From: Pseudomonadota bacterium
Lineage (GTDB): Bacteria; Myxococcota_A; Bradymonadia; UBA4248
DNA: 47,999 nt
Reading direction: 5' to 3'
Assembly: GCA_017421975.1 (NCBI GenBank)
Contig: JAFOHE010000049.1
Coordinates: 1 to 47,999, forward strand
Below are positions 1 through 47,999 of this stretch, one piece after another. The notes under the pieces are model-generated. The model did no database searches. It was not told where the DNA came from and worked only from the letters and a program-made list of their open reading frames with translations. Numbering within the stretch: position 1 is the stretch's first letter; each line of letters starts with the position of its first letter. A program made the position numbers and the translations under genes.

Positions 1-913
1 GGGTGCTGCCCAGATGGACGGCGCGATCCTCGTCGTTTCTGCAGCTGATGGCCCGATGCCTCAGACGCGTGAACACATCCTTCTTGCCCGCCAGGTCGGT
101 GTTCCTTACATCGTTGTTTATCTCAACAAAGCTGACCTCGTCGATGATGCCGAACTTCTCGAACTCGTCGAAATGGAAGTTCGCGAACTTCTTTCGAGCT
201 ATGAATTCCCTGGCGACGACACCCCGATCATCGTTGGTTCCGCACTTCAGGCTCTCGAAGGTGTTGACAGCGAATATGGTACGAAGTCAATTGAAAAGCT
301 CATGGATGCTGTTGACAGCTACATTCCGACCCCGCAGCGTCCGATCGACAAGCCTTTCCTCATGCCTGTCGAAGACGTCTTCTCGATCTCCGGTCGTGGT
401 ACTGTTGCCACGGGTCGTGTCGAAGCTGGCCAGATCCGCGTTTCCGATGCCGTTGATATCGTTGGTTTGAAAGATCAGATCGACAAAACGGTTGTTACGG
501 GCGTTGAAATGTTCCGTAAACTTCTTGAATACGGTGAAGCTGGTGACAACATTGGTTGCCTCCTCCGTGGTACGAAGAAAGACGAAATCGAACGTGGTCA
601 GGTTCTTGCGAAACCGGGTTCGGTCCATCCTCACAAATCCTTCATTGGCCAGGTTTACATCCTCTCCAAAGAAGAAGGTGGCCGTCACACGATGTTCCGT
701 AATGGTTATCGTCCTCAGTTCTATTTCCGTACAACGGACGTTACGGGTGTTGTTACCCTCAAAGACATCGAAATGGTTATGCCTGGTGACCACGTCGACA
801 TCAAAGTTGATCTTATCACCCCGATCGCCATGCACGAAGGTCTTCGTTTCTCCATCCGTGAAGGTGGCAAAACGGTCGGCGCTGGCGTCGTCTCCAAGAT
901 TCTTGATGTCTAA
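1..913 (+). CDS. tuf: Elongation factor Tu, C-terminal ~300 aa (5' end lies upstream of the window)
   Basis: Frame 2 is open from the first base. It reads [35 protein letters not shown]...[24 protein letters not shown]...[17 protein letters not shown], typical EF-Tu G-domain end plus domains II/III. Stop TAA at 911-913. Confidence 0.97.
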
Positions 914-958
914 TTAGATATGTAGCCCCTTCTTGACCGTAGAGCCATTGGGGGCTCT

Positions 959-1031
959 AGGGGCGTAGCTCAGTTGGTAGAGCAACGGCCTCCAAAGCCG
1001 TGGGCCGAGGGTTCGAGTCCTTCCACCCCTG
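959..1031 (+). tRNA. trpT: tRNA-Trp (anticodon CCA)
   Basis: AGGGGCGTAGCTCAGTTGGTAGAGCAACGGCCTCCAAAGCCGTGGGCCGAGGGTTCGAGTCCTTCCACCCCTG. D-arm is GCTCAGTTGGTAGAGC. Anticodon stem ACGGC/GCCGT closes loop CTCCAAA. T-arm contains GGTTCGAGTCC. One C-A mismatch in the acceptor stem; CCA is not encoded. It occupies the classical position between tuf and secE. Confidence 0.9.
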
Positions 1032-1035
1032 TTGC

Positions 1036-1075
1036 AAAAGCCTTTTGTCCCCAAGAGACAAAAGGCTTTTCTTTT
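1036..1075 (+). terminator. Rho-independent terminator after tRNA-Trp
   Basis: Perfect 14-bp stem AAAAGCCTTTTGTC / GACAAAAGGCTTTT with loop CCCAAGA, followed by CTTTTC. Confidence 0.7.
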
Positions 1076-1102
1076 CCCCTTCTCATTTTCATATTGTACG
1101 TC

Positions 1103-1486
1103 ATGGATGAAGTAAAACGTTACGTCAATATATCTTTTGTGTTCGTGATGATGGTGATGGCATGGCTATTTGTCAATGTCATATCCCTTATTTTTGGTTT
1201 GTTATCTGTCATGGACAAGCCATTGATGGGTGATACGGTTCGATATTCGACGGTAGCCGGTCTTATATTAGCGATCATTGGAACGATCATGCTTTGGCGC
1301 AATTCCAAAGTCTATAACTGGGCACTCAACGTGGCCTACGAGATGAAGCAGGTGACGTGGCCGACGATGGATGAGACGAAGTATGCGATGAAAGTAGTTA
1401 TCGCGACGAGTGTGATTGTCGCGTTAATACTTTTCCTTTTTGATTTCGTTTCGAAAGGTTTTACAGACTGGATTTTGGGGATATAG
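1103..1486 (+). CDS. secE: Preprotein translocase subunit SecE (3-TM form, 127 aa)
   Basis: Uses the internal ATG at aa 44 of ORF 974..1486, because the upstream part of that ORF overlaps the tRNA. Three hydrophobic segments. C-terminal EMKQVTWPTMDETKYAMKVVIATSVIVALILFLFDF matches the conserved SecE core. Position is the conserved tuf-secE-nusG slot. Confidence 0.8.
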   Translation: MDEVKRYVNISFVFVMMVMAWLFVNVISLIFGLLSVMDKPLMGDTVRYSTVAGLILAIIGTIMLWRNSKVYNWALNVAYEMKQVTWPTMDETKYAMKVVIATSVIVALILFLFDFVSKGFTDWILGI

Positions 1487-1593
1487 TGTCCTGAGATTTA
1501 GCAGCTGCAAAGAGACGCGTGAAGTATAAGAGCGAGTGAGATCGAGGTAGTTGCTATGTTTGTTTGGTAGAGAGTATTTTTTATTAATAAGGC

Positions 1594-1622
1594 TTGACTA
1601 AACGCTATTGCTGGTTTATAAG
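1594..1622 (+). promoter_or_regulatory. Putative sigma70-type promoter upstream of nusG
   Basis: TTGACT (1594-1599), 17-nt spacer, TATAAG (1617-1622), about 75 nt upstream of the nusG start. Confidence 0.45.
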
Positions 1623-1697
1623 ACCGCCGTTTTTTCGGGCGATAAAACTGAAAAAACGCGTAAGGTTGTTTGATCAGTTTTAGGAGTGAAATCCGTT

Positions 1698-2282
1698 ATG
1701 AAATGGTATATCGTCAATACGCTGTCTGGCGCTGAAATGAGTGCATACAAGTCGCTCATGAAGAGTATTGAGGAAGCGGATCCCGCAACCAAAGCGCTTT
1801 TTGGAGAAGTCCTTGTGCCGACGACAACGGTTGTAGATCCGACGAAGAAAAATAGCAAAGGGCGCACAGAAAAGTTTATGCCTGGCTATATGATGATCCA
1901 GATGGAGATGGATGAGAAGAGTTATCGACTTGTCAATTCGATATCGAAGATCGTCGGTTTTATTGGTCGGCCGTCAGCCCGTGGAGGCATGGCATCGCCT
2001 GAACGCAGCGCACAGATGTTGCAGGAAATTCCTGCGATGAGCGAAGCGGAAGTAGAGAAAGTGAAGAGTCAGATGAATCTCTCGGTTGAGAAAGTTGTGA
2101 CAACAGTAGAGATGAATTTGAAAGATAAAGTCCGTGTTACAAACGGTCCATTTGTGAACTTTGAGGGCACAGTTGAAGCTGTCGATAATGAGAAGCGACG
2201 GATCAGTGTGAACTTGAGTATATTGGGTCGCGTTATGCCTATCGATCTTGATTTCTCGCAGGTCGAGCGGGTGAACGCTTAA
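1698..2282 (+). CDS. nusG: Transcription termination/antitermination factor NusG (194 aa)
   Basis: [13 protein letters not shown]... is the NGN-domain start. C-terminal KOW region reads [53 protein letters not shown] lies 11 nt upstream of the ATG at 1698. Synteny with secE and rplK. Confidence 0.93.
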
Positions 2283-2302
2283 TCATTATTGGAAGAAAGA
2301 CA

Positions 2303-2728
2303 ATGGCCAAGAAAATTGTAGGTTATGTCAAATTGCAGTGTCCTGCTGGCAAAGCGAATCCTGCACCTCCTGTTGGTCCGGCACTCGGTCAGCACGGTGT
2401 CAACATTATGGATTTCTGCAAGCAGTTCAATGCTAAGACACAGAAAGGTGAAGGCATTCTGACGCCTGTTGTTATCACGGTTTACGCCGATCGCAGCTTT
2501 AGCTTTGTTATCAAGACGCCTCCTGCAGCCGTCCTGATCATGAAAGAACTCGGTCTTAAAGGCGGTTCAGGTGTTCCTAACCGTGAAAAAGTCGGCAAGA
2601 TCACAAAGGCTCAGGTTCGTAAAATTGCCGAGGTCAAACTTCCTGACCTCAATACAGATGATATCGAAGCTGCAATGCGCACAGTTGCTGGCACGTGCCG
2701 CAGCATGGGCGTTGATATTGTCGATTAA
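2303..2728 (+). CDS. rplK: 50S ribosomal protein L11
   Basis: [44 protein letters not shown]... is the canonical L11 N-terminus. Confidence 0.97.
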
Positions 2729-2742
2729 TAAGGAGCGACATA

Positions 2743-3438
2743 ATGTCTAGAGGTAAGAAGTACGTAGAGTCGATCAAATTGGTCGACAGGCAGAAGCGTT
2801 ACAGCGACATCGTTGAAGCGATGACGATCGTCAAGAATATGACGACGACAAAATTTGATGCAAGCGTCGACGTTGCCGTTCGTTTGGGCGTCGATCCGCG
2901 TCATGCGGATCAGATGGTTCGCGGCGCGGTTGTACTGCCTCACGGAATCGGTAAAACAGTCCGCGTGCTTGTTTTTGCACAGGGTGACAAAGAAAAAGAA
3001 GCTTTGGAAGCTGGTGCCGATTTTGTGGGTGCAGACGACCTCATTCAGAAGATTCAGGAAGGCTGGTTTGATTTTGATAAAGTCATCGCCACACCTGACA
3101 TGATGGGTAAAGTAGGCCGTCTCGGTCGCGTACTTGGCCCGCGCGGTTTGATGCCTAACCCCAAAGTTGGAACGGTCACGCCCGATGTTGCCCGTGCCGT
3201 CAAAGAAACAAAAGCCGGTCGTGTGGAATTCCGTGTTGAACGCGCCGGTATCGTGCATGCTCCCGTAGGTCGTGCATCCTTCTCCGCAGAAGCGCTTGCC
3301 GATAACTTCAAAGCATTGCTCGAACTTCTCAACAAACTCCGTCCTGCCACCGTTAAGGGACAGTACATCCGCTCAGTGTCCATCAGCTCGACGATGAGCC
3401 CTGGCGTAAAAATCGATCCCGTCAGTGTTTCGAAATAA
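2743..3438 (+). CDS. rplA: 50S ribosomal protein L1
   Basis: [35 protein letters not shown]...[22 protein letters not shown] is the canonical L1 pattern. Confidence 0.97.
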
Positions 3439-3462
3439 TTTTTGAAAATTTGACGAATTCGT

Positions 3463-3491
3463 TTGACATTTTTTGCGGGCACATTTAGAAT
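3463..3491 (+). promoter_or_regulatory. Putative sigma70-type promoter for rplJ-rplL
   Basis: TTGACA (3463-3468), 17-nt spacer, TAGAAT (3486-3491). A long untranslated leader runs to the rplJ start at 3684, the position of L10-leader autoregulatory RNAs in other bacteria. Confidence 0.5.
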
Positions 3492-3504
3492 GTGCCCGCT
3501 TTTT
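3475..3504 (+). terminator. Hairpin plus T-run after rplA, overlapping the rplJ promoter
   Basis: GCGGGCACA / TGTGCCCGC 9-bp stem, loop TTTAGAA, then TTTTT. The -10 hexamer sits in the loop and 3' arm. Confidence 0.5.
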
Positions 3505-3683
3505 GGGACGGCCATCCAAACCGTCGGAGATGCAGGCAGCGTAAGCTTTAATGTTCGTGAGAACGCCAGCGGAGCCGGTAAAATTGGTCAGCAGCTAATG
3601 CTCTGATTAACGAACCCTTGCTTCAATCCGATTGATTGAATCGTCCGTTTTCTTTTGTTTGTTCGTTCATTCACAGAGGCATT

Positions 3684-4181
3684 ATGAATCGAGTAGAAAA
3701 AACAGCCGCGATTGAGCAGTACAAAGCGCTCTTCGATGGCATCGAATCGATGGTGCTCGTTGATACCAGTGGTGTCAACGTTAATTCCATCAACGAGGTT
3801 CGCTCGAAATTCCGTGCTGAAGGCGTGACCTTCGTCGTTATTAAAAACACGTTGGCAGCGCACGCGCTTCAGGGTACTGAATTAGAGCCCATTACGGCCC
3901 TCTTTAAAGGCCCCATTGCGATCGCTCTTAAAAAAGACGATCCCATTACGCCTGCTAAAGTCGCCGCAGCTTTCGCGAAAGACAATCCTAAATTTGAGAT
4001 CCGTGGTGGTTTCGCCTTCGGTAAGGTTCTCGACGTCAAAGGCGTTGATGAACTTTCCAAAACGAAAGGCCGCAAAGACCTCCTTTCGGAAGTTCTCTCC
4101 CTCTTCAAAGCTTCTCAGACGCGTTTTGCCGCCGTTATCAAAGCCTACGCCGAGAAACTCGAAGAAGCTCAGTCCGCTTAA
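3684..4181 (+). CDS. rplJ: 50S ribosomal protein L10 (165 aa)
   Basis: Uses the internal ATG at aa 17 of ORF 3636..4181. MNRVEKTAAIEQYKALFDG...VDTSGVNVNSINEVRSKFRAEGVTFVVIKNTLA is L10-like. Lies between rplA and rplL. Confidence 0.92.
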   Translation: MNRVEKTAAIEQYKALFDGIESMVLVDTSGVNVNSINEVRSKFRAEGVTFVVIKNTLAAHALQGTELEPITALFKGPIAIALKKDDPITPAKVAAAFAKDNPKFEIRGGFAFGKVLDVKGVDELSKTKGRKDLLSEVLSLFKASQTRFAAVIKAYAEKLEEAQSA

Positions 4182-4267
4182 TACATTCCGCACATCGTGT
4201 GCGATATTTTCCCTTTTAATTTTAATTTAACGTCCCCTCATTGGGGAATTCATGGAGATTTATACTC

Positions 4268-4642
4268 ATGGCCGCTACGAAAGAAGAAGTTATTGCTTAC
4301 CTTGAAAGCTTGAACATTATCGAACTTAACAACCTCGTTAAAGAACTCGAAGAAAAATGGGACGTCAAAGCCGCTTGTGGTGGTGCCGTCGTCGTCGCCG
4401 CTGCTGATGCTGCAGCTGCAGAAGAACCGACCGAATTCAAAGCCATCCTCGCTGAAGTTGGCAGCAACAAAATTGGCGTCATCAAAGAAATCCGCGCGAT
4501 CACCGGTCTTGGCCTCAAAGAAGCCAAAGAACTCGTCGATGGTGCTCCTTCCGTCATCAAAGAAGGCCTCGAGAAAGAAGCTGCTGAAGACATCAAGAAG
4601 AAAGTCGAAGCTGCTGGTGCTAAGGTCGAAATCAAAGCCTAA
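4268..4642 (+). CDS. rplL: 50S ribosomal protein L7/L12 (124 aa)
   Basis: [33 protein letters not shown]..., an Ala-rich hinge, then [60 protein letters not shown] lies upstream of the ATG at 4268. Confidence 0.96.
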
Positions 4643-4667
4643 TTTCAAGGTGGCTTGATTCCTCTTT

Positions 4668-4700
4668 AAAAAGCCTCTCCTTTTGGAGAGGCTTTTTTTT
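4668..4700 (+). terminator. Rho-independent terminator after rplL
   Basis: AGCCTCTCC-TTTT-GGAGAGGCT followed by T7. Confidence 0.85.
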
Positions 4701-4740
4701 GGCTTTCTACACGCGTGGAATCCGAAAAACTGTTGTAAAA

Positions 4741-4890
4741 AAACGCTGCGTATTGGCGTAAGCCAATAGCAGCGTCATGGCAGCGTATTGGCGTAAGCCA
4801 ATAGCAGCCATTTAAAAATAAAAACGCTGCGTATTGGCGTAAGCCAATAGCAGCGTTGCGGTAGCGTATTGGCGTAAGCCAATCGCTGCC
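4741..4890 (-). repeat. Array of four TAT/ATA-C core hairpins, organised as two copies of an ~81-bp unit
   Basis: GCGTATTGGCGTAAGCCAATAGC-type hairpins at 4745-4773, 4783-4805, 4826-4854 and 4864-4886. 4745 and 4826 carry the extended GCTGC/GCAGC outer stem. Read on the minus strand they fit the family consensus outer stem-TAT-stem-loop-stem-ATA-C-outer stem. Copies 1 and 3 are followed on the minus strand by T-runs. Confidence 0.85.
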
Positions 4891-4900
4891 GTTTTATGAT

Positions 4901-5494
4901 TTATTTTTTTTCACATACCTGGAGAGCATGTTCTGCCATTTCGCGGGCACTTGGATCTGTCTCCATTTTGAGCATCATTTCGAGATCGGGTACAAAAGCA
5001 GGCCACTGTGTGATGGCGGCGGCTCTGGCAGCGCAATAACGTGCCTTGGGCAGATCGTGATCGAGTGCGTTCGCAATGGTTTTGATCATATCGGCGTCGG
5101 GTTTGCGTCCCAAAAGTCCTAATGCAATGAGGAGACGGGCATCAAAAAAGCGTTTTTGGCACTGCTCAATGAGTTCGTTGATGGTGTAGCAATCGATGGT
5201 TGTGTTGAAGAGTTCGCGTGCGCGTTTTGAGATCCACGATTGTTTGGATTTGATTGTGGCATAACAAATTTCATCGTGGAGATCACGGACGATGGTGAGT
5301 TCTGTTTGTAGTTCTTCATCGACCGATTGCCATGTCATTTGATGTAGATGCGTCAGATTTGAAGTTTCGTCACTGACAAGCTCCAAATGGACGCCGTCTA
5401 CAGCGAGCGTCTGTATGACAGACATAATTTTCTCAAAAAACTCCGGATCATTCGGATCGGGATTATCTCTGAATACGCTTCGTCTATTGTGCAT
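4901..5494 (-). CDS. Hypothetical protein, 197 aa, possible HEAT/armadillo-like C-terminal helices
   Basis: Long ORF with ATG start. No recognisable catalytic motif. The C-terminal part (LLGRKPDADMIKTIANALDHDLPKARYCAARAAAITQWP...DPSAREMAEHAL) resembles HEAT-repeat helices. Lies downstream of and co-oriented with 5635..7086. Confidence 0.55.
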   Translation of the reverse strand: MHNRRSVFRDNPDPNDPEFFEKIMSVIQTLAVDGVHLELVSDETSNLTHLHQMTWQSVDEELQTELTIVRDLHDEICYATIKSKQSWISKRARELFNTTIDCYTINELIEQCQKRFFDARLLIALGLLGRKPDADMIKTIANALDHDLPKARYCAARAAAITQWPAFVPDLEMMLKMETDPSAREMAEHALQVCEKK

Positions 5495-5634
5495 AAGATT
5501 AGGACTTTATAAATTGGTCAAAAAACAACGGGCACACATACTTTTTTAAGTAACGGGTACAACCGTTTTAAGTATAGTTTACACGAGAATGTGTTGAAAT
5601 GACAGTCACGGTTTTGAAAATACGCGAAATATCG

Positions 5635-7086
5635 TTAGCGCGCGACGCCGTAGTCGCGCAGATAGTTTCCAAAAGCGGACATAATATTGCGTGCGAGCAT
5701 GATGAACCATGAGGCATCTGGTCCGTCTTCGCAAACGATGAGAAGTTCGCGGGGGTGTTCACGCGTGCCGGTGACCGTGACAACGAGTTGGGCATCACCG
5801 TTGACTTTTGCACCAAGTGGCCATTTCATGTGGAGGCGACATCGTTTCCATGACTCTTTTTCAAGTTCAAATTCGACGAGTGGCAATCTTGAAAAACGAC
5901 ACATTTGGCGTGTTTCGCCCAGTTTTTCGAGTGAAACGGTTCTCTGAAAGAACAGCGGCAGCCATTGCACGAATAATTCTGCAATTTCAGAGACAGATCT
6001 TCGCGGTTCTTTGGCGATTCGATAAACGTAATTGCGTGAATCATTGGCAATCTCGTGTTCAGTTCGAATACGTTCATTCCTTGCCGCAGTTCCCAGACGC
6101 GCATAAGCAGCATTTAAAATGGATGTGTCGTGATATTCCCGAACAAAATCGCGACAAGCTTGAAAGACGAGATCTGTGCGCGTCGTCTGGTTGTCACGGC
6201 GCACGGTCTGTTCTGTCGCACTGTGAAACTCGACAGCTTCAAGAAACAATTGCTCGTCGTGAAAAATCAGAGAATGCGGTTTTCGTATGATATCGGAAAT
6301 CGTCTTTTCGAACATACTTTTGGCATGACAAGCTGTTTTCATACATTTTAAGATTGCGTAATAAGAAACTGCTGTTTGGCCTTCGATTTGAATCACACGG
6401 CGCGTAGACCAGGCATTTTCATCCTTGCGGTCAACAGAAATGAGCGCTCTCATAAGCTCGCCGCTCGTCACAGGATCGATATAATTAAATAGTCGAACGT
6501 CTCGTTCAGATAGTCGATGGGCAGTCGCATAGTGAAGCATGCCCGTTATCATGACATCGTATTCACTCCATATCGGTGCAGTTTGCACGATTTGAAGCTG
6601 CTCAATGTTTTCCCTGAAAATGTCACACACTTCCCGCCAATAACTGAAGGCATTTCCCAAAGGACGTCCGTCATCGGGAAAGATGCGTGTAATGAGTACG
6701 ACGCGAATTTTGTCTTTGGCTTCATGCGCAAAATTCATGGCATCGCACAGGGCAACATCGTAACCGTACCCTTCTTTTGTTCGTCCTTCTGGTGGCGGTG
6801 TGAGACAAAAATAGTAGACCGTCATCAAGTCATGAAGCATTTTGCTTGTGTCACGTTCGCTTGTCATTGAACCTAGACGCCAACGATCAATATTCCAGCC
6901 GCAGGAGGCTTCACGGCCAAGTGCCACAATACTTTCTTTGGATGAAAAATGTCTCGATAGTACATGTGAAAATAAGGCTGCAATGCCGTCGAGTTGACCT
7001 GCAATTCCGATCATTTTGTTTGTCCTGCGCGTGACGAATGGTAGCGAAAGCCCACGTTTTGAGAAACACGATTTTTTGTGCTCCAC
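5635..7086 (-). CDS. Hypothetical protein, 483 aa (459 aa if it starts at ATG 7014)
   Basis: Longest ORF in this region. GTG start at 7086 has no clear RBS; an alternative ATG (MIGIAGQLDG) is at 7014. I recognise no domain. The overlapping plus-strand ORFs are short and fragmented. Confidence 0.6.
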   Translation of the reverse strand: MEHKKSCFSKRGLSLPFVTRRTNKMIGIAGQLDGIAALFSHVLSRHFSSKESIVALGREASCGWNIDRWRLGSMTSERDTSKMLHDLMTVYYFCLTPPPEGRTKEGYGYDVALCDAMNFAHEAKDKIRVVLITRIFPDDGRPLGNAFSYWREVCDIFRENIEQLQIVQTAPIWSEYDVMITGMLHYATAHRLSERDVRLFNYIDPVTSGELMRALISVDRKDENAWSTRRVIQIEGQTAVSYYAILKCMKTACHAKSMFEKTISDIIRKPHSLIFHDEQLFLEAVEFHSATEQTVRRDNQTTRTDLVFQACRDFVREYHDTSILNAAYARLGTAARNERIRTEHEIANDSRNYVYRIAKEPRRSVSEIAELFVQWLPLFFQRTVSLEKLGETRQMCRFSRLPLVEFELEKESWKRCRLHMKWPLGAKVNGDAQLVVTVTGTREHPRELLIVCEDGPDASWFIMLARNIMSAFGNYLRDYGVAR

Positions 7087-7151
7087 AAGACAGTTTTTGG
7101 ATGGTTTCTATAAAGTGTTTGGAGAAACATGTGAAATTTTTATGTTCGCGT

Positions 7152-7206
7152 CCTATCGCCTTTGGCGATACGTCCGCGCCGTCGCTATTGCCTTTGGCAA
7201 TACGCG
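7152..7206 (+). repeat. Two TAT/ATA-C core hairpins
   Basis: C-TAT-CGCC-TTT-GGCG-ATA-C-G (7152-7172) and CGC-TAT-TGCC-TTT-GGCA-ATA-C-GCG (7183-7206). Confidence 0.6.
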
Positions 7207-7311
7207 CCGGTTCTTGTTGTGGTTTTTGCTTTCCCGCGTGCTTTCGTCATCCATAAGTTTTAATGTTCATGTTATTGATAAAAATGATGCTTATTTATGT
7301 GAACAAACAAA

Positions 7312-7666
7312 AATTTTTCGTAACAGAGCACCCTTGTTTGGCATTATTCTTAGTGGGGGTGCAAGAGAAGGCCTACATGTAGTTATGTTAAAAGTTTATG
7401 TATGGAAACCTACATGTCGTTGGCCCACAAAATGGAAAGTTTCCCCATTCCTTGGCTTGTTTTTTGTAATGTTCACATAAAGTGAAAAAATACACCTGAA
7501 CAAGTGGAATTTTTCGTAACAGAGCGCCCTTGTTTGGCATTATTCTTAGTGGGGGTGCAAGAGAAGGCCTACATGTAGTTATTGTAAAAAGTTTATGTAT
7601 GGAAACCTACATGTCGTTAGACACAAAATAGAAGGCATCCCCATTCCTTGGCTTGTTTTCGTAATA
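7312..7666. repeat. Direct tandem repeat, two ~160-bp copies (~93% identical), period ~196 bp
   Basis: Copy 1 is ~7312-7470 and copy 2 ~7508-7666. Both read AATTTTTCGTAACAGAGC(A/G)CCCTTGTTTGGCATTATTCTTAGTGGGGGTGCAAGAGAAGGCCTACATGTAG...GGAAACCTACATGTCGTT...CCCCATTCCTTGGCTTGTTTT. Each copy holds two CCTACATGT boxes (7372, 7409, 7568, 7606); the first of each pair is the palindrome CTACATGTAG. Confidence 0.85.
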
Positions 7667-7788
7667 GGCATGATTTCATGTTTTGGTCAAAAATAGATTC
7701 ATCTCAATCATACAATTGTATGGATTGAGTTTTCTAGGCAGTATATAAGAATAATTGTGGTGCGATTGGGTATTGCTTGGAGAGAACG

Positions 7789-10542
7789 ATGAAAAAATGG
7801 CATTGCGTTTTGGCTTTGGCACTTAGTATGACGGGTTGTCGTTGGGATAACGGATTGTATGAGACGTACGTGCATCCTGATCAAACGATATCCTTGTGTC
7901 CTGGTTCATGTGACACCAATGGAATTTCTCGTGATGCTTGTCTCAATGCGAGTGGTGAATGGGTAAATGGCGTATGTCGGCTCAAGGTAGATGAAACGGG
8001 GCAGTGTCGATCAAGTGAGCAGTTAGAACCTGCAAAATGTATTGTCGATGATCAGCTGATGTATGCGGAGAATGGTGACCCATTCACACGTGAAGCGTGT
8101 CTTGCTATGGAAGGGGCGGAATATGAAGCTGCCTATTGCCGTCCTGCGACACAGGCGCGTTGCATCGCGATAGAAGGGGCGCGTTGGGTCGGATACGATA
8201 TTCTTGACTTAGGCAAAGGACGTTACATTCGCAGGGTCAATCAACAATATGTCTGTGGGCATTACAATGCCATCGTCAATTATAATCCCGATGTTGTGGA
8301 TGCCTACCAAAACGACATTTTCCCATGTACGCCGGAAGAACGCGAAATTGCGACGCAAAGTATGAATAAGGGTATATGTCCGGTTCCGGCACGTTGTGGT
8401 AGTGCCATTAAACGTGAAAATAATGTTGATGGCGGCGAAAAATTGATTGTTGAGACAGCTATATGCAACATGTGTTCCGAAGGTATGGCATGGTGTAATG
8501 ATTCTGCGTCGGATGATACTGATGATTATAAATGCGTCGATCTCATGTCGAGAGTCGATCATTGTGGGGCATGTAATCACGTGTGCCCGTCGGGCACGTA
8601 TTGTGTCAATGGTACTTGTTCTGCTACCGATATGGATTGTGATACAGCCAATGGGGATTTGGCATGTTATTGCGTTCGTTTGCCCAACCACGCGTTAAGT
8701 TGTACTTCGGAACGTGGTGGCAATGCAGAATTCAAATGTGTGCGTCCCACAAGTTCGGAAGATTGTGGCATCACATCTTGCGAATACTATTCGGGAGAAA
8801 CTGTCTGTAAATTTGGACGCGAATGTCATGTGACTCAAAATGGAGATGAGACGCTTTATCGTTGTGCCTGTGTGGATGGTCAATACGACAATGGGGAACG
8901 TTGTGTTTCTAAATATGATCCCGAATATTGCGGAAGCCATTTGACGGATCCTGGCATATCCTGTGATGCAGAGACGCAATTATGTAACGGTTCGACGTGT
9001 ATATGTACCAACGCGATGCTTGATTGTAGCAGTCCGGCGGATGAAGGGATTCAATGTAAAAAAATTGTGGATGATCCCCAAAATTGCGGCAAATGTGGCA
9101 ACGACTGTAATGAAAAATATGTAGGAACACAATTTGATGTCGAAGAAACTTGTGAGAATTCGGTGTGCAAGTGCCCGATAAATACAGCGCGTTGTGGTTC
9201 CGATTTGTGTGAAGACACTTTGAGCGATAATCTTCATTGTGGTGCACAGAACAATTGTAATCATGTGAATCCGTATCATCCAGATTACAAGGGGGATACG
9301 TGCGCCAAAGAAGAAATCTGTTCGGATGGTCAATGCGTGTGTCATGTCGATGCCGGTTATGTCGTCTGCGGAAATGATTGTATTGATCCGAACACCGATT
9401 TAAACCATTGTGGTGTCAATGGCTCGTGTTCAGGAGGAGAGGATTGCTCGACATTGCCTGGTACAAAGTGCGATGGCGGTGACTGTTTATGTGCGGATAA
9501 TACAAAGACATTCATCCGTACCGATAAAGTGAGTGGGTGTTATAACATTGATTGGGATCCAGCTTGTTGTGGACCTGATTGCGAACAATGTCCGGATAAT
9601 TATATTTGTAACCACGGACGTTGTGCGATCGAAGAGTGTCCTATGGGAACTATTAATTGCAGAGGCTATTGCTTGAATCCACAAGACGAGCACGTTGAAT
9701 ATAGCGATTCAGCGAATAGAGTATGTGAATGTGCCAAGACGGAACAAAATGAAGTCTGGTGCGATAGTGATAACGATCCAAACAACGGGTGTCATGCAGC
9801 CAATGGTGATGATTATACGACGGGAAGTCTGGAGCATTGTGGATCATGTGGACATAAGTGTGACGAAGGTTACACCGTGTGCAAAGATAAGCAGTGTGCG
9901 TGCCGTGAGACTGAAGTTCTTTGTATGTATGACAGCGAACCGCGTTGCCTCGATTTTAATGAAAAACACCTGAAGGCATGCCAACGTGATGATATTGTTA
10001 CAGATTATTGTATGGATCATTGGGCAGACAGTGATGACGATCCTTCCAATGGGTGTGACATTGATCTTATGACGACGACGGAACATTGTGGTGCCAAGGG
10101 CAATAATTGTAACGAAATGGTTCATCATGCCTCTGGCATTGCCTGTGTCGATGGACAATGCGTTTATACAGTATGTATTGAAGATGAATCAGCTAACAGA
10201 TATGCATCTTGTGACAACGAAGATGAAACACACAATGGCTGTGAAACGAATATATCGACGAAAGAACATTGTGGTAGTTGTACAAACGCTTGTTCGCTCA
10301 AGAAGGGAAATGTTGGCTGTGCAACGGATCGTTGCTGTGGTATGGGTGAGTTCTCAAATGATGATAACAGCAAGTTTAGCGGTAACAGTTATGTCTGTTG
10401 TCCTGGATACACGCGTTATTATTATCAATATAACCGCGATGATCACTTGCTGTTTATCCATTGTAATAAACATTCCCATTATGGGTGCTTTAATGAGAAG
10501 GAAGCTCAGAACCTCGATTTTGAATGTTGGGCACAAGAATAG
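7789..10542 (+). CDS. Secreted Cys-rich repeat protein, probable lipoprotein (917 aa)
   Basis: ATG at 7789 is preceded by GGAGA. N-terminus MKKWHCVLALALSMTGC is a signal peptide ending in a lipobox-like Cys. Very high Cys content, with about eight motifs of the form (D/E/N)HCG-x-C-x3-C, e.g. DHCGACNHVCPSGTYCVNGTC and EHCGSCGHKCDEGYTVCKDKQC. Confidence 0.8.
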   Translation: MKKWHCVLALALSMTGCRWDNGLYETYVHPDQTISLCPGSCDTNGISRDACLNASGEWVNGVCRLKVDETGQCRSSEQLEPAKCIVDDQLMYAENGDPFTREACLAMEGAEYEAAYCRPATQARCIAIEGARWVGYDILDLGKGRYIRRVNQQYVCGHYNAIVNYNPDVVDAYQNDIFPCTPEEREIATQSMNKGICPVPARCGSAIKRENNVDGGEKLIVETAICNMCSEGMAWCNDSASDDTDDYKCVDLMSRVDHCGACNHVCPSGTYCVNGTCSATDMDCDTANGDLACYCVRLPNHALSCTSERGGNAEFKCVRPTSSEDCGITSCEYYSGETVCKFGRECHVTQNGDETLYRCACVDGQYDNGERCVSKYDPEYCGSHLTDPGISCDAETQLCNGSTCICTNAMLDCSSPADEGIQCKKIVDDPQNCGKCGNDCNEKYVGTQFDVEETCENSVCKCPINTARCGSDLCEDTLSDNLHCGAQNNCNHVNPYHPDYKGDTCAKEEICSDGQCVCHVDAGYVVCGNDCIDPNTDLNHCGVNGSCSGGEDCSTLPGTKCDGGDCLCADNTKTFIRTDKVSGCYNIDWDPACCGPDCEQCPDNYICNHGRCAIEECPMGTINCRGYCLNPQDEHVEYSDSANRVCECAKTEQNEVWCDSDNDPNNGCHAANGDDYTTGSLEHCGSCGHKCDEGYTVCKDKQCACRETEVLCMYDSEPRCLDFNEKHLKACQRDDIVTDYCMDHWADSDDDPSNGCDIDLMTTTEHCGAKGNNCNEMVHHASGIACVDGQCVYTVCIEDESANRYASCDNEDETHNGCETNISTKEHCGSCTNACSLKKGNVGCATDRCCGMGEFSNDDNSKFSGNSYVCCPGYTRYYYQYNRDDHLLFIHCNKHSHYGCFNEKEAQNLDFECWAQE

Positions 10543-10596
10543 AGGTAAGGCACAAGGTTCATCAAAAGACGATACTTTGTGCCTTGATATGGGATT

Positions 10597-10629
10597 GCAG
10601 AGAAAACAGAGTAGCCGCGTTTTCTCTGC
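10597..10629. terminator. Hairpin between convergent genes (possible bidirectional terminator)
   Basis: GCAGAGAAAAC / GTTTTCTCTGC 11-bp stem with 11-nt loop, followed by GTTTATT. Lies between stop 10542 (+) and stop 10650 (-). Confidence 0.5.
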
Positions 10630-10649
10630 GTTTATTCAGACAAAAAGAT

Positions 10650-13600
10650 TTATTTGATAGTTTCTGCAAATTTTTTTTGGACTGTGAAGCAGAAGTCATC
10701 AAGGACAGAATCTGGGATAGGATCTCCATTAAAAGAAAGGCAGAGGGAGGGCAAACCTTCGTTTTCTGCGATGTGATAAAATTGAGATTCTGCAATTTTA
10801 CTGGGCATACATTCGAGGGGGCCGACGCTGACAACGCCTTGGATTTCTTTTTGTTTATAGGCTGTGAGCGGTGTGCCTACGGTTAGTATTTCTTCACCCA
10901 CGATTTCCGGGCGTAAGTACGGTTGAGCGACAGCAAGAATGTGATGAACATCGTGGCGTCGATGCCATTGAAGGGTATCAGCCATAGGCTGATAAAATGC
11001 GCGGAACATATAACGCGTGAGTACAGACGTAATTTTTTCGGTCATGGAATTGGCTGTTTTAAGAATCTCATGATTAATAATGTCAGCGTATTCGATCCAC
11101 TCAATAAAGTGTGAGAATAAAACGCGAATACCGCGAGATTCGAGCGCATGAATGACAAAATCATTGGTAAAAGGTTCATTGCGCACGAAAATTTCGCCTG
11201 TTACGCACACCGTTGGTATTTTTTTATCCGTCTTAATTGCGGCATATTCACGTGCGCAATCTTGTACGATTTCAGGTAGTCCAAAGAAATGTTTGGTAAG
11301 GATTTCTTTTGCGACAGCAAGTTGCCACAGAGGTTTGTATTGATAATTTTTGAGAATACCTAAAATTCGATTGAGATATTTTTGATAAATTTTGTTGGCA
11401 GCACCTGGTTCTGATTCAACAGGGCGGACGTGATAAAGGCCTGCCATGAGCGTATCACAAGCTATAAATGACATATAGATGGCGACAAAGAGATCAACCG
11501 GAACACCTTCACTGTAGTCCGTATCTGTCATTGACCAGACGCTGATGCGATCAGACAGACCTAGGCGTTGGAGAACCATTTTATCGAGGAGATTGTAACA
11601 TCCTAATCGGCATGGGCCGTTGGAACGCGGCATAAAAAAGACGATTTTTTCATTGGGATGATCTTCTGCATATTCGAGTAATGCGCCTAATGTGATCAAT
11701 GCTGGAAGACACTCTTTTCCAGAAGTGTGGCGACGACCGAGAAGAAGCGTCCGTCGCGTGGCAATGGGCAGTGCAATACAGTTGATGCCGATGGAAGCGA
11801 AACCAGCTGCCAGAATCTGACTGTTGTCTCCCAAGTACGGTATGAGAATGGTTGCGCCTCTTTTATTGGCTTCCATAAGCGGAATATTTTCATTTTCCAA
11901 AACATGAAGATTTTGAGGTTGGCGTATGGGAGCGCCCATCTCGAATTCATGGACACAATGCAGGAATGCTTCAATTCTCGTTTTGGTGCCAGCATCGCCA
12001 GAATGACCGTCGGTTTCGATGATGGCATAAGGTTTGCCATACATGATAAATTGATAAAAATGTAAATTGAAGCTGTCCGGTCCACAAGCGTAGTTGGAAC
12101 ACCATACGGAATAAATACCATCCGTTTTGCGAACTTGCGTTGCAGCACGTAAATTGATCTGTCCGTAGCTCCAATAGGTATTGGTATAAAGCGGTTCATC
12201 GTTATCGACAGGATAACAGTCAACTGGAATAGCCATGGCTCCTTGAGTGCGTAGAAGCGCTGGAACATTGCTGTTTAGAGCCGTATTATGAATGGTATAA
12301 TTGCGCCCAAGTACGACGATCGTAGGAATGTGGTTTGCTTTGGCAAAGCTTATGGCCATACGCCCCATCGTTTTCAGATCGTCTTCAAAGCGCAAGAATT
12401 CTATGGATGCAACATCAAACGCTTCTTCAAAATTATCAGCGTGGAGTGATTCAGCCAGTTTTTTACAGGAGTGGATAAATGCGGCGCTTCTGACATTCCC
12501 CGGCCCGAGGTCAATAACAGGTGAAAGAATACGCGCTGGATCCATGGCGAGGTCGTGTCTGAAAAGGTCTGCACTGGATTGAACAACAGGGCAGATGGCG
12601 GCGTATTCTTCATTTTTTGTAAATTTCCCCGAACGCATCATAGGCAAGAAAACGAAATCTGCATGAGAGGCATTCATTCTGCTTGCAATGCCATGAAAAT
12701 GCTGCATGGGAGCGCAGAACTGCACATTGCTCTCATCAAGGCCACGTTTAAGGTCTTGGAGACCTTCAGAGGTGAAGACGAGGAGATCGAATCCCATTTT
12801 ATAGAGAAACCAAGCGAAGAAAACGAAAAATGTTTTATTTTGGAATTCTTCAGAAATGGCGATGGTTTTGCGACCGCCGCGTGGTTTGAGCGTGTCGATA
12901 ACTTCCTGAACACGTTCGGCTCTTGCACGGAACGGGTCTGGCGCAAGATCAGGCAATTTTTTGACAGTCGTGCCACGATCCCAAAGCGAACAGGCGCCCC
13001 CCCATGTAAAATGGAGATCCTTATTATGAATACGAACGGTGATTTTTTCGATTTTACAATGGTTTCCAGTGCCACCGCAGCCTTTGTTGGAGCTACATTG
13101 AAACGTCTTTCGTTCCAGAAGTTGTGCTTTTAGAAATGCTGTTGGATCCAGTACCGCGTGGTTTGGCATGGTATGGTATTTTTGTGCAAGCCGTGCGATG
13201 CCGAAGGCGCCAATTGTACCCGGATTGGGAGGAACGACGACTTCTGCGTGTGTTTGTCGAACCACGGCACATGCGAGCGCATCACTGGCAAATGGCATGC
13301 CTTGACAGAAAACGACGTTTCCTACACTTCGATTACCTTTTACGCGATAGAAATAATTGAGCACGACAGAATCGTAGATACCCGCAAGAATGGCTGAGGT
13401 TTCGATGCCTGATGCGACAGCATCTTCAATGACTTGCGTCATAAATACGGAACAATGTTGTCCAAGACTGACGCCAGATGGCGCATGAAGCGCGATGTCG
13501 GCGAGTTGTGTGAGCGATTCGATGTCCTTAAACTTTTTCCCCTGTTCTTCGATAAATGACCCCGTGCCAGCAGAACAGGCTTCATTCATGGCACAATCGA

Positions 13601-14897
13601 CGATTTTTGCATCGCTTAGGCGAATGTACTTTGCATCCTGACCACCGATTTCGAAGATGGTATCGACGCGTGGGTCGATGGTGCGTGCACCTTCGGCGTG
13701 CGCAGCGATTTCATTCATCACATAGACAGTGTCTTGACCATAACATGTGGAGAGCATGGAGCCCACAATTTCGCGTCCAGAACCGGTGACGCCAAAGCCG
13801 ATGATTTGCGCATTGGACAGATGATGATCGACGAAATCCTGAAGCAACGTTTTGGCTGCAACCACAGGGTTTCCGTTCGTCCGAATGTAGCCTTCCCAGA
13901 CGACATCTTCGAGACCGCCATTGAGCGTGAGGGCGACGGCTTTTGAACCAGTGGAACCAATATCAAATCCCACAAATACAGGCGTTGGGGCATTGAGCGT
14001 TCGTAGGGGGACTGCGGGAAGACGTTTGACCTTCGATAGAAAATCGGATAGCGGTGAAATGCGGTCAAACTGCGTGATCTTCGACGTGATTAGAAGATTT
14101 TTGCCAGCTTCCGGCACTGGTGAAGCCACCATTTCGGCTGCCAGACAGGCACAACCTAGGGCTTCCAAATAAAACTGAATCACCTCGGTTGTCTCCATAA
14201 ACTGTAGGTTATGGGTTTGGCAGAAAGCTTGGAAATGTTTGCGAATTCTTGCAGAACGGGTGACACCGCCAGAGAGAACGACTTTTTTGGGACAAATGGT
14301 CGTTTTGATGAGTGCTTCGACATTTTGGCAAATAGCATCATAGACGCCAGCGAGTATTTTGGCCTGAGATTCTCCGCGATTGGCGAGATGGGTCATATCT
14401 GTTTTGAGGATAACGGGACAGCGGCCAGAGAGTGCGCAAGCATCTTGGACATTCTCACATTCGATATCGGCCGTGGGGAGGTCTTTATTGAATCGTTCCA
14501 CGAGTTGACGCAAAAAATTGCCTGTTCCCTGCGAACAACGGGCATTTTCGCGAAAAATATCGGCGCCGTTACCGCGTCTTTCGAGAACGCTAAAACCATT
14601 GCATCCAATGGTTACGAATGTAAGTTGTTGATCGCCGAAAGCGTGTTCCAAACCACGTGTTTGCACGGCGCGTTTAGGATAATGTTTGATTTCGAGGTGA
14701 TTGGCAAAGCGGCCACATACAGCACACCCCTCTATCTGTTTGCTACGCAAAATCTCAAATACTTGCTCTAAACAATCGGCAATACATTTGTGATGTTCGA
14801 ATGAACGATATTCAATAATGTTGAGTTTTGGTGATTGAATAATGACATATTTTATGGTTTCAGCGCCGACGTCAATGCCAGCATAAAGTTTATTCAT
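10650..14897 (-). CDS. Fusion protein: two BcrAD/BadFG (HgdC-like activase) ATPase domains plus a 2-hydroxyacyl-CoA dehydratase-like / DUF2229-like C-terminal region (1415 aa)
   Basis: Start taken at MNKLYAGIDVGAETIKYVI (ATG 14897). A second acetate/sugar-kinase-fold phosphate-1 motif, VFVGFDIGSTGSKAVAL, occurs near aa 340, with EIGGQDAKYI and CSAGTGSF motifs after it. The following ~800 aa are Cys-containing (e.g. NYACGPDSF, NGPCRLGCYN), typical of the large CoA-substrate-specific enzyme activase family proteins. Confidence 0.85.
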   Translation of the reverse strand: MNKLYAGIDVGAETIKYVIIQSPKLNIIEYRSFEHHKCIADCLEQVFEILRSKQIEGCAVCGRFANHLEIKHYPKRAVQTRGLEHAFGDQQLTFVTIGCNGFSVLERRGNGADIFRENARCSQGTGNFLRQLVERFNKDLPTADIECENVQDACALSGRCPVILKTDMTHLANRGESQAKILAGVYDAICQNVEALIKTTICPKKVVLSGGVTRSARIRKHFQAFCQTHNLQFMETTEVIQFYLEALGCACLAAEMVASPVPEAGKNLLITSKITQFDRISPLSDFLSKVKRLPAVPLRTLNAPTPVFVGFDIGSTGSKAVALTLNGGLEDVVWEGYIRTNGNPVVAAKTLLQDFVDHHLSNAQIIGFGVTGSGREIVGSMLSTCYGQDTVYVMNEIAAHAEGARTIDPRVDTIFEIGGQDAKYIRLSDAKIVDCAMNEACSAGTGSFIEEQGKKFKDIESLTQLADIALHAPSGVSLGQHCSVFMTQVIEDAVASGIETSAILAGIYDSVVLNYFYRVKGNRSVGNVVFCQGMPFASDALACAVVRQTHAEVVVPPNPGTIGAFGIARLAQKYHTMPNHAVLDPTAFLKAQLLERKTFQCSSNKGCGGTGNHCKIEKITVRIHNKDLHFTWGGACSLWDRGTTVKKLPDLAPDPFRARAERVQEVIDTLKPRGGRKTIAISEEFQNKTFFVFFAWFLYKMGFDLLVFTSEGLQDLKRGLDESNVQFCAPMQHFHGIASRMNASHADFVFLPMMRSGKFTKNEEYAAICPVVQSSADLFRHDLAMDPARILSPVIDLGPGNVRSAAFIHSCKKLAESLHADNFEEAFDVASIEFLRFEDDLKTMGRMAISFAKANHIPTIVVLGRNYTIHNTALNSNVPALLRTQGAMAIPVDCYPVDNDEPLYTNTYWSYGQINLRAATQVRKTDGIYSVWCSNYACGPDSFNLHFYQFIMYGKPYAIIETDGHSGDAGTKTRIEAFLHCVHEFEMGAPIRQPQNLHVLENENIPLMEANKRGATILIPYLGDNSQILAAGFASIGINCIALPIATRRTLLLGRRHTSGKECLPALITLGALLEYAEDHPNEKIVFFMPRSNGPCRLGCYNLLDKMVLQRLGLSDRISVWSMTDTDYSEGVPVDLFVAIYMSFIACDTLMAGLYHVRPVESEPGAANKIYQKYLNRILGILKNYQYKPLWQLAVAKEILTKHFFGLPEIVQDCAREYAAIKTDKKIPTVCVTGEIFVRNEPFTNDFVIHALESRGIRVLFSHFIEWIEYADIINHEILKTANSMTEKITSVLTRYMFRAFYQPMADTLQWHRRHDVHHILAVAQPYLRPEIVGEEILTVGTPLTAYKQKEIQGVVSVGPLECMPSKIAESQFYHIAENEGLPSLCLSFNGDPIPDSVLDDFCFTVQKKFAETIK

Positions 14898-15078
14898 CGA
14901 ATGCCTCAATATATGAAATGAAAAAAGGCGCTTGGCGCCTGGAATTGGTGTCATGACATGGGAGCGCCATGACGATGCATGAAGCGACAACCTCAATGGA
15001 TATGCGTATTATTCCCAGGCTAAAGCATCACGCATTTTCATGTATCTGAGAAGACGTGAAAACTGAGGAATAAAGTCA

Positions 15079-17397
15079 TCAATTTTGGGGACGTATCATG
15101 TCGAAATACTTTTCTATATAATGTCGATAACCTTGTGGAACGCTATCATTTTCGAGGATCTCTTCGGCGGCGTGTTCGTACGTTTGATACACTTCCCGAT
15201 AAGCTTCTGTAGCAAACCCAGTTTGCCCTGAAGATTGAATGATTTCACTTGTCGTTGGCGCATTGGATGCCTGACCTTGCAATTTTTCATCGACCGTTTT
15301 GATGTCCATTTGTGTTTTTTCGCCTTCCGATTCGCTGTGCCCACCCTGTTGGTTGCTGTCTTGGCCAATGCCGTCTTTTTGCCCTTGTTGGGAACCTTGT
15401 TCCATGCCGGGATTTTGCTGACCGGATGATTGCTGTCCCATTTGTCCCTGTTGCTGAGCAGAGGGCTTATCTTCTCCCTGCTTCATTTCGTTTTGTTCTG
15501 AAGAAGGCTGTTCCTGACTGCCTTGTTGTGCTTGAGTTTGCGCTTGATCGGTGGCGTTGTTTTCCGAGTTTTGTTGCTGCGCGTTTTGTTGCTGCGCGTT
15601 TTGTTGCTGCGCGTTTTGTTGGTTTTCCTGATTCTGTTTTTCGGCTTCGTCTTTTTGTTTTTTCGATTTAGAGCCTTCATTTCCTTTGGCTCTTTCGAGG
15701 AAATCTTCCATGTTTTCGGCTCGTTCCTGTTTGTCAGCCTGAGTTTGTTCGTCTCCAGAGGCATTATTTTGTGCGGCATCCTGCTTCATTTTGTTAGCAA
15801 GATCCTGCAGTTTGTCGCGTTTTGCCTGGTTTTCCCGATTTTGGGCTTCCTTCTGGAGAGCATCATCGGCTCCTTGTTGTTGGTTACCCATTTGGGCGTT
15901 CTTTTGTGCAGGATCACCTTCAGAGGAAGGCTTTTCGATACCCTCTTGTGATTGTTGCTCACCTTGCGAGGCATTTTCTGGATTGGGATTCTTAGAATCG
16001 TCAGAAGGTGTAGATGGCGTTTCGTTTTGCGCTTTGTTTTTGAGATCTTGCGCTGTTTTATCAAATGCCTTTTGAAGCTGTTGCGTCGATTTTGAAGCAG
16101 GATCCTGGTTTTGTTCCTGCTGCTTTTGGGCATCATCGAGACGTTTTTTGGCATCTTTGAAAGCCTTTTTCTCTTCGTCGGTGAGTTTGCCATTTTGTGC
16201 GAGTTGTTTTTCGAGCTGATTGACGAGGTCTTGGTTTTTCTGAAGCGCTTCGCGGAGTTCAGGATCTGTCATATCGAGTTTATTGGCGAGATCGCCGAAC
16301 ATTTTCGCAAGTTTCTCGAGTTTCTTTTTATCTTTGGGATCGGTGGAATTGAGGAGATCTTTTAGAATTTGTGCGGCTTCGTCGTATTTTTTTTCTTCGA
16401 GGGCATCGGCGAGTTGTTTTGTCTCGGGATCCTCTTTCATCTGTGTGAGTTCTTCGAGGGCCTGAGCGAGTGTTTGATCGAGATGTTCCTGTTGTTCCTG
16501 GGGGGCAGGATCCGATTGCGCAAGTTTGTTTTGAAGAGCATCAAGGCGTTTCTTAAATTCATCCGCAGAAAGTTCACCATTCTTATCTTCTTCAAGAATT
16601 TTATTTAATTCATCGGCGGCTTTTTTGAGTTCTTCGTCATCGGAAGTCTTGGCGAGTTCCATGAGTTCCTGTACTTGTTCTTCACGCAGTGTACGCGTTG
16701 CGTCATCGATGTTTTTGTCAAACGCCGGTTTGTTCTCATCCACGTCATGATTATTCTGTTCTTTTAATACGTCCGTCCAATCACAAGCATCGTCATTGGG
16801 ATTCGGTAATAAATAATTATGAATATTTGCATTCGTAAAATACATTGTGAATGGCAGGATCGACACCACGGCTGCAATACCAGCCCATTTGAGGTATTGA
16901 GGACGTTGGATTGCGAACGTTTTTTTACACATTTCTGAACGTGTATCATCACGCTCGATCAATTTCTCCGTCGATGCGATGTGTGCGTTCATCCATGGTG
17001 TCGTCTTATCTTCACGTAGAAACGCAAGTGCCGAAGAGAGCGCTTCTTTGAGGTCATTGGCAATATCGATGGCTTTGGCAAATTCGATAGCGTCGAGGTT
17101 CCAAGGGCAAGTGATAAAGGCGCCAAGAACCCATGGAAGTGCGAGGAGAAACCATAAACATTGAATTGGTTCTTTTATGAGATTCCAGGTGCATTGATAA
17201 ACGGGGTCGATACATTCACAAAGTTGATCTTCCAATTCCGGGACGAGGGAGAGATGGGAGAAAACGAGGATAATGGCGATGGCGAAAGTCAAGGCGAGCA
17301 TGACGCCGCTCCAGCGCACGAAACGCTGTAGCCACAGGCGGCGGCGAACATGACGGGTCATCGATTTGATCTGCTTTTTGAGTGTATCTTTCGACAT
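15079..17397 (-). CDS. Membrane protein with long E/K/Q-rich coiled-coil or low-complexity region, DUF4175-like (772 aa)
   Basis: N-terminal TM segments (WSGVMLALTFAIAIILVF, CLWFLLALPWVLGAFI, WAGIAAVVSILPF). About 450 aa of charged or Q-rich sequence. Conserved-looking C-terminus VPQGYRHYIEKYFDMIRP. Directly downstream of the vWA/GATase-like gene, as in Bat/MoxR clusters. The DUF4175 assignment is from memory of the family architecture, not a search. Confidence 0.7.
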   Translation of the reverse strand: MSKDTLKKQIKSMTRHVRRRLWLQRFVRWSGVMLALTFAIAIILVFSHLSLVPELEDQLCECIDPVYQCTWNLIKEPIQCLWFLLALPWVLGAFITCPWNLDAIEFAKAIDIANDLKEALSSALAFLREDKTTPWMNAHIASTEKLIERDDTRSEMCKKTFAIQRPQYLKWAGIAAVVSILPFTMYFTNANIHNYLLPNPNDDACDWTDVLKEQNNHDVDENKPAFDKNIDDATRTLREEQVQELMELAKTSDDEELKKAADELNKILEEDKNGELSADEFKKRLDALQNKLAQSDPAPQEQQEHLDQTLAQALEELTQMKEDPETKQLADALEEKKYDEAAQILKDLLNSTDPKDKKKLEKLAKMFGDLANKLDMTDPELREALQKNQDLVNQLEKQLAQNGKLTDEEKKAFKDAKKRLDDAQKQQEQNQDPASKSTQQLQKAFDKTAQDLKNKAQNETPSTPSDDSKNPNPENASQGEQQSQEGIEKPSSEGDPAQKNAQMGNQQQGADDALQKEAQNRENQAKRDKLQDLANKMKQDAAQNNASGDEQTQADKQERAENMEDFLERAKGNEGSKSKKQKDEAEKQNQENQQNAQQQNAQQQNAQQQNSENNATDQAQTQAQQGSQEQPSSEQNEMKQGEDKPSAQQQGQMGQQSSGQQNPGMEQGSQQGQKDGIGQDSNQQGGHSESEGEKTQMDIKTVDEKLQGQASNAPTTSEIIQSSGQTGFATEAYREVYQTYEHAAEEILENDSVPQGYRHYIEKYFDMIRPQN
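15568..15622 (-). repeat. 15-bp in-frame tandem repeat (3.6 copies) inside the CDS, encoding (QQNAQ)n
   Basis: GTTTTGTTGCTGCGC occurs 3 times (15568-15612) plus a partial copy. The protein reads QQNAQQQNAQQQNAQQQN. Confidence 0.9.
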
Positions 17398-17433
17398 GGT
17401 TTTTCAAGTCTCTATGGGCAAGTCTGTGAAATA

Positions 17434-20211
17434 TTATTTTTTACCGAACCGGATACGTCTCAGGGCAACATCTAAGACGATGAGCGCGAAAGCAAACCAA
17501 AGGAAATTCGGCCAAAGGGGCGTATAGGTATGTCTTTTGACTTCGCCAGGATCGCGCATGGTCGTCAAATCGGCATCGACAAAGCCATGTGTCGTTGCTG
17601 CGACGGCGTCAAGCAAAGCGGTATTGGGCTCGAATGCGGCATATTCTGGAGCATACGGGAATGGCAGCGAGGATTGCGCGAACCCCAAACTTGTGTCATT
17701 TTGTTTGAGTTCAGCGCGAATAAAGTAGGAACCGTAGGCCGAAACGTCGAAATGTGCGGCATAGTAGCCTGGAGCAACTTGTTCGAATGGCAGTTCAAAG
17801 GCGTCGCCTTCTGGTGGTGTGACGCTGGCGAGGACGGTTAAACCGTTAATGAAGGCGTCGTTCGTGTCGATGGCATCGACGATGACCGTAGCGCGGTTAT
17901 TGTCGAGCATCGTCGTCATGGCATAGAGCGTTTCCTCTTCTTCAGACATGGTTTCTCGGACAACTTGTGCCCAGAATTTTGCAAAAGAAGCAGATTGTTT
18001 GATCCAGGCACTTGCCCAGCGATTTTTGGCATCGCTTGTAAAAACAGTTGTCGAACCGGTTCCCAGATTCCAATGCGCGAGGACTGGCGCATTTTCGGGC
18101 GATGTCAGGATAACTTCTGCACCTGGTTTGGCTTTTGTCTGCACATATCCCAGAAGCGTCTGGGGTTGAACGCCTTTGATCATGGGATTTTGCTTATTGA
18201 TTTTGGGCACAAACGGCGATTCAACGACGGCGTTATTGACGATCCTGTCCGTTTCTTCGACAAAAAGTCGCGGCACACTGGAAGCGTCATTGGCGATGTA
18301 GGCGCGGCCTTTGCCGAGGCTTGCGATACGGCTAAGAAGGACAGTATCGGCTTTGCTTAAGGCAATGGTGGAGACAGTGATCTTGGCTTTGGCCATTTCG
18401 CGGACGAGGGCATCTATGCCGGTATAGGGACTGTGACCGTCTGTCAGCAAAATGACGTGTTTGACTTTTGCGGAAACGAGGGAAAGTTCGAGGTAAGCGA
18501 GTTCGAGTGCATCTCGAATGTTTGTGCCGCCATCGGGTGCCATGCGGCTAATTTTGTCGTTAATGCTGTATCGATTGACGGCACGTGTCGTCGGTACGAC
18601 GAGGTAGGGGGCATCATCGAATCCGACGACGAGGATGCGATCCTGTGGTTTTAGCGTTGCGACGCTTTGCTTTGCGGCTTCTTTTGCCAGATCGAGGTTT
18701 CTGTTTTCGCGCATGGAACCCGATTTGTCGATGACGAGCGCGATCGCGGCGTTTGTTTTTTGTTTGGGGGTATCGGCATCGAATTTGACGGGCAATATTT
18801 TTTCGACGACGGTATCTTTGTAACCGCCTAAACCGAAGGCGTTTGAACCGCCTAAGGCAATAAAACCGCCGCCCTGACGGCGAACGTAGGATTCAAGTAG
18901 CGCCATGTTGTCGCTTGAAACGTTGATGCGGCCAGTATTGGTGACACGAGGCACGTCGCCGAGAATGACGACAGCATATTTGGCCAATTCTTTGAGTGAC
19001 GTTGGCCAACCGGCGGGCGGTCTGACATCGACATCGAAGTTTTGGCCTTCACTTTCGCCCCAACCGGCGAGGGCTCGCTGAAGATACTGTGCGGATGCGG
19101 CATCCTGTTCGATATAGAGGATTTTGGGGCGTCCTTGAATGTCGAACGCATCTTTCATGGTATTGTTCGCATGAAATGTGTCATAGGCGTCATCGACATT
19201 TTCAAGTTGGGCGAGAATTTCCATTTTGCCGGGATGATCCGGCGTCACCGTGAGCGGGATTTCGTTGAGGCCTTTTTTTATATTGAGGGTTTGCGAGAGC
19301 TTTTTATTTTTTTCGCCGTCGATGTCGAATCTGAAATCCGCCTGGGTATCGCGCGTCGATTCGATGGTCGCCACGAGTTCGAAGGGTTTACCAACGCGCA
19401 GGTTATCGCGGTCTTTGGTGTCGAGTGAGCGGATGAGGATTTCATGTTGCTCTGGAAGCGTCGGATGAATGACGTCGATGCGAATGTCATCTTGTGCTGC
19501 GCGTGCCGCCTGAGCCAGGGCATCCCCTTGTGTCTGGTTGCCATCGCTGATGAGTACAAGACGGCGTTGGTAATTCTCGGGAAAAAGTGCAGAAGCAAAA
19601 CGGATGGCAGTTTCGATGTCGGTTGCTTGTTGCTCGGGAAGGCCGGTTTCGGCGTGTCTCGCAAGAAGGGGGGCTTTCCCTCGTTCAATGGGGACGACCC
19701 GCGGCGTGGCCGCATACGTCACGACTTGTATGTCGTAATGCGTGTCTTTGGAAGCTTCGGCTTCAAGGGCTGAAGCAATGTGGCGTTCGGCTTCGTCGAG
19801 GAGTTCGTCGGGGACAGAATCGCTTACATCGACGACATAGATCATGGAGATTTGTTGATACTCGTCTGTTTTTTCGATGTCGATGAGCGCGAGTGTGATG
19901 ACGGCAATGAGTGCCACGCGTGCGATGATGCTCAGTGTCCGTTGCCACCATTTGAAATCTGTCAGCGTTCTAAAGCCAAAAAGCAGTAACAATGGCCATG
20001 CCGCGAGGATTGCCGTCCATTCGAGGTGGTTGGCGCGATACATGACCGGCATAATATCCGTATCAAAAGAAAATCCGGGAATGTGATTCAGGAACGTGTA
20101 GACATCGACGTTTGTGAATTCAGCCGTCGTACGTCCGGGTTCCATGATTCCCAGCCACCACGCGGCAAAGTTGGCGGCAAGAAGAACGATTGTGATAAGG
20201 ATACGAATCAT
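17434..20211 (-). CDS. Membrane-anchored double vWA-domain protein with glutamine-amidotransferase-like domains (925 aa)
   Basis: N-terminal and C-terminal TM helices. First vWA-like block is IYVVDVSDSV. Second vWA has a MIDAS-type motif, IALVIDKSGSM...GGTNIRDALELAY...VILLTDGHS. C-terminal block PVLAHWNLGTGSTTVFTSDAKNRWASAW is typical of the GATase1-like domain of Bat-cluster proteins. Confidence 0.8.
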   Translation of the reverse strand: MIRILITIVLLAANFAAWWLGIMEPGRTTAEFTNVDVYTFLNHIPGFSFDTDIMPVMYRANHLEWTAILAAWPLLLLFGFRTLTDFKWWQRTLSIIARVALIAVITLALIDIEKTDEYQQISMIYVVDVSDSVPDELLDEAERHIASALEAEASKDTHYDIQVVTYAATPRVVPIERGKAPLLARHAETGLPEQQATDIETAIRFASALFPENYQRRLVLISDGNQTQGDALAQAARAAQDDIRIDVIHPTLPEQHEILIRSLDTKDRDNLRVGKPFELVATIESTRDTQADFRFDIDGEKNKKLSQTLNIKKGLNEIPLTVTPDHPGKMEILAQLENVDDAYDTFHANNTMKDAFDIQGRPKILYIEQDAASAQYLQRALAGWGESEGQNFDVDVRPPAGWPTSLKELAKYAVVILGDVPRVTNTGRINVSSDNMALLESYVRRQGGGFIALGGSNAFGLGGYKDTVVEKILPVKFDADTPKQKTNAAIALVIDKSGSMRENRNLDLAKEAAKQSVATLKPQDRILVVGFDDAPYLVVPTTRAVNRYSINDKISRMAPDGGTNIRDALELAYLELSLVSAKVKHVILLTDGHSPYTGIDALVREMAKAKITVSTIALSKADTVLLSRIASLGKGRAYIANDASSVPRLFVEETDRIVNNAVVESPFVPKINKQNPMIKGVQPQTLLGYVQTKAKPGAEVILTSPENAPVLAHWNLGTGSTTVFTSDAKNRWASAWIKQSASFAKFWAQVVRETMSEEEETLYAMTTMLDNNRATVIVDAIDTNDAFINGLTVLASVTPPEGDAFELPFEQVAPGYYAAHFDVSAYGSYFIRAELKQNDTSLGFAQSSLPFPYAPEYAAFEPNTALLDAVAATTHGFVDADLTTMRDPGEVKRHTYTPLWPNFLWFAFALIVLDVALRRIRFGKK

Positions 20212-20269
20212 TTTGAGCGTAAAAAGAGGTTATGCGAAGAAACGTGGCAGATGTTTAGTATGAAAGCGG

Positions 20270-20441
20270 AGCGTATGTTGTGCAACGCAAGGCGTGCATA
20301 CATACGGTTTGCGTTGCGTTGCCCATGGCGTATGCCGACGCATCTGGTGCGTTGCACACATAGCGAAGCAGCGACGCCGTATTGACCCGAAGGGGAAAAG
20401 GCGGCGCAGAGATCGCCGTATCGTCCCGAAGGGGCGATAGG
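20270..20441 (-). repeat. TAT/ATA-C core elements in the divergent promoter region: one large-loop copy plus one good and one degenerate short copy
   Basis: GC-G-TAT-GTTGTGCAACGC...60 nt...GCGTTGCACAC-ATA-GC (20270-20363). GCC-G-TAT-CGTCCC-GAA-GGGGCG-ATA-GGC (20414-20441). Degenerate copy ~20374-20402. The bulged G on the plus strand corresponds to the bulged C on the minus strand. Confidence 0.6.
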
Positions 20442-20522
20442 CATCTCCCAATTTATCATGTTTTTTGTCTCTGTATGTGATAAAAGCACAGAATGTCATT
20501 TTGCTTTTTGAGAGGAGACGAT

Positions 20523-21524
20523 ATGGCAGAACGAGATATACAGGCTACGGTACAGGAATTTCAGACGAAGATAGGGAAGCTCAGAGACGAGATTGGGCAC
20601 ATGATCGTCGGGCAGCGTGCGATTATTGATGGCGTGATTTTATGTCTTCTCGCCGACGGTCAGGTTTTGCTTGAAGGTGTGCCGGGGCTCGGCAAGACGA
20701 TGCTCGTGCGCACGCTTGCGCAGGCGATTGATTGTCAGTTCGGACGCGTGCAGTTTACGCCTGATCTCATGCCGAGTGATATTGTCGGCACGAATATGAT
20801 TGCCGAAGACGAACATGGAAATAAATCATTTCAATTCCAGAAGGGGCCGGTTTTTACGAACATCCTTTTGGCAGACGAAATTAACCGTGCCACGCCGAAG
20901 ACGCAGTCGGCGCTTCTCGAAGCCATGCAGGAAAAGAGCGTGACGGTTGGCGGAACGACGTATAAGCTTGAAGCACCCTTCTTTGTTATGGCGACGCAGA
21001 ACCCGCTCGAAATGGAAGGTACGTATCCTTTGCCGGAGGCGCAGCTCGACCGTTTTTTGTTTAAGCTCAACGTGCCTTTCCCGACGAAAGACGAACTTCA
21101 TCAGATTCTTAACCGGACGACGTCTGGCAAAACGCCGAAGGTGCAGGCCGTGATGAGCAAAGAGGATATCATTTCTTTGCGTGCGCTCGTGTCGGAAATT
21201 CCGATTGCAGCCCATGTTCAGGATTATGCCCTGAAAATTATGCTCGGCACCCATCCGGAACTCGACGGCGCGACGAAACTTGTCAAGCAGTACGTTCGGT
21301 TTGGATCGAGTCCGCGTGGGGCACAGGCGATCATTAAGGCAGCTAAGATTCACGCCATCTTTGAAGGACGGTTTAGCGTTTCGAATGACGACATTCGTTT
21401 TGCCGCTTATCCGGCGCTCCGCCATCGAACGATTCTGAATTTTGAAGGCGAAGCCGAAAATGTATCGACGGATGAAATCATTAAGGATCTCATTAGCCAG
21501 ACCAAAGAGACAAAAGCAGGTTAG
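20523..21524 (+). CDS. MoxR-family AAA+ ATPase (333 aa)
   Basis: IVGQRAIIDGVILCLLADGQVLLEGVPGLGKTMLVRTLA (Walker A), ILLADEINRATPKTQSALLEAMQE (Walker B / sensor) and FFVMATQNPLEMEGTYPLPEAQLDRF are the classic MoxR signature. AGGAG lies upstream of the ATG at 20523. Confidence 0.94.
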   Translation: MAERDIQATVQEFQTKIGKLRDEIGHMIVGQRAIIDGVILCLLADGQVLLEGVPGLGKTMLVRTLAQAIDCQFGRVQFTPDLMPSDIVGTNMIAEDEHGNKSFQFQKGPVFTNILLADEINRATPKTQSALLEAMQEKSVTVGGTTYKLEAPFFVMATQNPLEMEGTYPLPEAQLDRFLFKLNVPFPTKDELHQILNRTTSGKTPKVQAVMSKEDIISLRALVSEIPIAAHVQDYALKIMLGTHPELDGATKLVKQYVRFGSSPRGAQAIIKAAKIHAIFEGRFSVSNDDIRFAAYPALRHRTILNFEGEAENVSTDEIIKDLISQTKETKAG

Positions 21525-21526
21525 TC

Positions 21527-22402
21527 ATGGCGCTTTTTGACGATGAATTTCTGAAAAAGATCGAATACCTTTATGTCATGTCGAAAAAGGTGTTTGCGGG
21601 CCAGAAACGGGCCGAGCGAAAGACGAAGAAAACTGCGACGGGACTTGAGTTTGCGGATCACCGAAACTACGCGCCTGGCGATGATTTTCGGTCGCTCGAT
21701 TGGAAGATTTATGGCCGAACTGAGAAACTCCTGATCCGTCTGTTTGAAGAAAAGGAGGATCTTGCGATCTATTTTCTGATCGATTGTTCAGCGTCAATGA
21801 AGAGTGGTGGCGGCGTCAAATTTGATTATGCCCGTCGCATGGCGGCTGCGCTCGCGTTTATCGGCCTCTCCAATATGGATCGCGTAAGCCTCGTACCATT
21901 CAACCACGGTGTGATCGATAGAATGCCGCTTTGCAGTGGGCGTGGACAGATTTACCGCGTCTTTAATTTCCTCGAAAAATTGGATGCAACGGAAGAAACT
22001 TCGTTTGAGGATGCGTTCAGGACATTCGCGGCACAGAATCATCGGCGCGGTGTCGCCGTCGTGTTAAGTGACCTCTATAATCCTTCCGGTTATGAGCAGG
22101 CGCTCAATTTTCTTCATTTCCAGCAGTTTGAAACTTATGTCATTCATCTGACAGATCCCTCTGAACTGAAGGCAAATATGCGCGGTGATGTCGATTTGAT
22201 CGATTCCGAGACGGGAGAACGCCTTTCAATGACGCTGACACCCAAGGTCTATAAGGCACTTCGGGAGGCGTTTGAGGCTTACTGTCTCGAAGTTGAGGCG
22301 TATTGTTCGCGTCGGCAGATGCTTTACGTGCGAACGCCTGTCGATGTGTCACTCGATGATGTCGTCTTAAAGATCTTCCGCCAGGGCGGATTCCTGAAGT
22401 GA
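21527..22402 (+). CDS. DUF58-family protein (vWA-like partner of MoxR)
   Basis: GLEFADHRNYAPGDDFRSLDWKIYGRTEKLLIRLFEEE is the DUF58 signature. Starts 3 nt after the MoxR stop. Confidence 0.87.
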   Translation: MALFDDEFLKKIEYLYVMSKKVFAGQKRAERKTKKTATGLEFADHRNYAPGDDFRSLDWKIYGRTEKLLIRLFEEKEDLAIYFLIDCSASMKSGGGVKFDYARRMAAALAFIGLSNMDRVSLVPFNHGVIDRMPLCSGRGQIYRVFNFLEKLDATEETSFEDAFRTFAAQNHRRGVAVVLSDLYNPSGYEQALNFLHFQQFETYVIHLTDPSELKANMRGDVDLIDSETGERLSMTLTPKVYKALREAFEAYCLEVEAYCSRRQMLYVRTPVDVSLDDVVLKIFRQGGFLK

Positions 22403-22409
22403 GGCAACG

Positions 22410-24419
22410 ATGATTTGGAATGGTTATACGCCAACGACCCTTCTCCCTGTCGTCGCGGTGATTGCGGTCATCCTTCTCATTTTGTACCTTCTCCGCGTTC
22501 GACGACGTGCCCAGACCGTGCCCTACCTCGGCTTGTGGAAACAGGTTGCCTTTAAGCGTCGCAAATGGGTTGAATACGTCCGAAGGATCGTCAGTTTATT
22601 GATATGGCTTTTGATCGTCGGCCTCGTCGCGCTTGCGTTGATGGATCCGCGTGTCGAAGAAGATAACGCGGCGCGTCGGCATGCCGTACTCGTTTTGGAT
22701 ACGAGCGCATCTATGGGGGCCGCCTACGATGGTGACGGTTGTTCGACGCGCTTTGAATGTGCCATTCGCGATGCACACACGTTTGTCGATAATATGACGC
22801 TGACGGATCGCATGACGATTATTGAAGCCGCCGGAAACGTACACGCGACAGGGCCTTTTACAGAGGATAAGCGCACGCTTCACGCGGCCCTTGATGCCCT
22901 TTCGGTGCATGCCGCATCCGATGACATGGCTTCCGCCCTCAAACTCGCCAATCAACTTTCTCAGGGACGTGCGGCTGCGCAGATCGTCCTCTTGACAGAT
23001 GGGCAGTTCGATGAAAAAGATGCCGATGTTTCCGATATTCCGCTGACCGTCGCCCTTGAACAAAAGACGTATGGTGAACCGGCACAAAACCTCGCCATTG
23101 AAGCGTTTAACGTGCGTCGGTACATTGCGAACCGCCTTGCTTTTGAGGCATTTATCCGCGTACATAATGGGTTTGATGTTCCTGTTACAGCGAAACTCGA
23201 AATCTATAATCTCGCCGAAAATGCCCAAAAGTGGACGCCCAATGCGACAGTCATTGCCGAAAAGACGCTGACGCTCGCGAGCGGTGAATCGGAAGTGCGC
23301 CTTTATGACGATTTGACGCTGACTTCCGGCAGAATGGCGGCGCGTGTACGCATTGTCGATCCACAGGATGCAAAGGATATTTTGCTCGAAGATGACGTCG
23401 CTTATGCCCGCGTGCCCGATTTTGCTCGCCCGGATATTCTCGTGGTTACGCCCGGTAACCTCTATCTCGAAGCAGCGCTCTTGCTCAACGAGAATTACCG
23501 CGTCAAAATTGTTCGCCCTGACGCACTCTCCGCGGGCGGAAAGCTGGATGTCGCGCCTTTGGCTGCTTCGCACGATATCGTCATCCTCGACAATTCTTAC
23601 CGCAATTTGCCGGAACTCGAACACACCGATGCTGCCGGTCGCATCTTTTTTATCAATCCACGCCAGGGGGAGGCGCCTTTTTCGCAGACTACCGTTAAGG
23701 ATCCCGTCGTTGAGCGCGTGAATTTGCGCCATGCGGTGAGCCGCTGGCTGAGCCTCAAAAATCTCAACATCAAGGAAGCGAGCGTCTTTAATCACGTCAA
23801 ATCGGATGACATGATTCTTCGCGCCATTGAAGGCCCCCTCGTCGTTTCGCACAAAACCGATACGCAACGCACACTTGCCGTGGGTTTCAGCCTCGTCGAA
23901 AGCGATCTCATCTTTCGCGTGGCTTTGCCTGTTTTGATGATTAATGCCGTCGATTGGTTTATGGATGAAGGCGGAGAACCTGTGCTTGCCAAAACGACGG
24001 GGGATGCCTGGCATGTCCGCGTCCCTGAAGGCATGTCACGGGCCAGGCTACAGCTACCCTCTGGACATACGCGCGATGGCATACCCGCGTATGGTGACCA
24101 GATGACCATCTATGGCGATGAAGCGGGCATTTATGTCCTTCGTGATGAGGAAAATCCGGCTCGGACGTACGAATTTGCCGCCAATTTCGCGAATGAAAAA
24201 GAGACGGATATGAAGCGTCCGCAGGTCAGGATCAAGACCGTGCATCATCCTGTGCCAACAGTGCTCGAAGCGACGCCGGTTGAATCGCCCGATGCTTTGC
24301 TTTCGCTGCTTTCGCGTCTCCCGTCGTCTGCGCAGAATATATGGATGATCGCTTTGTTGCTCGTGGGAGGCCTTTTGTTTGTTGAATGGCTCACGTGGCA
24401 TAGACGTTGGACGGTTTAA
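22410..24419 (+). CDS. BatA-like protein: N-terminal double-TM anchor plus vWA domain (669 aa)
   Basis: Two N-terminal TM helices flank LRVRRRAQTVPYLGLWK (aerotolerance-regulator N-terminal type). vWA start is AVLVLDTSASM. C-terminal TM is IWMIALLLVGGLLFVEWL. Follows DUF58 after a 7-nt gap. Confidence 0.8.
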   Translation: MIWNGYTPTTLLPVVAVIAVILLILYLLRVRRRAQTVPYLGLWKQVAFKRRKWVEYVRRIVSLLIWLLIVGLVALALMDPRVEEDNAARRHAVLVLDTSASMGAAYDGDGCSTRFECAIRDAHTFVDNMTLTDRMTIIEAAGNVHATGPFTEDKRTLHAALDALSVHAASDDMASALKLANQLSQGRAAAQIVLLTDGQFDEKDADVSDIPLTVALEQKTYGEPAQNLAIEAFNVRRYIANRLAFEAFIRVHNGFDVPVTAKLEIYNLAENAQKWTPNATVIAEKTLTLASGESEVRLYDDLTLTSGRMAARVRIVDPQDAKDILLEDDVAYARVPDFARPDILVVTPGNLYLEAALLLNENYRVKIVRPDALSAGGKLDVAPLAASHDIVILDNSYRNLPELEHTDAAGRIFFINPRQGEAPFSQTTVKDPVVERVNLRHAVSRWLSLKNLNIKEASVFNHVKSDDMILRAIEGPLVVSHKTDTQRTLAVGFSLVESDLIFRVALPVLMINAVDWFMDEGGEPVLAKTTGDAWHVRVPEGMSRARLQLPSGHTRDGIPAYGDQMTIYGDEAGIYVLRDEENPARTYEFAANFANEKETDMKRPQVRIKTVHHPVPTVLEATPVESPDALLSLLSRLPSSAQNIWMIALLLVGGLLFVEWLTWHRRWTV

Positions 24420-24424
24420 GGGGG

Positions 24425-24540
24425 ACGCGCTATTTGGTGCCTTTGGCACAAATACGCGCGTCTCAAGGCGCTATTTCGCTATGCTCAATACGCGCCTTGT
24501 TGCACGGCTATGCCCTGGCGATGCCAGGCCATACGCCGTG
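24425..24540 (+). repeat. Three tandem TAT/ATA-C core hairpins with covarying stems
   Basis: ACGCGC-TAT-TTGGTGCC-TTT-GGCACAA-ATA-C-GCGCGT (24425-24461). AAGGCGC-TAT-13 nt-ATA-C-GCGCCTT (24465-24498). CACGGC-TAT-GCCCTGGC-GAT-GCCAGGCC-ATA-C-GCCGTG (24503-24540, followed by T5). Confidence 0.8.
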
Positions 24541-24568
24541 TTTTTGTATGCCGTTGACGGCGGTGGCA

Positions 24569-25579
24569 TTAGCGAAGGTGTTTGATAATCGAACGGACGA
24601 GGTCGCGTATGCCATCTTGGGATTGGCAGCTGATGGCGTGAAATTCATAACCTTTTTCGCCAAAATATTTGGACAAACGCGGAATTTCGGAAGCGACGTA
24701 TTCTTCATCGCACTTATTGAGGACGACGATTTGTTTTTTTGATGCGAGTTCTTCGCTGAATTTGGCGAGTTCGAGATTGAGTTTTTCGAAATCGTGGATG
24801 GGATCGCGATCTGTTTCACACCCCTCAAGCTGATAAGTGACTTCGATGAGGTGAACGAGGATGCGCGTGCGTTCGAGGTGTTTAAGGAAGTCGTGGCCTA
24901 AACCTTTGCCATCGCTTGCACCGACGATGAGGCCAGGCACATCAGCGACGACGAAGGGATGATTTTCGAACATTTCGACGACGCCTAAATGGGGTGTGAG
25001 CGTCGTGAATGGGTAATCAGCAATTGTCGGACGTGCATTGGAAATACAGGAAATGAAGGTTGATTTGCCGACGCTTGGGAAGCCCAAAAGACCGACATCG
25101 GCGAGCAATTTTAGTTCGAGGCGAAGGCTTCGCTGTTCGCCGCGTCTGCCGCGTTCGGCGATGTGTGGCGAACGGTTCGTTGCCGTCGCGAAGTGAACGT
25201 TTCCGCGTCCACCGCGTCCGCCTTTGGCGACAATGACTTTTTGACCTGCTTCGGTAATATCACCGATTTGTTCGCCGCTTTCGATATCGAAAATGAGCGT
25301 GCCGACGGGAACAGGCACCGTAATGGTTTCGCCATTTTTACCGTGCAATTTTTCGCGTCCGCCGGGGGCACCATTTTTAGCGCGTAAAAAACGTCTATAA
25401 CGCAGATGGCTCAAAGTATTGACGCCGGCATCGCCGAGCAGAATGACGTCGCCGCCTTTTCCGCCGTCGCCGCCATCAGGACCACCTGTGGGGGTGAACA
25501 TTTCTCGTCTGAAAGAGGCTTTTCCGTCACCGCCTTTACCAGCAGTTGCCTCAACTTTGATTTCGTCTACAAATTTCAT
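24569..25579 (-). CDS. obg: GTPase Obg/CgtA (336 aa)
   Basis: MKFVDEIKVEATAGKGGDGKASFRREMFTPTGGPDGGDGGKGGDVIL is the Obg fold. G-domain motifs GFPSVGKST and DVPGLI. Downstream of rplU-rpmA. Confidence 0.96.
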   Translation of the reverse strand: MKFVDEIKVEATAGKGGDGKASFRREMFTPTGGPDGGDGGKGGDVILLGDAGVNTLSHLRYRRFLRAKNGAPGGREKLHGKNGETITVPVPVGTLIFDIESGEQIGDITEAGQKVIVAKGGRGGRGNVHFATATNRSPHIAERGRRGEQRSLRLELKLLADVGLLGFPSVGKSTFISCISNARPTIADYPFTTLTPHLGVVEMFENHPFVVADVPGLIVGASDGKGLGHDFLKHLERTRILVHLIEVTYQLEGCETDRDPIHDFEKLNLELAKFSEELASKKQIVVLNKCDEEYVASEIPRLSKYFGEKGYEFHAISCQSQDGIRDLVRSIIKHLR

Positions 25580-25803
25580 CGTTCTAAGGGATTGTCAGGC
25601 TCGAAGTCTTATAAAAACTTCGGATACGCAACGTGATGTGGCTTACCGTGCCGAAGATTTTGATTTCAGAGCAATGTCAAAAAATAGATGGGCTTAAAAT
25701 ACAAAAAAACACAAAAAGAATCGCAGAATAGAAGACAAGCGATGCTTTTTGTGTCTCGATGGGAGACGCGTGAACAGCGTCTCCAATAAGGCTTAACGTG
25801 AGT

Positions 25804-26064
25804 TTAGCCTTCGGCGGGAACAACGCTGACGCGTTTTTTGCCGCGACCATAAGTTTCGAAGCTGACGACGCCGTCTACGAGTGCGAAGAGCGTCCAGTCA
25901 CGGCCAACGCCGACATTCTGACCGGGGTGAACTTGCGTTCCACACTGACGGACAATAATGTTGCCTGCGCGGCAAGCCTGACCACCGTAAAGTTTTACAC
26001 CGCGATACTGAGGATTGCTATCGCGTCCGTTACGGCTTGAACCTTGACCTTTCTTATGAGCCAT
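25804..26064 (-). CDS. rpmA: 50S ribosomal protein L27
   Basis: [29 protein letters not shown]... is canonical L27. Confidence 0.97.
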
Positions 26065-26091
26065 TTTCTTTTCTCCTAAAACCGATCGTGA

Positions 26092-26397
26092 TTAGCCGAT
26101 CGTCGAAATGCGAATTTCCGTAAAGGCCTGACGATGACCTTTTTTGCGATGATAGTTTTTCGTGCGATGGAATTTGTAGATCGTGACTTTGCGGGCACGT
26201 GCATGACGAACGACAGTGCCTTCAACATTAGCGTTTTCAACCAGCGGTTTGCCTACGCGGAGATCTTCACCTTCACCGATTGCGAGAACATCAAATTTGA
26301 CCGTTGAGCCGACTTCCGCTTTCAGCGATTCAACACGCAAAACGTCGTCCTGACTAACGCGGTACTGCTTACCACCTGTGCGTATCACAGCGTACAT
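26092..26397 (-). CDS. rplU: 50S ribosomal protein L21
   Basis: MYAVIRTGGKQYRVSQDDVLRVE...KVTIYKFHRTKNYHRKKGHRQ is canonical L21. Confidence 0.97.
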   Translation of the reverse strand: MYAVIRTGGKQYRVSQDDVLRVESLKAEVGSTVKFDVLAIGEGEDLRVGKPLVENANVEGTVVRHARARKVTIYKFHRTKNYHRKKGHRQAFTEIRISTIG

Positions 26398-26573
26398 TTT
26401 ACAACCTCAATCTTTAAATCTAACAAAAATGCGCGCATTCTTGCACGCTGACTGACAACCGTATGAACGCATATTTTGCGCCCCCCGAAATGACGCAAGT
26501 CTTTACACGTTTAACTCCTCTTACGTCAAGTTAATTTTTCAAAAGTTTGTATTTTGGACAGATATGGCTTGCG

Positions 26574-27056
26574 TCACGCCTCGGAGGATAAAGACAAAAG
26601 ATGTGTCAAAGCAAGATCAGAGGCTTTGTTCATGATTTCGAGCCTCGAACCACGCAAATGGAGTGCTTGCGAAAAATAGACGCCATGTTTGGTGCTGACG
26701 ATGGCGAGGCAGACAGTGCCAACATCATAACGGGTATTTCCCCCGCCAGGACCTGCAAAACCTGTCGTCGCGATGGCCCAGTCAGTGCCGAATTTTGCCT
26801 GCGCTCCCGTCGCCATGGCGACGGCTGTCGCACAGCTGACGATCGTCTCTTCTCTCACGAGCGCAGGATCGACTGTAAGCATTTCAACTTTGATGCGCGG
26901 GGCATAAGCAACCAATCCACCCACAAGTACTGCGGATGCACCGCTGACGCTTGCGAGCTTTTGTACGATGCTTCCTCCGGTACAACTCTCTGCTGTACTG
27001 AGGGTTTCATGACATCGTGTGAAATGTTCAATGATGGTTTGTGCGCGTTCGCTCAT
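26574..27056 (-). CDS. pncC: CinA C-terminal domain protein / nicotinamide-nucleotide amidohydrolase PncC-like (160 aa)
   Basis: Uses the internal ATG at aa 54 of ORF 26574..27215. ETLSTAESCTGGSIVQKLASVSGASAVLVGGLVAYAPRIKVEML...WAIATTGFAGPGGG is the CinA-C signature. Confidence 0.85.
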   Translation of the reverse strand: MSERAQTIIEHFTRCHETLSTAESCTGGSIVQKLASVSGASAVLVGGLVAYAPRIKVEMLTVDPALVREETIVSCATAVAMATGAQAKFGTDWAIATTGFAGPGGGNTRYDVGTVCLAIVSTKHGVYFSQALHLRGSRLEIMNKASDLALTHLLSLSSEA

Positions 27057-27241
27057 TTCTTTTCCTTTGTTCCTTCTTCGTTCACAAATCAATGACTTTT
27101 GTGTTATGTACGCTTTTGTCGTCAAATGTGCCATGGCATGATAGGGGGAATCCTTCGCCGAAGCCGTCTGATTCCTTTTTTTCGGTCTGTCGGACAAGTA
27201 TTGTTCATTGTTCACAGGCTTTATAAAAGTTTATTTGCGTT

Positions 27242-27634
27242 ATGAATTATAAACTTCCAGAAGATATACCGCTTACTTTTGCCGAAGCGCAAGCACGCGT
27301 GGATCGTTGGATAGCCCAGTTTGAAGAGGGTTATTTTCCTTCCTTTGTTCAACTTGCCAGACTTTCTGAAGAACTCGGCGAACTCGCACGCGCCGTCAGT
27401 TATGCTGAAGGTGCCAAAAAACTCAAGGCAAGTGACAAATTTGAGGAAGTGGCCAATGTCGAAGAAGAATTGGGCGATCTTCTCCTCGTCCTCATTTGTT
27501 TTGCCAACGGGCATCATATTGCGCTCGATCAATTGATGCATAAAACATTGCTAAAAATAGATGCTCGGGACAAAACGCGATGGACGCCTGTCAAAACAGA
27601 AAACAAGGATGACGCGCGTTCTGAGACAACATAG
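27242..27634 (+). CDS. Small MazG-like nucleotide pyrophosphohydrolase (130 aa)
   Basis: Two EExGE/D helices (LSEELGELARAV and EEELGDLLLVLICFAN) typical of the all-alpha NTP-PPase/MazG fold. Confidence 0.78.
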   Translation: MNYKLPEDIPLTFAEAQARVDRWIAQFEEGYFPSFVQLARLSEELGELARAVSYAEGAKKLKASDKFEEVANVEEELGDLLLVLICFANGHHIALDQLMHKTLLKIDARDKTRWTPVKTENKDDARSETT

Positions 27635-27760
27635 ATACCTCGCAGGCTTTTGGGTAACTTGTCGTCGGCGAAAAGATATGTCATGTAGACCATGACGATT
27701 GCTTACGAGACGCGTTGCATAAAAGGTTTGAGGATAAAACAACATTATTGAAGGATCTTT

Positions 27761-28735
27761 ATGGCCAAAATAAAAAAAATGAAGAAAGCCGTTTTTGCGC
27801 TTCCCAGTCTCGTGACCCTGAGTTCTGTTTTCTGTGCATTTCTTTCGATGGCATGGAGTTTCCAGGCGCAGGCGCAGTCCGGACAAGAGCGGCTTGATAC
27901 GATGATGTATGCGGCGTTAGCCATTATTGGAAGTATCGTTTTTGATACTTTTGATGGCAAGGTAGCCCGAGCAACGCATACTTCAACGCGGTTTGGTATG
28001 GAACTCGATAGCCTTGCGGATGCTGTGAGTTTTGGCGTAGCCCCCGCGATCCTCGTCTTTGGTTTTGCACTTACGAATGCCGGATGGTTTGGCATTATTG
28101 CGGCTTTTGTTTTTGCAGCCGGTGCTATTCTTCGTTTGGCGCGATTTAATGTTGAAGCACCGCCAGAAGGTGTTCAGACGTTTTTTAAGGGCATCCCCGC
28201 ACCAGGTGGTGCCGCCTGTATGGCTGCAATTGTCATGGGAGCTATCAATAGTCCTAGATATCTCGAACATGGGTTCACGAACCTCACGCCTTTCGAGATG
28301 AATACGATTGGTTGTATCGCGATCGCTGTTGGCCTTCTCATGGTTTCTACGGTCAAATACAAGACGATGAAAGGCAAAAAAACGGTGGGGGATTACATCT
28401 TTGTCGGCGTTGGTCTGAGTTTGTTTGCAGCACTCTGCTTTATTTTGGATCCAGCGACGGCCTTTTTCTTCCTCGTCGTGTATTATGTGACGTACGGTTT
28501 GTTATATACCGTTGTTTGGAATTTGAAGCACATGAAGCCGCATCGCCGCCGCCGACGACGCAATTCAGCGAGCATGACCGATATGCCTGCAGTTGCTTCT
28601 ACACCTGCGATAGAGGCTGTCGGACAAGATAAACAGGCCACGAACGAAAGCCTTGACAATGCCGTTGACAAATCGGCGACACAGCCTGTCGAAGAGACAA
28701 AATCGGGTGAAGAAAAAACAATTTCTCACGCTTAA
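27761..28735 (+). CDS. pssA: CDP-diacylglycerol--serine O-phosphatidyltransferase with extended basic/polar C-terminal tail (324 aa)
   Basis: CDP-alcohol phosphatidyltransferase motif DTFDGKVARATHTSTRFGMELDSLADAVSFGVAPA (D-x2-DG-x2-AR...G-x3-D-x3-D). Multiple TM helices. An extra ~75-aa tail begins HMKPHRRRRRRNSAS. Confidence 0.85.
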   Translation: MAKIKKMKKAVFALPSLVTLSSVFCAFLSMAWSFQAQAQSGQERLDTMMYAALAIIGSIVFDTFDGKVARATHTSTRFGMELDSLADAVSFGVAPAILVFGFALTNAGWFGIIAAFVFAAGAILRLARFNVEAPPEGVQTFFKGIPAPGGAACMAAIVMGAINSPRYLEHGFTNLTPFEMNTIGCIAIAVGLLMVSTVKYKTMKGKKTVGDYIFVGVGLSLFAALCFILDPATAFFFLVVYYVTYGLLYTVVWNLKHMKPHRRRRRRNSASMTDMPAVASTPAIEAVGQDKQATNESLDNAVDKSATQPVEETKSGEEKTISHA

Positions 28736-29893
28736 TTACTCGAAGCCCGGCAAAAATCCCGTCGTTTTTTCGGGCGGTTTTTTCGGGCTCCGTTTTCCTG
28801 TTTTCTTTTGATGTGTGTTTTCCGAAACACGAGCGCGCGCTTCGGCATCCGATGGGGTGTACACAGCGTCTGCAATGGGTGGGGTTTCAGGGACGGCAGA
28901 CGGTTGGACTTCGGGTGCTGAGACTTCCTTGGCTTGATACTTTCGGGCACGCATCTTACGCACGTCATCGGCTTGTGTATCAGGTACCCAGACAGATGGG
29001 GTGAGTTGTGCCGTCGTCATTGGCGAAGTCAATGAAGAAGGCTGCATGGCTGGAGCCGTTTCATGGGCTTCATCGACGTGGTCGTTTTGCGTTGCATCTG
29101 CCAATGGGGATGCGTCGTCCGTAAGACGGTCAAAGAGCGAAGATTGGGGGGGATTGACCCAGTTGAGACTCAGGATTCTCGAAAGGCGAAAACGGCGGTT
29201 TTCTTTGCGCGTGTGACAGTAGGCAATCAGGTATTTTTCGGCATTGATTTCGATGGGCGTGATGCGCCGCGTCGAAAATTCACCGCGCGTTCCTGTGTAG
29301 TAACTCATGTCCAGATCGAGTTTTTCGTCGATAGCACGCTTTAGGACGGCAATGTGATCCTGAAGACCTTTGTCTTCATCACGCGTCGAATCGGGGGTGT
29401 GTACAGCCCAGGAATCATTCATGGCACCGGCAAACCAATTGAGAAGGTCGTATGCCTCGATTTCAAGGCGCACGGCGTCGTGGGCACCGAAGGTTTTGAG
29501 AATTTGATCTCTGAACTGAAGAAGTGCCGTTTCTGAGATTGTCGTCGAGGCAAAACGCGTGAGATGGCTTGTTAGAATGACGGCCATGGCAACCGCGGCA
29601 CGCGTCTCTGTGTCATTGATCGTCAGAGGCACATTGGGGGAAATCAGCGGACGGTTAGCACCGTGGAATTCTCGCGGTTTCTGTTCCGATAAATAGGTTG
29701 CCAGTTTTCCGCTAAGAAGCGGCGGTGCAAGATGACGGGCATCCGTAATGGGTTCATCTGTCCGATCGAGCGTCGGAAGGGATGATATAGCCGAATCAGG
29801 GGGTTCTGGGGTCTTTTTTTCGTCGGCACGATCCTTGAGCCAGCGTTCAAACTGCGTTTCCTTGTGATCTGACATTGCTCCATCCTCTCTCAT
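28736..29893 (-). CDS. WYL-domain protein with long low-complexity tails (385 aa; 379 aa if it starts at ATG 29875)
   Basis: Central block LDMSYYTGTRGEFSTRRITPIEINAEKYLIAYCHTRKENRRFRLSRILSL matches the WYL domain pattern (R-x-I-x-P ... YL-x-A-x-C ... R-x-FR-x-SRI). I recognise no N-terminal HTH. The C-terminus is P/S/T/A-rich. Confidence 0.7.
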   Translation of the reverse strand: MREDGAMSDHKETQFERWLKDRADEKKTPEPPDSAISSLPTLDRTDEPITDARHLAPPLLSGKLATYLSEQKPREFHGANRPLISPNVPLTINDTETRAAVAMAVILTSHLTRFASTTISETALLQFRDQILKTFGAHDAVRLEIEAYDLLNWFAGAMNDSWAVHTPDSTRDEDKGLQDHIAVLKRAIDEKLDLDMSYYTGTRGEFSTRRITPIEINAEKYLIAYCHTRKENRRFRLSRILSLNWVNPPQSSLFDRLTDDASPLADATQNDHVDEAHETAPAMQPSSLTSPMTTAQLTPSVWVPDTQADDVRKMRARKYQAKEVSAPEVQPSAVPETPPIADAVYTPSDAEARARVSENTHQKKTGKRSPKKPPEKTTGFLPGFE

Positions 29894-29945
29894 AGCGGTT
29901 TGGCAGCATCATGTTGTGCCTGGGGTCCGGGGCGAAGCCCGCGGC

Positions 29946-30052
29946 GAGGGGGGCGCGCCGTATTTCCATGTGTTGTCAAAACGTGTGTTTGCTAAAAGAC
30001 CGCGTCAGCGAAGCACTCGGAAATAGGCGCGTGGGGGGACACTTCCCCCCTC
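29946..30052 (-). repeat. Composite structured element E2 (G6/C6 hairpin plus TAT/ATA-C core with 51-nt loop plus distal C-run)
   Basis: The minus strand reads GAGGGGGG-AAGTGT-CCCCCC-A-CGCGCC-TAT-TTCC...GGAA-ATA-C-GGCGCG-CCCCCCTC. The distal CCCCCCTC can pair with the 5' GAGGGGGG. The flanks are homologous to E1 at 32116-32225. Confidence 0.65.
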
Positions 30053-30074
30053 AAAAAAATGTCCCTGCGCGGGA

Positions 30075-31955
30075 TCAGTTGATTTTGTCTCCCAAGATGT
30101 AAAGCTCATCGATGCGCCAGGTCGCGTTTGTATCGGAATTGCCGTAATTATAAAGATTGAGCGTGACGTCGGTGTTCTGGGCACTGTCGAGGACAAAGGA
30201 CCAGGGTTCCCAGGAGCGATCCGTGTGTTTCATCGAATAATTGTCGGCGGTGGCCGAAAGCGTGCCTGCTGTATAGGTTGCGGCAACCATGCCGCTGTTT
30301 GAGCCGCTCGCCGCCATGTACATTTGGACGCGGATGTTCTCAAAGCCGTTCGTGTTGAATTTGACGACGAAATGTTTTTGCGTGAGCGGTGAGGCGAGGC
30401 TCGTATCGGGGCTCCAGCCGTCGGCCGAGATGGCGACGGTAGGAAAACCGGTGACGCCTGTGAGAAGTTTGAGTTCGGTCTTGCCGTTTGTGCCTGCTGT
30501 CGCCGTCAGTACGGCTGAAGCGGCGTTTGCGCCCTCTTCAGCTTTTGCGGATGCGACGGTGTCGTTCTTTTCACCCAGGGATTCGAATGTCCAGTGAGCA
30601 ATGACATCGCCGACGATTTCGGTGGCATTGACGACCCACTGGCGGTACTTTTCTTCAGTGACAAAGCCTTCTTCGCCAGGATAACCCATTTGAATGGGGC
30701 AGTTGTAGAAGCCGCCGCTGCCCTGTTTGGCGTTAATCTGGAAGGCGCAGTCGTATGTGCCGGGGCCCCAGCCCGTAGGATTGAGCCAGGCGTTCATCAG
30801 GACAGTCGAGGGATCGCCGTCGTCATCGTCAGTGACGGCAAAATTCGGATACGACGCTTTGAAGCTCCAAAGGTAAGTCTGAAGTTCAGCATGACCGCAG
30901 ACGAGGCGCCCGTAAAGGTCGGATTCATCGACGCGTTCCGGATCGACGACGATGTTGAGCTTGCCTTGAAGCCAGGTCTCGTTGGATGTTGGATCGACGT
31001 ACGTCGTCATTTCGGCGAATTCACACATCTCAATGCCGTCGCGGGGCTGGTCGGCAATTACGCATGTGCCCTTGCTATAACCTTTACAGTCTCTGGAGCA
31101 GCCGGGTTCACCGCCGGAAACGTAAGAAAGCCCCTGTTTGGAGATATCGGCGTAATCGTAGCACGTCGGGAAAGTCGAATGGATGGGTTTGCCATCTTTG
31201 CCTGTATCACAAAGCTCGCTCGATTGGCGGATGCCGTCGCCGCACGTCGTGATGACGCAGTTTTCAGTCGTGATTTCGGAACAGTCGTCGCTGCACGTGA
31301 GCGTGCCTTCGTAATTGAAAGTATGATCGAGGGATTCGATATTATTGCATGTGTAGGCACCGAAGTCGTGGTAGTCGCAGACGTCGTCACCGTCGATTCT
31401 TCGGTTCCCGCAGAGCGTCGGTTTGGAAGCATCCTGACAGATGCCGTTGGAACACGTCGGCCTCGCGGATGGACAGGGGTCGGGTATGCGCTTGCCCTGG
31501 ACGCAGATCAGGCGGACAGTGGCATCATTTTCGTCGCAGATGACGGGATCGTCGTCATTGCACGTCGTTGCCTGACCACATGCATCGCCTGTGCACGTGG
31601 ATGGCACACATTGACCGGCCTGGCACAGACCGTCATCGGGACACGCTTCTTCGGTGATGATGCCATCTTTGCATACAGATTGAGCGTGTGGATCGGTGCC
31701 ACAAGTAACATTGTAGGTGGCCTCGTCGCATATCAGACGCGTATCAACACATTGTGTATCGTTGACGCAAATGCGGTCATTGGTGCAGGTTTCCGTATGG
31801 CTTGTTCCGTTGATGCAAGTTGTCAGGACGCCGTCCTTACAGAACGTTGCCGTACCTTTTTCAGGACAGTTGGTATTGTCCGAATCGTCTTCGCGAGAGC
31901 AGCCAAAGAGGCTGGAAGAAAGGATGATACAGAAAACCAGAGCTCGAATTTTCAT
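30075..31955 (-). CDS. Secreted Cys-rich protein, probable lipoprotein, with non-Cys C-terminal beta-rich domain (626 aa)
   Basis: Start at MKIRALVFCIILSSSLFGC (signal peptide plus lipobox-like LFGC). The N-terminal ~290 aa are densely Cys-rich (C-x-DG/NG-x-C patterns). The C-terminal ~330 aa have few Cys and end WRIDELYILGDKIN. A T7 run with a small hairpin follows the stop on the minus strand (~30053-30074). Confidence 0.8.
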   Translation of the reverse strand: MKIRALVFCIILSSSLFGCSREDDSDNTNCPEKGTATFCKDGVLTTCINGTSHTETCTNDRICVNDTQCVDTRLICDEATYNVTCGTDPHAQSVCKDGIITEEACPDDGLCQAGQCVPSTCTGDACGQATTCNDDDPVICDENDATVRLICVQGKRIPDPCPSARPTCSNGICQDASKPTLCGNRRIDGDDVCDYHDFGAYTCNNIESLDHTFNYEGTLTCSDDCSEITTENCVITTCGDGIRQSSELCDTGKDGKPIHSTFPTCYDYADISKQGLSYVSGGEPGCSRDCKGYSKGTCVIADQPRDGIEMCEFAEMTTYVDPTSNETWLQGKLNIVVDPERVDESDLYGRLVCGHAELQTYLWSFKASYPNFAVTDDDDGDPSTVLMNAWLNPTGWGPGTYDCAFQINAKQGSGGFYNCPIQMGYPGEEGFVTEEKYRQWVVNATEIVGDVIAHWTFESLGEKNDTVASAKAEEGANAASAVLTATAGTNGKTELKLLTGVTGFPTVAISADGWSPDTSLASPLTQKHFVVKFNTNGFENIRVQMYMAASGSNSGMVAATYTAGTLSATADNYSMKHTDRSWEPWSFVLDSAQNTDVTLNLYNYGNSDTNATWRIDELYILGDKIN

Positions 31956-32056
31956 TTTGAGACCTCGCAAATATCATTATATATGAATGATGGTGCTGTA
32001 TGTGTGACCACTCGGTGGCATCGCAGAGAGAGGGTTCATACAAAACAAGCGCAAGA

Positions 32057-32070
32057 AAAATGCGCATTTT
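32057..32070. promoter_or_regulatory. 14-bp perfect palindrome AAAATGCGCATTTT, candidate operator
   Basis: Perfect dyad about 100 bp upstream of the start of the 626-aa lipoprotein gene (minus strand). A near-identical site lies at 32538-32551. Confidence 0.35.
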
Positions 32071-32115
32071 GAACGACGTATGACATTGACAGAAAAGCGC
32101 ACTTCCGTTTGGGAT

Positions 32116-32225
32116 GAGGGGGGAAGCCTCCCCCTGCGCGGCTATATTTAATGTGGCCTGAAGGATCGAAAGCCATACAGTACATTTATATCCATGCCAC
32201 ATTAAATATACGCCGCTACCCCCTC
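32116..32225 (+). repeat. Composite structured element E1 (G6/C5 hairpin plus TAT/ATA-C core with 12-bp inner stem plus distal C-run)
   Basis: GAGGGGGG-AAGCCT-CCCCC-T-GCGCGGC-TAT-ATTTAATGTGGC...38 nt...GCCACATTAAAT-ATA-C-GCCGC-TA-CCCCCTC. The flanks are homologous to E2. Confidence 0.65.
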
Positions 32226-32250
32226 GTTCTTCAGAGTGTGTGCGCAAAAA

Positions 32251-32466
32251 CTAGGGATCTTCGCACGTATTTGTTTTGCAAACCTGGTTTGCGGAACATT
32301 CCCAGTGAGCGATTTCACCATGTGTACAGATTTCGACGGTTGTCTCGTTGAGACAGGAACGTTCGAAGGTAGATTCATCGCAAGTGTAGTCGTCTCCGGA
32401 ACATGCGGACATGAGGCATACGGCGATGAGGTATGTGGAAGGTATGAGATATTTCAGGCAATTCAT
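32251..32466 (-). CDS. Small Cys-rich lipoprotein-like protein (71 aa)
   Basis: MNCLKYLIPSTYLIAVCLMSAC gives a signal peptide plus lipobox-like LMSAC. The mature part has 6 further Cys in the same style as the large Cys-rich proteins. A short ORF, so only moderately supported. Confidence 0.5.
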   Translation of the reverse strand: MNCLKYLIPSTYLIAVCLMSACSGDDYTCDESTFERSCLNETTVEICTHGEIAHWECSANQVCKTNTCEDP

Positions 32467-32537
32467 GACAATGCTCCAAACAGAAAAGTGTCAGCCAACG
32501 CATAGACAAATACAAAACATGATTCTGAATTACAAAC

Positions 32538-32551
32538 AAAAATGCGCATTT
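32538..32551. promoter_or_regulatory. Second copy of the AAAAATGCGCATTT dyad, candidate operator
   Basis: AAAAATGCGCATTT (palindromic core AAATGCGCATTT) about 75 bp upstream of the start of the 71-aa gene. A half-site, TGCGCATTT, is at ~32661-32669. Confidence 0.3.
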
Positions 32552-33028
32552 GAGGCGGATTTTCGGGACAACAAGGCAAAAAGTGGCGGTAAAGTGAGAT
32601 GCGTTACGGGGCGTGATTGCATAATTTGTAAGTGTTTAATGTTGAGAACTGATGCCATGTTGCGCATTTGATTATGTTGGTGAAGGATAGCCGCATGGGC
32701 TGAGAAAAGTACAGTTATGGTGGTGATGGGGAGTGCAATTGAAAAGCGAGGCAGTTTTAATACAGCCGTAAGCCTGGCAAATGACTACAAAAGGCTGTAC
32801 TGCAAAAGGTTGTACGGAGAGGGAAAGCATGCGATTAAAAAATGAAATGAGACATCAAGCCGTGTATGGGGTGAATTTAGCAGAAAAGTTACATATTTTT
32901 ATGGTGTTAAGAATAAAATAGTTGCAAAAGAAAAAAAGTAAGGTTAGAAAATGCAAAGCAAAAAAGAAAGCGTCGATGACAAGAATAGGTGTTGTGGATG
33001 CTTATTAACACACATTATGGAGGAAACA

Positions 33029-33598
33029 ATGGCGAAATCATTGAGTCTTAAAGAAGAAATTGCGCGTCTTCGTGCGAGAAAATCCGTGGAAGATAGAGTG
33101 TACGAAGCACTTGATCAGTTTGATGAAGTAGAACTTGAAGCCGTAAAAAAAGTGGTTCTTGATTTATTTCAGATTAAGACACCAGCGGCGGCAGTGGTAG
33201 AAGAAGCACCGAAAAAAGAGTTCAAATTTGCGCCGGCAGCACCAGCGGATACACCGAAAGTAAAAACGCGTGGTCGCAAACCAGGTTCAAAGAATAAGGT
33301 TAAAGCTGTTGCAGCAGAACCTGTCGTAGAAAAGAAATCATCTGGTCGCGGCCGCAAAGGCAAATATTCCACAATTCATGAAGATAAAGTTCGTGATGCC
33401 GTCATTGATATCCTTAAAGCCCATGATGGTTCGCTTTCTCAGAAAGAAATTCGCGAATATCTTTGCCAGGGTGCCTATGCCGAGCATCGTGAAAACAAGG
33501 CTTTCCAGTCCCGTATTAGCAGTCTCCTCGGTCGTTGGTGTGATGAGGGTATTCTCTCCAAACCCGAACGTGGCATCTATGAATTGAAACAACGTTAA
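33029..33598 (+). CDS. Putative DNA-binding protein: coiled N-terminus, AT-hook-like basic motifs, C-terminal winged-helix (HARE-HTH-like) domain (189 aa)
   Basis: ATG at 33029 is preceded by GGAGG. Basic motifs are KTRGRKPGSKNK and SGRGRKGK. The C-terminal block VRDAVIDILKAHDGSLSQKEIREYL...LGRWCDEGILSKPERGIYEL resembles HARE-HTH / linker-histone-like winged helices. The fold assignment is by eye. Confidence 0.65.
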   Translation: MAKSLSLKEEIARLRARKSVEDRVYEALDQFDEVELEAVKKVVLDLFQIKTPAAAVVEEAPKKEFKFAPAAPADTPKVKTRGRKPGSKNKVKAVAAEPVVEKKSSGRGRKGKYSTIHEDKVRDAVIDILKAHDGSLSQKEIREYLCQGAYAEHRENKAFQSRISSLLGRWCDEGILSKPERGIYELKQR

Positions 33599-33681
33599 TC
33601 CGATTTTTACATCTGTTATCCAAATCTGATGGCAGATGTAAAGAATCATTAAAATCGTATCCAACAATAAAGGAGAGAAAC

Positions 33682-34515
33682 ATGGGACAAATTTATGATG
33701 CCGCCAATGCAGTGGCACAGCACATTCGTGAAAAATGTGACCGAAAAGTAGAGCTCTGCGTTGTTCTCGGATCGGGACTTGGGGCTTTTGTGGATGCGCT
33801 CGAGGATAAAGTTGTGATTCCTTATTCCGACATCGAAGGCTTCCCTGTTTCAAGTGTCAAAGGACATGCTGGTAACCTCGTCTTTGGTCGCCTTGATGGA
33901 AAAGATCTCGTCGTCATGCAGGGACGTATCCATTATTATGAATGTGGTGATCTTAAACGCGTGACATTTCCTGTGCGTATTCTTTATTGTCTCGGATGCC
34001 GTCGCTTGATTGTAACAAACGCTGCCGGTGCTGTGAATGAAGCTTTCAATGCTGGCGATTTGATGCTTATCACAGATCATATTAATTTCATGCAGGCTTC
34101 GAGTGCGCTCGTCGGCCCAAATGAAGATGAATTTGGCCCCCGCTTCCCTGATATGTGTGAAGCTTATAATAAAGAAATGACGGATATTCTTCGACAAACA
34201 GCCCGCGCTTTGAATATTCCTTTGCAGGAAGGCGTTTATGCTGCTTTCCATGGTCCGGAATATGAGACGCCCGCTGAAGTGCGAATGGCTCAGAAATTGG
34301 GTGCTGATGCTGTCGGTATGTCCACAGTTCCAGAAGTCCTCGTCGCGAATCACATGGGTATGAAAGTCGCTGGTGTTTCTTGCCTCACCAATAAAGGTGC
34401 TGGTTTGTCTGCTACGAAATTAAATCATGAAGAAGTCATGGAGTGCGGACGAAAAGTTGCCAAAAACTTTATCAGTCTCCTCTCGGAAGGTGTTCGTAGA
34501 ATCCTTACCCTTTGA
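33682..34515 (+). CDS. punA: Purine nucleoside phosphorylase (trimeric PNP-I family, 277 aa)
   Basis: GSGLG...FPVSSVKGHAGNLVFGRLDGKDLVVMQGRIHYYE...GPRFPDM...GPEYETPAEVRM...GADAVGMSTVPE are the canonical PNP motifs. Confidence 0.93.
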   Translation: MGQIYDAANAVAQHIREKCDRKVELCVVLGSGLGAFVDALEDKVVIPYSDIEGFPVSSVKGHAGNLVFGRLDGKDLVVMQGRIHYYECGDLKRVTFPVRILYCLGCRRLIVTNAAGAVNEAFNAGDLMLITDHINFMQASSALVGPNEDEFGPRFPDMCEAYNKEMTDILRQTARALNIPLQEGVYAAFHGPEYETPAEVRMAQKLGADAVGMSTVPEVLVANHMGMKVAGVSCLTNKGAGLSATKLNHEEVMECGRKVAKNFISLLSEGVRRILTL

Positions 34516-34534
34516 TTTCGTTTCATGTACTTTT

Positions 34535-34562
34535 AGCCATCCTGCGGGATGGCTTTTTTTTT
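34535..34562 (+). terminator. Rho-independent terminator after the PNP gene
   Basis: AGCCATCC-TGCG-GGATGGCT followed by T8. Confidence 0.85.
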
Positions 34563-34714
34563 ACTATGATCAGTATTATGATGATGCTGGTTGTAAGTGT
34601 ATGTAAGTAAAATACCGTGTTTTATGGTTCTGGTGCAATGACATAGCGCTCTTTTTTGTTTTTTCGTTCGTTTTTGTAGTTTCATTCAGGCAAAAACAAT
34701 ATAGAAATAGATGA

Positions 34715-34731
34715 TTGCACATGGTGTGCAA
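34715..34731. promoter_or_regulatory. 17-bp dyad TTGCACA-TGG-TGTGCAA upstream of the pyrimidine nucleoside phosphorylase gene
   Basis: Perfect 7-bp inverted arms separated by 3 bp, about 140 bp upstream of ATG 34873. Confidence 0.3.
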
Positions 34732-34872
34732 AAAAATGATCCGTGCTGTGTGAAACAATGATGCCGTTCAATGAATGTATATTAAGACATACGTAACTGG
34801 TAGAGGCATGTTTGTTTTCTCTCATGTAACATGGATAACGGATGGGTTCTGAGCGTTGATGGAGAGTGTAAA

Positions 34873-36177
34873 ATGCGCGTTGTAGATCTTATCGAAGCAA
34901 AAAGAGATGGTAGAACGATAGATGCGTCGGATATCCGAGGGTTTGTAAACGCTGTTGTTCGAAAAGAAGTGCCTGATTATCAGATCGCTGCTTTTCTTAT
35001 GGCTGTTTATTTTCGTGGTATGAAACGCGAAGAACTCGTGGCGTACACAGATGCGATGCTTCATAGTGGTGATACCATGTCACTGTGTGGCTTAGGTGAC
35101 CATTTCAAAGTTGATAAACATTCTACTGGTGGCGTCGGTGACAAGGTTTCTTTGACGCTTGCACCTATGGTCGCGGCTTGCGGGCCTGTCATTCCTATGA
35201 TTTCCGGACGTGGGTTGGGACATACGGGGGGAACGCTCGATAAACTTGAATCGATCCCTGGATACCGCGTTGATTTGAATGAGAATGAGATTGAAAATGC
35301 GATCGCTCAGTGCGGCTATATTATTTCTGGACAGACGGGCACACTCGTGCCTGCTGATAAAATATTTTATGCATTGCGCGATGTTACCGGCACTGTGCCT
35401 TCGATTCCTTTGATCGCTGCTTCTATTATGAGCAAAAAATTATCGGTGGGATTGAATGGCTTGGTGCTTGATGTAAAAGTCGGAACCGGTGCTTTTATGA
35501 AGACGCAAAAGGATGCGCAGGAACTGGCTGATACGATGATCTCCATTGGTAATGCCATGAATTGTCATACCAGAGCCTGTATTACAAGTATGGATCAGCC
35601 ACTCGGCACGGCAGTCGGTAATGCCAATGAATTGATCGAAGCAATTGAAATGCTCAAAGGAAATGCGCCGAAGGATTATGAAGCGATTTGTTATGCATTG
35701 GGCACTGAGATGCTCTCCATTGCAAAAGGTATTTCTCCTGACGATGCGCGCGAAGAACTTGCAAACGCCATTTCATCGGGTAAAGCTTTGGATGCACTCC
35801 GTAAAAATGTGGTTGCTCAAGGCGGTGATCCTCGCATTGTTGATGATTATACGTTGCTCAATGTGGCAAAGGATAAGGCCGTCGTGAAGGCCAATAAGAG
35901 TGGCTATGTCACTGGATATCATTGTGAGGAAGTGGGCAAAGCCAGTTGTGTGCTGGGCGGAGGACGTGAAGTCGCTGGTGCGCCTATCGATCACAGTGTC
36001 GGATTGGAAGTATTACACAAAATCGGCGATAAAGTAGATGCTGGTACACCGCTCTTCAATGTTTATTATCGTGATGAGAAAAAAGCTGAAAAGGCATCAG
36101 CGATGTTGCTTGATGCCATTGTGATCGGAGATGTAAAACCAGAACCAAATCAGTTGATTCGTGATATCCGACGTTAG
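34873..36177 (+). CDS. deoA: Thymidine / pyrimidine-nucleoside phosphorylase (434 aa)
   Basis: MRVVDLIEAKRDGRTIDASDIRGFV...IAAFLMAVYFRGM...VDKHSTGGVGDKVSL...SGRGLGHTGGTLDKLESIPG are the canonical family motifs. Confidence 0.93.
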   Translation: MRVVDLIEAKRDGRTIDASDIRGFVNAVVRKEVPDYQIAAFLMAVYFRGMKREELVAYTDAMLHSGDTMSLCGLGDHFKVDKHSTGGVGDKVSLTLAPMVAACGPVIPMISGRGLGHTGGTLDKLESIPGYRVDLNENEIENAIAQCGYIISGQTGTLVPADKIFYALRDVTGTVPSIPLIAASIMSKKLSVGLNGLVLDVKVGTGAFMKTQKDAQELADTMISIGNAMNCHTRACITSMDQPLGTAVGNANELIEAIEMLKGNAPKDYEAICYALGTEMLSIAKGISPDDAREELANAISSGKALDALRKNVVAQGGDPRIVDDYTLLNVAKDKAVVKANKSGYVTGYHCEEVGKASCVLGGGREVAGAPIDHSVGLEVLHKIGDKVDAGTPLFNVYYRDEKKAEKASAMLLDAIVIGDVKPEPNQLIRDIRR

Positions 36178-36454
36178 AAGAAGCGTGTGTGTGGCGGGAA
36201 AATAGCAAATACCGTATTGCTGTATTATTTATTTTTATTCCCGCCATACGACAAATAGGATGGACGTAAATACGATATTTCATGTGCGTAATTAGATACT
36301 GTGATGTTCGTGTTGTGAACATCTTAGTGTTTACCAAAGGATGTGGTGGCAGGATTCATAAAGGAAATGTATTTATGCCCACATGTGGGTTTGTAATCAT
36401 CCAGTTTTGGGGAAACGGTTATTTACCTAGATACGTTATCGAGTGACAATTTCA

Positions 36455-36480
36455 ATAAAAAAGCCTCCGTGAGTGGAGAC
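36455..36480 (-). terminator. Rho-independent terminator after lon
   Basis: The minus strand reads GUCUCC-ACUCAC-GGAGGC (one G-U pair) followed by TTTTTT, 50 nt downstream of the lon stop. Confidence 0.6.
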
Positions 36481-36530
36481 TTTAGTGTTTATATCATAAT
36501 GACATTGTTGTGCGTTATGATGCAATACCA

Positions 36531-38948
36531 TTATGATTCAATGGTGGTTTTTGAGGTTTTGGAACGCGCATTTGTCTTTGTTGCCTTTTGTGAAGCATTC
36601 AATTGCGGCGCATTAAACACGAGCTTAAGCACTTCATCAATCGTTTCGACGGGATGAAAAGTGAGATCAGGTTTGACTTCTTCAGGTAAATCGTCGAGGT
36701 CGCGAAGATTTTCTTTGGGGAACAAAACGGTTTTTATACCAGCTCTGTGTGCCCCTAGGATTTTTTCGCGTAAGCCGCCAATTGGCAGAACGCGTCCGCG
36801 AAGAGAGAGTTCTCCGGTCATGGCAAGGCTGGCAGGCACGATTTTGTTGGTCAGAAGACTCAGCAGGGCACAGAAAATAGCTGTGCCAGCAGATGGACCG
36901 TCTTTAGGTGTGGCAGCTGCGGGAAAATGGACGTGAATATCATTTTGCTCGAATGTCTCTTTAGGAATATTGAATTTGGGTGCTCTGGATTTGATGACGG
37001 TCATGACGGTTGAGATACTTTCCTTCATGACATCCCCCAGGTTACCCGTGATGACGATGTGTCCTTTTCCAGGAACCATGGTCGTTTCGATGATGAGTAT
37101 TTCACCGCCGGCAGAAGTCCAGGCAAGCCCTGTCGATACGCCTGAAAGAGGGTATTTTTGAGCGTGTTCGTGGTTATAACGTGGTTTGCCGAGGTAGGTT
37201 TCGACGTGTTTTGGACAGAGCGTCGTTTTGGAGACGCGTTTTTTGAGGCTTTTCGCTTCTGCAATGGATGTCGCCACTTTGCGCATAACAGCGGATAGAC
37301 GTTGCTCAAGCTGTCTTACGCCCGCTTCATGTGTGTATTGTGCAATCAATTTATCGAGTGCTTCAGGCTTAAAAGCCAACTGTGTTGGTAAAATGCCGTG
37401 TTCTGCCAAGAGCTTGGGAATAAGGTGATCGACGGCGATATGATGCTTATCGATGCTCGTATAGCCGGGGATTTCAATGATTTCCATGCGGTCGCGGAGC
37501 GCTGGTTTGATTGTATCAAGTGAATTGGCCGTTGTAATAAAGAGCACTTGGCTCAGATCGACGGGCAGTTCAATGTAGTTATCACAGAAGGACGCATTTT
37601 GCTCGGGATCAAGGACTTCGAGCAATGCACTTGATGGGTCGCCATGAACATCGGAGGCAAGTTTGTCGATTTCATCGAGCATAATGACAGGATTCATGGT
37701 TTTGACACGTCTTAGTGCTTGAATAATACGTCCGGGCATACTGCCCACATACGTTCTTCGATGCCCACGTATCTCACTTTCATCATGGACGCCGCCTAGA
37801 CTAAGTCTGTGGAATTTTCTGTCGAGGGCGCGAGCAACGCTTTTGCCCAAGCTTGTTTTGCCGACGCCTGGAGGTCCGTAGAGACAGATAATTGGGGCTT
37901 TAAGGTCTGGTTTTAAGGCTCGGACGGCTAAAAATTCCAATAAGCGTTGTTTGACATCTTTGAGACCAAAATGATCTTCATCAAGAATGGTGCGGGCACG
38001 CATAATGTCGTGATTGTCTTCCGTGTAGATTTGCCAGGGCATATCAAGAAGAACTTCAAGATGATTGCGTGCAACGTTGTATTCGGAGCTTGACGGTGCC
38101 ATTTGAAGTAGACGATTGTATTCTTTTTGGCACTCTGCTTTGACTTCTTCACTCGCTTGCAATTCATCAAGCTGTTTTTTCAGATCATCCGTATCTGCTT
38201 GAGGTTCTGTTGATTCACCAAGTTGTTCTTTGATGGCTTTGATTTGTTGGCGCAAAAAATAGTCACGCTGTTGTTTTTCCATTTCAGAACGAACTTTTTG
38301 GGCGATTTCTGACATGATTTTTACGCCCTTGAGTTGTTCTGTAAGGACGCCCAAGGTAAAGTCGATCCGTTGGGATATATTGAGAATTTTGAAGCCTTCG
38401 GCACGCTCCTTTGGCATAATATCAATCGTTCGTAGCAGTTTATCACAGATAGAACCGGCTTCGGCATTGTCGCGTTCAAGGATGCGGATCATTTCTTTGG
38501 CGGTCGGCGAGGGAATGGCGTCGAAGAGTTGACGGCCAAGTTGACGTATGAGACGCATTTTGCCCTGGGCTTCGAAAAGGGCAGAGCCAATCGTAGGAAA
38601 TGGCACCTCCTTGGCATCTGCAATCATGACGCGGTTAATCTTGGATTCAGGATCGTGTGATATTTCATTGATGAGAATACGTTTTACACAGCGAACAGTA
38701 TATTTATTCGTCTGATCTTTATTCTTTTCGATCTTGATGATGCGCAAGAGGCTGCCCACGATCGGAAGCTCATCTGCTGAAATCGGTTTGGATGGATCGT
38801 CGACAAAGGCAAGGACACATTCAAAAAGTTCATGTTCTGCGATATGAAAGATACGTCGGTTGTCCATTGAAAGTTGCGTAATAACAGCAACATCATCGGG
38901 AAACAAAATAAACTCATTGGTTGGGTAAAAGGGTTTACCGCGTAACAC
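36531..38948 (-). CDS. lon: ATP-dependent Lon protease (LonA type, 805 aa)
   Basis: Has an N-terminal LON substrate-binding region. Walker A is GPPGVGKTSLGKSVARAL and Walker B is VIMLDEIDK. The S16 protease motif PKDGPSAGTAI carries the catalytic Ser. GTG at 38948 is the first canonical start after an in-frame TGA. Confidence 0.95.
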   Translation of the reverse strand: MLRGKPFYPTNEFILFPDDVAVITQLSMDNRRIFHIAEHELFECVLAFVDDPSKPISADELPIVGSLLRIIKIEKNKDQTNKYTVRCVKRILINEISHDPESKINRVMIADAKEVPFPTIGSALFEAQGKMRLIRQLGRQLFDAIPSPTAKEMIRILERDNAEAGSICDKLLRTIDIMPKERAEGFKILNISQRIDFTLGVLTEQLKGVKIMSEIAQKVRSEMEKQQRDYFLRQQIKAIKEQLGESTEPQADTDDLKKQLDELQASEEVKAECQKEYNRLLQMAPSSSEYNVARNHLEVLLDMPWQIYTEDNHDIMRARTILDEDHFGLKDVKQRLLEFLAVRALKPDLKAPIICLYGPPGVGKTSLGKSVARALDRKFHRLSLGGVHDESEIRGHRRTYVGSMPGRIIQALRRVKTMNPVIMLDEIDKLASDVHGDPSSALLEVLDPEQNASFCDNYIELPVDLSQVLFITTANSLDTIKPALRDRMEIIEIPGYTSIDKHHIAVDHLIPKLLAEHGILPTQLAFKPEALDKLIAQYTHEAGVRQLEQRLSAVMRKVATSIAEAKSLKKRVSKTTLCPKHVETYLGKPRYNHEHAQKYPLSGVSTGLAWTSAGGEILIIETTMVPGKGHIVITGNLGDVMKESISTVMTVIKSRAPKFNIPKETFEQNDIHVHFPAAATPKDGPSAGTAIFCALLSLLTNKIVPASLAMTGELSLRGRVLPIGGLREKILGAHRAGIKTVLFPKENLRDLDDLPEEVKPDLTFHPVETIDEVLKLVFNAPQLNASQKATKTNARSKTSKTTIES

Positions 38949-39183
38949 GGGGGGAAGGTTCTCTGTTTCTACCGTATAGGTCTGATCCGATGAACTCTGG
39001 GTGATGTTAATGGTAGGGGCGTTAGTTGTTTTTTTTATCGTTCTGACTCATTATGAAACCAGCGAAAGACAAGTATCGTAAAACAAATGGCCACAAATCA
39101 TGCGGCAACATGGCATGGAATTGTAGACACACAGATGCAAAAGCCAAATGCTTTTTTGAAGTTTCAGGATGTAGGCATCACGC

Positions 39184-42100
39184 TTATTGCGGAACGCAGC
39201 GAATATGGAGCTTCTGTGGTTCGTGATATGGAAAATTCTCGGTGAGTCCATCACCTGGTTGGGCGTTGAGCCAGAGAATATTTTCTGATACATCGTCGTG
39301 ACATTGTATGGTGAGTTTCCATGTGTCACTCAGATCACTGGTGATGGTGATATTTGGTGTATCGTATTCTAAATGACCGTCATAGATGTATTGACCGAGA
39401 TTACCTTGTGTGTTCGATATATTGAGCGTCTTGGATTGACCATTAGGAATCACGAGCTGTGAGGTGTCATGAATATCGCTGTCTGTTTGTAATACGAATT
39501 TCGGGAAACAGTGTTGGACGTATATATCGAAATTGAGCGGAGCACCAATACGGGTCTTTGATTCTCCTGTAATCGAAACATGAATGGGGGCTTCACCATG
39601 GTGACAAGTCGCTTTCCAGATAAAAACTCCTTTTTCGATTCGGCCGATAGATGAGGTGAGATGCGGCGTAACGTCATTTTCATATTTTAGTGGGAGTTTT
39701 AGTTCCTGGCCTTCATCAATGTGTACTTCATGAGCATCGTTTTCTAAATGTATGAGTGGTGGACATGTGAGGGGAAGGGTTATCCGTCGTTTAACAGAAA
39801 GTCCTGTGTCGTCTTGAGCAAATAGCGTGTATTCTTCCTGTGTTTTAAGGCACTCGCCTTGTGTTTTAAAAATCCCACGATAGGCTGAACCTGGATAGGT
39901 TTGATCCGGTTCGATGAGAAGGCCAAAATCGTTGTTTCCTGAGAATTCGATTTTTTCGGGTTTAAGATCGCCGTCGCTATCAAGGATACGAAATTGCCAT
40001 TTAAAATCATTTTGCGCGAGTTCTTCGGGGGTGGAAACAAGTTCCAAGTGGTCAATAATCGGTGCACATGCTCGATCTTCAAGGGTGATCCAAATGGTTT
40101 CAGAATAAGTCTTTTCGGCGTCTGTAAACACTTCTAGGGAACAAAGTCTGTCACGGCTGTCAAGACGTGATGTGAGGCCAGGAATACAGCCACGTTTGAG
40201 GCGAAAATCGATGCGCCAGCCCGCCGAATTGTGTTTGAAACCAATTGGATCAAAGGCTGATTCAAATGCTGCATGACTACACGAGAATTTGCCAAAAGAT
40301 GGTTTTAATACGCGATCTTTATTTGTGCTGTAAAATGTCGTAAAGGTTTTACCCTCAGAGGCATATTCGTCTGAATCATATTCCTTGAGTTTGATATGCT
40401 TGGAGACAAATGAAGCTTCCGAACGCCCATAACCATTGTAGGTGAACAACACAAAAGACGAGTATTCAGGCAGGCGGTTAGAAAGATCTGTGATATGCAG
40501 GGAAATGGGAAAGTTCGTCGTTTTGGTTTTGGATTGTGTATAATCCGGATTAGTCATGCTATTAAAGACAAAATGGTAGATGCCTGGCCTAACGGTCTTT
40601 TCAATACTCATGAGCTCAATAAATGCAATTGTCTGCCCCGTCTCGGTATTTAAGAATTCCCATTGGTCACCAATTTGGCTTTCTGGGACTTTTTCGTTCT
40701 TTGGATAGTATTTGACATCGTAATTAAACGTCTCGGCTGATTCAAAGATGAATTTTGGACGAATGCGCTTGAGCAGTGGATCAAACCAAGCGGTAATGCT
40801 GATATCGTTTGAAATGGCTGTGTCAAAATTACAGATATGTTGAGTCTCTGTAATACTATAACAGCCGACGAAGACGTTGGTCTGATGATGCCAGACGGAT
40901 ATATCACGCAGGGCTATGGGATGAAGTTTCGTGGCGCGAAGTTGGATGGGAATAGAGATAGCTGGCGCGATGTTGTCCGAAATCTCCAATTCTGCATTCC
41001 AGGAGGCAAATAATTCCCATTCGGGTTTTATGGGAAATATGCCGTCGAAGGATGAGAGAACATTGCCGTTTGGCATGTGCAAGGTATATTGTATGAGATC
41101 GGAGTCGAGATCAATGGCGACGGCATGAAGAAAAAGTTCGTCATTTGCTGCTACGCCCACGGGGCCTTTGTTGACATTTGTTGTAATGCCAGATGTTATG
41201 TTTTCGATCTGTACTTGAATGACTTCTGGCGCCTTATTCGGACGCGAAACCAGGAGACGTATATGATCTGTTGTTTCGCTTCTCGGCGGACCTTCGCTAA
41301 TGCAGTTGACTGTGATCTCGTAACTTTTACCGAGCCTTTGACCATCTTCAAATTGGGGTGTCCATCGGAGTTCACCTGGACAACCAGGCGAAGATAAACC
41401 TGAGGCACAAGCTTTTAGTTCCTCTAAGACGCCATATAATGAGCAATTGCCTTCCCAACATGCTGCATTATCGTCGATATCTAGCGTAGCTTTTACATTT
41501 GTTCCACCTTTACAAAGTGGAATAATGAGTTCATGACCGACTTCTACTGGAAATTCAATGACTGTCATGCCTTTACCGGCAAATTCTACAGGTGGACCAC
41601 CAATGATGCGGCTGATCGTCAGTATGATAAAAAATATCGAAAGGGCATTTGCCAGAATAAAGATGACGCGACGCCAATTGCTTACGCGTTCAACGGCTAT
41701 CGCTTTATAGGGGGTGACTGGAACAGAGAGAATGGCTGCTTTGCGATAGTCTCCCTTTTCTTCGAGACGAAAACGAAAACCACCATCAAATTCAGTGATT
41801 TCTTGATGCACACCACGAAGGCCGAGGCCGTATTGAACTGGTTCTGGAATGATAGCATTCGTGTCGTAAATGCGGAAGGTGAGATAGGTTTGTCCCAAAA
41901 GATCATCTTGGGTGATTTCTGCTTGAATAAGGACGTGACCTGTTTGTGACATGGCGTTGTCCAAAATGCGCAAAAGGCAACGCGTCAATGTTTGTGAAGC
42001 AGCTGGGCATAACCACTTGCCTTCGGCAAGGATTTCAATTTCAATGTAATTTTTTGCATTCTGGCGCCCTGTTTGAGCTTGAAGGGAATCAAGGGCATCA

Positions 42101-42759
42101 TGGACAATGGCTTGAATATCGATGACCATGCCGCAACATTCTGTCAATTCCAAAATCTTCGTATAGACGTCACCGCATTTTTCAAGACCGAGTTTGTTGA
42201 GCGTTTCTGGAGTAAAAGCTTCTGCTTGGTCTCGAGTAATGTAAAGTAAGAACATCCTGCGCAGACGGAGCATGACATAAGATGTCCATTTCAGCATGGG
42301 ATCGACGATGGGTGAAAGTACGGTATGGTGTGCGAGGTGGTGGATATCTTTAAAGGTGTCCCACCATTTTTGCCACAAACGGTCACTGGGAGCGGAGCGT
42401 ACGCCGCACAAACGAAAAACTTCCTCGCGAATATCGTCAATCTGTTCAGATGTTAGTTTCTCATGCGTACTTTCGGCTTTTTGAATCGAGAGAGCAAGGG
42501 AGCGAAGACCGAGAAAACGGTGTTTCAGAACATCGTGAGCAAGAATTTCAAGGTGTTTTCGAATGTGTTTTAGGGTCGTCGCGCTGGCGGCATCCGTCTT
42601 GTTTCGGATTTTATCTATCCATTGTGACAGCGTAAGTCCGACAAATAGATTGATATGAATGAGAAATACTATGACGATGAGAGTAAAAATGCATGTGAAG
42701 ACAATCGTCAGAATAAATGTCGCTGTTGAATTCGGAAGAAGATAAATAGAATCAAACAT
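39184..42759 (-). CDS. Large membrane protein: TM, histidine-kinase-like module, TM, then ~800-aa extracytoplasmic region (1191 aa)
   Basis: aa 13-43 are hydrophobic. H-box-like LEILAHDVLKHRFLGLRSL near aa 80. N-box-like LLRILDNAMS and G2-like YGLGLRGV near aa 260-320. Second TM is RRVIFILANALSIFFIILTI near aa 362-385. The remaining sequence is Cys-poor and beta-rich with no further TM. Confidence 0.75.
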   Translation of the reverse strand: MFDSIYLLPNSTATFILTIVFTCIFTLIVIVFLIHINLFVGLTLSQWIDKIRNKTDAASATTLKHIRKHLEILAHDVLKHRFLGLRSLALSIQKAESTHEKLTSEQIDDIREEVFRLCGVRSAPSDRLWQKWWDTFKDIHHLAHHTVLSPIVDPMLKWTSYVMLRLRRMFLLYITRDQAEAFTPETLNKLGLEKCGDVYTKILELTECCGMVIDIQAIVHDALDSLQAQTGRQNAKNYIEIEILAEGKWLCPAASQTLTRCLLRILDNAMSQTGHVLIQAEITQDDLLGQTYLTFRIYDTNAIIPEPVQYGLGLRGVHQEITEFDGGFRFRLEEKGDYRKAAILSVPVTPYKAIAVERVSNWRRVIFILANALSIFFIILTISRIIGGPPVEFAGKGMTVIEFPVEVGHELIIPLCKGGTNVKATLDIDDNAACWEGNCSLYGVLEELKACASGLSSPGCPGELRWTPQFEDGQRLGKSYEITVNCISEGPPRSETTDHIRLLVSRPNKAPEVIQVQIENITSGITTNVNKGPVGVAANDELFLHAVAIDLDSDLIQYTLHMPNGNVLSSFDGIFPIKPEWELFASWNAELEISDNIAPAISIPIQLRATKLHPIALRDISVWHHQTNVFVGCYSITETQHICNFDTAISNDISITAWFDPLLKRIRPKFIFESAETFNYDVKYYPKNEKVPESQIGDQWEFLNTETGQTIAFIELMSIEKTVRPGIYHFVFNSMTNPDYTQSKTKTTNFPISLHITDLSNRLPEYSSFVLFTYNGYGRSEASFVSKHIKLKEYDSDEYASEGKTFTTFYSTNKDRVLKPSFGKFSCSHAAFESAFDPIGFKHNSAGWRIDFRLKRGCIPGLTSRLDSRDRLCSLEVFTDAEKTYSETIWITLEDRACAPIIDHLELVSTPEELAQNDFKWQFRILDSDGDLKPEKIEFSGNNDFGLLIEPDQTYPGSAYRGIFKTQGECLKTQEEYTLFAQDDTGLSVKRRITLPLTCPPLIHLENDAHEVHIDEGQELKLPLKYENDVTPHLTSSIGRIEKGVFIWKATCHHGEAPIHVSITGESKTRIGAPLNFDIYVQHCFPKFVLQTDSDIHDTSQLVIPNGQSKTLNISNTQGNLGQYIYDGHLEYDTPNITITSDLSDTWKLTIQCHDDVSENILWLNAQPGDGLTENFPYHEPQKLHIRCVPQ

Positions 42760-42779
42760 TTTGTATGCGACAGCTAATG

Positions 42780-43712
42780 TTAAGGTTGTGTTTTAGGTAT
42801 CCGGTGAGGCGTCATGGTCGGATCCGTGACATACCAACCGTTCATGAGGTGAACGACGGGGATAAGATAATATATCGTTCCCTGTTCGATGAGTAGAATG
42901 GCTGAACGTGCATGGATTCCTCCGGCGGCCAGATGGGTCTTGAAGGGTACTGGGCGACAAAAACGGGCTTTAAGTGCTTGGGGCCATGGCGGTAAGGTAT
43001 TATGCCATAGCGTTTGAAGATTGGTGTCTGCGTCTGCTTCAGCTGGTGTGGCGATGATGGATGTCGCTGTTAATAAACAACGATATCGTCGAAGACGCAA
43101 GAGTGTTTCTGCAGCTTCCTGGGGCGTGGCATGGCGAGGCAATAGAAAGGCTGGATAATGAAGTATAAGGAGCGTCACTGTGATGCATATACATAATAAA
43201 GATGCTATGCCGAAAAACGTTTGCTGCATGGTCAGCCAGAGAATGAAAAATAGGCCAGACAAAAAAATACACAAAAAAGGAATTCTGAATGTCTGGTAAT
43301 ACAGCTCACGCGTGGGGCGTGTTATCCTGAAGCGGTCTGGATGAGGCAGAGGAATATCAATGATGTATTTGCCAAAACGATGGGCTGTAAATGTTTCGGC
43401 GGTGTTTGGATTCATCAGGGCATGCGCTTGTGGACGAAGCGGTGCCGGATTCTCAGAATTTGAACTGCTGATCGGTTTGAGTAATGGTTTGACAGGTGTG
43501 TCGCGCGGACGGTTCATCATCTCCGCAACACTTTCCGAATGTGACGGTTTGATGCACAGCTCGTTTTCTATGCCAAATGATGTCGGATCAAGGGAAAAAT
43601 CAAACTTGTCAAACGTCGCCCGGACTGCCGAAGATGAGGCAACTTCCGCCGAAGATTCAGATGATGCTTTGAATTGATCTGGGTCTTTCGACGGTGTCTG
43701 AGAGGACATCAT
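42780..43712 (-). CDS. Hypothetical membrane protein (310 aa), probably co-transcribed with the downstream HK-like gene
   Basis: S/P-rich N-terminus. Two adjacent TM helices (IPFLCIFLSGLFFILWL and FFGIASLLCICITVTLLIL). The stop lies 20 nt before the start of 39184..42759. Confidence 0.6.
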   Translation of the reverse strand: MMSSQTPSKDPDQFKASSESSAEVASSSAVRATFDKFDFSLDPTSFGIENELCIKPSHSESVAEMMNRPRDTPVKPLLKPISSSNSENPAPLRPQAHALMNPNTAETFTAHRFGKYIIDIPLPHPDRFRITRPTRELYYQTFRIPFLCIFLSGLFFILWLTMQQTFFGIASLLCICITVTLLILHYPAFLLPRHATPQEAAETLLRLRRYRCLLTATSIIATPAEADADTNLQTLWHNTLPPWPQALKARFCRPVPFKTHLAAGGIHARSAILLIEQGTIYYLIPVVHLMNGWYVTDPTMTPHRIPKTQP

Positions 43713-43805
43713 AGGGATACTCCATAATAGGATTGAGACGAATGACGTTTGCGAAAGGTAGATGATGAAGAACGACTAAGCGAATGTTGTCATCCGGAAA
43801 TGTCG

Positions 43806-44399
43806 TTATAAAAACTGATAAAATGCACTTGTAAGGCCTAGAAGTACAAAAATAATGCCTGCAACGAGTTTCATCGTCGATAGATGTTCTTTGAGATGTT
43901 TGCCAATATAATGACCGCCTAACAAAATAACGATGCTCCAGATGGCACTGCCGATAAAAACACCGGCAAGCGTTCCGGGAAGGCCGTACTGAGCCGTGAT
44001 ATTGAAAAGCGGAAAAAGGGCAAGCATGATCGCAACCGTAGCCGGTGAGATCGAAAGAAGAAAAGTTGTCACGCCTGTTGCCGCGAGTTGGGCTGGCGTA
44101 TAGGGTTTCGGTTTGTCTCGGCGGGTCGCGATGAGTAAGCCTCCAATTCCCGCAAAAATAAGTCCCGTAATGATCTTGACGATATAGCCATACTCGGCTG
44201 TCAGTTCACTGGCAAGGGCCATACACACGAGAACGAGAAGCGCAGTGAACAAGTCGGCAAAATTCATACTCACGGTCGAGGCAAGACCTGTCTTCCAACC
44301 ACAACTCGTCGTTCGCTCGAGGCAGAATAGACCTACAGGGCCAACGGGTATGGCAACAGCAAGACCAACGAGTATTCCTTTAAATATAGTCAGAAACAT
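43806..44399 (-). CDS. LysE/RhtB-family amino-acid exporter (197 aa)
   Basis: MFLTIFKGILVGLAVAIPVGPVGLFCLERT matches the LysE N-terminal motif (PGP/VGP). About six TM segments. Typical length of ~200 aa. Confidence 0.82.
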   Translation of the reverse strand: MFLTIFKGILVGLAVAIPVGPVGLFCLERTTSCGWKTGLASTVSMNFADLFTALLVLVCMALASELTAEYGYIVKIITGLIFAGIGGLLIATRRDKPKPYTPAQLAATGVTTFLLSISPATVAIMLALFPLFNITAQYGLPGTLAGVFIGSAIWSIVILLGGHYIGKHLKEHLSTMKLVAGIIFVLLGLTSAFYQFL

Positions 44400-44522
44400 A
44401 GATGCAAACGATATCAGCTGATCGTTATGATCAGGAAAATGTCAAACAAGCGTCTCCAATAGACGAAGACGCACGGTGACATATTCCTCAAAATGAATCA
44501 AAAGGGAAGATTTAAAGGTCAT

Positions 44523-46346
44523 TTAGTAGATAATCGTTTGCAATTTTGTCGGTGCAGTCGTCCACTCAAAATTATCGATGAGAACGAGGGAGTCTCGTTG
44601 GTGTCCCCACCCTGTCGTATTCTGTGGACGAGACGTGGTTGCTTCAAAATCGCCTGCATCAAAAACGATGAGATCAAGCGTAAATGTTTCGCCAGCCATG
44701 ATGGGGGACGAGGTCTGAAGCCAACGTGTTGCACCCGCAGTTTTCGTGTCCTGCACGTATGCCGAGACAGAACCGATGCCGTCTTCACATGTGCTGCATC
44801 CGACATCTTTTGTACAGGCAGTTTTGTCACATTCTGTAAAGAATGCATTGTTCACGGAAACGGGGTTGCCGTTGCTGTCAAACGAAATGTTGCGATCCTT
44901 AGGAATGTCTGGATGCTGCGAGTTGAGAAGTGCAAGGAAAAAGTCGTTGTAGTCGTTGCAGATATAGCCTGGATACTCTTTTGAGAAAAACTTAAATTTA
45001 AACTTGAAGCCAGCTGCATTGCTAGGTGCTTTCAGTTTGAGTCGAAGCATGATGGAATCATTGGCTTTCGTGCCGGAACGTGTGTTGTTGCAAATGGTGC
45101 TGACGGGGAGTTTTCCGCCATGGGCATCAAGATAGACTTGTGGTACATTAACTTCGCTGCCCATACAGTCTTTAGTGCTGGTGTTCTCTTTACCTTGGGC
45201 TTTGCCAGATGACAAAACCGCCATTGTGCTGCCTGACATGGGCGGCAAGGTGGCACCAAAGCGCGTACTGATGGACACTTGCTCCGCCGGCGAAATGTGT
45301 GTTGTCGAGCCGCAAAGTGTCGTATTACACGTTTTTTCCAGGGGGGAGCCGTCGGCGTGTAGAAGTTCTGCCTGAATCAGACCATACCCTTCGGTTGTTG
45401 AGGCCGTGCATATATCCATAGCCTGGGCCAGTTTTAAGGCGTCGGTTGACGTCACTTGGGCATTCGCAACTGGTTGATAAGTTGTGGATGAACACGTTGC
45501 TACGGGTTTCGGATTATCAATGATACCGTCACAATCATCGTCGATCTGGTTTCCTGTTTCATCAATGGCACCAGGATTGATCTTCGCAGGCTCATCGGCT
45601 TTGCATGTCAGATAGCTGTCGCAACAGTCACCTTGCGCGATTGTCCAGCCATCGCCATCTGCATCTTCGTTGATGCCCTCGTCGATGGCACCATCACAGT
45701 CATCATCGAGACCGTTGCCGATAATTTCTTGTCCGGGGGTCATTTCGCCTTTGCATTGGTAATCGTAATATCCACCCTCTTTACACGTGCGTGTTCCGGC
45801 GTGGCACACGCCTATGCCAAGTGTTGCAGGATTACCTGTGTAACAGGATTGTGTTTGGCCAGGGGTGCATTCGCATTCGTCGGAGAATGTTTCGCAACCA
45901 TCGAGTTCGTTGCCGTTACAGTCAACGTAATTATCTGCACAAATACAGGTAGAGGAAGCACAAACCATATTGTCTGCACAGTGATGTTCGCATCTGCCGC
46001 AGTTGCTCGTATTGTTTGTTGTATCAATACACAGCCCCTTGCATATTTTGGTACCATCCCCTGTACAATCGGGAACGCACATACCGTTCTTACAAAATGA
46101 AGTTTGACCTGTGCACTTGTGATTGGCTTGACCGCAATGATTGACGTCGGAACGAAAATCGACGCACGTACCGGCGGCGCATCCAAAGGGACAGCTGATT
46201 TGCTGACAAAGATCAACGGTCGTTTCCGGCTGATCGTTCTCTGACGGCTTGTTTGTTCCATTGGCGGTTTCCTCAGTCGTTGCCTCGCTACAGGCGTGGA
46301 ACAAAAAGGAAATAGCAAAAATCCAAAGCCAGTATTTAGGTTTCAT
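44523..46346 (-). CDS. Secreted Cys-rich protein with HCGxC and DDDCDG (MopE-like metal-binding) motifs and a C-terminal non-Cys domain (607 aa)
   Basis: Signal peptide MKPKYWLWIFAISFLFHAC. Motifs NHCGQANHKC, SNCGRCEHHC, GNGLDDDCDGAIDEG and GNQIDDDCDGIIDN. The C-terminal block FFSKEYPGYICNDYNDFFLALLN resembles choice-of-anchor-L-type domains; this is from memory and unverified. Confidence 0.8.
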   Translation of the reverse strand: MKPKYWLWIFAISFLFHACSEATTEETANGTNKPSENDQPETTVDLCQQISCPFGCAAGTCVDFRSDVNHCGQANHKCTGQTSFCKNGMCVPDCTGDGTKICKGLCIDTTNNTSNCGRCEHHCADNMVCASSTCICADNYVDCNGNELDGCETFSDECECTPGQTQSCYTGNPATLGIGVCHAGTRTCKEGGYYDYQCKGEMTPGQEIIGNGLDDDCDGAIDEGINEDADGDGWTIAQGDCCDSYLTCKADEPAKINPGAIDETGNQIDDDCDGIIDNPKPVATCSSTTYQPVANAQVTSTDALKLAQAMDICTASTTEGYGLIQAELLHADGSPLEKTCNTTLCGSTTHISPAEQVSISTRFGATLPPMSGSTMAVLSSGKAQGKENTSTKDCMGSEVNVPQVYLDAHGGKLPVSTICNNTRSGTKANDSIMLRLKLKAPSNAAGFKFKFKFFSKEYPGYICNDYNDFFLALLNSQHPDIPKDRNISFDSNGNPVSVNNAFFTECDKTACTKDVGCSTCEDGIGSVSAYVQDTKTAGATRWLQTSSPIMAGETFTLDLIVFDAGDFEATTSRPQNTTGWGHQRDSLVLIDNFEWTTAPTKLQTIIY

Positions 46347-46500
46347 TTTATCTCCAGAAAATTCTGTTGTACACGATCCCCCAGATCGCTCGCCTCAAAA
46401 ATGAGGTATGGAAAAATAGCGATTGGTTTTGCCAATGTCGAGTAAAAAGGCGTGCATTGGATGGGGGAGAATGCCTCTGTTTGTTTCGGAGAATGAGCGT

Positions 46501-47724
46501 ATGTACCAAAAAATATTGATTGCAAATCGTGCCGATTGTGCCATGCGGCTTATACGTGGTGTACATGAACTCGGAGCGAGTGCAGTCGTCGCTATGGCGA
46601 TGGATGACCCACTTACGCTCGTGCGCGGCGCTGCGGATGAAGTCGCGATGACAGGCGCTTCACGTGATGCGTTCTTAAATCCGACCAATCTCATCGAAGC
46701 GGCAAGACAACACCATTGCGAAGCGATATTGCCAGGATGGGGATTTCTGAGCGAAGACCCCTATTTTGCACAGCAATGTCGCCTCGCTGGTATCCATTAT
46801 ATAGGACCTTCGACACCACACCTTTACGTCTTTGGTGACAAATATGAAACGCTCCGTTTGCTCTCTCAACCGCTCGGCCTTGAACATCGTGCCATACGCT
46901 GTGATGATGGCGATTTTGAGACACGCCTTCGAACAGAGCCGATGGATGCATGGGTTCTGAAACGCCGTACGGGCGGCGGCGGCAAAGGCGTTTTCCCTTG
47001 CAGGAACAAAGACATTCTTTTGGATACACGTGCGCGTCTCATCTGTACCGAGCCCGCTTCGCAGTTTTATGTTGAACCGCTCATCGTGGGACGACACATT
47101 GAGTTTCAGCTCTTCGGGGATGGTGCCGGATGTGTCAAAGTCCTCGGCATTCGCGATTGTTCAGCGCAAAAACATTGCCAGAAATGGCTCGAACGACATG
47201 TCCCGTTTCAGGCCGAAGCGTGGCTCTTGCCCTTCGTCAAAAAGGTTGAACGCGTCTTCTCTGAATTACATTACCGCTCCTGGGGAACGCTCGAGACGCT
47301 CGTCGATGACAATGGTAATATACATTTGCTTGAAGTGAACCCTAGATTGCAGGTTGAACATGGCGTCACTGAAATGGCAACCGGAGTGGATCTTGTACAC
47401 ATGGCCATCAAATTGGCGTGTTATGGACAGTGCGACGAATTGAATCGTATGGCAAATGATGTGCCTAAGCCTGTCGATGTCGTCGAATATCGCCTGTTTG
47501 CTAATGCAACGGGGCCCGCTGTTATGCCTGCGTTTGAGGGGGCCGAGTGGCCAGATCATCCCTTCATGGCTGATCCCGATTATCGCCTCGAAACTGGGTA
47601 TATGCCAGGAGAGCGTGTGACTGGGGTGTATGATGGATTGATTGCGCGGTTTATTGTCCGCGGGGAACAAGGTACTGTCGATCAAAAATTGCGCCGTTGG
47701 ATCGGTGACATCCCGCTTGCGTAA
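46501..47724 (+). CDS. Divergent biotin-carboxylase-like ATP-grasp protein (407 aa)
   Basis: MYQKILIANRADCAMRLIRG...ILPGWGFLSEDPYFAQQCRLAGIHYIGP...GDK...KRRTGGGGKGV...IRDCSAQKHCQKWLE...LEVNPRLQVEHGVTEMATGVDLV parallels AccC motif by motif. However, the canonical ANRGEIA is changed and the protein is ~40 aa shorter than AccC. Confidence 0.8.
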   Translation: MYQKILIANRADCAMRLIRGVHELGASAVVAMAMDDPLTLVRGAADEVAMTGASRDAFLNPTNLIEAARQHHCEAILPGWGFLSEDPYFAQQCRLAGIHYIGPSTPHLYVFGDKYETLRLLSQPLGLEHRAIRCDDGDFETRLRTEPMDAWVLKRRTGGGGKGVFPCRNKDILLDTRARLICTEPASQFYVEPLIVGRHIEFQLFGDGAGCVKVLGIRDCSAQKHCQKWLERHVPFQAEAWLLPFVKKVERVFSELHYRSWGTLETLVDDNGNIHLLEVNPRLQVEHGVTEMATGVDLVHMAIKLACYGQCDELNRMANDVPKPVDVVEYRLFANATGPAVMPAFEGAEWPDHPFMADPDYRLETGYMPGERVTGVYDGLIARFIVRGEQGTVDQKLRRWIGDIPLA

Positions 47725-47734
47725 GTGAGCCTTC

Positions 47735-47839
47735 GCTATGGGCTGTGCCCATACGCTTCGGCCGGTCGGCTATTTTTCGACATGTCGAAAAATACGCCGA
47801 CCGCACACCGCTATGATGCAAAGCATCATACGCGGTGTG
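47735..47839 (+). repeat. Three tandem TAT/ATA-C core hairpins with covarying stems
   Basis: GC-TAT-GGGC-TGT-GCCC-ATA-C-GC (47735-47756). GGTCGGC-TAT-TTTTCGA-CATG-TCGAAAA-ATA-C-GCCGACC (47764-47802). CACACCGC-TAT-GATGC-AAA-GCATC-ATA-C-GCGGTGTG (47804-47839). Confidence 0.8.
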
Positions 47840-47999
47840 TTGTTTCATGCTGTTTTGCATCTTGGATTCTCAAGCTAAACATGACGATGTGGAAATATGC
47901 AAGTCCAGTTGTTCGTATGTTTTTATCTATACACGCAAAGTTTGTAGATAACGCATTATATAAAGCCCGTAGGGCTTTGGGCGAGTAGCCCCCGGCAAC

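Follow-up and report, generated by a model that had tools for sequence, protein, structure and literature searches.

Structured extragenic repeats that share a short paired box and one bulged cytosine in a clade of uncultured gut-associated bacteria

The window analyzed here, meaning the whole stretch of 47,999 nucleotides (48 kb), encodes tuf-nusG-rplKAJL-type genes, a MoxR-DUF58-BatA cluster, obg, rpmA, rplU, and lon, as well as several large proteins without Pfam domains, and a tRNA/tmRNA search of it returned tRNA-Trp only. The focal cluster, at 24423-24542 on the plus strand, sits between the stop of the BatA/VWA gene (22410-24419) and obg (24569-25579, minus strand). As a preliminary description had proposed, three adjacent hairpins lie here, at 24423-24463, 24464-24499, and 24501-24542, all on the plus strand. 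The other sites listed in that description were all recovered, the element at 20270-20364 (minus strand) as one long unit, and a degenerate copy at 20371-20407 was added to them. In total, about 17 copies occupy seven intergenic regions of the 48-kb window, and none of them lies inside a supported gene.

Based on single-strand folding, the family adopts a single continuous helix with one extrahelical C on the 3' arm. From its base, the unit consists of a variable lower stem, G:C, C:G, the bulged C, U:A, A:U, U:A, and a variable upper hairpin. The invariant box, 5'-[G/C]C-UAU ... AUA-C-G[C/G]-3', thus comprises two G:C pairs, the extrahelical C of the 3' arm, and three A:U pairs. The lower stem is GC-rich and variable, and the upper hairpin, also variable, measures about 9-100 nt. 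Two forms occur, of which class A is the simple hairpin and class B is a composite with conserved flanks; the ratio of class A to class B in the window is about 15 to 2. The same simple architecture had been assigned to all sites, which holds for most of them, whereas 29946-30059 (minus strand) and 32116-32225 (plus strand) belong to the larger class B composite. The minimum free energies lie between -15 and -32 kcal/mol, and most copies have z values from -3 to -7. A covariance model (CM) was built from 34 short units; its scores are given below with the copies, together with comparisons to the sister lineage L045 (92% nucleotide identity).

4742-4776, minus strand: class A, identified by folding; last of four in the array after the HEAT-repeat gene; T7 directly after; CM 42.1 bits.
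4777-4811, minus strand: class A; upper hairpin the same as in its neighbours; T.T mismatch in the lower stem; CM 40.7 bits.
4823-4857, minus strand: class A, identified by folding; followed by TTTTTATTTTT; CM 43.4 bits.
4858-4892, minus strand: class A variant with GAT replacing TAT, identified by folding; begins 8 nt past the stop codon at 4901-4903; CM 17.9 bits.
7148-7177, plus strand: class A with a weak lower stem, in a divergent intergenic region, identified by folding; CM 18.9 bits.
7178-7211, plus strand: class A, identified by folding; CM 37 bits.
20270-20364, minus strand: long class A with GC-TAT, an 84-nt upper part, and ATA-C-GC, from the folding of 20255-20450; the upper part has an 11-bp stem, the lower stem is very short, and the 3' box is decayed in L045.
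20371-20407, minus strand: degenerate copy with the 5' box CCTTT, identified by folding; CM 12.5 bits, E 0.79.
20410-20447, minus strand: class A variant with CC-TAT ... ATAC-GG, identified by folding, upstream of the 925-aa VWA gene; the changes in L045 improve both stems.
24423-24463, plus strand: class A, focal hairpin 1, beginning 3 nt past the BatA-like stop codon; -27.6 kcal/mol, z -6.5; CM 27.3 bits; kept in L045.
24464-24499, plus strand: class A, focal hairpin 2, identified by folding; CM 24.8 bits; the upper stem is lost in the window, and L045 retains a 22-nt upper hairpin there.
24501-24542, plus strand: class A, focal hairpin 3; -27 kcal/mol; CM 20.2 bits; followed by GTTTTTG; the upper stem differs in L045 yet pairs (GCC..GGC to GUC..GAC).
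29946-30059, minus strand: class B composite of T7, GA, a G6-AAGTG-TC6 hairpin, the bulged-C hairpin (59-nt upper part), and GCCCCCCTC; begins 15 nt past the stop of the 631-aa lipoprotein gene; upper part identical in L045.
32116-32225, plus strand: class B composite of GAGGGGGGAAGCCTCCCCCT, GCGCGGC-TAT, a 62-nt upper hairpin, ATAC-GCCGC, and TACCCCCTC; -52.7 kcal/mol, z -5.1; upstream of and antisense to the 631-aa gene.
47729-47762, plus strand: class A, identified by folding, 5 nt past the stop of the biotin-carboxylase-like gene; CM 33.8 bits.
47763-47803, plus strand: class A; -26.7 kcal/mol, z -6.7; CM 27.4 bits.
47804-47839, plus strand: class A; -26.7 kcal/mol, z -7.3; CM 34.1 bits; followed by a T-rich tract.

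Open reading frames overlap copies at 7038-7256, 20208-20489, and 47725-47988, and none of these is supported. The frame at 7038-7256 has no Pfam match, and the public gene calls place no gene on the 20270-20447 cluster (these calls do not cover 7038-7256 or 47725-47988). The 631-aa protein had no relatives in the metagenome scan; its reading frame is nevertheless a real gene. Ordinary terminators that do not carry the box are also present in the window, at 1036-1070, 4668-4697, and 25709-25754.

The pattern GCTAT-N(3-33)-ATACGC was matched 12 times in the window, against 0.27 +/- 0.53 expected from dinucleotide-preserving shuffles, none of which reached 12; the enrichment is 44-fold. Outside the hairpins, the words ATACGC and GCTAT are not over-represented, and an uptake-signal word was rejected on this ground. 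As a test of specificity, all hairpins in the window with a lower stem, a 3-bp box, an upper stem, and a 1-nt bulge were enumerated. Among the 17 distinct box-plus-bulge hairpins obtained, TAT with a C on the 3' arm accounted for 8, and every other combination of box and bulge occurred at most twice, which leaves TAT with the 3' C as the sole recurrent type. The CM recovered 12 distinct copies in the window at E < 0.03 and 26 matches at E ≤ 0.1 in 130 kb from relatives. In contrast, 602 kb from unrelated bacteria gave no CM match at E ≤ 1, and the box descriptor gave AT-rich chance matches only in the same DNA. The density of units is about 0.2-0.4 per kb, with 0.2-0.3 per kb in the relatives, and the genome-wide copy number is an extrapolation from this density.

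The closest species representative is L001, with an Obg 91% identical to that of the window, while the following Obg matches only 52%. The same L27 protein is found on human gut metagenome contigs, including those of a Hadza sample and of the NCBI MAG GCA_045596535.1; all of these are 99-100% identical to the window in nucleotides. Graded relatives were obtained through homologues of the window's 772-aa protein, which has no assigned function. The most distant of them, L052 and L053, share 79-80% identity with the window in MoxR, 66% in DUF58, and 45% in the BatA-like protein. Units with the same box are present in all relatives examined (L001, L045, and L049-L053). Collectively, these comparisons show that the family spans a deep clade of uncultured gut-associated bacteria, the nearest public MAG of which is labelled Myxococcota.

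Covariation was assessed on 119 distinct copies picked on the box alone, a choice that avoids circularity, and pairing was scored at six lower-stem and four upper-stem positions. In this set, 79% of the cells pair, compared with 62% when partners are shuffled and at most 45% when they are slid. The covariation score is 0.397 against 0.142 for shuffled partners, with none of 500 shuffles as high, although about half of the 119 copies are class B elements related by descent, so that the shuffle control overstates independence. Double changes were observed at 11 of the 15 pairs, and each lower-stem and upper-stem position carries four to six types of pair. Moreover, at orthologous sites in L045, the box and the lower stems are kept, and the upper hairpins change through indels and compensatory changes. 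Only the box is therefore kept in sequence, and both stems need merely pair. The family is thus defined by structure: the TAT/ATA-C box is fixed, and the two stems on either side of it change in a compensatory manner, as had been proposed. The earlier wording that the hairpins are "fully covarying" and share no stem sequence overstates the case, in that the copies at 4742-4892 share their upper hairpin and certain upper-hairpin subtypes recur. With enrichment found beyond the window, covariation in the stems, and the core conserved in relatives, the preliminary description stands on the three points that it had exposed to refutation.

The recurrent upper-hairpin subtypes are CGGCC..GGCCG, UUCG-stem-CUCA, and GUGCUC-stem-UUGCGCGC. 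The latter two have conserved non-Watson-Crick features, including a U.G pair in GUGCUC-stem-UUGCGCGC, and asymmetric internal loops mark the UUCG..CUCA and GUGC..GCGC upper hairpins. An asymmetry between G.U and A.C in the stems was also seen; it is not decisive, as one conserved U.G pair dominates it. Class A units are commonly arranged in head-to-tail arrays of 2-4, and in L102, inverted class A units are nested within one upper hairpin. At 4742-4892, the upper hairpin is the same in all four units, and the lower stems are set apart by a small number of substitutions, several of them compensatory; arrays in L050, L101, and L056 repeat this pattern of identical upper and diverged lower parts. 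Such a pattern is consistent with units that duplicate in tandem and whose lower stems then diverge rapidly while the structure is preserved.

The class B composite is laid out as a G5-loop-C5 hairpin (P0), the bulged hairpin, and UACCCCCUC, with the following consensus:

(UUUUUUGGGGA) GGGGGA-AGCC-UCCCCC U RNGCSGC-UAU [9-100 nt hairpin] AUA-C-GCSKC UA CCCCCUC

A scan of metagenomes with the exact pattern of the 5' flank only found this flank at 70 loci, which came from a few samples. The 3' flank, GCCGCTACCCCCTC, is nearly invariant at these loci although it was outside the search pattern, and numerous contigs end within the element. Viral contigs contained no class B match. The closing pair of P0 covaries from A-U to C-G, and RNAalifold supports P0 and the bulged hairpin only. 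The lengths of the two C-runs are linked (about 70 copies have 5/5 and five have 6/6), which may instead reflect the descent of a subfamily. CTAC, which is GTAG on the other strand, abuts the 3' foot of the hairpin and is absent from the 6-C subtype. A T-run lies immediately upstream in 32 of 61 copies. That this T-run is the tail of an upstream terminator was rejected, as no hairpin precedes it and the upstream sequence folds worse than random. An origin of class B by insertion of class A into a pre-existing P0 with target duplication was also rejected, as no solo P0 sites were found.

Four of the seven window clusters lie in sense orientation 3-15 nt past a stop codon, namely 24423-24542, 47729-47839, 4742-4892 (minus strand), and 29946-30059 (minus strand), and a T-rich tract follows most of these four. 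The remaining three, at 7148-7211, 20270-20447, and 32116-32225, are located between divergent genes. About 41 of 75 class B copies fall 0-71 nt past the stop of an ORF on the same strand, most commonly at 18-50 nt. Across the 70 metagenome loci, class B is usually located 10-50 nt past a stop codon, and copies of the family as a whole often start 3-50 nt past one. With ORFs of at least 150 aa, sense-only copies outnumber antisense-only copies by 27:9 in class B and 16:7 in class A. A run of four or more T residues follows 8 of some 38 class A clusters in the orientation of the motif and none of 56 class B clusters, and no A-run was found ahead of a cluster. Together with the clusters between divergent genes, these counts bear out the earlier view that the units are not plain terminators. 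In L051 and L053, several class A copies and one class B copy (L051, about 6950) lie antisense between co-directional genes whose annotation is confident; against such genes, class A clusters number about two sense to three antisense. Additionally, the units upstream of the 925-aa VWA gene are oppositely oriented in the window and in L049. No orientation bias with GC skew was observed (34 vs 48 clusters), and this absence counts against a lagging-strand dependence of the IS200/IS605 type. The antisense class A copies mean that an RNA role cannot account for every copy, while T-runs confined to one side, together with the preference of class B for the sense orientation, make a purely DNA-level role insufficient. 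Neither a purely RNA nor a purely DNA role covers all copies.

Searches of known families agree with the earlier remark that this consensus was not recognized as a described repeat family. In Rfam 15, the window gave no match at the gathering score, and at E ≤ 5, nothing overlaps a unit meaningfully and no ribozyme or riboswitch model appears; the sole overlap is a sub-threshold BTnc231 match (32 bits vs 80) on the array at 4667-4827. A literature search for the family, including the class B sequence, found no description. Several structured motifs were also rejected: the K-turn because there are no G.A pairs, group II intron domain V because the position of the bulge differs and there is no intron, twister, pistol, hatchet, and HDV-like ribozymes because there is no Rfam match and the strand order is wrong, and integron attC because there are no R boxes. 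As for partner proteins, the Pfam search of the window ORFs detected no Y1/HUH transposase or RAYT/IS200-like protein, and tblastn with IS608 TnpA and E. coli RAYT sequences as queries gave no match in 747 kb of clade DNA. The ORFs between inverted copies include no transposase candidate; they encode TsaD, GlyA, a Cys-rich lipoprotein, and proteins of no assigned function.

REP-like elements are common and mostly poorly understood, and REP families are usually species- or genus-specific. REP units are extragenic palindromes of 20-40 nt in high copy number, with an unpaired GTAG (or CGTC) tag at one end and a stem sequence that is kept within a family. They are mostly inverted dimers (HH/TT, BIME alternation), and the gene of the cognate RAYT, a Y1 HUH transposase, is typically flanked by repeats. 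The E. coli REP requires its mid-stem bulge, whose C, located on the 3' arm, TnpA-REP contacts; the role of the upper half is structural and non-specific only (PMC8266576). REP families are located mainly downstream of ORFs and include complementary stem variants, variable self-complementary "loops," 1-nt bulges, and G.T pairs, while a head-to-tail arrangement is rare among them (PMC3733652). Similar to REP/BIME elements, the units described here are short, extragenic, imperfect palindromes that are dense, clustered, and mostly downstream of ORFs. Both show complementary stem variants, variable self-complementary upper parts, and a mid-stem irregularity with a C on the 3' arm, and both probably act as DNA elements and as RNA hairpins. 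In contrast, what is conserved here lies within the stem, as a 5-bp box and its single bulged C, rather than at the end, as a GTAG/CGTC tag. The flanks of class A do not carry such a tag, and in class B, GTAG is on the strand where the bulge is a G of the 5' arm, the reverse of the E. coli REP. Head-to-tail order, in place of inverted order, holds for all window clusters and nearly all clusters of the relatives, neither stem is constrained in sequence across the family, the box is kept across family-level divergence, and no RAYT was found in the window or in the 747 kb of clade DNA. The comparison with REP/BIME elements and RAYT made in the preliminary description applies to the architecture and does not extend to the tag, the inverted arrays, or the stem conservation, and no RAYT was found in the DNA searched; the comparison is so far an analogy. 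Since class A has no tag, the arrays are head-to-tail, the stems are not conserved in sequence, and no RAYT was found, the family is set down as a REP-like structured repeat and is not filed as REP.

Other known systems share fewer features with the family. PATEs derived from IS200/IS605 have conserved subterminal hairpins at their left and right ends and a tetra- or pentanucleotide that serves as target or cleavage site, in a genome that encodes TnpA. In the IS608 hairpin, an extrahelical T17 on the 3' arm is read as folded single-stranded DNA (summarized in PMC8266576). The units resemble IS200/IS605 elements and their ORF-less derivatives (PATEs) in having a hairpin with one extrahelical base on the 3' arm, and class B resembles them further in its two different hairpins and preferred upstream T-run. 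They differ in that the searches turned up neither TnpA nor TnpB, conservation of the hairpin sequence stops at the box, and there is neither a GC-skew bias nor an evident defined cleavage tetranucleotide. Integron attC sites have the core sites R''/R' (RYYYAAC / GTTRRRY) and come with a cassette array and intI. Like attC, the units are defined by structure, have extrahelical bases and a central part of variable length, and directly follow ORFs, but they have no R''/R' cores, cassette arrays, or integrase, are shorter, and follow housekeeping genes. An intrinsic terminator, a GC-rich hairpin with a U-tract directly behind it at the 3' end of a transcription unit, needs no invariant box or bulge. 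The units share with terminators the GC-rich hairpin after a stop codon and, in a minority, a T-run in the same orientation; most have no T-run, and some lie in divergent promoter regions or antisense.

To account for these observations, we weighed several explanations against one another. The T-runs after some copies could mean that the units are ordinary intrinsic terminators or chance palindromes sharing a few bases, but the 44-fold enrichment over shuffles, the invariance of the box across family-level divergence, the absence of a T-run after most copies, the three clusters between divergent genes, and the presence of box-less terminators in the same window speak against this view. The enrichment, the single recurrent box type, the covariation, and the CM results refute it, and we assign next to no probability to it. 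A true REP/RAYT system (REPtron) would consist of non-autonomous units that a Y1 HUH transposase cuts and spreads in the form of ssDNA hairpins; the single-copy gene of this transposase would lie elsewhere in the genome and be flanked by units. The parallels with the E. coli REP in the lower stem, the C irregularity on the 3' arm, and the non-specific upper half (PMC8266576) argue for it, as do the dense, extragenic, and clustered distribution, the class B CTAC at the 3' foot (GTAG on the opposite strand), the near-identical class B copies at many loci, and the nested inverted copies. However, neither the window nor the 747 kb of clade DNA yielded a RAYT/IS200-like ORF, class A is tagless and the class B tag is reversed in strand relative to the E. 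coli REP, the arrays are head-to-tail rather than inverted dimers, the stems do not have the sequence conservation expected of transposed copies, and the units are stable at orthologous sites over 8% divergence; a REPtron therefore appears rather unlikely. Hardly different in probability, and also unlikely, is a new structure-recognition system formed by the box and the bulged C with a dedicated non-RAYT protein conserved in the clade, which would bind or cut the folded strand, with class B as its full substrate. If this were true, the protein would either mobilize hairpin modules into gene ends or process or terminate mRNAs, and class B might be a new structured 3'-UTR RNA with two competing pairings of the C-runs.

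Alternatively, the family could be a cis element acting purely at the RNA level, in which an RNA-binding protein or RNase, such as a factor for termination, processing, or stability, would bind or cleave at the box, and the copies would arise by local duplication and convergence rather than mobility. This is possible yet doubtful. It agrees with the four of seven window clusters that begin 3-15 nt past stop codons, the sense bias of class B with its peak 18-50 nt after stops, the T-runs found only downstream in the motif orientation (8 vs 0), the conserved U.G pair and asymmetric internal loops of the upper-hairpin subtypes, and the structure-preserving change of orthologous units. It does not explain the several class A copies and the class B copy in L051 that are antisense between co-directional annotated genes, the opposite orientation of units upstream of the 925-aa gene in the window and L049, or the nested inverted copies, and convergence cannot have produced the more than 70 class B copies that are nearly identical. 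In a narrower variant, class B itself would be a structured non-coding RNA (a 3'-UTR switch, a processing signal, or a self-cleaving motif), and class A would represent detached or degenerate modules. The conserved order of parts (U-run, GGGGA, P0, bulged hairpin, and UACCCCCUC), the covarying closing pair of P0, the C-runs that change length together, and a U-run that has no hairpin ahead of it and is thus not the tail of an upstream terminator are consistent with this proposal. We nevertheless consider it improbable in view of the lack of an Rfam ribozyme or riboswitch match even at E ≤ 5, the RNAalifold support limited to P0 and the bulged hairpin, the subfamily descent that the C-runs may reflect, and the excess of class A over class B in the window.

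The explanation that we favor, at about an even chance of being correct, is that the units are lineage-specific extragenic structured repeats of a REP/BIME-like kind, that the box is read by a protein, and that the copies function as hairpins of UTRs or terminators. The box probably serves a protein as its docking site on the folded single strand. According to this REP-like model, a protein conserved in the clade would dock on the box of the folded single strand, for which the contact of TnpA-REP with the bulged C of the E. coli REP provides a precedent, and the interaction between protein and box would maintain and spread the units. Arrays would lengthen as units duplicate locally in tandem and their lower stems then diverge through compensatory changes. 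Once settled, the units would be transcribed in UTRs as very stable hairpins that protect 3' ends, and those followed by a U-tract would terminate transcription.

The family is apparently undescribed, and it is REP-like with features that REPs do not have. Its host lineage is uncultured, and the species of the window has been recovered from human gut metagenomes, Hadza included. In practice, the units break metagenome assemblies and mislead gene callers, as the spurious ORFs that overlap several copies indicate; the CM and the class B consensus can be used to annotate genomes of the lineage and to mark the 3' ends of genes. Across family-level divergence, the constraint is confined to a 5-bp box and one extrahelical C, while everything else covaries. 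Judged from sequence, this combination of box and bulge suggests the signature of a specific trans-acting reader and may offer a handle for finding that reader.

In the window, inverted class B elements, composites of a G5-loop-C5 hairpin, a bulged-C hairpin and a conserved 3' flank, lie on both sides of a lipoprotein gene.

30075-31970, minus strand: 631-aa ORF for a Cys-rich lipoprotein with lipobox LFGCS and without a Pfam domain

The third codon positions of this ORF take 92 of the 134 substitutions between the window and the sister lineage L045, and the ORF is a real gene. In public gene calls on identical DNA, the region is divided into a 204-aa gene and an opposite-strand 460-aa gene, the latter of which is spurious. 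Additionally, the class B element at 29946-30059 is directly followed, on its downstream side, by a gene for a 385-aa WYL-domain protein (28736-29893, minus strand).

For class A, the simple bulged-C hairpins, there are four arrays, in the window and in compared loci, each with upper hairpins that are identical from one unit to the next.

Window, 4742-4892
L050, 14272-14340
L101, 2284-2355
L056, 1627-1702

Within these arrays, adjacent units share the same upper hairpin but have lower stems set apart by compensatory changes. This pattern could result either from homogenisation of the upper part or from rapid divergence of the lower stem. At 4241-4900 of the window, a bidirectional terminator (4668-4697) and then convergent genes come after rplL, whereas rpoB/rpoC follow rplL in most bacteria.

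Some class B-like copies carry a variant box, with GTCTAT in place of G[GC]CTAT or TTT in place of TAT.

L001 (nearest species representative), 2315 and 6555, plus strand
L076, 7292, plus strand
L081, ~8243, minus strand, counted on the reverse-complemented locus

As a result, counts made with the search pattern are too low for the family as a whole. Many metagenomic contigs end inside a class B element (L058, L060, L061, L074, L077, L085, L094, L095, L101, L104, L107, L117 and L118), so that short-read assembly of these genomes breaks at this repeat.

The compared loci also carry other repeats. In L049, the hairpins that precede the 925-aa VWA gene are flanked by runs of the 7-mer CTGACCA, and a second palindromic family is present.

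(GTA)GAGACG[YG]..C[RC]CGTCTC(TAC): L049, 1-300; also the upper hairpins of L070, L102 and L109

The relative L051 contains an additional repeat, flanked by T-runs or A-runs and then followed by TAGGGGGACGCCAGCGAAGCTGCCAGGGGGTTCC.

GGGGGA(R)C(W)GYTCCCCC: L051, 12664, 20307 and 21664, plus strand; 213, 1570 and 9213, minus strand

It appears to be a dispersed element in its own right, similar to a bidirectional terminator. Elsewhere in L051 (~420-445), a dinB/IMS-family polymerase gene is closely preceded by a palindrome that resembles a LexA box, CTGAACAAATGTTCAC; this palindrome is adjoined by two antisense class A units. Finally, class B in the Ga0209737 and Ga0123353 contigs usually has one more repeat after it.

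TGCGGGG(ACA or CCTCAATCGCCGG)CCCCGCAACGCCCCG, 3' of class B: L063, L065, L066, L069, L070, L072, L080, L081, L084, L099 and L121

With the TGCGGGG repeat at this position, class B forms part of mosaic, BIME-like composites.

Follow-up and report, generated by a model that had tools for sequence, protein, structure and literature searches.

We focused on a lipoprotein locus in a 3.63-Mb gut Myxococcota MAG (G000). The locus lies in the window, that is, the whole 47,999-nt stretch of DNA that was analysed, on the 48-kb contig C329. It comprises a gene for a Cys-rich lipoprotein (Lipo626), the gene of its smaller partner Lipo71, a WYL-domain protein gene, and two composite elements, E1 and E2 (Table 1). 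E2 lies 22 nt past the Lipo626 stop, in sense orientation, ahead of the WYL start, and E1 is located between the Lipo71 stop and the Lipo626 promoter region, antisense to both neighbours. The Lipo71 gene was absent from the description in the earlier note on this DNA. Lipo626 had no Pfam match and is kept across the family, with 46% identity in the related genome G001 and 39% in G002. The dyad upstream of Lipo626 recurs upstream of Lipo71 and is a candidate shared operator for the two genes; it is outside the hairpin repeat family to which E1 and E2 belong. A scan of 29700-32700 for sigma-70 promoters and intrinsic terminators gave counts equal to those of shuffled sequences.

Table 1 Features of the lipoprotein locus, in window positions.
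Feature	Position	Strand	Remark
WYL-domain protein gene	28736-29893	-	start 52 nt beyond E2 3' end
E2	29945-30053	-	composite element, minus-strand reading
E2 5' side	T-run 30060-30054; TGA 30053-30051; G6 30050-30045; loop AAGTGT 30044-30039; C6 30038-30033	-	
E2 outer stem CGCGCC	30031-30026; TAT 30025-30023	-	followed by ~57-nt core
E2 3' side	ATA 29963-29961; bulged C 29960; outer stem GGCGCG 29959-29954; C6 29953-29948; TCG 29947-29945	-	
Lipo626	30075-31955	-	626-aa Cys-rich lipoprotein gene
Dyad AAATGCGCATTTT	32058-32070		upstream of Lipo626
E1	32115-32226	+	composite element, type-B-like tail
E1 5' module	TGA from T32115; G6 32118-32123; loop AAGCCT 32124-32129; C5 32130-32134	+	
E1 outer stem GCGGC	32138-32142; TAT 32143-32145	+	followed by 62-nt core hairpin
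E1 3' side	ATA 32208-32210; bulged C 32211; outer stem GCCGC 32212-32216	+	
E1 end	TA 32217-32218; C5 32219-32223; TCG 32224-32226	+	
Lipo71	32251-32466	-	71-aa Cys-rich lipoprotein gene, conserved upstream partner of Lipo626
Dyad AAATGCGCATTTT, second occurrence	32539-32551		upstream of Lipo71

Read 5' to 3' on its own strand, each element has the form TGA-G6-AAGNNT-C5/6-N-(outer stem)-TAT-(core)-ATA-C-(outer stem)-N0-2-C5/6-TCG. The G-run and C-run flanks that the earlier note had described around unrelated cores are present in both, with a bulged-C hairpin between them, and the TAT-to-ATA distance is ~62 nt in E1 and ~57 nt in E2. The inverted-repeat bracketing of the 626-aa gene was also recovered, with the gene layout as described: both arm pairs, 30023-30053 with 32115-32145 (31 nt) and 29945-29963 with 32208-32226 (19 nt), are 84% complementary. 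Within the window, GAGGGGGGAAG-N2-5-CCCCC was found only at the E1 and E2 sites (0 expected from 100 shuffles). The TA of the E1 end gives GTAG on the bottom strand, and its family tail (TTCTTC..AGTG) extends to ~32238; E2 is without the GTAG tag.

The search of the genome for further copies of the G6/C6 flanks returned at least 193 composite copies, and 325 loci with a strict bulged-C hairpin, in the 3.63 Mb. Four parts make up each copy: a G5-loop-C5 hairpin, a junction box, an inner hairpin, and a 3' C5 run with a tail. The junction box consists of (outer stem)-TAT ... ATA-C-(outer stem) with a single bulged C, and the inner hairpin it holds is exchangeable, ranging from 6 to 213 nt. After the 3' C5 run follows either tail A, a second G5/C5 hairpin with AACGCCCCC, or tail B, TCGTTCTCC..AGTG. 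Module use is mosaic across copies, and the subfamilies S1, S2 and S3 were found with either tail. Some copies have been amplified, as indicated by inner-hairpin subfamilies with 35 and 22 members. TACC after the stem, which places GTAG at the foot of the hairpin when the bottom strand is read, was found in 117 of 137 composite copies and in none of the 187 non-composite hairpins. E1 and E2 belong to this G5/C5-flanked, GTAG-tagged composite subfamily. The suggestion that they are simply the largest members of the hairpin family holds for membership but not for size, as cores elsewhere reach 213 nt. Their likeness is real, but it reflects the consensus shared by ~200 family copies and is not special to the pair. 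Among the other copies, 137 of 192 are closer to E1 than E2 is, and 65 of 193 are closer to E2 than E1 is, so the two are not a matched pair.

The loci are intergenic, with 18 of the 325 strict hairpins deep inside ORFs called by a crude longest-ORF method. Copies occur in both orientations relative to genes; in tandem spacers, 105 are sense and 49 antisense, and the sense copies are a median of 57 nt from the upstream stop. The mild sense bias near stop codons hints at an RNA-level effect. No U-run was detected after the hairpin on either strand. When the window and eight other loci were searched with Rfam 15, only tRNAs reached the gathering score, and nothing was found at E-value thresholds; the best sub-threshold match over E2 was skipping-rope (15.6 bits, 36.7 needed).

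The repeat was profiled in related genomes based on exact matches to its conserved parts. An exact 16-mer has 117 occurrences in G000 and 155 in G001, against 0-15 in each of the 15 other genomes of the same family, G002 included. The exact 27-nt 5' module was found in at least 10 related MAG species, so that the GTAG-tagged modular composite subfamily has an identical flank across species whose coding DNA is 65-80% identical to that of G000. Syntenic spacers were occupied in both genomes compared in 2 of 16 cases, and window positions 25579-25804 represent an empty site relative to G001. This presence and absence of copies at orthologous spacers indicates turnover at the DNA level. Alignment of occupied and empty orthologous spacers (~70% identity) revealed no discernible insertion boundaries, target site or duplication; spacers are too diverged between species for these to be recovered, and thus for transposition to be demonstrated.

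In the same genomes, Lipo71-Lipo626 is vertically conserved beside p215-PNP (G001, G002, G011 and other genera), and the flanking repeats differ or are absent. No element was found on either side of Lipo71/Lipo626 in G001, elements in G002 are at different positions, and the copy between Lipo71 and Lipo626 is seen in G000 only. WYL-CDPOH is conserved in G001, with the lipoprotein unit on another contig, and in neither G001 nor G002 does an element of this kind precede the WYL orthologue. The gene pair is kept while the elements come and go, which refutes the mobile-cassette reading as well as a WYL leader conserved among relatives. The lipoprotein gene is a conserved chromosomal gene with a chance copy on each side, and not cargo.

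The inverted arrangement of E1 and E2, which the earlier note had suspected to be meaningful, was found to have a genome-wide basis. Neighbouring copies 0.2-6 kb apart are inverted rather than direct at 48:13 in G000 (p 7.7e-6) and, among loci from other species, at 18:1 (p 7.6e-5), and the effect weakens past 5-10 kb. In tandem arrays with copies <200 nt apart, 36 of 39 are direct. The inverted pairs of G000 have their 5' ends inward in 33 cases and their 3' ends inward in 15 (p 0.013). Of the 5'-inward pairs, 29 contain genes, and in 22 of these the enclosed genes all run in one direction. On one G001 contig (C46), six successive copies read - + - + - +. The bracketed genes include the housekeeping genes AlaRS, GlyA, ClpB and MetH, and lipobox, Cys-rich and signal-peptide analysis of the bracketed genes gave no lipoprotein enrichment and no functional theme. 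Local duplicative inversion was rejected as the source of the pairs, given that the similarity between partners does not exceed that of random pairs (0.51 vs 0.50). The near-universal inversion of nearby copies genome-wide is new, and we know of no report of a kilobase-scale inverted-neighbour rule for REPs. The avoidance of direct neighbours within a few kb, strong and replicated, provides a simple, testable handle on how genome stability is constrained by hairpin repeats, or itself constrains them, in an uncultured gut lineage.

Three RAYT-like HUH genes were detected in G000, each adjoining family hairpins. HUH-1 (G000:C157:1120-1635) matched the NCBIfam model REP_Tyr_transpos with 67 bits (E 1.6e-18), and its stop is followed by three hairpins. 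Three co-oriented hairpins precede HUH-2 both in G000 (C365) and in G001 (C52), and the third gene (G000:C335:295-993), which like the G001 copy is a full-length HUH-2, has a type-A composite in its upstream spacer. All three proteins are under the NCBIfam cut-off of 80 bits (scores 67 and 45). Against PDB sequences, HUH-1 had no match and HUH-2 had a weak IS200-type match restricted to the HUH motif region (E 0.003). HUH-2 was found in 7 of 17 genomes of the family and in none of 24 outgroups; its orthologues in genus g4 have no strict hairpins flanking them, and its presence does not predict exact-flank abundance across genomes. The link of these enzymes to the repeat family is circumstantial: they fall into two RAYT-like HUH gene families, both found beside hairpins and one restricted to the lineage, and are candidate partners.

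Taken together, we consider E1 and E2 to be, with a probability of roughly 0.72, independent members of a mosaic family of REP/BIME-like palindromic DNA repeats dispersed in gut-associated Myxococcota. Copies would spread and turn over at the DNA level, most likely mobilised by lineage-specific RAYT-like HUH (Y1) single-strand DNA transposases that would read the folded hairpin. E1 and E2 would be inverted because direct copies 0.2-6 kb apart are missing genome-wide. Direct pairs may promote the loss of intervening genes, via excision between two same-strand sites or via slipped/RecA-independent recombination, and such deletion-prone pairs would consequently be purged and inverted pairs tolerated. 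The purge model leaves the 5'-inward excess (33:15) and the direct tandem arrays of <200 nt (36/39) unaccounted for. If the elements also act at the RNA level, for instance by stabilising 3' ends or terminating transcripts, that role would come second. On this reading the pair hides neither a cassette nor a riboswitch; a very abundant repeat yields such pairs many times per genome.

A recombination role for the pair, with E1 and E2 as the sites at which the 2.06-kb segment flips or moves and thereby switches expression of the lipoprotein gene, would fit an inverted pair that encloses one complete gene and its promoter region. Inverted neighbours, which are the rule in the hairpin family, would fit it too. 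E2 moreover sits at a G000/G002 synteny breakpoint, and genus g1 and genus g4 (G011, L116) have the lipoprotein unit in opposite orientations with respect to p215-PNP. However, the same arrangement surrounds AlaRS, GlyA, ClpB and MetH. E1 and E2 are not mutual closest copies, their cores are unrelated, and it is the gene pair and its synteny, not the elements, that is conserved. As the segment includes both the promoter and the dyad, its inversion would not act as an expression switch. A small serine recombinase ORF (176 aa) is present elsewhere in G000 (C123), but a search of C329 for tyrosine and serine recombinases (PF00589, PF00239) found none, in agreement with the earlier note, which had seen no recombinase in the window. 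Two independent Logan contigs with identical protein have the window's orientation across the E2 junction. The mobile form of this reading, as proposed earlier, is refuted by the relatives, and the invertible form gained no support; overall we regard it as very improbable. A cis-acting RNA is somewhat less improbable, though still unlikely: E2 as a WYL-leader switch, or the elements as terminators, insulators or stabilisers, with the G-run alternating between the local and the distal C-run. The two minimum-energy folds (RNAfold) indeed take different alternatives, with the distal helix closing E1 (-52.7 kcal/mol, z -4.8) and a local G6/C6 hairpin in E2 (-49.8 kcal/mol, z -2.6). In the local hairpin, covariation is seen at the closing pair (A-T in 130 and C-G in 36 of 183), and the sense bias past stop codons is as such an RNA would have it. 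Longer G-runs go with longer C-runs at both positions (rho 0.41 and 0.32) and, in tail A, with a longer unpaired last C-run (rho 0.48), although these correlations may stem from shared subfamily descent. The alternative pairings of the G-run that had been noticed thus exist as a property of the sequence, but the distal GAGGGGG/CCCCCTC helix was rejected as a conserved family feature. Its GA..TC extension, seen in E1 and E2, is present in 64 of 183 copies against ~69 expected by chance, and the G5 and C5 runs are invariant, which leaves the distal helix without covariation support. One third of the copies are antisense, E1 being so to both neighbours, positions are not conserved, and the hairpins have neither a trailing U-run nor an Rfam family. 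The WYL-leader proposal is not supported, as the G001 and G002 orthologues are without the element and the family occurs in both orientations relative to genes.

The repeat being an oriented boundary element is a tentative reading, to which we give more weight than to either of these two but far less than to the REP/BIME-like repeat. Pairs of copies spaced by 1-6 kb would each enclose one transcription unit, the G5-hairpin (5') ends pointing inward. Single-strand excision could make same-strand copies within about one replication-fork length lethal, or outward-facing copies could stop, or insulate against, transcription exiting a unit either way. Either route, if true, would represent a chromosome-organisation rule not described for REP-type repeats, and under the excision route one that constantly polices architecture. 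The least probable alternative, which we consider highly unlikely, is that a GIY-YIG nuclease acting site-specifically on single strands uses the hairpins as its targets. In Neisseria, NTS/dRS3 repeats surround genes and modulate transformation, with Ssn as the ssDNA GIY-YIG nuclease (PMC11893778). The hundreds of oriented hairpin repeats clustering around genes resemble that system, as does a cognate gene flanked by its own repeats, but the candidate enzyme here is of HUH/Y1 type. A search with PF01541 found no small Ssn-like GIY-YIG gene in G000 or G001, only ORFs of UvrC size (635-644 aa), and such a partner was rejected.

Returning to the dispersed REP/BIME-like repeat, its copies share with integron attC sites a conserved structure with variable sequence, extrahelical bases and an apical region that varies in length. 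Unlike attC sites, which form co-oriented arrays behind short cassettes, they have no RYYYAAC/GTTRRRY box and are scattered single sites in both orientations that bracket housekeeping genes. Sites that alternate in orientation and bracket genes are also found in the pdif (XerC/D) modules of Acinetobacter plasmids and in gut Bacteroidota invertons. In contrast to these, no 28-bp Xer-type site and no adjacent invertase were found here, the chromosome carries hundreds of the sites, and the two Logan contigs at the E2 junction agree in orientation. The closest kind is REP/BIME and REPIN sequences with their RAYT (TnpA-REP) Y1 HUH transposases (PMC3733652, PMC3116915, PMC8266576). The Myxococcota repeat differs from them in several ways. 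Conservation is confined to the small bulged-C junction box and the G5/C5 modules, apical hairpins of 6-213 nt can replace one another, the flank is identical between species with 65-80% gene identity, plain hairpins are untagged, and the HUH proteins are below the curated RAYT cut-off. What it has in common with them are short imperfect intergenic palindromes in hundreds of copies, in both orientations and with mosaic modules. REP palindromes have a GTAG (or CGTC) tetranucleotide at one end; here GTAG marks one strand of the hairpin foot in the composite subfamily, E1 included, but neither E2 nor the plain hairpins. RAYT-like genes adjoin copies in G000 and G001, though not in genus g4. As in the REP systems, subfamilies act as sequence populations, and the repeat and its candidate enzyme are limited to one lineage.

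The two inverted repeat copies on either side of the Lipo626 gene, E1 and E2, have the same order of parts, and in the window their arms form two inverted pairs, each 84% complementary, of 31 nt (30023-30053 / 32115-32145) and 19 nt (29945-29963 / 32208-32226). On its own strand, each copy reads TGA, G6 run, 6-nt loop, C5/6 run, outer stem and TAT in the 5' half, and ATA, one unpaired C, the second outer-stem arm, C5/6 run and TCG in the 3' half. The cores between TAT and ATA are unrelated, as the earlier note had described. No third site in the window has the 5' pattern (0 expected by chance). E2 lies in the sense orientation between the Lipo626 stop and the WYL start, and E1 lies antisense between the Lipo71 stop and the Lipo626 promoter region.

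Coordinates of the repeat copies, their neighbouring genes and the candidate enzymes
Feature	Location	Strand	Remark
WYL-domain protein gene (WYL)	window 28736-29893	-	
E2	window 30053-29945	-	repeat copy
Lipo626 gene	window 30075-31955	-	626-aa Cys-rich lipoprotein
E1	window 32115-32226	+	repeat copy
Lipo71 gene	window 32251-32466	-	71-aa lipoprotein
17-nt box with dyad	window 32053-32070		~100 nt upstream of Lipo626
17-nt box with dyad	window 32535-32551		~75 nt upstream of Lipo71
HUH-1	C157:1120-1635		
Repeat array	C157:563-1050		upstream of HUH-1
HUH-2	C365		cut by contig end
HUH-2	C335:295-993		
HUH-2 in relatives	G001 (C52, C109); four genomes of genus g4; G002		weak partial match in G002
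Serine recombinase	G000:C123:9097-9489		176-aa ORF

In their minimum-energy RNA folds, E1 (-52.7 kcal/mol, z -4.8) is closed from end to end by a distal G/C helix, and E2 (-49.8 kcal/mol, z -2.6) forms the local G6/C6 hairpin. At the level of sequence, the alternative pairings proposed earlier are thus real. The 17-nt box, AA(G/C)AAAAATGCGCATTT with dyad AAATGCGCATTT, is probably an operator or promoter element common to both Cys-rich lipoprotein genes.

The source genome (G000; 3.63 Mb, 384 contigs, 47.8% G+C; the window is contig C329) was scanned with the pattern C-run, outer stem, TAT, 6-213 nt (median 43), ATA-C, outer stem, C-run. A total of 193 composite copies were found, nearly all with a G5-loop-C5 hairpin and a T-rich run in front, which places E1 and E2 in a hairpin family, one of the readings offered before. 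A stricter, sequence-free scan identified 325 bulged-C junction loci, 137 of them composite (430 raw matches vs 95 in the reversed genome). No Rfam family reached its gathering score on the window or eight other copy-bearing loci. Among the copies elsewhere, 137 of 192 match the flanks of E1 more closely than E2 does, and 65 of 193 match those of E2 more closely than E1 does. E1 and E2 are no matched pair, and there is nothing special about their pairing.

The modules of the element are combinatorial. Tail A (TCTGCGGGGG-loop-CCCCCGCAACGCCCCC) occurs in 124 copies and tail B (TCGTTCTCC..AGTG) in 57, including E1; the tail of E2 (TCGCCGCGGG) is neither. Loop AAGTCT travels with tail B (49/57). 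Both tails are found with inner hairpins of subfamily S1 (GGGACGTTCCATGGAACGTCCC type; 35 in the cluster) and of subfamily S2 (22 in the cluster). The palindromic units look as if inserted or exchanged at the TAT/ATA apex of the junction box. Further inner-hairpin subfamilies among the composite copies genome-wide are S3 (80-nt, nested) and a duplicated S1; all four combine freely with either tail type, and 21 of 181 copies have a 'recombinant' loop/tail combination. The local G5/C5 hairpin is supported because its closing pair covaries (A-T 130, C-G 36; n=183 copies). In the distal helix the G5 and C5 runs are invariant across copies, and the GA..TC extension seen in E1 and E2 is present in 64/183, the chance frequency. 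G-run length correlates with the local (rho 0.41) and distal (rho 0.32) C-runs and, in tail A, the hairpin G-run length with the last C-run, which is unpaired (rho 0.48); these correlations may reflect shared descent of subfamilies and need no alternative pairing.

The inverted flanks had raised the possibility of a mobile or invertible cassette, and the position of E2 that of a cis-regulatory WYL leader. The Lipo71-Lipo626 pair is kept in 13/17 family genomes and adjoins the conserved p215-PNP genes in three relatives (G001, G002 and G011). The gap between the two genes in G001 is 88 nt, and a hairpin search of its entire 4.8-kb Lipo locus found none. G002 has a plain hairpin (-) 200 nt beyond the stop codon of Lipo626 and, upstream of Lipo71, a composite (+), also an inverted pair, at positions differing from those of E1 and E2. 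In neither G001 nor G002 does the WYL orthologue have an element upstream. The conserved gene pair, the shifting elements and the WYL orthologues with no upstream element together exclude both a mobile cassette and a conserved cis-regulatory WYL leader. As noted before, contig C329 has no gene for a tyrosine or serine recombinase, and two public contigs encoding the identical lipoprotein, both stopping at 32237, have the window's orientation across E2. The mobile-cassette and riboswitch readings fail, and an invertible cassette is unlikely. The elements move and the genes stay. Sixteen occupied spacers of other species are syntenic with G000, and only 2 of them have a composite element in G000. 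One G001 copy corresponds to an empty site at window 25579-25804, and another lies between WYL and a CDP-alcohol phosphatidyltransferase gene, a position at which G000 lacks a spacer altogether.

A small serine recombinase is encoded elsewhere in G000, on a contig with two composite copies. Lipo626 and p215-PNP are co-directional in g4 (L116, G011) and divergent in genus g1, so the whole lipoprotein unit was once inverted in the family history. A synteny breakpoint between G000 and G002 falls at E2.

Neighbouring hairpin loci 0.2-6 kb apart are predominantly inverted, in G000 (48/61, p 7.7e-6; 33 5'-inward pairs like E2/E1, 15 3'-inward pairs, 13 direct) and in loci of other species (18/19, p 7.6e-5). 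The excess weakens beyond 5-10 kb, and tandem arrays (<200 nt) are direct in 36/39 cases. Local duplicative inversion was rejected as the origin of the pairs, since neighbouring partners resemble each other no more than random pairs do. Gene direction is no explanation either: the sense bias of copies in tandem spacers (68%) alone predicts mostly direct neighbours. Co-directional gene runs lie inside 22/29 5'-inward pairs, which enclose, among others, alaS-, glyA-, clpB- and metH-like genes, with no lipoprotein enrichment among the enclosed genes. In our reading, the rule may reflect a purge of same-strand copies within a few kb. Two such copies would lead to loss of the DNA between them, through HUH-type excision at two sites of the same strand or through distance-dependent RecA-independent recombination between short repeats, and these arrangements would then be purged. 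This leaves unaccounted for the excess of 5'-inward over 3'-inward pairs in G000 (p 0.013; 10:8 in other species' loci). On an 84-kb G001 contig (C46), six successive composite copies strictly alternate (- + - + - +), with short -+ gaps (4.5, 1.45, 2.6 kb) and long +- gaps (26, 19 kb); the two copies flanking the CDP-alcohol phosphatidyltransferase gene (L007 9582-9610 -, 12216-12244 +) have identical inner hairpins (TTCGCATGCGAA).

Two RAYT-like families, HUH-1 and HUH-2, are suggested as candidate partner enzymes of the repeat. HUH-1, the sole Pfam Y1_Tnp match in G000, scored 67 bits (E 1.6e-18; cut-off 80) against the NCBIfam REP-associated tyrosine transposase and, more weakly, 26 bits against IS200; three family hairpins follow within 150 nt. 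HUH-2, with HxH and C-terminal Tyr motifs, scored 45 bits against the REP-associated model (cut-off 80) and was found in 0/24 outgroups. Three co-oriented hairpins precede it on C365 and likewise on G001:C52, and a type-A composite lies within its upstream spacer on C335; the g4 orthologues have no flanking hairpins. With a strict hairpin in about 10-18% of spacers as background, hairpins beside three of three HUH genes are suggestive, short of proof. An Ssn-type GIY-YIG partner (PMC11893778) is absent from G000 and G001, in which the GIY-YIG matches are UvrC-sized ORFs. The HUH-1 gene is markedly AT-rich relative to G000, and the ~490-nt array upstream of it consists of ~21-nt units (GAGCTATAGGGCGGGTCTGA-like), among which GGGCGGGTCTGAGACCCGCCC hairpins and repeated blocks of ATGGGCATGGGC are interspersed.

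At least 10 MAG species carry the exact 27-mer GGGGGAAGTCTCCCCCTRCGCGGCTAT; all are labelled Myxococcota or Myxococcales, and their sources include buffalo rectum, roe deer omasum and termite gut. Their coding DNA is only 65-80% identical to that of G000, so the flank is far better conserved than the genes. The 16-mer CCCCCTACGCGGCTAT occurs 117 times in G000, 155 times in G001 of the same genus, and 0-15 times in each of the remaining family members; all 24 class-level outgroups lack it. In short-k assemblies of this lineage, the repeat family systematically causes contigs to break. The two public contigs with the identical lipoprotein, from independent Logan k=31 assemblies (L009, L010), both break at window 32237, exactly the 3' edge of E1.

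The element belongs to an apparently undescribed REP/BIME-like family of gut Myxococcota. Its composite anatomy, its candidate RAYT-like partners and the rule on neighbour orientation are new. The classical REP tag is GTAG (PMC3733652). In the composite subfamily only, the TA steps from outer stem to C-runs create a bottom-strand GTAG at the foot of the hairpin; the remaining hairpins of the family lack the tag.
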